Assembly (NCBI GenBank): GCA_029939545.1
Contig: JAOZSS010000001.1
Span: 4,747-39,239 of the forward strand
From: Kiritimatiellia bacterium
GTDB lineage: Bacteria; Verrucomicrobiota; Kiritimatiellia; UBA8416; JABMPJ01
Direction of reading: 5' to 3'
Length of the DNA: 34,493 nucleotides
The notes under the pieces were generated by a model, which was not told the DNA's origin, ran no database searches, and was given only the letters and a program-made list of their open reading frames with translations. The position numbers and the translations under genes were made by a program. Shown one piece after another: positions 1 to 34,493 of the stretch. How positions within the stretch are numbered: position 1 is the first letter of the stretch; each line of letters begins with the position of its first letter.

Positions 1-2
1 GC

Positions 3-599
3 CCGGTCGACATTCTGATAAACGGCGCCGGGGGCAACCATCCCAAGGGAACGACGTCGATGGAGTTCCTGACGAAAGAGGTGCTCGCACAGACTGATTC
101 CGACGCCACATCCTTCTTCGATCTCGACGCGGACGGAATCCAGTTTGTGTTCAATCTCAACTTTCTCGGCACACTGCTGCCGTCCCAGGTGTTTGCGCGC
201 GGCATGGCGGAGCGGGGCGGGGGGGTCATTATCAATACCTCCTCTATGAATGCATTCACGCCCCTGACCAAGATTCCGGCGTACAGCGGAGCAAAGGCGG
301 CGGTCAGCAACTTTACACAGTGGCTGGCGGTACACATGTCGAAGGTCGGCATCCGGGTGAATGCGATTGCCCCGGGATTCTTCCTGACCGACCAGAACCG
401 TTCGCTTCTGACCAACGAGGATGGATCGCCGACAGAACGCGGAGGCAAGATTATCAGTCAGACGCCTCTGGGCCGTTACGGCACCCCCGAGGAACTGGTA
501 GGAACGCTGTTGTGGTTGGTGTCAGATGAAGGGGCTGGGTTTGTGACGGGAACGGTGATTCCGGTGGATGGAGGGTTTGCGGCCTTCAGCGGAGTGTAA
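3..599 (+). CDS. SDR family oxidoreductase, D-mannonate oxidoreductase (UxuB/YjmF)-like; 5' end lies outside the window
   Basis: The frame is open from position 3 ([16 protein letters not shown]...). It has the catalytic YSGAK (YxxxK), [10 protein letters not shown] and C-terminal [12 protein letters not shown]. The NGAGGNHP motif is typical of Bacillus UxuB-like mannonate oxidoreductases. Confidence 0.85.
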
Positions 600-812
600 C
601 GCTCCGGGCAGGGCGAGGGGCTCTTGGCTGGGGAGCGTGGAATACCACGCTCAAGGCCTACGGGACCCTTACCTCTCGGCTCGCTGGTTGGTTAATGAGC
701 GGCCATTGAGTGTGTCGTTGGCCCCGCCGACTGGATGGTGGGGGTATGGGAAGAAACTCCGCATGACTTGTTTTGGGTATATGAGAAAAAGAAGATAAAG
801 AAAGGGAGTAAC

Positions 813-2267
813 ATGAAAGACAAAGCAGATATCGGATTGGTGGGGTTGGCGGTGATGGGGGAGAACCTCATCCTGAATATGGAGAGTAAGGGGTTCACGG
901 TGGCGTGCTTCAACCGCACAGTCAACAAGGTGGACGCCTTTATCACTGGTCGCGGTGCCGACAAGAACTTCATCGGCTGCCACAGCGTCGAAGAACTCGT
1001 AAACAGTTTGGAACGGCCGCGCAAGGTCATGATGCTGGTTAAGGCGGGCGCGCCGGTCGATGCGTTGATCGAACAGCTTCTACCCTACGTTGAGAAGGGT
1101 GACGTCATTATCGACGGCGGTAACAGCCATTACCCCGACACCATTCGCCGTTACGAGATGTTGAAGAAAAAGGGCATCCTCTATATCGGCACGGGTGTAT
1201 CCGGCGGCGAGGAAGGCGCCCTGTTGGGTCCCTCCATCATGCCCGGCGGCAGCCCCAAGGCGTGGCCGGAGGTGAAGGAGATCTTCCAGGCCATCTCGGC
1301 CAAGGCCCCGGATGGCTCGCCCTGTTGCGAGTGGGTGGGCAAGGATGGCGCCGGCCATTTTGTCAAGATGGTCCACAACGGCATCGAGTACGGCGACATG
1401 CAGTTGATCTGCGAAGCCTACCATATCATGAGCCAGGGTCTCGGCATGACGGCCGACGAGATTCAGAAGGTCTTCGCCGAGTGGAATGAAGGCGTGCTGG
1501 ATTCCTACCTGATCGAGATCACCCGCGACATCCTGGCTAAAAAGGATGATGACGGAACACCGATGGTGGATGTGATCCTCGATACGGCCGGCCAGAAGGG
1601 CACCGGCAAGTGGACCTCACAGGCTGGACTCGATCTCGGTGTGGGCATTCCGCAAATTGCCGAGGCGGTGTTCGCGCGCTGCCTGTCGGCCATCAAGGAA
1701 GAGCGCGTGGCGGCATCCTCGAAGCTGCGTGGTCCGCGGGTCAAATTCCGCGGCGACCGCGAGAAGTTCATTGAGCAACTCCGGGATGCGGTCTACGCGT
1801 CGAAGATCTGCTCCTACGCCCAGGGATACCAACTCCTGCGTGCCGCGTCTGAAGAGCACGGCTGGAAGCTCAACTACGGCGAGATCGCGCTGATGTGGCG
1901 CGGTGGCTGCATCATCCGGGCGCAGTTCCTGGATGAGATTCAGAAAGCTTTCAAACGCCGGCGCAAGTTGCCCAACCTGCTGCTCGCGCCATACTTCAAG
2001 CGTGTGGTGCGCCAGGCCCAGCGTCCGTGGCGCAAGGTCATTCAGTCCGCCGTCAAGCTGGGCATTCCAATCCCGGCGATGAGTTCGGCGCTGAACTACT
2101 ACGACTCGTATCGTTGCGAACGCCTGCCGGCCAACCTGCTGCAGGCCCAGCGCGACTACTTCGGCGCCCACACCTACGAGCGCCTGGACAAGCCGCGCGG
2201 CGAATTCTTCCACACCAACTGGACCGGCCGCGGCGGCACAACATCCGCCTCGACGTATGTCGTATAG
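813..2267 (+). CDS. gndA: NADP-dependent 6-phosphogluconate dehydrogenase (decarboxylating)
   Basis: Motifs IGLVGLAVMGENL, FNRT, IIDGGNS, GVSGGEEGA, KMVHNGIEYGDMQ, QKGTGKWT and QAQRDYFGAH. ATG at 813 follows a GGGAG RBS. Confidence 0.98.
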   Translation: MKDKADIGLVGLAVMGENLILNMESKGFTVACFNRTVNKVDAFITGRGADKNFIGCHSVEELVNSLERPRKVMMLVKAGAPVDALIEQLLPYVEKGDVIIDGGNSHYPDTIRRYEMLKKKGILYIGTGVSGGEEGALLGPSIMPGGSPKAWPEVKEIFQAISAKAPDGSPCCEWVGKDGAGHFVKMVHNGIEYGDMQLICEAYHIMSQGLGMTADEIQKVFAEWNEGVLDSYLIEITRDILAKKDDDGTPMVDVILDTAGQKGTGKWTSQAGLDLGVGIPQIAEAVFARCLSAIKEERVAASSKLRGPRVKFRGDREKFIEQLRDAVYASKICSYAQGYQLLRAASEEHGWKLNYGEIALMWRGGCIIRAQFLDEIQKAFKRRRKLPNLLLAPYFKRVVRQAQRPWRKVIQSAVKLGIPIPAMSSALNYYDSYRCERLPANLLQAQRDYFGAHTYERLDKPRGEFFHTNWTGRGGTTSASTYVV

Positions 2268-2281
2268 AGAGAAGATCGTCC

Positions 2282-3358
2282 TTGAAAAAGCTGTTGAGCG
2301 TATGTCTGGCCGCTGTATTGGTGCCGCTTGCCTACACAAGTGGCGCCGATGCTCCGGCCGCTGCCGCGAAACCGGCGGCTGAAAAGAAAGCCGAGAAGAA
2401 GAATCCCAATCTGCGCATCTGGAAGAGTGTCAGCGGAGCAGTGATCGAAGCAGAGTATGTGGAAAGCAAGTTCGGCAAGGTAGTACTTCGTGGCCTCGAC
2501 GGAAAGAATCTGACAATTCCTCTGCACCGCCTGGTTCCGAAGGATCGAGCGTGGATTAAGGAAAAGGTGGCTATACAATCGGGTCCTGTCACCGTCAAGG
2601 AACCCAAGGCCCCGAACAAACTCCCGGTCTTCTCGGGAGGAAAGCTGCACAACTACCATGCGGGTTATTCTGCAAAGAACTTCGACGCCTTGGTTGACGA
2701 GAATGGAAATATTCTCATCCACCTGAAGGACAAAGGCAAGCGAGTGGGGAAACCCATAACGTACGGGCTGCGCTGCTACTACATTGACACCTCCATTACC
2801 ACGCCCGCACACACCGGCCGGCCGATCGCGAAGCTGTCCTACGTTCCACAGCCGAAAGTTCAGCCCGACCAGATAACACTTTGCGGGCTACTCAGAGATC
2901 TTGTGTCGTTTAATATCACATTTGAGTTCAGCGAGAAGGGGATCAAGTCTTCGGGCTACTGCACAGACCCGTCGGATATCAGGGACAAGACCACCTTTCG
3001 TCTGGGTGCGAGCGTGCCGCCATCTCACAACTTTACTAACGATGATTCTATTGAGAAACGCGCAGAAATTCTAAAGGGCTGGCGCGTCGTGGCGGATACG
3101 GTTGCGGGTAAGAAAAGAGAGTTTGAGTATTCTGACTCCATCCAGGGCATGGGTGTTTCAGCTAAGACCATCCGGGTGGCAGCACCTGTTTATGGCAGTC
3201 GGCGGGTCCGCTTCACTGCGGGAGACGAAGACGCGGCACCCCTACGCCCTTATATCTACCCCGGATATTGCCCATGGCAGGGCTACTTTGTTGGCATGTA
3301 TAAGAAGGAACAGGGCGACCGATCGGCCAAGATCTCATTCAGCATGCTGGTCCAGTAG
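2282..3358 (+). CDS. Secreted protein with an SHD1 (SLA1 homology domain 1)-like domain
   Basis: TTG start at 2282 gives a signal peptide (MKKLLSVCLAAVLVPLAYTSGA) and an Ala/Lys linker. RIWKSVSGAVIEAEYV...VVLRGLDGKNLTIPLHRLVPKDRAWI matches the SHD1 pattern common in PVC secreted proteins. Confidence 0.7.
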   Translation: MKKLLSVCLAAVLVPLAYTSGADAPAAAAKPAAEKKAEKKNPNLRIWKSVSGAVIEAEYVESKFGKVVLRGLDGKNLTIPLHRLVPKDRAWIKEKVAIQSGPVTVKEPKAPNKLPVFSGGKLHNYHAGYSAKNFDALVDENGNILIHLKDKGKRVGKPITYGLRCYYIDTSITTPAHTGRPIAKLSYVPQPKVQPDQITLCGLLRDLVSFNITFEFSEKGIKSSGYCTDPSDIRDKTTFRLGASVPPSHNFTNDDSIEKRAEILKGWRVVADTVAGKKREFEYSDSIQGMGVSAKTIRVAAPVYGSRRVRFTAGDEDAAPLRPYIYPGYCPWQGYFVGMYKKEQGDRSAKISFSMLVQ

Positions 3359-3373
3359 AGGGTCTGCGCACCA

Positions 3374-4060
3374 CTAGAACGTGTAGCCCAGGCCGAGGGT
3401 GAGAACGGGGTAGAGTGTGTAGTCCTCTACCTCATCCTCCAGCTCATCTGCCTCGTTAGCGAGTGCGGCATTGAGCTGACTCTGCCGCGAGCCATCTGTG
3501 GCCGTCGCCGTGAGCGACACATTCGCGCTGCCCTGCAGCATGACGCCCAGGTCGAATACAAAGTGCCAATGTGACCCTTCCTTGGCTGCATTACCCCAAC
3601 CGATACCTGCGTACGGCGCGAAAGAATCGAAGTTAACTTGGCCATCCAAGCTCTGGACTTCGTAGTCCTCGTCGTCGATTTCGATGGTGTCGCCCGCGGT
3701 CACGGTCAGGCTGGCTTCGTTACCATTGTAGAACGCACCGGCCGACAGGCGGAAGCCGCCACCCCAGGGATGCCAATCGAGAAGTGCACCTAGCGACATA
3801 AGGTCGAGTGTCACCTCGATCTCATCGACCACTTCGTCGATATCTTCGTCGTCCTCATCGAACTCGTAATCATCATACGTGTAGCTGAAGTAGTTGCCCG
3901 ACAGCCGTACATTGACCTTCTCGCCCAAGCCGAGCGTGAGATCCATGCCTATGCCAGGCGTACCGACTTTAAGGCTCAAGCCTGAATCTCCCCACGCCGC
4001 TTCTGCACCCATCACCAGCGCCAATAGTATGGCACACACACATACAATACGTTTCACCAA
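3374..4060 (-). CDS. Outer-membrane beta-barrel protein (hypothetical)
   Basis: Signal peptide, amphipathic beta strands (VGTPGIGMDL, LLDWHPWGGGFRLSAG, FAPYAGIGWG) and C-terminal LGLGYTF ending in Phe (beta-signal). GGAGG RBS upstream of the GTG. Confidence 0.8.
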   Translation of the reverse strand: MVKRIVCVCAILLALVMGAEAAWGDSGLSLKVGTPGIGMDLTLGLGEKVNVRLSGNYFSYTYDDYEFDEDDEDIDEVVDEIEVTLDLMSLGALLDWHPWGGGFRLSAGAFYNGNEASLTVTAGDTIEIDDEDYEVQSLDGQVNFDSFAPYAGIGWGNAAKEGSHWHFVFDLGVMLQGSANVSLTATATDGSRQSQLNAALANEADELEDEVEDYTLYPVLTLGLGYTF

Positions 4061-4250
4061 CGACCTCCCTCTTTTGTTTTCCCGCGCCCAATAGCTTCCG
4101 CGACCGGGAGCGGCCTATTTTTCTCCACGTGTAACGGCCCGTCCGTTCCAGCAGCTGGCTCCGCACAGCGACCCACCTAAAAGCGAGATGGTCAGCAGGA
4201 GGAGCAATGCTTTACACTGATGGTTTATGTTGATCATGGAGAGGATTATC

Positions 4251-7200
4251 ATGGACCGAAACCGTACTGCCCGCAAGCTTCGAAGGGTCCTTCCTGCGCT
4301 GCTGGCTGCGCTGCTGCTTGGATACACGCTGACCTGCGCCGCCGCCCCGAAACCGCCGAAGCTCCTGGATCGCAAGAATGTTGTGGCCGCCGCCTCGGAA
4401 ATTACGACGGAGCTCTATCCCAATGCCGACGATGTGGTCGTCGATGAGTACATCCACACCGTCTACAAGGAAGACGGCACCTACCAGACGTGGGACGATG
4501 AGTATATCAAAGTATTGACGGAGAAAGGCAAGCGCAGTCACCAAACCGTCTCGCGCTACTACACACTGCCTTACGGGACCGTTGAAGTAACAGACTTGGC
4601 TGTGATCAAACCTGACGGCACAGTCGTGGATGTGGATGTAACGGCCAACAGCCGGATCATGGTGAATCCAAGCCAGATGAGCGCCAACATCTACAACCCC
4701 AACAGCAAGATCCTGCGCCTGGGTGTACCGGGACTGGAAATCGGCGACCTGCTCCACATCCGCGCATTCCGCGATACGGTCAAGGCGCGCGTACCGAACA
4801 CCTGGAGCGACTACACCGTTCTTGAATACACGGCCCCGATTGCCCATATGCAGATGGAGGTGCGTGGCCCCAAAGACCTGCCCCTGGCCAATATCCGCCT
4901 TTATGATGCCGTGACCAACTCGGTATCGTTCTCCGAGACCTCTTCCCTGCGCAACAAATGGTACCGCTGGGAAGTGCGCGATGTGCCGCGCATGTACCCG
5001 GAACCCAACATGCCGACACTCCACACCGTGGTCCAGCGCCTGTTGATCAGCACGATCCCGGACTGGGAAACCATCTCGCGCTGGTACTGGGAACTCTCTC
5101 TACCCCATCTCGACGCCGTGACGCCGGAGATGGAGGCGAAGGTTGTTGAGCTGGTTGAGGGTGTGAGCGACCGGACAGAGAAGATCGAACGCCTCTTCAG
5201 GTTTGTCTCACAGCAGATCCGGTACATGGGCATTACCACCGAGACCACCGCGCCAGGCTATGAGCCGCACGATGTGAATATCACGTTTGGTAACCGCTAC
5301 GGCGTCTGTCGTGACAAGGCCGCCTTGCTCGTGGCGATGCTGCGCCTGGCCGATCTTCCCGCTTATCCTGTCCTGATCCATGCCGGACCGCGCAAAGATG
5401 AGGAGGTCCCGCAACCTTTCTTCAATCACGCGGTCGTCGCCGTCGGCAACGATGACGGATCCTACACGCTGATGGACCCGACGGACGAGAACACGACTGA
5501 GATCTTTCCTTCGTACCTCAGCTACATGAGCTATCTCGTGGCGCATCCGGAAGGGGAGGGGCTGCGCACCTCGCCTGTCGTGCCGGCTTCCGAGAATCTT
5601 CTCTCCATCGATACCAAGGGCAAGCTGGGTGCCAATGGCCACCTGAGCCTCTCCAGTCGGTTGACGTTCAGTGGCATTAATGACAATGCCTACCGCAGTC
5701 ATTTCACCCGACTGAAGCCGGAAGAGCGCCGACAGTTCTTTGAAGGGCATCTCAAGCGGCGTGTGGCCGGTGCTAAACTGACCGGGCTCAGCATTACCCC
5801 GCCCAATATGCTCGATACGACGCAACCGCTGGTCGTCGCGCTCGACTATGAGGCCGCCGACTACCCCATCTGCGGAGACCGCCACACGATGCTCGCCATC
5901 CCATGGCTGAGCGATAGCCTCGGCTACGCGAACTACCTGCTCGGAAGCACCGGCCTCGATGATCGCAAGTACCCACTCTATACGCGACTGACCGCCGGGG
6001 TCGAGGAGACCTTTGCAGTGGCACTGGATCCCGTCATCGCCAGACAAGCCGCCACCCCTGAAGCCTCCACCTTGTCTGCTGAAGGACTGCGCTATGCGCA
6101 GGCTTTCAGCATAACAAACAACACATTGCTCGCCACGGCCTCGTTTATGGTCGATTCCGTGGAGTTCTCAACGGAGGCCTACCAGGGGCTGAAACAACTT
6201 CTGAAAGACCGTGAGTACGAACAGCGCAAACGTGTCATGTTTGTGGATGCCACCTCAGGTCAGCCCGAGAACGATATCCGGATTCTGTCGGACGCCCTGG
6301 TTGTTGATATTGAAGACGCTTCAAGCTGGACCTCCCGGCACAAGCTCTCCAAGCAGATTGTCACCTATGCCGGAAAGAAAGAGCACTCCGAGCTGAAACT
6401 TGGATTCAACCCGGCCTGGGAAACCGTCACATTGGCCTCCGCGCGCATCGTTAATCCCGACGGATCGGTCCACACCGTCGTGGATGAAGAGATGAACGTG
6501 ATGGACGCCGGCTGGGTCGGCGGCGCCCCGCGCTACCCGCCGGAGCGGACGCTGGTGGTCAGTTTCCCGGGCGTCGAAGAGGGCAGCGTCATCACGTACG
6601 AAGTCGTGCGCCAAGTCAGCGGCAAGCCGTTCTTCTCACTGCACAAGACATTTCAGGGCTTTGACCCTATCGACGCCTCGTCGGTCACCGTTTCCGTCCC
6701 CACCAATCTGGTGCTGACGATCAAGGATGAGAGTGGCACGGACGACTACCTAGTTGATACAACCGGTACCACCACCACACACACTTGGCGCATCGGGCCG
6801 CAGGCCGCAATCAAGCCGGAAGACAACCTGCCGCCACGCTGGACATTCCTGCCGACGCTGGTTGTGTCGGCCGGTAAGTGGAAGACCTATGCGGGAGAGT
6901 TGGATGCCCGCCTCACGGCTGCCATGACCAACGCACCGGCCTGTGAGCAGAAGGCGCGTGAGCTAACGGTCGATTGCACTGATGAGATGGAAAAGGTTCA
7001 AGTCATCCGCGATTTCGTGGCCCGCAACATCCGGAGCGCGGGGCCCTGGCTGACCGCATTGCCGTGGGAGGCCATCACCCCCGCCGATACCACGCTGGCC
7101 GACGGCTATGGCAACACAACCGACCGGGCCATTGTTCTGGCCGTCATGTTGAAAGCCGCCGGGATTGCACCCGAGTATCTTCTGGCCTCGTCGTGGGCCC

Positions 7201-8051
7201 CTCGGCTCGACACGTTGAGCGAAGACCTGCTCGACACAGCGCAAAGAGGCCTCTTCACACACCTGCTCGTACGCGTGATGGATGGTCGCCGTGCGATCTA
7301 TCTGAATGAAACCGACCATTATGCCCAGCTCGGAACCACACCGTTCGAAGGTCACCCGGCCCTCGATATGGATGGACAGCTTTCCGTTATTGAGCCCGCG
7401 CGGGCGATGAAGGAGCGATCACGGGCGGACTTCCTGCTGGAGCTCGAAGCCGATGGAGACGCGCAACTCACCGCCACACGCGCCTACTACGGCATGGCGT
7501 TCGGTGCCACGCGGCGCCTATATGAAGAGATGCCGCCCGAGGAAAGGCGACGCCATTTTATGGAGCTGGTGGCCTCGCTCGCGCAGGCAGCCACGCCGAG
7601 CGGCAAGCTCGACACCGCCTTCGACACCTACCCGGGGTTTCGCTCATTCACGGTCGACATTCCGCGTTACGCCGTGCGAGAGGGCCACTACCTCTACGTC
7701 ACACTACCCGCCGGTATAGGCGACATCCTGCGCCTCAACACCGACACCCGTGACGGCGCCTTCTACCGCCGTGAACCCCAACGCACAACGGTACGCTACG
7801 ATGTGAAGCTGCCCTCCAACACCAAACAGGTCCTCCTCCTGCCACCGGAGATCGACTGGAAGGGCCCGGACGGCCTCGGCACCATCCGATTCGAGCAACG
7901 GCCCACCGACGACCCCCTGCACCTGACCCTCATGCAGGAAGTCAACCTGAACCCCGCCGTCATCCGCCCCGAAGCCTACCCCGTCCTCCTCGACCTCCAC
8001 CAACAGCTCCAGCACCCATCCGTTCGGACGATACTGATTGAACTGGAGTGA
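4251..8051 (+). CDS. Exported tandem DUF3857 plus transglutaminase-like domain protein (two modules)
   Basis: ATG at 4251 after GGAGAGG, then a signal peptide. DUF3857-type segments (LGVPGLEIGD; VSFPGVEEGSVITYE). First transglutaminase core: IRYMG, GVCRDKAALLVAML, FNHAVV, MDPT. The second core is degenerate. Confidence 0.9.
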   Translation: MDRNRTARKLRRVLPALLAALLLGYTLTCAAAPKPPKLLDRKNVVAAASEITTELYPNADDVVVDEYIHTVYKEDGTYQTWDDEYIKVLTEKGKRSHQTVSRYYTLPYGTVEVTDLAVIKPDGTVVDVDVTANSRIMVNPSQMSANIYNPNSKILRLGVPGLEIGDLLHIRAFRDTVKARVPNTWSDYTVLEYTAPIAHMQMEVRGPKDLPLANIRLYDAVTNSVSFSETSSLRNKWYRWEVRDVPRMYPEPNMPTLHTVVQRLLISTIPDWETISRWYWELSLPHLDAVTPEMEAKVVELVEGVSDRTEKIERLFRFVSQQIRYMGITTETTAPGYEPHDVNITFGNRYGVCRDKAALLVAMLRLADLPAYPVLIHAGPRKDEEVPQPFFNHAVVAVGNDDGSYTLMDPTDENTTEIFPSYLSYMSYLVAHPEGEGLRTSPVVPASENLLSIDTKGKLGANGHLSLSSRLTFSGINDNAYRSHFTRLKPEERRQFFEGHLKRRVAGAKLTGLSITPPNMLDTTQPLVVALDYEAADYPICGDRHTMLAIPWLSDSLGYANYLLGSTGLDDRKYPLYTRLTAGVEETFAVALDPVIARQAATPEASTLSAEGLRYAQAFSITNNTLLATASFMVDSVEFSTEAYQGLKQLLKDREYEQRKRVMFVDATSGQPENDIRILSDALVVDIEDASSWTSRHKLSKQIVTYAGKKEHSELKLGFNPAWETVTLASARIVNPDGSVHTVVDEEMNVMDAGWVGGAPRYPPERTLVVSFPGVEEGSVITYEVVRQVSGKPFFSLHKTFQGFDPIDASSVTVSVPTNLVLTIKDESGTDDYLVDTTGTTTTHTWRIGPQAAIKPEDNLPPRWTFLPTLVVSAGKWKTYAGELDARLTAAMTNAPACEQKARELTVDCTDEMEKVQVIRDFVARNIRSAGPWLTALPWEAITPADTTLADGYGNTTDRAIVLAVMLKAAGIAPEYLLASSWAPRLDTLSEDLLDTAQRGLFTHLLVRVMDGRRAIYLNETDHYAQLGTTPFEGHPALDMDGQLSVIEPARAMKERSRADFLLELEADGDAQLTATRAYYGMAFGATRRLYEEMPPEERRRHFMELVASLAQAATPSGKLDTAFDTYPGFRSFTVDIPRYAVREGHYLYVTLPAGIGDILRLNTDTRDGAFYRREPQRTTVRYDVKLPSNTKQVLLLPPEIDWKGPDGLGTIRFEQRPTDDPLHLTLMQEVNLNPAVIRPEAYPVLLDLHQQLQHPSVRTILIELE

Positions 8052-8080
8052 CGGCAGGTGTTCTTCCAAAAGGCTGGTGG
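7830..8080 (+). repeat. Direct repeat copy 1: 3' end of the DUF3857/transglutaminase gene plus ~30 nt downstream
   Basis: 7830-8051 aligns without gaps to 10710-10931 (offset 2880; 12 mismatches in 222 nt by manual count). The distal part and the post-stop TGACGGCAGRTGTTCTTCCAAA also match 11703-11853. Confidence 0.97.
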
Positions 8081-8242
8081 CATCTTGCATTGTGTACGGA
8101 AACGTATATTTTCGTGAGTAGAGGGGGGCATGGCTGGGGGCTTTGCTCCAAGTAACTGATGGATGTAGGCAGAACTCCTTGATAGCCTTCGAGGACATCA
8201 AAGCGATAGCCGTTTCTGACTGCCCTAACCGCGAGAGTTATC

Positions 8243-9070
8243 ATGAAATATGCAACTGCGCTGCTCACAGCGATTTCCTTCATCACGTTTCAAATCCAGC
8301 CGACTGTTGCAGGTGTTGATTGCGGGAGTGACGATTTTGATGACAATATCAAGAATACGAATCTCTGGGGGACAGACCTGGACTTCGGGCCGGATGGTGG
8401 CCTTGTGGAAACCCATGGCAGACTGGAGTTCTGGGGCACTGGACCCGCTATTCGACCGTATGCATGGAGCTACCGAAGCTACGGTCGGGATTGGGAGACT
8501 ATCACCGACGTCAGTCTCGGTGACGTTCAATTGAACCAACCTGATTCCCACGTCCAGATGTTCATAGTGGCGGCGAATCGGGCAGACACCAACCTGATAA
8601 GTGGATTACCAGGTGACCACTTAGTCATGGTGTTGGATCTCTACTCCAGCACAGGTGTCGGGGCTGCTCGGACCTTCGAGGTGAATTTTCGGACGGATTG
8701 GAATGAACTTGAGCCTAGAACCAATGTCCTCACAGCGAGCGAGCAGGCAGGCCTCCGCATCAGCTTCGATGCGACGAGCAAAACCCTGACGGGGTGGTAT
8801 GACGCCAACGGTAGTGTGGGAGGTTATGATTGGACAGCCCTACGTTCGAGACAAGTTGATGTTACGGGCAGCAACTGGCAGATGACGAGCAATTCTACTT
8901 TTGCCGTGTTCGTTGGCGCGAGTTGCGAATCCTTCGATGTCACATCCAACGATCTTGTCTATGTCGACACGTTTATGATGACAGATCAAGCACGGAAACC
9001 ACTTACGGAAAGTGGATGCGTCACTGTTCAAAGGAGAGCCCGCCAAGCCTTCAGCCGTTCTCATCCGTAG
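8243..9070 (+). CDS. Secreted hypothetical beta-rich protein, possibly C-terminally truncated
   Basis: Signal peptide (MKYATALLTAISFITFQIQPTVAG), DDFDDN motif and Trp/Gly/Thr-rich beta-sandwich-like content. The tail overlaps the convergent fic gene. Confidence 0.65.
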   Translation: MKYATALLTAISFITFQIQPTVAGVDCGSDDFDDNIKNTNLWGTDLDFGPDGGLVETHGRLEFWGTGPAIRPYAWSYRSYGRDWETITDVSLGDVQLNQPDSHVQMFIVAANRADTNLISGLPGDHLVMVLDLYSSTGVGAARTFEVNFRTDWNELEPRTNVLTASEQAGLRISFDATSKTLTGWYDANGSVGGYDWTALRSRQVDVTGSNWQMTSNSTFAVFVGASCESFDVTSNDLVYVDTFMMTDQARKPLTESGCVTVQRRARQAFSRSHP

Positions 9071-10577
9071 TGGCGACGTAGCCAGCTTGCATCGCAGCCT
9101 CCATGCGCCCGATCTCTTCCCCGGTGAGCATGCTGAAGTGCGATGAGCGCTTTCGCGCAGAGAGATGTCCGTTGTTCTGCAGGCAGAAACGGATAAACAG
9201 GTCGATCTTCTGGTCCGGTAGATCCACGATCTTCTGTATCGCCGACTTGGTACGATCGTAGTTCTCGATGAAGTTCAGTTCCTCTACCAGCTCTGTGCTG
9301 ACGGTTCGATCGATGAACCGGAAGAGGGCTTCGACCTGTAGGGTCATATCCTGGTAGGCGTACCACCGCTGAACATCGTTGGTTACAGTCATTTTGCCCT
9401 GGTTGTCCAGGCTGTACTCGACAAGGGCCATCAACGGCCTGGAGAACGCTTCCAGCGATGCATCGTATTCGGCGGGATTTTTCAACATTGCCGCCGACAC
9501 TGGAAGCATCACGCCAGCCGGGCTGAATCCACACCGCGCCAGTATATTGTGAATCAGGAATCGGTGTATTCGACCGTTGCCGTCCTCAAACGGATGAATG
9601 AAGACGAACCCGTAGGCCACCGTTGCTGCATGAACCACAGCGGGGACACCGCCGCTCTCCATTGCCTTGTGGGTACCGATAAGACCGGCCATCAACTCGG
9701 ACACTGTCTCTGGTTTTGGGCAAGCGTAATGCACTTTTTCGTGCTGCCAGGAAATCGATTCCCCGACGTAGTTCTGACTCGTCCTGTAGTCGCTGTCACG
9801 GAACCGTGGGTCCACGGTCCGGTTCTGCAGGTCGACAAGTCTTTCCTTGGTGCAGAAGTCCTCTTGCTCCGCCAACTGTAGTAGCGCGATGAATCGCTCC
9901 GTTCGCGAAGATGTCGGCTTGATATGCTCGATCTCGAATGACGACTTGGTTTCCTTGGTATAGAGGTAGCTCATCGCTCGCCTCAGCATCTCCGGCGAAT
10001 AGCGAGCCACAATTTCCCTGCAACGCTCGGCCAGGTTTCTGTCTTCAAGTCGGCGCAGTGTCTCCGTCCGCCGGACGACGGGACAGAAATGGCAGTTTCC
10101 TGAGAGATTGTTGTTCACCCTCTGTCGGCGCACCTGTGGAGCGGGTGCCAGAGTGTAGTATTGGTCTGCGGCAAGAAGGTCGACGTAGTTGCCCCTATTC
10201 AGATCGGGCAGAGGCAACAGATTGCCCGTCAGGAACTCATATAGGAACCAGACCCGACGAGCGTATTTGCCGAGAGGCTTCAACTGGATGTAGCTTACGA
10301 TTTCAGATGAATCAGCAACGGGAAAAAGAGTAGCCAGAATTCCAAGGTTGATGCCGTCGTATTTCAGCGCAAACTCGAGGTGATCCCCCAACGAATCGCC
10401 TGGCCAGTAGGATGGAGGATAGATATCTGTGACGACGGCGCCCGCCGCCTCAGTGCGATGCGTACCGGAAGTTGCCACGAACGAGATGTGCCAGTTTGGC
10501 ACTACCTCAAGTGCGTAGCGTTTGACCAGTTCACCGTAGCCGGCAGGACGAATGGTCTTCTGTGATTCGGTTGTCAT
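9051..10577 (-). CDS. Fic (fido) family protein, ~500 aa class
   Basis: Canonical Fic motif HPFEDGNGRIHR (HxFx[D/E]GNGRxxR). SSFEIEH resembles the (S/T)xxxE(G/N) inhibitory motif. Long N-terminal extension (HLEFALKYDGINL, YARRVWFLYEFLTG). Confidence 0.93.
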   Translation of the reverse strand: MTTESQKTIRPAGYGELVKRYALEVVPNWHISFVATSGTHRTEAAGAVVTDIYPPSYWPGDSLGDHLEFALKYDGINLGILATLFPVADSSEIVSYIQLKPLGKYARRVWFLYEFLTGNLLPLPDLNRGNYVDLLAADQYYTLAPAPQVRRQRVNNNLSGNCHFCPVVRRTETLRRLEDRNLAERCREIVARYSPEMLRRAMSYLYTKETKSSFEIEHIKPTSSRTERFIALLQLAEQEDFCTKERLVDLQNRTVDPRFRDSDYRTSQNYVGESISWQHEKVHYACPKPETVSELMAGLIGTHKAMESGGVPAVVHAATVAYGFVFIHPFEDGNGRIHRFLIHNILARCGFSPAGVMLPVSAAMLKNPAEYDASLEAFSRPLMALVEYSLDNQGKMTVTNDVQRWYAYQDMTLQVEALFRFIDRTVSTELVEELNFIENYDRTKSAIQKIVDLPDQKIDLFIRFCLQNNGHLSARKRSSHFSMLTGEEIGRMEAAMQAGYVATTDENG

Positions 10578-10614
10578 GGCGCACCAGTCCTTCTGAATCG
10601 CTTACGACCACAAG

Positions 10615-10695
10615 AATACGTTTATATATGAGCACATGACAAGGAAAACGTTTACGTGCGAGCGTAATTGATGGATAACGTTCAGATGTTGATGC
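10615..10695. promoter_or_regulatory. Three imperfect direct repeats at a 30-bp period upstream of fic
   Basis: AATACGTTTATATATGAGC (10615), AAAACGTTTACGTGCGAGC (10645) and ATAACGTTCAGATGTTGATGC (10675). Confidence 0.5.
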
Positions 10696-10709
10696 CTGAG
10701 GTCTATGAA

Positions 10710-10931
10710 GTCCACCTCCTGCCGCCGGAGCTCGACTGGAAAGGCCCCGACGGCCTCGGCACCATCCGATTCGAGCAACGGCCCACCGACGACCCCCTGC
10801 ACCTGACCCTCATGCAGGAAGTCAACCTGAACCCAGCCGTCATCCGACCCGAAGCCTACCCCGTCCTCCTCGACCTCCACCAACAGCTCCAGCACCCGTC
10901 CGTTCGGACGATACTGGTGGAGCTGGAGTAA
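10710..10931 (+). repeat. Direct repeat copy 2: orphan 3' fragment of the transglutaminase gene (within ORF 10668..10931)
   Basis: Encodes VHLLPPELDWKGPDGLGTIRFEQRPTDDPLHLTLMQEVNLNPAVIRPEAYPVLLDLHQQLQHPSVRTILVELE*, with only 3 amino-acid differences from the main gene's C-terminus. Confidence 0.97.
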
Positions 10932-11032
10932 GCCAAGGCATTCCTTTGCTCCAAAGGATTGATTGCTCAGTGTAAACACATAGGCGGCGAACTGCGTTGC
11001 ACTCTCACAGGAGGATGCACACTCTCGCGCTA

Positions 11033-11392
11033 TCATTTAGGTCGACGGATGCGCAGCTTAGTGTCTGTGGCCACCACAAGACACGCTGACCAGGCATCGA
11101 CACGTTCGGTCTGAAAAAGACCCAAGATTCGTGCCGTCAAGGCGTGAAGGCCGGGATCACGCAACCTTACCAGAAGAATACCGTGATGGTTACCGGGAAC
11201 GAAACGTCGGATATCGGAGAAGTCAAGATCCTGAGTGATCAGGAATCGGCCCGCTTCACTCGCGTATCGCCACACATCGTCATCATCATGCCCCGCTATG
11301 CCCTCTGAGATAACGGTATCGACATCATGGCCGAGATCTTCGATGGCCTCCTGGAGAGAAGCGGGAATATTCTCATCCAGTTTGATCTTCAT
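11033..11392 (-). CDS. DUF5615 PIN-like toxin (VapC45-like)
   Basis: MKIKLDENIP, GHDVDTV, DDDVWRYA, FLITQDLDF and HHGILLVRL. Its start overlaps the DUF433 stop (ATGA). Confidence 0.9.
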   Translation of the reverse strand: MKIKLDENIPASLQEAIEDLGHDVDTVISEGIAGHDDDDVWRYASEAGRFLITQDLDFSDIRRFVPGNHHGILLVRLRDPGLHALTARILGLFQTERVDAWSACLVVATDTKLRIRRPK

Positions 11393-11628
11393 GCGAAGGC
11401 CGGTAGTGCCGGAACCGGAATATCTTCTTCTGTAGTCCGAGCCGCAAAGGCAATGACGGCACGAACAGCTTCTTCGGTGAGAGTGGGGAAATCCACCAGG
11501 ATGTCTGCGACGGTACACCCTTCAGCCAGGCTGGCTAGAACTGTGCGCAGGGATACACGCGTCCCCGCGATAACGGGTTCGCCCCCACATAGCGATGGAT
11601 TTCGCACAATAAACTTCGCGTAGTTCAT
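11389..11628 (-). CDS. DUF433 antitoxin (VapB45-like)
   Basis: IVRNPSLCGGEPVIAGTRVSLRTVLASLAEGCTVADILVDFPTLTEEAVRAVIAFA is the DUF433 signature. ATG at 11628. Confidence 0.92.
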   Translation of the reverse strand: MNYAKFIVRNPSLCGGEPVIAGTRVSLRTVLASLAEGCTVADILVDFPTLTEEAVRAVIAFAARTTEEDIPVPALPAFA

Positions 11629-11665
11629 GAGAATAGTTTCAATGACGAGTACCTCCCCCGTCAAG

Positions 11666-11863
11666 CCGATTCGAGGCGACTTGCGGCTTCACAACGGCCC
11701 ACCACATCGCACTCGTGCAGGATGTCGACCTCAACCCAGCCGTCATCCGCCCCGAAGCCTGTCCCGTCCTCCTCAACCTCCACCAACAGCTCCAGCACCC
11801 GTCCGTTCGGACCATCCTGGTGGAGCTGGAGTGACGGCAGATGTTCTTCCAAAGGACGGGTGG
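11666..11863 (+). repeat. Direct repeat copy 3: degraded 3' fragment of the transglutaminase gene
   Basis: CCGATTCGAG, a 16-nt insertion, CAACGGCCCACC, a short deletion, then HIALVQDVDLNPAVIRPEACPVLLNLHQQLQHPSVRTILVELE* (TGA at 11832-11834). It shares downstream CGGCAGATGTTCTTCCAAA with copy 1. Confidence 0.93.
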
Positions 11864-11953
11864 GGCACTGCCGACAGTGGGCAGCTCGGGGGGCTGAGGA
11901 GGCGGGGCGGGAGAGGAGACGATGCTCCCGGTGTAGGGCGGCACTGCGCGCGG

Positions 11954-11974
11954 CTTACGTAAGGCTTACGTAAG
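11954..11974. repeat. Tandem doubled palindrome CTTACGTAAG-G-CTTACGTAAG
   Basis: Two perfect 10-bp palindromes separated by 1 nt, seen directly. Confidence 0.8.
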
Positions 11975-12120
11975 ACCCCGAACTCCACGCAAGCTATGCC
12001 GGGCACGTCGCACCTGTAGGGATGCTGGAGGTCTGAGGTCAAGACTCGATCACTCCGGCGCACCGAAGTGCGCCATTGCTTGCGTGTGAGCACGACGTTG
12101 GCAGAAAAGTGATTGGCGAG

Positions 12121-12147
12121 ACGTACACAATTCGAGATACTGTACGT
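12121..12147. promoter_or_regulatory. Probable antitoxin operator (inverted repeat)
   Basis: ACGTACA-N13-TGTACGT ends just before the antitoxin ATG at 12149, the usual position for TA autorepression. Confidence 0.55.
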
Positions 12148-12148
12148 C

Positions 12149-12381
12149 ATGAATACAAAACTGACATTAAGAATTGACATGTTTGTGCATCAGGCGAAGG
12201 CGCACGCCGCACGCCGCGGCAAGTCGGTTTCACAGATGTTTAGCGAATTTGTGGCGGCCCTGGCCTCGAGCAGACCTAAGCCTGCTCTTCCCCCGGTACA
12301 GGCTCCCTGGTGGGGATCATGAAGGGCCACCGGGTGTCAGAGAAGGACTACAAGAAACATCTTGGGAAGAAGTACTCTTGA
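12149..12381 (+). pseudogene. DUF6364-like ribbon-helix-helix antitoxin, frameshifted
   Basis: MNTKLTLRID...AKAHAARRGKSVSQMF...LPPV stops at 12322. The expected tail GSLVGIMKGHRVSEKDYKKHLGKKYS* continues in another frame to TGA 12379-12381, placing the frameshift near 12298-12300. Confidence 0.8.
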
Positions 12382-12494
12382 GAGTTCTGGTTGACACCAA
12401 CATCATTCTCGATGTGCTCCTTGACCGGAAGCCCTTCGTCGAGCACGCAACTCGGATCTTTGCGCTTGTCGAGAAATCCTGTCTTCTTCCTTGA
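12378..12494 (+). pseudogene. PIN-domain toxin (VapC-like), truncated after ~34 codons
   Basis: TTG overlaps the antitoxin stop (TTGA). [20 protein letters not shown] is a classical PIN N-terminus. The sequence runs into the antisense strand of msrB at about 12480. Confidence 0.85.
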
Positions 12495-12957
12495 ACCCCA
12501 AGCTGGCGGAGTTGATGCAGTAGCGCTGGCCGGTGGGTTGGGGGCCGTCTTCGAAGACGTGGCCGAGGTGGCCGCCGCAGTTGGAGCAGAGCACTTCGGT
12601 GCGCCGCATGCCGACGCTGCTGTCGACACGCTCAGCTATGTTGGACGCATGTGAGGTCTGGTAGAAACTCGGCCAGCCGCAACCGGACTCATACTTCTCA
12701 CCGGACGCGAATAGTTCTGCCCCGCAACCGGCGCAGGTGTACGTGCCCGCCTGCTTGTTGTGCAGGAGCGCCCCGGTTCCGGCCCGTTCGGTGCCTGCCT
12801 TACGCAACACCCGATACTGCATAGGCGTCAGTTGCGCTTTCCATTCGGCGTCAGTCTTCTCAACATTCGTACCCATGGTCTTCTCCGCATTCTCAACCAC
12901 CGTTTGCCGACATGACACCAACATGGCCAATGAACAGATAGTGACGGCCGTCTTCAT
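12403..12957 (-). CDS. msrB: Peptide-methionine (R)-S-oxide reductase with a lipoprotein-like signal
   Basis: Motifs [46 protein letters not shown] and RYCINS. N-terminus [16 protein letters not shown]; GGGAGG RBS. The C-terminal ~25 aa read through the PIN remnant. Confidence 0.95.
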
Positions 12958-13003
12958 TTGTGCCTCCCGTCCCACTCTCCCACGTTCGCATCGTCTCACC
13001 TTC

Positions 13004-13705
13004 TCACTCACTCCCCACATCCCTCGCAAACTTCGGATTGTTGCCGGCAATGACGATGGTGACTTCGCCTTTGACTTTGCCCTCGGCGAACTGTTCAGCC
13101 AGGTCGGACAGGAAGCCACGCGAAACCCGTTCGAACTTTTTGGTCAGTTCGATACAGACCGCGGCCTCGCGATCGCCCAGCACGTCATGCGCCGCAGCGA
13201 GACACTTGCCGACACGGAATGGCGACTCAAACAAAACGAGCGTATGGGGCAAGTCCCGCTCGGTCTCGAAGAAGCGCTTCAGGGCGCCAGCCTTGCGCGG
13301 CGGAAAGCCTTTAAAGGTATAGCTGGAGGTGGAAAGCCCTGACACCACGAGGGCCACCGGCACGGACGAGGCGCCGGGAATCACCTGCAGCTCGAGGTCG
13401 CGCTCCACGGCGAGCCGGACGAGGCGGTATCCGGGATCGCTGATTCCGGGCATGCCGCCATCCGAACAGAGCGCAACGGTGTGGCCGTCCTCCAAGGCGC
13501 GCACGAGTCGTTGACCGGCCCGCTTCTCGTTCCCTTCGCGGTAGGAGATGAGTTCGGAGGGGCGGGGAATATCAAAATGCTGTAGCAGAATACGCGTCCG
13601 GCGCGTGTCTTCACAGGCAATCACGTCGGCCGCCGTGAGTGCTTCGACACCACGTCGGCTCATGTCATCCAGGTTGCCGATCGGTGTAGCTACAACATAG
13701 AGCAT
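13004..13705 (-). CDS. rsmI: 16S rRNA (cytidine1402-2'-O)-methyltransferase
   Basis: [45 protein letters not shown] and KGE. Confidence 0.96.
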
Positions 13706-13758
13706 ACTCAGTTTCCTTCCCTGGGGAAGTGGACGTTATGGGTAAGCTGATTCCGGCA

Positions 13759-14253
13759 TCATGGCGACTTGCGCTGTACGGCATCACGTAGCGTGTCAAC
13801 CGTTGTGCTGAAGCGGTCCACATTGCGTTCATCCAAGTCCATCAGTTCGCTATGCGCTTCCAGCAACGTCTCGGGCATGGGAACGGACTTCTCGATGAGG
13901 GGAATATCCTCCAGGTAGAACGGTACGGTGTCTACGCAGGGACGAATATCGAACGCGGTCTCAAACCCCATGTTTTCAAGCAGAATGTTGATATCTTCAC
14001 TCGTCGACAGAAGCGTCGGCTTGCGGTGGTGGTGTGCAATGAAACGACGTGCGATCTTGGCCAGCAGTCCCAAGATCGTGCTGTCGATATGCTCGGTCTT
14101 GCGCATATCGATGATGATGTCGGAGAGCGTCTGGTTGATCGACTCCTCAATGAACGCATCGAAGCGGCGACTCATGGTGAATGTAACGCGCCCGGTCAGC
14201 CTGATATGGCAGACCCCATCTTCAGTCGCTGTCTGTATATTGAATTCGCTCAC
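13759..14253 (-). CDS. STAS-domain anti-sigma-factor antagonist (RssC/PA2797-like)
   Basis: IRLTGRVTF, IIIDM...IDSTILGLL (phosphorylatable Ser), LLENMGF and C-terminal LLEAHSELMDLDERNVDRF. Confidence 0.88.
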   Translation of the reverse strand: MSEFNIQTATEDGVCHIRLTGRVTFTMSRRFDAFIEESINQTLSDIIIDMRKTEHIDSTILGLLAKIARRFIAHHHRKPTLLSTSEDINILLENMGFETAFDIRPCVDTVPFYLEDIPLIEKSVPMPETLLEAHSELMDLDERNVDRFSTTVDTLRDAVQRKSP

Positions 14254-14271
14254 AACATCCTAAGAATAGAC

Positions 14272-14304
14272 GGTTCGAGGTTTAAGGTTCAAGGTTCAAG
14301 GTTC
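14272..14304. repeat. Heptamer tandem repeat (GGTTCAA)n, ~4.7 units
   Basis: GGTTCGA GGTTTAA GGTTCAA GGTTCAA GGTTC, between the phosphatase and STAS genes. Confidence 0.85.
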
Positions 14305-14311
14305 CTGGGTC

Positions 14312-16237
14312 TTATATCCGCTGAACAGTGAGGATCGATACATCATCCGGCGGCATCCTGATATCGGCCAAGGTCAGGCGTTTCCCCATACGCCCGATAT
14401 CGCCGTCGCTCCGCTCCACCACGGTTTCAAGATGTTGCTGCTTCTCCATTAAGGTGGCTTGGTCGAGCAGCTCCAGCACTCCGTCGGAAAAGAAAACGAA
14501 GACAAATGCCTGCGGCAGATCCAGGTCCGCATTCTCATACGTTGAAAACGGGAACATGCCCAATGGCGTCCCCTTGATCTGCATGCCTGCGGCTGCACCG
14601 CCACTCAACAGGATTGGGTAGGGGAACTGACCGCCGTTGGCATAAGTCAACCGATTCGTATCCGTGTCGATAATACCGTAGAAAAGCGTGAGGTGTTTCC
14701 CTATATCCTGCCCAAGCAGTTCCGTGTTCAGCCGGGTTAGAAGCATACCGGGATTCAGCACCACTCGGTCTTCGTTGTTCGTGAAGCGCTCCCGGGCATA
14801 GGACATGAAGCTTTTTAGCAGCACAGTGATGAACGACGAAGAGACGCCATGACCCGACACATCAGCGATATAGAACCCCACATGTTGCTCATCGATCCGG
14901 AAGTAGTCGACAAAGTCGCCGCTCATATAGAACGAAGGCGCGAGAAGGCGCGAGAAAACCAGCGGACCGATCTGCTCTATGGCCGGAGGCAGCAGGCTGG
15001 TCTGGATCGATTTCCCGGCCTCCTCATCGTCACGAAGCTGCTGGAGCGACTCCTCGAGGCGGCGGTTTGTTGCGATCAGTGTGTGGGTACGACTCTGAAT
15101 CTTGTTCTCGAGATCCTCGTTGAGGGCACGAATCGAGTCAACCGCGTGACGGCGCTCCGTGATTTCCACCATGATCCAGATTAAGCCTTCCGGTTCCTTC
15201 TTGTCCTTCATGCCTGCTACCGTGGATATGGAAATATCCCCCCAGTAGATGCTTCCGTCAGGCCATTGATATCGTTTCTCGGAGCGAAACGTGTTGCCGT
15301 TGCCCGAGAGAATTCGATCGACCATGCGTTGTAGCGTGGACTGATCGTTCGGATGAAAATAGTCGAGCATGGACTGACCCACGAGCTCGTCAGAAGACCG
15401 GCCGAACATCTGGCACATTCCGGGATTGGCTCGCTTGATGGTGCCCTCGCAGTCTGTCATGGCCAGTCCGACCGCCGTGTTCCGGAAGAAGGCACGAAAC
15501 CGGGTCTCCAGCTCGGCCAGGAGAGCGCGGGTCTCAGAGATTTCCGCGATCTCGGTGGACAGGCGCGTCGCCATCAGGATGACCATGCCCATGTAGGAGT
15601 ATTCCAGCAGGTAGATGGACTGGATGATGCCAACCGCAACAGCGGTGTCATGCACGACCCCAAAAAAGAAACAGACCAGCGCCACCACCAAGGGAAGGGC
15701 GCGCACGTGGCTCACGCGCCGGTAGAAGCGCAGCCCCACGATCAGCATGTAGATAAAGGCTAGAATGCTCAGCAGATGGAAGCAGACCCCTATCAGCGAG
15801 AACTCGACCTCCCGGTAACTCACCGCACTTCCCAGGAAACGGAACGCCCGCAAGACCGGCCAGTCGACATGAAAGATAAGCGTGTCGGGCGCGAAAGCCA
15901 TCGTGACGGCCATGACCGTGAAAAAGCCCGTGCTGGCCCAACGAAAGCGGCGCGACACAGCGCCAGTGTAGTCGGAACAGAACCAGACAAACGTCATGCC
16001 GACAAAGGCGAGCGACACCATCTGCACGCGCTGCCACATCATGCCGTCCTCGACCGCCGTGGCGCTGTACAGCCCCGCACAGAAGATATCGTACATCCCC
16101 ATCGCTAAACAGCTCAGGGCAAATGTGAGGTCGGTTCGCTTACGCCGGCGACGGGAGGAGAGCAGTAGATGGTAGACCCCCGTGTACAGCGTAATGCTGG
16201 CAAGGACAACAGCCGGAACTGACTGGGACGCGATCAT
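14312..16237 (-). CDS. Membrane sensor with PAS domain and SpoIIE/PP2C phosphatase (start may instead be TTG 16270)
   Basis: About 7 hydrophobic segments, a PAS domain (FRAFFRN...ANPGMCQMFG...FHPND...DGSIYW), a coiled coil, then PP2C motifs SGDFVD, IADVSGHG, ANGGQ, FSDG and DDVS. Confidence 0.9.
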   Translation of the reverse strand: MIASQSVPAVVLASITLYTGVYHLLLSSRRRRKRTDLTFALSCLAMGMYDIFCAGLYSATAVEDGMMWQRVQMVSLAFVGMTFVWFCSDYTGAVSRRFRWASTGFFTVMAVTMAFAPDTLIFHVDWPVLRAFRFLGSAVSYREVEFSLIGVCFHLLSILAFIYMLIVGLRFYRRVSHVRALPLVVALVCFFFGVVHDTAVAVGIIQSIYLLEYSYMGMVILMATRLSTEIAEISETRALLAELETRFRAFFRNTAVGLAMTDCEGTIKRANPGMCQMFGRSSDELVGQSMLDYFHPNDQSTLQRMVDRILSGNGNTFRSEKRYQWPDGSIYWGDISISTVAGMKDKKEPEGLIWIMVEITERRHAVDSIRALNEDLENKIQSRTHTLIATNRRLEESLQQLRDDEEAGKSIQTSLLPPAIEQIGPLVFSRLLAPSFYMSGDFVDYFRIDEQHVGFYIADVSGHGVSSSFITVLLKSFMSYARERFTNNEDRVVLNPGMLLTRLNTELLGQDIGKHLTLFYGIIDTDTNRLTYANGGQFPYPILLSGGAAAGMQIKGTPLGMFPFSTYENADLDLPQAFVFVFFSDGVLELLDQATLMEKQQHLETVVERSDGDIGRMGKRLTLADIRMPPDDVSILTVQRI

Positions 16238-16363
16238 GGGGGTTATACTTTCACTGCTCAGGGCAATCAACCACGTTTCGCTATGACAAGCAACCCGGAA
16301 GTCAGAGGTCAGGGTTGGGTGAGAGGTTGATTGATGCGTGATGGTGGGGTATAAGACCGAACC

Positions 16364-17257
16364 ATGAAAAACACTTTGGTTGTCTTGGCGGCGGGAATGG
16401 GAAGTCGGTATGGCGGGCTGAAGCAGATGGACCCGGTGGGACCCTCCGGCGAGTTTATTTTGGACTATTCAGTGTACGATGCCATACAGGCTGGGTTCGA
16501 GCGTGTCGTGTTTGTCGTTCGACGTGATATCGAAGAAACATTCCGCGAGGTGCTGGGTAACCGTATCGGCAACCACATCGAAACCGCTTATGTCTGCCAG
16601 GAGCTAACCGCCTGCCTCGACGGTTATCCGCTGCCGCCCGAGCGGAAGAAGCCCTGGGGCACCGCGCACGCCACGCTGGTCTGCCGCGAGGCCGTGGATG
16701 CACCGTTTGCCGTGATCAACGCCGACGACTTTTATGGGCGTGAAACGTTCGCCGTGCTGGGCGACTTTCTTCGCGCAACGGCCGATGATTCCTCCCGCTA
16801 TGCTATGGCCGGCTTTGCCCTGCGCAATACCGTGACGGCCCACGGATCCGTAGCGCGCGGCGTTTGTGAGGTACGCGACGGACAGCTCGCCGGTGTGGTC
16901 GAACATACCGCCATCAGCGCCGACGGAGACCAGTTCCGCTCCGAGCACCAGGACGATCTCTTTCCTGGCGATGCCATCGTGTCGATGAATACGTGGGCGC
17001 TCAAGCCCTCCGTCTTCTCCGCGCTGGAATCCCAGTTTGCCGACTTTCTGGCCGCCTCCGGCGGCGAGTCGAAGGCCGAGTTCTTTCTGCCCTCTGTGGT
17101 CGATACGATGATCAAACGCGGCGAGGCGACCGTGGATGTTCTCCCCACTTCCTGCACCTGGTTTGGCACCACATACGCCGAAGACAAGGCGCGCGTCGTG
17201 GGAGAGATCGCCCGCCTTGTTGATGAAAATAGGTACCCTCGCAGCCTCTGGATATAA
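16364..17257 (+). CDS. Sugar-phosphate nucleotidyltransferase family protein
   Basis: LVVLAAGMGSRYGGLKQ, RKKPWGTAHA, VINADDFYG, VSMN and EFFLP. Confidence 0.9.
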   Translation: MKNTLVVLAAGMGSRYGGLKQMDPVGPSGEFILDYSVYDAIQAGFERVVFVVRRDIEETFREVLGNRIGNHIETAYVCQELTACLDGYPLPPERKKPWGTAHATLVCREAVDAPFAVINADDFYGRETFAVLGDFLRATADDSSRYAMAGFALRNTVTAHGSVARGVCEVRDGQLAGVVEHTAISADGDQFRSEHQDDLFPGDAIVSMNTWALKPSVFSALESQFADFLAASGGESKAEFFLPSVVDTMIKRGEATVDVLPTSCTWFGTTYAEDKARVVGEIARLVDENRYPRSLWI

Positions 17258-17384
17258 TCCAGTGCAAAAAAAGCCTGCTATTGCAGGACATTCTGGTTGC
17301 ATTAACTCAAACGTTTGGCTTACTTTGCCCGAAGTGCCAAGGGGCACGGGTTATAAACTAACACCAAACCAGAGGACTAACGTT

Positions 17385-17675
17385 ATGGCAAAAGCCCTGA
17401 CCAAGACCCAGATCATCGCAAAACTCGCCGACCAGAACGAACTGACCAAGAAGCAGGCCAAGGCGTTCCTGGAAAGCCTCGCCACATTGGCCTACAAGAG
17501 CGCCAAGGACGGATTCACGATTCCCGGTATCGGCAAGCTCGTCAAGGTGCGCCGCAAAGCCCGCATGGGTCGCAACCCGGCCACGGGTGAGAGCATCAAG
17601 ATTCCGGCGAAGACGGTTCTGAAATTCCGCATTGCCAAGGCGGCCAAGGATGCCGTGCTCCCCGCCAAGAAATAG
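17385..17675 (+). CDS. HU family DNA-binding protein
   Basis: IPGIGKLVKVRRKARMGRNPATGESIKIPAKTVLKF. GAGGA RBS before ATG 17385. Confidence 0.95.
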   Translation: MAKALTKTQIIAKLADQNELTKKQAKAFLESLATLAYKSAKDGFTIPGIGKLVKVRRKARMGRNPATGESIKIPAKTVLKFRIAKAAKDAVLPAKK

Positions 17676-17690
17676 GCGGATCGAGAAAAC

Positions 17691-17734
17691 AAAGAGACGA
17701 CCGCAGGATGTATGTCCTGCGGTCGTTTTCTTTT
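17691..17734 (+). terminator. Rho-independent terminator after the HU gene
   Basis: Stem ACGACCGCAGGA / TCCTGCGGTCGT, followed by TTTCTTTT, with an A-rich run upstream. Confidence 0.9.
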
Positions 17735-17778
17735 GACTGGGGGTTGCCCTGCACGGGCAGGATGATAAGATAGCGCGC

Positions 17779-19059
17779 ATGAAATCAAAAGTAGCCATCT
17801 TACGTACCTCGCCAGCCACGGTCCTTGAAGATACGCACCGCCTGATGAACCTGGCGGATTACCAGGAGGCGTTACCCAAAGAGAAGGATACGGCCCTCAA
17901 GATCAATATCAGCTGGCATTTCTTCATGCCGGCCTCATCGACCACGCCTTGGCAGCTTGATGGTGTCATTCGGGCCATGAAGCGCGACGGCTATGATTCC
18001 AGCCTGATTCACGGCTGCCACAATCGCACCGTCGTCATTGATTCGCATTTTGGCGAGGAGCAGAACAAGCAGATCAATGTCATCCGCAACCACGGCCTGC
18101 GCAATATCCACCTCTACGAGGGCGAAGAGTGGATTAACGTCCGCGAGGCCGTGGGGGACCTGGCTGACAAGTTCCTCTGTCTGAATGATGTCTATAAAGA
18201 TGGCTTCATGATCCCAAAGAAGTTCATCGGCTCCAACATCATTCACCTGCCCACGGTCAAAACGCATGTCTTCACCACGACCACCGGCGCCATGAAGAAT
18301 GCATTTGGCGGACTGCTCAACGAACACCGCCACTGGACGCATCCGGTCATCCACGAAACGCTCGTAGACCTACTGATGATTCAGAAGAAAATTCACAGCG
18401 GTCTCTTTGCTGTGATGGATGGAACGTTTGCCGGGGATGGTCCCGGTCCACGCTGCATGGTGCCACACGTGAAGAATGTGCTGCTGGCCTCATCCGACCA
18501 GGTGGCGATTGATGCTGTCGCCGCCAAGCTGATGGGTTTTGATCCACTCAAGGATATCAAATTTATCCGGTTGGCCCACGAGCTGGGCCTCGGGTGCGGC
18601 GATGTGCGCGATATCGAAATCGTGGGCGATGCCGATGCCCTCAAGGAAGACTGGAAGTTCGTGGGACCCTACAAGAAGATGACCTTTGCCAGCCAGATGC
18701 AGCACAGCATCTACTGGGGCCCGCTCAAGAAACCGGTCGAGTGGACGCTCAAGACCATCCTGGCCCCGTGGGCCTACATGGCCAGCGTACTCTATCACGA
18801 CACCTACTGGTATCCGACCCACCAGAAACTGGTTCATGAAATCCTGCATAGCGATTGGGGCCGTCTCTTCCACAACTGGGAACAACTCGAGATTGTGGCA
18901 GACGATCTGGCACGCGCAGGTTGGGATGACGTGGGCGCTGACCCGATGGAATTGAAACCTGAAACGCTGAAACTCATGCGCAAATCGATGAGCCTATTGG
19001 GCACCTGCATGCGTGAAGCACCCGAGTTCGCGGCCAAGAAACGCAGGAAAGAAACCTGA
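17779..19059 (+). CDS. DUF362 domain-containing protein
   Basis: LKINIS, LPTVKTHVFTTTTGAMKNAFGGL, VMDG...GDGPGP, ASSDQVAIDAVAAKLMGFDP and AHELGLG. Confidence 0.85.
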   Translation: MKSKVAILRTSPATVLEDTHRLMNLADYQEALPKEKDTALKINISWHFFMPASSTTPWQLDGVIRAMKRDGYDSSLIHGCHNRTVVIDSHFGEEQNKQINVIRNHGLRNIHLYEGEEWINVREAVGDLADKFLCLNDVYKDGFMIPKKFIGSNIIHLPTVKTHVFTTTTGAMKNAFGGLLNEHRHWTHPVIHETLVDLLMIQKKIHSGLFAVMDGTFAGDGPGPRCMVPHVKNVLLASSDQVAIDAVAAKLMGFDPLKDIKFIRLAHELGLGCGDVRDIEIVGDADALKEDWKFVGPYKKMTFASQMQHSIYWGPLKKPVEWTLKTILAPWAYMASVLYHDTYWYPTHQKLVHEILHSDWGRLFHNWEQLEIVADDLARAGWDDVGADPMELKPETLKLMRKSMSLLGTCMREAPEFAAKKRRKET

Positions 19060-19066
19060 GCGGCTG

Positions 19067-20557
19067 CTAGATCCCGAAGAAATCCCAGATCTTACTGAGC
19101 AGCGCTTTCTCGGAAGGCTGTTCGGTGTGCTTGCTTTCGGCATCGACGGACTTCTGCAGCTTGGCGAGTTCGTCGGCGCGCTGCTTGAGCGCCTTGGCAA
19201 AGTCCTCGGCCAGGCTCTTCTTCTCTTCCAGCAGCTCTTGCAGGACGATCTGTGAAAGCTCCAGCACCCGGCAGTCGTTGACGGCCACCACGGTTGCACT
19301 ACGCGGTTCACCGGTCAGCAGACACATCTCGCCGAAGTAATCGCCCCTCTTGAGCTGGGCGACCTGCGCCGACCGCGTGTCCGGGCCAAGGTGAACCGTC
19401 GTGCTTCCCTCGAGAATGATGTAGAATGTGTTGCCGGTGTCGCCCTTGCGCACCAGGGCTTCCCCGGCACCATAAATCTTCTCCTCCATCCGCTCGGAAA
19501 CCTGGTCGCGTTCTTCCTTCGACAGGTGATTGAAGATCGGAATCTCGCCAAGCAGCTCCTTGCCGGCTTCGACCGACGCGGCGCGTTCGCGATCGGCCTT
19601 GGCCTCCACGTCGTTCATCGGACGAACGTCGCGAATCGGGAACGGGATCACGATGTCCTCGCGCTTGAAGTCGTACCAGACGCGATCCATCATGTCGCTC
19701 TGGATCTGCTCCAGCTTGGAGAAGTCGCGAATGAAGAACTTCACGGTGTAATCGATCGAAAAATCGCCATAGTTGTGCAGCCAGACCAACGGCGCCGGAT
19801 CCGCCAGGATCTCCGGAACCGCCTTGCACGCGCGCATAATGGAGGCGCGCACCTTGTTGGGCGGGACACCGTAGTTCACCCCGATCTCCTGCGTGAAACC
19901 ATGGCTCTGGGTGGGACGCGAGTAGTTGACGATGTACTCGCGCGCAATGGTGGAGTTCGGGATGATGATGTAGTCGAGCATTTTGGTCTGCAGCCGGGTC
20001 GCCCGCCAGGTCATATCTGTTACGCGACCCACAAAGTCGCCCACGCGCACCCAATCGCCGATCGAGAACGGCCGTTCGCCGGTCAGCGCGAGTCCGGCGA
20101 TCAGGTTGCCCAGCGTATCCTGCGACGCATTACCCAGGATATACCCGAGCACGATCGTGGAGAAGGCCAGAAACCTGAAGTCCACGCCGGGATACATGTG
20201 TTTGACGATCAGGTAGAACGCCAGAGACAGCAGCACCCAGCGGAAGGTCGCGCGCAATACGACCGGGACGGGCAGCCCGCCGCGCCGATGCCGGATCAAG
20301 GCGTCGAACAACAGGATGTCGAGCAAGCGGACACCAATGTACGCGAAGGTGCAAAACAGGGCCGCGTAGATGGCCCGTGCGTACCCCTGCTCAATGTGGG
20401 GACGCATGAAGAATGAGACCGATGAGACCAGAAAGAGAACGTTGAGGGACCCGCGAAACCGAGCCACAGCCTTTATCTGCTTGAGCAGAAACAGTGCTCC
20501 GCTGAGGACGCCGAACGCCACCACGGTCAGAATCGTATCCATTAGCAGGTCGTTCAT
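19067..20557 (-). CDS. MscS-family channel with a C-terminal cyclic-nucleotide-binding domain (bCNG-like)
   Basis: TM helices; QDTLGNLIAG, RPFSIGDWV, WRAT, IPNS and IPFP (MscS); IVRKG-like ALVRKGDTGNTFYIILEG and GDYFGEMCLLTGEPRSATVVA (cNMP domain). Confidence 0.92.
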   Translation of the reverse strand: MNDLLMDTILTVVAFGVLSGALFLLKQIKAVARFRGSLNVLFLVSSVSFFMRPHIEQGYARAIYAALFCTFAYIGVRLLDILLFDALIRHRRGGLPVPVVLRATFRWVLLSLAFYLIVKHMYPGVDFRFLAFSTIVLGYILGNASQDTLGNLIAGLALTGERPFSIGDWVRVGDFVGRVTDMTWRATRLQTKMLDYIIIPNSTIAREYIVNYSRPTQSHGFTQEIGVNYGVPPNKVRASIMRACKAVPEILADPAPLVWLHNYGDFSIDYTVKFFIRDFSKLEQIQSDMMDRVWYDFKREDIVIPFPIRDVRPMNDVEAKADRERAASVEAGKELLGEIPIFNHLSKEERDQVSERMEEKIYGAGEALVRKGDTGNTFYIILEGSTTVHLGPDTRSAQVAQLKRGDYFGEMCLLTGEPRSATVVAVNDCRVLELSQIVLQELLEEKKSLAEDFAKALKQRADELAKLQKSVDAESKHTEQPSEKALLSKIWDFFGI

Positions 20558-20576
20558 GCGCTTCCCATGCTATCCG

Positions 20577-21620
20577 CTACAAACGATATCCAATCGACAA
20601 GGAAGCCGCGATTACTGAATTTTTGATTCCCGCACTGTCGGGATACGACATCTCTTGACCACCAGCTACAGACTGATACAGATCGCCTCTGATCGTGGGA
20701 ATCTCTTGCGCGTCGATGGCGCCCGAGATGAAAAGCGATTTCGTGAGATTGACACTGAGATCGAGTCCTGCCGCAAAGTAGTCCCCGCCTGAAAATTCCT
20801 CCCGATAACTGCGGTTGCCGGAATAATGATAATCATGGTCTACGGCCATGACGAACGGACTGTAGAGGAAATAGACCGAAGTACGAGCCCTGGACCACTC
20901 TGCCGCCACTTGGATACCCCCATAGGGAATGTGGAAGGTCTGGTCGTAGTCAATGCCGACATCAGCACCGAAGGTGCCCCTTTGATCACGAAACCCGGTG
21001 GGGCTGGAGGGATCACTGGAGTAGATATAGGTTCCACCATAATCACTCCACTCCCAGTAGTTACGCTTGTAGCCTATCAATGAGCTGATCACGAACGGCC
21101 CAAATTGAGGCAGATCCCACGCAGTATTGATGTCAAAGCTATAGGCGAGATCGATATCCACGCCGCTCTCGGAGTAGTCCGTCCAGGCACTGGTTGTGGG
21201 TCTGCCCAACCAATCGTAGTCCTCCATGCTGCCTGTGCCTTCCGTGACATTCATCCACATGCCGACATTCAGGCGGTCTCCTAGAACAATGTGTGACAGG
21301 GTGCGGACAAAGGAGTTGTCGATCCTGCCGAGAGCTTCACTATAGTCGACTGATAGCGACCCACCGGCCATGACGAGCGATTCTATGTCCCATATGAGTT
21401 CTGATAGTTTCAGATCCGAACCGGATTCCATATAGACAATCTCGTGCGCCTCTCCCTCGACACCAAGAATAGAGCCCTCTATGGCAAATGATACGCTGCC
21501 GAATCGATCCAGCGGCAATTCAGCGCTCTGGTTCGCGTGCAGGGCGAAAACCGGTCCGGCTAATAATGCCAGCGCAGACATGAGCCCGAACTGGAGGAAA
21601 CGTAGTGAGTAGCGAGACAT
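20577..21620 (-). CDS. Omptin-family outer-membrane protease (OmpT/Pla-like)
   Basis: Signal peptide, AHEIVY, KLSELIWD, GSMEDYDW (catalytic Asp pair), YDQTFHIPYGG, DHDYHY (Asp/His) and C-terminal SIGYRL. AGGAGG RBS. Confidence 0.85.
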   Translation of the reverse strand: MSRYSLRFLQFGLMSALALLAGPVFALHANQSAELPLDRFGSVSFAIEGSILGVEGEAHEIVYMESGSDLKLSELIWDIESLVMAGGSLSVDYSEALGRIDNSFVRTLSHIVLGDRLNVGMWMNVTEGTGSMEDYDWLGRPTTSAWTDYSESGVDIDLAYSFDINTAWDLPQFGPFVISSLIGYKRNYWEWSDYGGTYIYSSDPSSPTGFRDQRGTFGADVGIDYDQTFHIPYGGIQVAAEWSRARTSVYFLYSPFVMAVDHDYHYSGNRSYREEFSGGDYFAAGLDLSVNLTKSLFISGAIDAQEIPTIRGDLYQSVAGGQEMSYPDSAGIKNSVIAASLSIGYRL

Positions 21621-21696
21621 ATCGCCTCCTTAGTTTTGCGGTTGATTCACTCTGTGCCCATTACAGACGTTTTGCAAGTCGATTTCCAATCCCCTG

Positions 21697-24600
21697 TCAC
21701 TGCACCGTGAGGCGATAGAACCGCTGCGAGACATGTTCAACACTGACTGTGTGTGTCATGGTCCCGACAACACCTGGTATATTCGATGCGCCCCCGACCG
21801 GTACCCACGTTTCTGCCACATCAACCAGTGAGGTGCGCTCCTGCAGGCTGTAGAGACGATTAGGAAACCCGGACCACTCGAACACCACACCCGTTCCTGA
21901 CGCCGAAAGGCCACCGCTTGATGCGCCAAGGAATACGAGGTCGGCCGCAGCCTGCACCGAGAGATCGACCACCACACGGTTGGTGGCGTGCTCCGGATCG
22001 TCCGTGGCGATTCGCACCATGCCCGGCAGGTTGCCGGTGGGAATACCGGCGCTGTCGAGCCGGACGGTCATCATGCTGCTTTCACCGGCGGCCATACTCC
22101 CACTGTCTGGTTGCATGCCGAGCCATCCAACAGTCGGGGAGGGGAAAACGACGGCCATATCGTCGATATACCACCCTTCTTCAGCAACCGCCCTGTCTGA
22201 CCCGAACCGGAAGCGCAGGTGGACGATCTGACCGGCATAGGCCGACAGGTCGAATGCCGCGTCCACCCAGCCATCGCCATCGCCGCCAAAGCAGGGCGTG
22301 TCATAAGGGAAGGGCGACTGGTCATTCGGGGTGATCCGATGCGGATACCCGCCTACCGGTGCGATCTGAACAAAGCTTGAACCGTCATTTGTGGAGAGTT
22401 CGACAATCCCGCCATCCCAGTAGTGGTCGTCGTTTCGACCCTCGTCGTATTCGATATCGGCCCAGTACTGGAACGATAGGACCGCCCCACTCACGGGCAA
22501 GACCAGCGGCAGTTCAAGCGACGCATTGACCTGATTGATGTATTTGTTCTGATTTGGGTCGCCACACCACCACGCGCAACTCCCGGAATAGGCGCGGTTC
22601 GTGGAAATATGCCATATATCATTGGCCCCGCCGTGAATCACGCCGTTCGGTCCCGTCTCCGCTCCATCCATCCATCCGGCCTCGGCGCTCCAGGTAAGTC
22701 CTGTGTTTCCGTTGTTGGAGAGCGTGACCACGACATTGGACATCGTATCCGGTTGCATCAACGTATCAATGTTCGAAGGTGCATAGGCGAATATCGGATA
22801 GACCACGCCAAACGAATGAACGGTTGTCTGATTCGTGTAACCGGCCGAATCCTCTGCCTCAAGCCAGTATTCGAACTGTTCACTCACAATCCCCGGTGCG
22901 GGAATGGTGGCTTGGTACAGGCTTCCCGTACCGGCCGTCATGGCCACTTGATTCCATCCTCCCGGAACCTTGCGCCAATGCAGCGTGGCACCTCCCACAC
23001 TGAAGTTATCCGTCACGATCGCCAGCACGGGCCATGGGGCTGGACGGCCTTGTGGGTCTGCCAACGGCCCGTGGCTGATAACAGGTGGGACGGGGTACGA
23101 ATTCGGGTCCTGTGGGTCGGTTCGGTCGGCCAATTCCAACTCGTTGCGGAACCCATCGCCATCGGGATCATCTGTCGGCGTTGGAGTCAACCCGCCGAAG
23201 AAATGCCGCTCCCACCAATCGGGCAACCCATCGCCATCGCTGTCCTCGGCGTCCGGCAGATAAATCGCGATCGCCTGCCGCGCGGTGCTCATCACGACGG
23301 TCGCGGCAGGATTCGCCGCCACGTTGATTCCGTCCGGCCAACGCTGTCCGTCAACCTGCCATTCCACGAATCGATACTCGGAGGTGCTGATCGCGACCGG
23401 GTCCGGTGCCAACACCGTTTCACCCGCCATATCCGCTTCCCACCAGGTCACGGTGTCCACCACGCCGGTCGGTGAAGACGATTGCGTCAAGCTGTATTGA
23501 GACTCCCACCACCAGCTGAAGGCCGTATTTTTCTCAAGAACAAACGCCACACTGTTCGTATCACCGCGTGAAGGCGCACTGCCCAGCGCGGCCCACCCGA
23601 CGCATTCGTAGCGATGCTCCGGGGTCTCCTCGGCCAATCGGTCCGCCTCTGCCTCCACCGTGATGCCGCGCGGCAACTCGTGAATGCCGTAGTTGGGATC
23701 CACCGCGCCAATTCCACTCGGCCTACTGGCGATCCAGAGCATGACCGATTCGACCACTTCAAAGTGGTGCGGCAGTGACGGGGCGGTGACAGGATGCGTC
23801 CTGCTCACACCGCCGACGGTCTGCGCTTCAACATAGTAGTAGACGTGCCCGCCCAGCGGCTGAGCAGGTAGGGTCGCGCGGTACAGATCATTCGTAATTC
23901 GCACCATCGGTGTCTCCGCATACGAATAGATCGGCCCACCCGTGTTCCAGCGCAGTTTAACAGAACCGGGAACCAGAAGGGCAAAGGGGTCTATCGTGGC
24001 TTCGATCACGTAGTCGGTCACGGCATTGGTCGTATTCACGAGCGGTTCATGATCGATGACCGGATCGATGGTGTACATGGCCGCCGCCACATCGAGCCGT
24101 CCTCCGCTCACCATTCTACCCAACAAATAGGCGTTGGTTGCTACACTGGTCATGATGTAGCTGCGTACCTGCTCCCAGGACGCGCCGGGATACGCTTCCC
24201 ATATCAGGGCGCAGGCTCCCGCCACGTGGGGCGAGGCCATTGAGGTGCCGTTCTTGGTGCCGTATCCGCCGGGCACTGTGCTTAATATGCTGGTACCGGG
24301 AGCAGCGAGATCCACAGACGTTTCCCCATAATGAGAAAAATAGGCTAACTGATCGGAACTGGTAGAAGCTGCCACGGAGATAATGTTGCTCGAGTCATAC
24401 GTGGCGGGGTAAAACGGCGTCACATCGTTGTTCAAGGAGTAGTTGCCGGCCGCGGCCACAAAAAGCATGCCGACATCGCCCGTGTCTTCGATGGCATGCT
24501 TCAACAGGGATGAGTATCCGCCGCCGCCCCAGCTATTGTTAGTCAGTCGAATGGGCACGCCGCGCTCCCGCATGGTACGGGCATACTCGAGGGCATCGAT

Positions 24601-25635
24601 CGCGTCACTCGTCGCGCCGCTGCCCGAGTCGGCGAACATCTTGAGGATCATCAGCCGGGTGTTCCAGGAGACCCCTACCACACCCACACCGTTGCTGCCG
24701 ACCGCTGCAATGGTGCCGACCACGTGCGTTCCGTGGCTGGAGGGCCCAAGGACGTCGGCATCGTCGTTGGCGAAGTCCCACCCATACACGTCATCGATGT
24801 ACCCGTTGGCATCATCATCAACCCCGTTCGTCGGGTTCTCCCAGGGATTAACCCAGAGGTTCGTCGTAAGATCCTCGTGACCGTAGTCAGCCCCCGAATC
24901 GATCACACCCACCACCACCGATCCCTGCCCCGTCTCGATATCCCATGCCTTGGGACAGCCTATCTTCTCCATGCCCCACAGTTCACCGTACCGCATATCG
25001 TCCGGAGTTGTGTCCACCATCTCCACCAGGTAGTCCGGCTCCGCGACCTCGGTCACCCACGGCGATGCCCGGTAGTCTTTGACCCGCTGTGGCACGGTCG
25101 CCAGGTCAAACGCCGCAAAGGCAACCAGGTAATGGCCCTCGCGTTTCAGCCGACGCCGGATCGTGGCACCAAACTCCCGGTTCAGCGCCTCCAACTCCGC
25201 TTCCGTGGCCTCGGGATGCAGCCGCACCAGGATATGGTCCGCCACCATCGCCACCCGCCACACCGTAACCGCTTCATCGCGCGCCTTATCGAAACGTCGC
25301 GTCTCCTCGACACGAACAAACGGGTATTTGCCCTCCGTTTCCAGAAGCCGGGTGCGCATGGAGACACCATCAGCATCGGGAGCGCTCTCCCGCTGGGATA
25401 TGACCCGCGCGCCGTCGTAGGGTGACGGAGGAAGCGGTGGCGACAGGGGCGGCCCGGATACAGCGGCCGGGTCTGGCGGCAGATCACCCGTTGCCGGCAA
25501 TTTAGAGGAGACTTCTGTGTCGCGTGAGCGTCCGGTCTTCTCTTGCTCGGAGTCGGGCACAGAAGTGACGAGTAGGAGCGCTGCCACAGCAGCCGCAATC
25601 CCAACCCTGATCCAAGCTGTCCGACGATCGATCAC
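21697..25635 (-). CDS. Large multidomain S8 (subtilase) serine protease, secreted
   Basis: Catalytic triad in VGVIDSG, SHGTHVVGTI and GTSMASPHV, with AAAGN oxyanion Asn. Also a propeptide region, Ca-binding DSDGDGLPDWWE/DPDGDG repeats, a YIDD-ending beta-sandwich and C-terminal FYRLTVQ. Confidence 0.93.
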   Translation of the reverse strand: MIDRRTAWIRVGIAAAVAALLLVTSVPDSEQEKTGRSRDTEVSSKLPATGDLPPDPAAVSGPPLSPPLPPSPYDGARVISQRESAPDADGVSMRTRLLETEGKYPFVRVEETRRFDKARDEAVTVWRVAMVADHILVRLHPEATEAELEALNREFGATIRRRLKREGHYLVAFAAFDLATVPQRVKDYRASPWVTEVAEPDYLVEMVDTTPDDMRYGELWGMEKIGCPKAWDIETGQGSVVVGVIDSGADYGHEDLTTNLWVNPWENPTNGVDDDANGYIDDVYGWDFANDDADVLGPSSHGTHVVGTIAAVGSNGVGVVGVSWNTRLMILKMFADSGSGATSDAIDALEYARTMRERGVPIRLTNNSWGGGGYSSLLKHAIEDTGDVGMLFVAAAGNYSLNNDVTPFYPATYDSSNIISVAASTSSDQLAYFSHYGETSVDLAAPGTSILSTVPGGYGTKNGTSMASPHVAGACALIWEAYPGASWEQVRSYIMTSVATNAYLLGRMVSGGRLDVAAAMYTIDPVIDHEPLVNTTNAVTDYVIEATIDPFALLVPGSVKLRWNTGGPIYSYAETPMVRITNDLYRATLPAQPLGGHVYYYVEAQTVGGVSRTHPVTAPSLPHHFEVVESVMLWIASRPSGIGAVDPNYGIHELPRGITVEAEADRLAEETPEHRYECVGWAALGSAPSRGDTNSVAFVLEKNTAFSWWWESQYSLTQSSSPTGVVDTVTWWEADMAGETVLAPDPVAISTSEYRFVEWQVDGQRWPDGINVAANPAATVVMSTARQAIAIYLPDAEDSDGDGLPDWWERHFFGGLTPTPTDDPDGDGFRNELELADRTDPQDPNSYPVPPVISHGPLADPQGRPAPWPVLAIVTDNFSVGGATLHWRKVPGGWNQVAMTAGTGSLYQATIPAPGIVSEQFEYWLEAEDSAGYTNQTTVHSFGVVYPIFAYAPSNIDTLMQPDTMSNVVVTLSNNGNTGLTWSAEAGWMDGAETGPNGVIHGGANDIWHISTNRAYSGSCAWWCGDPNQNKYINQVNASLELPLVLPVSGAVLSFQYWADIEYDEGRNDDHYWDGGIVELSTNDGSSFVQIAPVGGYPHRITPNDQSPFPYDTPCFGGDGDGWVDAAFDLSAYAGQIVHLRFRFGSDRAVAEEGWYIDDMAVVFPSPTVGWLGMQPDSGSMAAGESSMMTVRLDSAGIPTGNLPGMVRIATDDPEHATNRVVVDLSVQAAADLVFLGASSGGLSASGTGVVFEWSGFPNRLYSLQERTSLVDVAETWVPVGGASNIPGVVGTMTHTVSVEHVSQRFYRLTVQ

Positions 25636-25747
25636 ACCCTATTGTCTCAGAAAAGCAGAACGGGCAACAGGTGAGAATTGTAAGGATTTTGTACTATAGC
25701 GAGACTCAAACAGCATGATCGGCGCCGCGGCCAAACGCCCTCGATTG

Positions 25748-25822
25748 TGTCATCCCGAGCTTGCCAAGGGATCTCATAAACACCCAAGGCACAGGGGATT
25801 TCTCGCTTTACTCAAAATGACA
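25748..25822. repeat. TGTCAT...ATGACA-type palindromic intergenic element
   Basis: TGTCATCCCGAGCTTGCCAAGGGATCTC ... GGGGATTTCTCGCTTTACTCAAAATGACA has inverted ends and resembles the widespread TGTCATCCTGAGCGAAGCGAAGGATCT repeat family. Confidence 0.75.
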
Positions 25823-25846
25823 ATCTCGGCGTGCACGTATCTGTCG

Positions 25847-26368
25847 TCAGTACACCACCGGGGCAAAAACGGTGTAATCCACCAGCTTCTCGCGACCGTT
25901 GAGGAAAGCGAGTTCGACGACGAAGAGGATGGCCGCCACGGTAGCGCCACATTGCTCAACCAGCTTGGCCGAGGCTTGGGCGGTACCGCCGGTTGCCAGC
26001 AGATCGTCGACGATCACGACTTTTTCACCCGCTTCAAACGCATCCTGGTGCACAGCCAGTGTGGCGCTCCCGTATTCCAGGTCGTAAGTCTGCTCGAATG
26101 TCTTGTAGGGCAGCTTGCCCTGCTTGCGGATCGGTACGATGCCGATGTCCAGCCGCTCAGCCAGGGCTCCGGCAAAAAGAAACCCACGCGCATCGATCGC
26201 CGCCAGCTTGGTCGCACCAGCTGCGGTCACCTGCTCCGCCAAGATATCATTCGTGGCCTTGAACAGGGCCGGGTCTTTCAGAATCGGCGTGATGTCCTTG
26301 AAGATGATCCCCGGCTTGGGGAAGTCTGGTATGTCGCGGATGGCCTCTCTAATCTGTTCAGCGCTCAT
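25847..26368 (-). CDS. apt: Adenine phosphoribosyltransferase
   Basis: IRDIPDFPKPGIIFKDIT, ARGF, RKQGKLP, YDLEYG and VDDLLATGGT. GAGAGG RBS. Confidence 0.98.
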   Translation of the reverse strand: MSAEQIREAIRDIPDFPKPGIIFKDITPILKDPALFKATNDILAEQVTAAGATKLAAIDARGFLFAGALAERLDIGIVPIRKQGKLPYKTFEQTYDLEYGSATLAVHQDAFEAGEKVVIVDDLLATGGTAQASAKLVEQCGATVAAILFVVELAFLNGREKLVDYTVFAPVVY

Positions 26369-26423
26369 GGGTATCCTCTCTGTCTGGGTTGATGATGTAT
26401 AGAACATAGAGTAAGGTGTCCTC

Positions 26424-27317
26424 ATGAGCAAGGGTCGCATTCTTGTTACCGGGGCGAGTGGGTTTCTGGGCTGGAACCTGTTGCGGGCTCCGTGGGAAGA
26501 CTGGGAATGGATCGGCTGCTCCAACCGGTATGATCCGGAGCTTCCCGGGCTACGCCTGATACAGACGGACCTGACCGTTCCCGGTGCTGTCGTTGAGCTG
26601 CTGGATGCCGCCAAGCCCGACCTCGTGCTCCACACGGCCGCCCTGACCGACCTTAACGCGTGCGAAGCCGATCCCGCCGGCACGCAACAGATCAACACCG
26701 ACGTGCCCGCCACGCTGGCTCGCCGGTGTGCGGAACGGGGCCTTCGTTTCGTGTTTACCTCATCCGACATGGTGTTCGACGGCATCCGGCCACCCTATGA
26801 TGAAGATAGCCCGCCATGCCCTATCAACGCCTATGGTCGCCAGAAAGCCGAAGCCGAGGCGCAAGTCCTGGCCGCTCATCCCGGTGCTGCCATCTGCCGC
26901 ATGCCGCTGATGTTTGGCGCCGCCGGGCCCCACGCCCACAACTTCCTTCCGGAATGGATCGCTAAACTGGCCGCAGGCGAACCGGTTGCCCTCTTCACCG
27001 ACGAGTTTCGCGCACCGGTGTCCGCCACTGTGGCGCGAGAGGGACTCCGCATCGCCATAGAGTGTCATGTGAGCGGCGTGCTTCACCTCGGTGGCAAGGA
27101 GCGCTTGGCGCGTTACGCCTTCGGAGCGTTACTGTGCCAGGTATGGGGCTTTGATCCCGGTCTCCTGCAGCCGGTAACCCGGTCCGCGCTGAACTTCACA
27201 GCCGCGCGTCCTGCGGACACGTTCCTGGACTGCCGTCGTGCCTGGGCTCTCGGATACGATGCCCCACCCCTCGAGGAACAGCTCAGGACTTTGAAGGCGG
27301 AAGGGCGTATTTCTTGA
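26424..27317 (+). CDS. dTDP-4-dehydrorhamnose reductase (RmlD)-like extended SDR
   Basis: ILVTGASGFLG, HTAALT, SSDMVFDG, YGRQK (YxxxK), LFTDEFRAP and RP near the C-terminus. Confidence 0.85.
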   Translation: MSKGRILVTGASGFLGWNLLRAPWEDWEWIGCSNRYDPELPGLRLIQTDLTVPGAVVELLDAAKPDLVLHTAALTDLNACEADPAGTQQINTDVPATLARRCAERGLRFVFTSSDMVFDGIRPPYDEDSPPCPINAYGRQKAEAEAQVLAAHPGAAICRMPLMFGAAGPHAHNFLPEWIAKLAAGEPVALFTDEFRAPVSATVAREGLRIAIECHVSGVLHLGGKERLARYAFGALLCQVWGFDPGLLQPVTRSALNFTAARPADTFLDCRRAWALGYDAPPLEEQLRTLKAEGRIS

Positions 27318-27648
27318 TGGCCTCGAGCGCCTCATCGAGTTGAAACGGCTTGTGGAGCAGTGTGGCCACGTTGCTGAACTGTTTCATTTCAGCTTCGTCG
27401 TAATCCTCGAATCCCGCCATCACGATCGTCGGAATATGAATATCCTCTGCCTGCATCAGCAGCAACAGCTCCACGCCGTTGATGCGGGGCATGTTGATGT
27501 CGAGGAGCATGCACTTGCAGTCGGAAGACTTGAGAAAATCAAAAGCCTCGGCGCCATCACCCGCCGTCTCCACCCGATAGCCGTGGTGGACCAGCGAACG
27601 ACTCAACACCTTGCGCAGATCAGGCTCATCATCAACAATCAGAATCAT
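27283..27648 (-). CDS. Single-domain response regulator (CheY-like)
   Basis: MILIVDDE, LLDINMP (phospho-Asp) and HKPF. GGAGGATGGAG lies upstream. Confidence 0.92.
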   Translation of the reverse strand: MILIVDDEPDLRKVLSRSLVHHGYRVETAGDGAEAFDFLKSSDCKCMLLDINMPRINGVELLLLMQAEDIHIPTIVMAGFEDYDEAEMKQFSNVATLLHKPFQLDEALEAIKKYALPPSKS

Positions 27649-27714
27649 GACTCCATCCTCCAATGCATCCAGTCTAGGTCCGCCACCGTATCCCCGCAAG
27701 GCCATATTGTCGTG

Positions 27715-27742
27715 TTGACATCGCGCGCGCACATGCTATCTT
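27715..27742 (+). promoter_or_regulatory. Sigma70-type promoter for tRNA-Asn
   Basis: TTGACA-N16-TATCTT with an extended TG, about 20 nt before the tRNA. Confidence 0.65.
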
Positions 27743-27761
27743 ATGCGCCCGTTTCAAGTGT

Positions 27762-27836
27762 TCCGGCGTAGCTCAATGGTAGAGTAGGTGACTGTTAATC
27801 ACTTGGTTGCTGGTTCGAGCCCAGCCGCCGGAGCCA
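27762..27836 (+). tRNA. tRNA-Asn (anticodon GTT)
   Basis: Acceptor stem TCCGGCG/CGCCGGA, discriminator G and encoded CCA. D-arm TAGCTCAATGGTAGAG, anticodon loop CTGTTAA, T-loop GGTTCGAGCCC. Confidence 0.97.
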
Positions 27837-27972
27837 ATTTTTTCCTTTTTTCTCACCGCCTTCCTCCACCACACACCCACGTTAGAGCTCTTTTCTGGTT
27901 TGCATGGCTGCGGGGCGGCGTTAACATCGGGGCGATGCTTCTGATATTGTAGGCGGTCCAGGGAGATGTGCT

Positions 27973-30414
27973 ATGGCGAGGACGAAACGCGAAGCGATGG
28001 ACGACGAGGCGATCGATGTGGAGTTGATTCCTGACGAGGAGGAAGCGTCGGACGAGACCGACTTGGTCCTTGCGCGCGAGATCTTTCCGGGACAGTTGCC
28101 GATTATTCCGCTCAACCATCGGCCACTTTTTCCCAAGATGCAGGTCCCGATGATCGTCGATAACGATCCACTCAAGGACATGCTCGTTGAGACAGCGAAA
28201 GCCGACAGCAAGTTCGTCGGCCTGGTCCTGCGCAAGCCCACCGGGAACGGCGACGAAGAAGGGCCGCCCAAAGGGTCCGATCTCTACCGTGTCGGCGTGA
28301 TCGCCGAAATCCTGGATCTGCAGCAACCCCATCCCAAAGGTCCGATCCAGGTGCTCCTCGGTGCCCTCGAACGCTTTCGAATCACCGATATTGTGCAGGA
28401 GACGCCCCACATCGTGGTAACGGTCGACTACCTCTTCGAAACCGAGATGGCGCGTAATGATGAGCTGAAAGCCTTTTCCCTGGCGGTCGTGAAAAGCCTG
28501 AAGGAGCTGATTCAGCTCAACCCGCTCCATCGCGAGGAGATGGCGCTGCTGATGGCGCAATCGCCGGTGAACGAACCGGGGCGCCTGGCCGATTTTGCGG
28601 CCGCCATGACCAGCTCGGAGCCACAGGAGCTACAGGAAGTGCTGGCCGCAGTCCGTATCCGAACCCGGCTGGGTAAGGTCCTGCTGCTCCTGCAGAAAGA
28701 GACCGATATCTCCAAGCTGCAGGTAAAGATCAGTAAGCAGATCGAGGAGAAACTGACCACGCAGCAGCGCCAGTTCTTCCTCCGCGAGCAGCTTAAGGCC
28801 ATTAAGAAGGAACTCGGCCTCGAAAAAGAAGGCAAAGAGGCCGAGGTCGAACGGTTTGAGAAGCGCATCAAGAAGCTTACACTCAGCGACGAGGCCCAGG
28901 AGCGAATTGACGAAGAACTGAACAAGCTCAGGCTGATCGAGCCCGCTTCACCGGAGTTTAATGTATCGCGGAACTACCTGGACTGGCTGACGATTCTGCC
29001 ATGGGGCGTTTTTACGAAGGACAACTACGATATCGCTAAGGCGAGCCGAATCCTGAGCCGCGACCATTACGGGCTCGAGGATGTGAAAGACCGTATCCTG
29101 GAATTCCTGTCCGTGGGGATCTTGAAAGGCAACATCTCCGGATCGATTCTCTGCTTTGTCGGACCGCCGGGCGTTGGCAAGACCTCGATCGGAAAATCCA
29201 TCGCCCGCAGTATCGGCCGCAACTTCTACCGCTTCTCGGTCGGCGGAATCCAGGACGAGGCCGAGATCAAGGGGCATCGGCGCACCTATATCGGCGCACT
29301 GCCCGGCAAGTTTATCCAGGCCATCAAGACCTGCAAGAGCGCTAACCCCGTTATCATGCTCGATGAGATAGATAAAATCGGCCAGAGTTATCGGGGCGAT
29401 CCTGCATCCGCACTTTTGGAAGTACTTGACCCTGAACAGAATAAAGAGTTTTTGGATCACTACATGGATGTTCGCTTCGATCTATCCAATGTCTTCTTCA
29501 TCTGTACCGCCAACCAGCTCGACACCATTCCGCGACCGTTGATCGACCGCATGGAGATTATCAAGCTCTCCGGCTATATACTGGAAGAGAAGCTGCAGAT
29601 CGCGCGGCGCTACCTGCTGCCCAAGCAGCTCAAGGCGCATGGCGTGAACCGCTCGCAACTTGCCATCACGATGCGCGGACTTCGCCGCATCATCGACGGG
29701 TATGCCCGTGAACCCGGCGTACGTGGTGTGGAAAACCATATCAAGCGCATCATCCGCAAGTCTGTTAAACGTATCGTTGAGGGTCATACCGAGAAGATCA
29801 AGATCGACGCTGCCGACGTTGACCCGCTACTGGGCAAGCCGGTGTTTACGGATGATGACTTCTTCAAGAACCCGACGGTAGGTGTTGTGACCGGCCTGGC
29901 GTGGACCAGCATGGGCGGCGACACGCTGGCTATCGAGTCGACGCGCGTTGATACTGGCAAACCCGGCTTCAAGCAGACTGGTCAGCTTGGCGATGTCATG
30001 GTGGAGTCCTCTGAGATTGCCTATACCTATGTTCGAGGCTTCCTCTGTGACAACGAGAAAGCCTCGGCCGTCTTACAGCATCAGTTCATCCACCTGCACG
30101 TTCCCGCCGGTGCCACCCCCAAGGATGGTCCTTCGGCCGGTGTCACAATGGCTTCGGCGCTGTACTCCCTGGTAATGGGCAAACGGATCAAGAAGGGCTT
30201 CGCGATGACCGGCGAGCTGACCTTGACCGGCCGCGTCATGCCCATCGGCGGGATTAAGGAGAAGACGATCGCCGCCAAGCGTGCCGGCATCCGCAACCTG
30301 GTCTTCCCGGAAGCCAATCGCAAGGATTTCGAGGAGCTTCCCGCCCATATTAGAAAGGGGCTCAAGACTAACTACGTTTCGACGTTCCCGGAGGTCGTGG
30401 AGATTTGCTTCTGA
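27973..30414 (+). CDS. lon: ATP-dependent endopeptidase La (LonA)
   Basis: LON N-domain, Walker A GPPGVGKT, Walker B MLDEID, GHRRTYIGA, catalytic PKDGPSAG and GGIKEK. Confidence 0.97.
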   Translation: MARTKREAMDDEAIDVELIPDEEEASDETDLVLAREIFPGQLPIIPLNHRPLFPKMQVPMIVDNDPLKDMLVETAKADSKFVGLVLRKPTGNGDEEGPPKGSDLYRVGVIAEILDLQQPHPKGPIQVLLGALERFRITDIVQETPHIVVTVDYLFETEMARNDELKAFSLAVVKSLKELIQLNPLHREEMALLMAQSPVNEPGRLADFAAAMTSSEPQELQEVLAAVRIRTRLGKVLLLLQKETDISKLQVKISKQIEEKLTTQQRQFFLREQLKAIKKELGLEKEGKEAEVERFEKRIKKLTLSDEAQERIDEELNKLRLIEPASPEFNVSRNYLDWLTILPWGVFTKDNYDIAKASRILSRDHYGLEDVKDRILEFLSVGILKGNISGSILCFVGPPGVGKTSIGKSIARSIGRNFYRFSVGGIQDEAEIKGHRRTYIGALPGKFIQAIKTCKSANPVIMLDEIDKIGQSYRGDPASALLEVLDPEQNKEFLDHYMDVRFDLSNVFFICTANQLDTIPRPLIDRMEIIKLSGYILEEKLQIARRYLLPKQLKAHGVNRSQLAITMRGLRRIIDGYAREPGVRGVENHIKRIIRKSVKRIVEGHTEKIKIDAADVDPLLGKPVFTDDDFFKNPTVGVVTGLAWTSMGGDTLAIESTRVDTGKPGFKQTGQLGDVMVESSEIAYTYVRGFLCDNEKASAVLQHQFIHLHVPAGATPKDGPSAGVTMASALYSLVMGKRIKKGFAMTGELTLTGRVMPIGGIKEKTIAAKRAGIRNLVFPEANRKDFEELPAHIRKGLKTNYVSTFPEVVEICF

Positions 30415-30415
30415 A

Positions 30416-31567
30416 ATGAAAATTGTAGCCGCTAGAAACATGCCGTTTGCCGCCGAAGCGTTTGGGACGCTGGGTGATGTGACCTTGCTGGAGGGTCGGG
30501 CTATTACGCCAAATGACGTGCGCGATGCCGCGCTTCTGGTTACACGCTCCACCACGCCCATCACCCCCGAACTACTCAACGGCAGCCGGGTGCGCTTCTA
30601 TGGGACGGCCACGATCGGCACCGACCATATGGATATTCCCTATCTCGAAGAGCACGGCATTCACTGGTGCTCCGCCGCCGGTTGCAACGCCAACAGCGTC
30701 TCTGAATATCTCACCGCAGCCCTGCTTTGTGTCGCACAGACACACGGGATCACACTCGCCGGCAAGACGATGGGGGTCATCGGCGTCGGGAACGTCGGCA
30801 CGCGCGTGGTCCAGAAGGCCACGGCCCTGGGTATGACGGTACTTCCGAACGACCCGCCGCGTAAGCGCGAGGAAGGCATGGTATCAACACCGCTGCCAGA
30901 CCTGCTGGCCAACTCTGACATCGTGACCCTTCACACGCCGTTGACGCATACGGGACAGGATGCCACCTATCACCTCGCCAATGATAGTTTCTTCGCGCAG
31001 CTTAAACCCGGCTGCATCTTCGTGAACGCCGCACGAGGGCCGATTGTTGATACGGACGCACTGCTGCGCGCCATGAACAGCGGCATCGTGGCGCACGCCA
31101 TTATCGATACCTGGGAGGGCGAACCCGATTTCCGCGCCGACCTCATGGAGCGCGCGGCCATTGTGTCCCCTCACATTGCCGGCTACTCCTATGAGGGAAA
31201 GTACATGGGAACCGTCATGGTTTACCGTGAGGCCTGCCGCTTCCTCGACGTGCCGCCGACGTGGACTCCCATTGCACTGCTGCTGCCACCCGAAGTGCCG
31301 AACCTGGCCGCTGATCCGAAACTCCCCCCCGAAGCGACGCTTTGGAACCTGGTCCATGCGGTCTACGATATCGAAGCCGATGATGCCCGGATGCGGGCCG
31401 GGCCGGCCGGGAGTGAAGCCGAACGCCGCACCCATTTCGATGCGCTCCGCAAATCTTATCCCATCCGCCGTGAGTTTCGCTTTACGGAAGTCAGCGCAGA
31501 CGACACACTTCCTTCAGTCAGGAATGCGATCAAAAATTTGGGATTCACCGTGAAGGCTTCGGCCTAG
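30416..31567 (+). CDS. pdxB: Erythronate-4-phosphate dehydrogenase
   Basis: MKIVAARNMP, GTATIGTDH, GCNANSVSEY, GVGNVG, LHTPLT, DTWEGEP, PHIAGYS and FDALRKSYPIRREF. Confidence 0.93.
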   Translation: MKIVAARNMPFAAEAFGTLGDVTLLEGRAITPNDVRDAALLVTRSTTPITPELLNGSRVRFYGTATIGTDHMDIPYLEEHGIHWCSAAGCNANSVSEYLTAALLCVAQTHGITLAGKTMGVIGVGNVGTRVVQKATALGMTVLPNDPPRKREEGMVSTPLPDLLANSDIVTLHTPLTHTGQDATYHLANDSFFAQLKPGCIFVNAARGPIVDTDALLRAMNSGIVAHAIIDTWEGEPDFRADLMERAAIVSPHIAGYSYEGKYMGTVMVYREACRFLDVPPTWTPIALLLPPEVPNLAADPKLPPEATLWNLVHAVYDIEADDARMRAGPAGSEAERRTHFDALRKSYPIRREFRFTEVSADDTLPSVRNAIKNLGFTVKASA

Positions 31568-31569
31568 CT

Positions 31570-31656
31570 TGTAGGGCCGCACCCCGCCTTCGCCAAGGCT
31601 TCGGTGGGCAGGCGCGTGCGGCGGGTAAGGCTAACCGTACACGGTGTGGGCCTACA
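31570..31656. repeat. REP/REPIN-like element (GTAG-type) with a nested second repeat
   Basis: TGTAGGGCCGCACC ... GGTGTGGGCCTACA form imperfect inverted ends. CCGCCTTCGCCAAGGCTTCGGTGGGCAGG sits inside the GCCGCAC/GTGCGGC hairpin. Confidence 0.7.
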
Positions 31657-31701
31657 CAACAAATGTGACACTAAGATGCGTCGTAAACCGGAGAATCAAC
31701 C

Positions 31702-31920
31702 ATGGACAAGCTAAACATCCAACTCTGCCCCGAAACAGGCATCTGCTCAATCATCAAGGAAGACGGCAAGAAGGTCGACCTCATGCCCGACGAAGTGGCG
31801 CAGCTGCGTGATGCCGACGATGCAGAGCAGGTGAAAAAAGTACTGAGCGACATCGATGGCAGCTTTGCCGGGGCATTGGATGCCGAAGAAAGCGCTCAGA
31901 TTGTCGCGAATCTAAAATAA
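31702..31920 (+). CDS. Small acidic hypothetical protein
   Basis: GGAG RBS, coherent codon usage, 72 aa with CPETGIC. Confidence 0.75.
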   Translation: MDKLNIQLCPETGICSIIKEDGKKVDLMPDEVAQLRDADDAEQVKKVLSDIDGSFAGALDAEESAQIVANLK

Positions 31921-32143
31921 CCACCGATAACCGCATGAGTATGGAACGCGACGAGCTACGGCGTGAACTGCGCACTTTAAGACCTGGCCAAATCGCTCAT
32001 GAGCCTGGCCAAACAGGGCGATGCCATAGAACAGACACTCACGCATGAGGACCGATATTGAGAAGGTAATAGGTGTCCCTCCTTCGCCTGATGGGCTACG
32101 GAAGGGCAAAGTGGTGTTAGGTGACAAAGGGGAGCGGTTGACC

Positions 32144-33220
32144 ATGAGATTATCGTCTGTTGCGCTTGCGGCGTTCTGTTTCATCACACTCATCGGCTCC
32201 TGCCGACTTGAGGCGGCCCAAGCGGCCGTGCCCGGCAAGGAACAGAAGGCCCAGAAACCCAAGCCGGATCCACGCTTCCACGGCATCCCCCTGCCGCACC
32301 AGGCGTACCTTAAGACACTCGAAAAAGAACAATCGCGGATGATGACGTCCTGGTTCAAAGCTCGCGACCTGTATGCTGAGACGCACCATCTGGCCTCCGT
32401 ATTTGGCCTCCGCGTGCGGAAACGCGCACGCGGCAAGGTTCCCGGCATGATGGCCAAGGCGAAGAAGGAGGAAAATAAGTTTCGCAAGGCCTACGACCGG
32501 TTCCGTAATCCCATCGAGGAGAAAGAGAGCAAACTCAAGGACCGCGCCATGACGCTCTCTGAGAGGGAGGGCTCGTTGAATGACCCCTTGATTAACAAAC
32601 GCCTGGATGAGCTGTACGCTGAAGCTTATCTACTTTCAGAGCAGCTTAATGCGCTTACCTCCCTGCAAAAGGTGTTTCAGCATTCCGCCAAGATACCGTC
32701 AGCTCTCGAGCACCTCGGCATCAGCGCGCATGACTCTACGGCCACACAGGTGGCGCGGGACAATCCAAAATTGATAGAGGCCCGTTTGGTGATCAAGGAC
32801 TGCCAGGCTGATCTGGCCGCACTGACAAAACTGAAGGCTGAGATCGAGGCCGATCCGAAGAAGCGGTGGAGTTCTGCGAACAAGGCCCAAGTGAAGAAGG
32901 CCCAACTCACGCTTGATAAGGCCGTTGTCACACTTGAACGCGAGGTCGAGAAAGCCAAGAAGCCGTTCCTGCGCGAAGCCGAAAAGCTGAAGAAGAAGGT
33001 CGAGATGACCCAGAAAAAGATCGGAGATCTCGAAAAACGCAAGCGCAACACCGTCACGTACTTCCAGCGCCTAAGCGAGTACGATGGCGATATGCAGCGC
33101 AACCTGAAGGCCGCCGCTCTCATCGACAAGCTCGCCATCTGGAAGAAGCCGGAAAAAAAGAAAGCGCCTGCCAAGAAGGCCCCAGCGAAGAAGCCCCCAG
33201 CAAAGAAGGGCGGGCACTAG
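32144..33220 (+). CDS. Secreted Lys-rich coiled-coil hypothetical protein
   Basis: GGGGAG RBS, signal peptide (MRLSSVALAAFCFITLIGSC...AQA), helical K/E-rich body and C-terminal (KKAPA)n repeats. Confidence 0.75.
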   Translation: MRLSSVALAAFCFITLIGSCRLEAAQAAVPGKEQKAQKPKPDPRFHGIPLPHQAYLKTLEKEQSRMMTSWFKARDLYAETHHLASVFGLRVRKRARGKVPGMMAKAKKEENKFRKAYDRFRNPIEEKESKLKDRAMTLSEREGSLNDPLINKRLDELYAEAYLLSEQLNALTSLQKVFQHSAKIPSALEHLGISAHDSTATQVARDNPKLIEARLVIKDCQADLAALTKLKAEIEADPKKRWSSANKAQVKKAQLTLDKAVVTLEREVEKAKKPFLREAEKLKKKVEMTQKKIGDLEKRKRNTVTYFQRLSEYDGDMQRNLKAAALIDKLAIWKKPEKKKAPAKKAPAKKPPAKKGGH

Positions 33221-33247
33221 AGGAAAGTGAGCAGTAGCCAGTAAGCA

Positions 33248-34493
33248 GTGAGTAGTATCTTTGACGACACCATTGCCGCGGTTTCGACCGCACCGGGTCC
33301 GGCGGGCATCGCCATTGTCCGACTGTCGGGGTCTCAGAGCCTTTCCATCGCCGACGCGCTCGTGGAATGCCGGGGCGATCCCCCTTCCCTGCGCCCCGGT
33401 GGCACATTCCTGCATGGCCGCATCGTTAGCAATGGCGATGAGATTGACGAAGCCGTGGTCCTCATCTTCCGCAGCCCCCACAGTTATACCCGTGATGATG
33501 TGGTGGAAATCCAGGGCCACGGCGGCCCGGCGGCCGCACAACGCCTCCTCGAGGCCGTGCTGGATGCCGGTGCTCGCCTGGCCGATCCCGGTGAGTTCAC
33601 CCGCCGCGCGTTTCTCAACGGTCGAATCGACCTGGTACAGGCCGAAGCCGTCGCCGACCTCATTCGCGCGCGCTCCGATCGCGCGGCCGCCGCAGCGCTT
33701 GAGCAGCTCGAAGGTCAACTCAGCACACAGATCAACGCTCTCTACGACCACTTAATGGCCGCAGTCGCCGATCTTGAGGCATCGCTCGACTTTGAGGAGG
33801 GCGAGCTTCCAGCTTCGGTTCTCGACACTACCTATACCCAACTCGCTACGGCAGAGGAGGAGATCGCGGCGCTTCTTGCGACCTGGGAAGAAGGACACCT
33901 CCTTCGTGATGGGGCCCGAGTCGTGATCGCCGGCCAACCCAACGTCGGCAAGTCGACCCTCATGAATCGGCTGCTCGGCAAAGAGCGTTCGATCGTGACC
34001 CACCTGCCGGGGACGACACGCGACACGATTGAAGAGACGCTTGTTCTGGGCGGAATCCAGATGCGCCTGACTGACACCGCAGGACTTCGGGAACCGTCGT
34101 GTCTCATTGAGCAGCAAGGCGTTACACGTGCTACTGATAGTATTAAGCAGGCCGATCTCGTTTTGTACCTGGTTGATGCCTCGAAGCCACTGACAGACGC
34201 AGACCTGAGTCAGCTCGACCAGTTGCTACCGACGCGAACCGTGGTTGTACAGAACAAGACCGATCTGGTGTCCCACACACCAAGCGTCCCGGACGACCGG
34301 TTTGATACCGTCGCTTGCTGCGCGGCAGAGGACACCGAGGTCGAAGCCGTGCGTAAAGCACTTCGTGTTCGACTGAGTCAGACCGACACCCCAGCCCACG
34401 CCGTCATCTCCGAGCGTCATCGCGCCTTGCTGAGCGCAGCACGTAAACTGATCGACGATGCCCGCAAGCTCGCGCACCAAGACCAAGCGCTCT
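33248..34493 (+). CDS. mnmE: tRNA modification GTPase MnmE (TrmE), 3' end beyond the window; not in the supplied ORF track
   Basis: Manual translation: DTIAAVSTAPGPAGIAIVRLSG, GEFTRRAFLNGRIDLVQAEAV, G1 GQPNVGKST, GTTRD, DTAGLR and NKTDL. Confidence 0.96.
   Translation, partial: MSSIFDDTIAAVSTAPGPAGIAIVRLSGSQSLSIADALVECRGDPPSLRPGGTFLHGRIVSNGDEIDEAVVLIFRSPHSYTRDDVVEIQGHGGPAAAQRLLEAVLDAGARLADPGEFTRRAFLNGRIDLVQAEAVADLIRARSDRAAAAALEQLEGQLSTQINALYDHLMAAVADLEASLDFEEGELPASVLDTTYTQLATAEEEIAALLATWEEGHLLRDGARVVIAGQPNVGKSTLMNRLLGKERSIVTHLPGTTRDTIEETLVLGGIQMRLTDTAGLREPSCLIEQQGVTRATDSIKQADLVLYLVDASKPLTDADLSQLDQLLPTRTVVVQNKTDLVSHTPSVPDDRFDTVACCAAEDTEVEAVRKALRVRLSQTDTPAHAVISERHRALLSAARKLIDDARKLAHQDQAL

Follow-up and report, generated by a model that had tools for sequence, protein, structure and literature searches.

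Diverged copies of a transglutaminase gene end around Fic and toxin–antitoxin genes look like scars of DNA from other strains

In Escherichia coli, when a circular molecule that cannot replicate and carries a gene-end segment integrates by one crossover, duplications of 109–950 bp of that segment result, as described for the end of lacZ (PMC3240628). The e14 prophage and phage 21, which insert at E. coli icd, bring a new 3' end with them, and an orphan end of ~163 bp with conservative changes then lies at the far side (PMC6379469, PMC13626634). In what is described as CIME accretion, integrase-less units stand in arrays whose borders are ends of a protein-coding target gene (PMC5704250); CIMEs derive from ICEs or IMEs by decay and keep attL and attR sites that the integrase of a related element recognises. 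Integrons, in which small accessory genes unrelated to one another line up at a single site, are defined by intI, attI and attC-like palindromes, with cassettes that are mostly promoterless and co-oriented. In Rhs/CDI systems displaced 3' ends lie as orphan modules downstream of the full gene, each coding for a toxic tip of a different kind and accompanied by an immunity gene.

We analysed a window of 34,493 nucleotides from a Kiritimatiellia vent bacterium, in which a DUF3857/transglutaminase-core gene with full-length orthologues in 5 of 5 congeners is separated from msrB by accessory genes (Table 1). The first-pass annotation had reported that the last ~220 nt of this gene recur twice downstream, giving stop-to-stop units of 2880 and 903 bp, and both repeat search and alignment bear this out (10710–10931, 95% identity; 11666–11863, ~88%). 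The repeat search returned a 166-nt family at 7915–8080, 10795–10960 (84%) and 11698–11863 (86%), spaced by 2880 and 903 nt, as well as a 220-nt pair at 7830–8049 and 10710–10929 (95%). Alignment and BLAST were concordant, with 95% over 220 nt for copies 1 and 2, 88% over 152 nt for copies 1 and 3 and 92% over 121 nt for copies 2 and 3; it is the position of the stop codon in copy 3 that sets the 903-nt unit. By whole-genome search the fragment occurs in exactly three places, all at this locus, and is therefore not a dispersed repeat. Frame and stop codon are kept in copies 1 and 2, whose peptides differ at 3 of 74 residues. Copy 3 retains ancestral residues and a native-type post-stop sequence, and its left 45 nt (11666–11711) carry a 16-nt insertion and a ~13-nt deletion. 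The left boundaries are unequal, at −222 for copy 2 and about −170 for copy 3. As in Rhs/CDI systems the displaced ends lie downstream of a full gene, but here all three encode nearly the same peptide.

Table 1. Features of the locus, in positions of the window.
Feature	Position	Strand	Remarks
DUF3857/transglutaminase-core gene, source of the repeated 3' end	4227..8051	+	1274 aa; Pfam PF12969 2.2e-39, PF01841 8e-17
Copy 1 (c1)	7830..8080	+	functional last 222 nt of the gene + 29 nt past the stop codon
275-aa ORF (cargo 1)	8243..9070	+	signal-peptide-like N-terminus
Fic-domain protein (cargo 1)	9051..10577	-	PF02661 2.4e-14; candidate phage-defence family PDC-S24
Fic upstream/promoter region	10578..10667	-	conserved with Lentisphaeria locus L055 to about 10655
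Transglutaminase-like in-frame stretch, strongly diverged, directly left of c2	10668..10709	+	14 codons
Copy 2 (c2)	10710..10960	+	orphan 3' end, frame intact, TAA stop 10929-10931
DUF5615 (PIN-like) predicted toxin (cargo 2)	11033..11392	-	PF18480 1.1e-23 and a weak PIN_10 match
DUF433 predicted antitoxin (cargo 2)	11389..11628	-	PF04255 2e-20
Copy 3 (c3)	11666..11863	+	degraded orphan 3' end, stop 11832-11834
Dispersed ~160-nt intergenic repeat with tandem palindrome, abuts c3	11862..12024		sequence copies elsewhere
DUF6364 predicted antitoxin (cargo 3)	12149..12322	+	PF19891 2.2e-8
PIN_3 toxin N-terminal remnant	12378..12494	+	PF13470 1.8e-5, below curated cut-off, profile positions 1-31 of 115
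msrB	12403..13119	-	PF01641 5.4e-50

Pfam matches agree with the cargo identities proposed earlier, namely Fic, DUF433/DUF5615 and, after copy 3, a DUF6364/PIN remnant. The 275-aa ORF had no family match in Pfam, NCBIfam or PADLOC and was found in 0 of 5 congeners. The Fic protein matches PADLOC family PDC-S24 over its full length (E 4.8e-181, residues 9–499 on model positions 4–488 of 497), making it a candidate phage-defence protein; a homologue 81% identical is present in a Lentisphaeria MAG, and full-length homologues at ~40% identity occur on 261 plasmid records. The cargo genes appear to have promoter regions of their own, that upstream of Fic being conserved; it contains one promoter-like site (10642–10613), of a kind no commoner here than in shuffled sequence. 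DUF433 (COG2442) has been described as a predicted antitoxin partnering PIN toxins (PMC2701414). In the DUF433/DUF5615 pair the antitoxin lies upstream and its stop overlaps by 4 nt the start of the PIN-family toxin (set from the Pfam match and the sequence), the predicted layout of a two-gene type II toxin–antitoxin (TA) system. The ~160-nt repeat next to copy 3 recurs at 77% identity on two other contigs (C209 and C72) and, in one copy, at 80% in congener G004. The PIN_3 remnant is cut at the msrB junction, where similarity of msrB to its congeners restarts at 12476–12485; the native stop of msrB is gone and 26 extra residues are read antisense across the remnant.

The first-pass annotation interpreted this arrangement as an integron-like array, filled through homologous recombination or by a recombinase acting in trans. 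As in an integron, a row of small unrelated accessory genes occupies one site. However, we found no intI, attI or attC-like palindromes, the 'site' is 170–250 nt of coding DNA, and the cargo lies in mixed orientation on both strands, with its likely own promoter regions, in contrast to integron cassettes. No inverted repeats or hairpins were found in the copies (0 of the 8 inverted-repeat pairs across 5000–15000). A genome-wide search for PF00589, PF00239, PF00665, PF01609, PF00078 and PF07282 gave matches on other contigs only, in agreement with the earlier statement that integrase, transposase and reverse transcriptase are missing here; no integrase, resolvase, DDE transposase, reverse transcriptase or TnpB was found on the locus contig by these family searches. 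The nine tyrosine-recombinase (PF00589) matches of the genome are all on contigs other than that of the locus (C8), and the whole-genome search placed no copy of the gene-end fragment beside the genome's integrases. Non-coding gaps at the locus measure 37–285 nt, leaving no room for integrase remnants. Circle junctions, empty sites and repeat-number variants were absent from the k=31 contigs of four runs, although such contigs miss rare forms. ComEC and DprA are encoded in the genome, as they are in most control genomes, and are thus little informative. The missing recombinases and palindromes, the mixed orientation of the cargo and the unequal left boundaries lend no support to the integron analogy; of the two proposed routes homologous recombination fits best, whereas we find no indication of a recombinase-driven cassette system. 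Moreover, arrays of this build are already described as CIME accretion (PMC5704250), so the earlier model would not add a new category.

Comparison with relatives shows that the site is variable, as expected of the hotspot proposed by the first-pass annotation. Among four synteny-keeping congeners, the spacer between the transglutaminase gene and msrB measures 10 nt in G005, ~0.43 kb in G003, 3.3 kb in G002 and 4.4 kb here, and its contents are unrelated (a DCC1-like gene in G003; HTH plus M78 peptidase, Hsp20 and two hypothetical genes in G002). The order's 63 further genomes yielded no second copy of the gene end. Nor did congeners or public scans show a donor arrangement, with the TA pair, or else the 275-aa ORF plus Fic, standing immediately behind the transglutaminase gene. 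A second example of cargo between gene-end repeats is present in congener G001, where a DUF433/DUF5615 pair (80% identical) is flanked on both sides by a 141-nt repeat (97% identity) that represents the 3' end of an AraC-type regulator; the two repeats differ by 3 synonymous and 0 nonsynonymous changes. DNA similarity to our window goes no further than the two TA ORFs, and the pair stands inverted with respect to the repeats. The same G001 region holds nested 112-nt repeats of the end of an EamA gene, and on another G001 contig 193-nt repeats of a regulator end surround a 733-aa ORF. Flanking repeats were found at 1 of 9 other loci of this TA family in the order, and the link of the family with such repeats may be due to chance.

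Copies 1 and 2 differ by 7.5 synonymous and 3.5 nonsynonymous changes (dN/dS 0.15). When four repeat pairs of the genus, which were found along the way and not by blind sampling, are taken together, the counts are 30.5 and 14.5 (p=1.3e-8 against neutrality; p=1.6e-4 against one copy neutral and one constrained). Since the copies differ mainly synonymously, we take them for alleles of different lineages rather than decaying local duplicates, and in this respect the earlier notion of displaced gene ends stands. Synonymous states common to all three copies are absent from the congeners, suggesting that the donors were close kin; the distance to G002 is about equal for the three (97, 101 and 101 of 119 positions). 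The copies form a mosaic. Copies 1 and 2 are identical over −183 to −98 (86 nt) and −84 to −35 (50 nt), but hold 5 mismatches in 39 positions at one end and 5 in 34 at the other, and the four changes unique to copy 1 cluster in its last 34 nt (−34, −15, −13 and −10). Past the stop codon, copy 3 matches copy 1 at 25 of 30 positions and copy 2 at 9 of 30, the sequence of copy 2 being unlike both others. The diverged codons directly left of copy 2 add 6.6 bits to the match with the profile of the gene's C-terminus, a gain that 9 shuffles and 7 random peptides, out of 1000 each, also reach, and 33 of these bases (10676–10708) have different surroundings in runs X5 and X8, with loose ends at 10676 and 10708. 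The left joint of copy 2, the one joint for which an outside reference was at hand, coincides with the divergence point of another contig, with ~4 nt of possible microhomology shared and 30 loose-end letters read by eye. This combination of an in-frame diverged homologue and bases found in another context suggests that the boundary is a breakpoint between homologues and not the edge of an att site.

The least probable of the readings we weighed is mis-phasing, in which the assembler built into the chromosome a unit (the 2.88-kb one with Fic or the 0.9-kb one with the TA pair) that really exists as a separate circle or in another strain. All runs are k=31 contigs, and a k=31 graph is blind to phase across the identical stretches of 86 nt (7869–7954) and 50 nt (7968–8017), which cannot be phased against their twins in copy 2. 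However, contigs of three other studies show each repeat–cargo junction. In run X2, from another study, 7988–10778 (copy 1 tail through Fic to copy 2), 10749–10897, 10880–11805 (copy 2 through the TA pair to copy 3) and 11783–14000 occur with 0 differences, and run X3 holds matching pieces that include 7323–8017, also with 0 differences, which links the left-hand variants of copy 1 to its middle variants. In X2 the contig depths, which are not copy numbers, are similar for cargo and flanks (6.5, 7.8, 7.3 and 7.1), and with no replication gene in the unit a free circle at parity would in our judgement be impossible. We consider it very unlikely, too, that slippage or unequal crossing-over copied the gene tail on the spot and that unrelated cargo entered between the copies afterwards. 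The lineage-specific synonymous states and the near-equal distances to G002 would fit such a local origin. Orphans formed in this way are nevertheless expected to drift neutrally, whereas the observed differences are mostly synonymous; the post-stop sequence of copy 2 is unrelated to that of copies 1 and 3 despite 95% coding identity, the flank left of copy 2 is a far more diverged homologue, and every cargo would need a separate extra insertion.

The main rival, which we regard as unlikely though worth serious consideration, is site-specific accretion: two elements with an att site in the gene's 3' end and a replacement end would have integrated serially and decayed to integrase-less CIME-like remnants that keep only addictive or defensive genes. 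The anatomy does resemble that of e14, described as supplying the icd end and displacing a 163-bp pseudo-icd (PMC6379469, PMC13626634), and tandem CIME arrays at a target-gene end are documented (PMC5704250). The preserved frame and stop codons, the deletion scars (truncated PIN gene, lost msrB stop) and the tyrosine recombinases encoded elsewhere in the genome would also fit, as would the allele-like divergence, which element-borne ends could equally show. Yet e14, a 15-kb prophage, encodes its own integrase and excises on SOS induction, whereas here units of 0.9 and 2.9 kb stand in tandem; an imported end and a displaced orphan with silent or conservative changes are present, but an adjacent integrase is not. 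Neither a CIME-recognising integrase nor a decay remnant was found, and with recombinase and transposase families missing from the contig and the fragment from the rest of the genome, nothing points to an ICE or IME as ancestor. Nor do the repeats share a crossover core at one fixed position, the left boundary of copy 2 running on as a diverged homologue, although the decay of copy 3 weakens this comparison. G001 carries the same TA family between copies of the end of a different gene, in opposite orientation and with no shared flanks, and orphans of the transglutaminase gene end were found in none of the 63 further genomes of the order. We therefore tentatively prefer, at somewhat less than an even chance, a Campbell-type or homology-facilitated insertion of each unit, with one homologous crossover in the tail of the gene and one illegitimate joint. 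Such events directly duplicate a gene-end segment around the insert and need no dedicated recombinase, and the repeats here and in G001 (141–250 nt) fall within the experimental range; the precedent is, however, a laboratory one with a single engineered insert, whereas this locus is natural, stacked twice and made of diverged donor alleles with defence and TA cargo. Against this reading, no donor arrangement came to light in congeners or public scans, and two frame- and stop-keeping additions at one gene would come more naturally to a site-specific element with a replacement end. Alternatively, though improbably, the repeats may be working parts of recombinase-free, 'homology-armed' minicassettes (0.9–3 kb, with TA or defence genes), for which the host-gene tail is a portable integration arm and which loop out as circles when the flanking copies recombine, move between cells and re-enter any genome with that gene.

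Under the preferred reading of stacked insertions, the accessory genes that immediately follow the transglutaminase gene would have differed between strains of the lineage, and twice DNA from another strain would have been added to the resident locus rather than replacing it. Each import would comprise the gene's last ~170–260 nt and the cargo downstream, entering by one homologous or homeologous crossover inside the gene tail while an illegitimate, microhomology-type joint closed its far end onto the tail, either as a circularised fragment in the Campbell manner or as a linear one by homology-facilitated illegitimate recombination. After the crossover the gene would still be complete, its end now partly imported (copy 1), and the earlier ends would lie displaced downstream as orphans (copies 2 and 3). 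Later gene conversion between neighbouring copies, together with deletions that trimmed the left end of copy 3, truncated the PIN gene and removed the msrB stop, would have produced the present mosaic. A candidate defence gene and TA pairs would be the type of gene that persists after insertion.

Defence and TA genes cluster in hotspots between conserved genes, many of which show no visible mobile-element machinery. The locus preserves footprints that are normally erased, three diverged gene-end alleles in a row with one acquisition each, so that the route can be read as an additive, one-sided homologous insertion. If a cognate integrase exists, the locus would instead be an ordinary, very compact tandem accretion. 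If the repeats were the arms of minicassettes, there would be integron-like arrays without an integrase, and arm-swapping would explain why one TA family is found, in two species, between repeats of two unrelated gene ends. Overall, however, the locus looks like the scars of DNA from other strains rather than a new integron-like system, and if such scars are common in the genus, its islets would be built mainly by general recombination and not by dedicated recombinases.

Our search of the whole genome (2.6 Mb in 292 contigs, 88% complete) placed the 3′ end of the DUF3857/transglutaminase-core gene in three places only. Besides the gene's own end (c1), its last ~220 nt are present twice more downstream (c2 and c3), orientation unchanged, with stop-to-stop distances of 2880 and 903 nt. 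The triplication described in the first-pass annotation is thus real, and the cargo genes that it listed between the copies are likewise confirmed, with refined coordinates. The 2880-bp unit carries an ORF of 275 aa, signal-peptide-like at its start, for which a search for family matches found none, and a Fic protein of 508 aa that matches PADLOC PDC-S24, a defence candidate, over its full length (E 4.8e-181). The 903-bp unit carries a DUF433/DUF5615 toxin-antitoxin (TA) pair in which stop and start overlap, and downstream of c3 come a DUF6364 gene and a PIN gene of which the first ~38 codons are present. Within the left 45 nt of c3 there are a 16-nt insertion and a ~13-nt deletion. The predicted ORF at c2 is divergent from Fic, across an AT-rich spacer of 93 nt. 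No inverted repeats were found within the copies, and an Rfam search of 7500–12800 gave no match at E ≤ 1. Scans for promoter and terminator signals gave counts no higher than in shuffled sequence, and G+C content is not diagnostic (cargo ~51–56%, gene ~60–65%, downstream core genes equally low).

Positions of the features discussed (window coordinates unless a contig or locus is named)
Feature	Position	Remarks
DUF3857/transglutaminase-core gene	4227–8051	1274 aa; source of the repeated 3′ end
c2, main match	10710–10929	95% identity over 220 nt
c2 region, predicted ORF	10671–10931	intact, 86 codons, own ATG
c3, main match	11698–11863	86–88% identity; degraded extension leftward to 11666
c3 stop codon	11832–11834	
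~160-nt intergenic repeat	11862–12024	abuts c3; other full copies at C209:171–351 and C72:5476–5590
msrB	12403–12484	terminal part of the gene; native stop lost; 26 extra residues, antisense through PIN remnant
Interval between tetrapyrrole methylase and STAS genes	13705–13759	54 nt
EamA-end repeats, congener G001, C95 (L083)	1993–2104 / 6280–6391	112 nt, 88%, 4.3 kb apart
AraC-regulator-end repeats, G001, C62 (L082)	4395–4587 / 7147–7339	193 nt, 90%
Palindrome-rich element, G001, C62	4220–4295 / 7358–7433	76 nt, 99%
Repeat on C291 of the window's genome	5453–5666 / 6776–6995	221 nt, 87%
Locus of the closest Fic homologue, L055 (Lentisphaeria MAG contig)	6001–7527 and 8556–10312	81%

The site between the transglutaminase gene and msrB had been proposed to be a hotspot, and comparison with five congeners agrees with this. 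The transglutaminase gene is present in all five, and msrB is kept downstream in three (G002, G003 and G005), as in the window. The spacer ranges from 10 nt between two convergent stop codons (G005) through 0.43 kb with a DCC1-like gene (G003) and 3.3 kb with two hypotheticals, HTH+M78 peptidase and Hsp20 (G002) to 4.4 kb in the window, and its contents differ each time. The repeated gene end is found in none of the five congeners, and the 76-residue tail is matched more than once in just one of the order's 64 genomes, the window's own. No direct repeats of at least 35 nt flank the G002 insert or the Fic homologues (L055). Deletion has acted at the site, since at the island's right end the PIN gene is truncated and msrB lacks its native stop. 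In three congeners the msrB protein ends soon after a conserved ...SLGFE (one with ...GFE; two add 2–3 residues). We considered whether the ~30 nt after the stop of c1 and c3 derive from the msrB end, the whole convergent junction having been copied; this was rejected, since the best local alignment with four msrB ends was reached by 108 of 1000 shuffles. Where the window has a short interval between the tetrapyrrole methylase and STAS genes, an HflX-type GTPase gene (GTP-bdg_N, MMR_HSR1; 372–423 aa) is present in G005, G002 and G003; tblastn found no copy of it in the 88% complete genome of the window. The ~160-nt intergenic repeat includes an 11-nt palindromic motif twice in tandem and may represent a MITE-like element or an operator. 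Its three full copies in this genome show 77% identity, two of them lying near contig ends, and G004 has one 80% copy; beyond these, the palindrome by itself has short matches, including one at 1.5 kb from a DUF5615 homologue in G005.

Searching the order with the DUF5615 toxin gave 12 further matches, spread over 10 other genomes; the flanks of nine of these loci were tested. Only one of the nine, in G001, has the same anatomy as the window's TA unit. Here a TA pair (80% identical) lies between 141-nt direct repeats (97% identical, 1106 nt apart). One repeat forms the 3′ end of a Peripla_BP_3/AraC regulator gene, and its partner is an orphan; the two differ by three synonymous and no nonsynonymous changes and, in the boundary codon, by one more. 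At the DNA level only the two ORFs resemble the window's TA unit, and the G001 pair is inverted relative to its repeats. The same region holds nested repeats of an EamA gene end, and on a second G001 contig repeats of an AraC-regulator end flank a 733-aa ORF without family. The palindrome-rich element lies just outside the latter pair. When four repeat pairs are pooled there are 30.5 synonymous and 14.5 nonsynonymous differences (p 1.3e-8 and 1.6e-4), values that are indicative only because the pairs were found along the way and not sampled blind. A genome self-BLAST for local direct repeats listed 15 pairs, three of which are the window's array. The only other candidate is the repeat on C291, found on either side of a class-V aminotransferase gene that neighbours lpxC; neither coding content nor a gene end can be recognised in it, and the remaining listed pairs are paralogous domains. 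P0002 (111 aa, on a 1029-nt contig), considered as an annotated orphan fragment, looks like a gene cut by the contig end. No transglutaminase fragment lies beside three Fic homologues. In L055 the Fic gene sits between sulfatase genes and adjoins an AbiEi/AbiEii pair, and no integrase lies within 6 kb; L055 and the window also share conserved sequence over the ~100 nt that precede the Fic start codon.

We also inspected the left boundary of c2. The 14 codons to the left of it are in frame and raise the score against a C-terminal profile of the gene by 6.6 bits, a gain that 9 of 1000 shuffled sequences and 7 of 1000 random peptides also attain. Contigs from two public metagenome runs, X5 and X8, share exactly 33 bases with the window (10676–10708) and diverge on both sides, the right-hand break coinciding with the c2 left boundary. 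Read by eye, these contigs continue as a distant homologue of the transglutaminase gene. The 33-mer is absent, at up to three mismatches, from 63 other genomes of the order and 400 other sampled genomes of the phylum, and public JGI metagenome contigs, from which records near the window's genome are possibly excluded, gave no match to it or to a degenerate gene-end pattern. Since the flanking codons are transglutaminase-like and the X5 and X8 contigs diverge there, the c2 edge at −222 is a breakpoint between homologues rather than the edge of an attachment site.

The three copies have synonymous states in common that are absent from congeners and are about equally distant from G002 (97, 101 and 101 of 119 positions), and hence come from the window's own lineage. 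Between c1 and c2 there are 7.5 synonymous and 3.5 nonsynonymous differences (dN/dS 0.15), and the differences are clustered: five fall within the initial 39 nt and five within the final 34, with two in the 149 nt between them. In these final 34 nt four changes seen only in c1 are derived, c2 and c3 retaining the state of relatives; of the 30 positions that follow the stop, c3 shares 25 with c1, whereas c2 is unrelated (9 of 30). The copies are not simple decaying duplicates, and their pattern is that of alleles of different strains, partly homogenised by gene conversion. Duplication of the gene tail in place fits poorly with both the synonymous bias and the unrelated sequence after the c2 stop, and we consider it very improbable. 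Parts of the stretch were found in 18 public runs from 15 studies, and the seven runs holding at least half of it are all labelled hydrothermal vent metagenomes. We compared k=31 contigs of four runs over 6500–14000. Those of X2 match 7988–10778, 10749–10897, 10880–11805 and 11783–14000 with no differences and so contain all array junctions; X3 has matching pieces, among them 7323–8017, and X5 several of the same pieces. Deletion, circle or empty-site joints, the latter two suggested as a check in the first-pass annotation, were not reported in the k=31 contigs of these four runs, nor were indels. X8 has no contig over 11018–11770 with the neighbouring parts covered, but its cover is thin and patchy, so the gap is not evidence for a TA-less allele. 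Given identical c1/c2 stretches of 86 and 50 nt, the k=31 graph alone is compatible with a chromosome lacking the Fic unit plus a separate 2.88-kb circle. Such a free circle, or an assembly artefact, is scarcely credible, however, because the X3 contig 7323–8017 phases the left variants of c1 with its middle variants and the Fic unit has no replication gene.

No tyrosine or serine recombinase, DDE transposase, reverse transcriptase or TnpB is found on the 68-kb contig, which extends beyond the window the earlier statement that none is present, and there is no room for recombinase remnants since the non-coding gaps are only 37–285 nt. One TA family is bracketed by the end of one gene in the window and by that of an unrelated gene in G001, and the flanks have nothing in common, which is hard to square with an element carrying a fixed attachment arm. 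From the absence of recombinases and inverted repeats and the TA pair at two unrelated gene ends, we tentatively favour additive, one-sided homologous insertion. Incoming DNA from another strain would comprise the transglutaminase-gene tail and whatever followed it, and might enter either as a circle, through a single crossover, or by homologous joining at one end and an illegitimate joint at the other. Single crossovers of such a kind in E. coli produced duplications of 109–950 bp of a gene-end segment (PMC3240628). ComEC and DprA are present but nearly universal in control genomes and were given no weight. The main rival, site-specific accretion of decayed elements, is less likely in our view. 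It explains more naturally than homologous insertion why frame and stop codon were kept twice, and the anatomy is the same as that of e14 at icd, with its 163-bp displaced pseudo-end (PMC6379469, PMC13626634), and of CIME arrays (PMC5704250). Of the first-pass proposal, the comparison to an integron is not supported, the integron features tested being absent, and the array with an attachment site in coding DNA, taken in its mildest form, corresponds to the tandem accretion already described for target-gene 3′ ends. Recombinase-free, homology-armed minicassettes cycling in and out are improbable.

A narrow literature search of titles and abstract starts returned no such array for DUF433/DUF5615 and no integrase-less TA islets. 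What is unusual here is that the units are small (0.9 and 2.9 kb) and carry no recombinase traces at all, that three diverged alleles lie side by side, and that a congener shows the arrangement again, with this TA family inside it.
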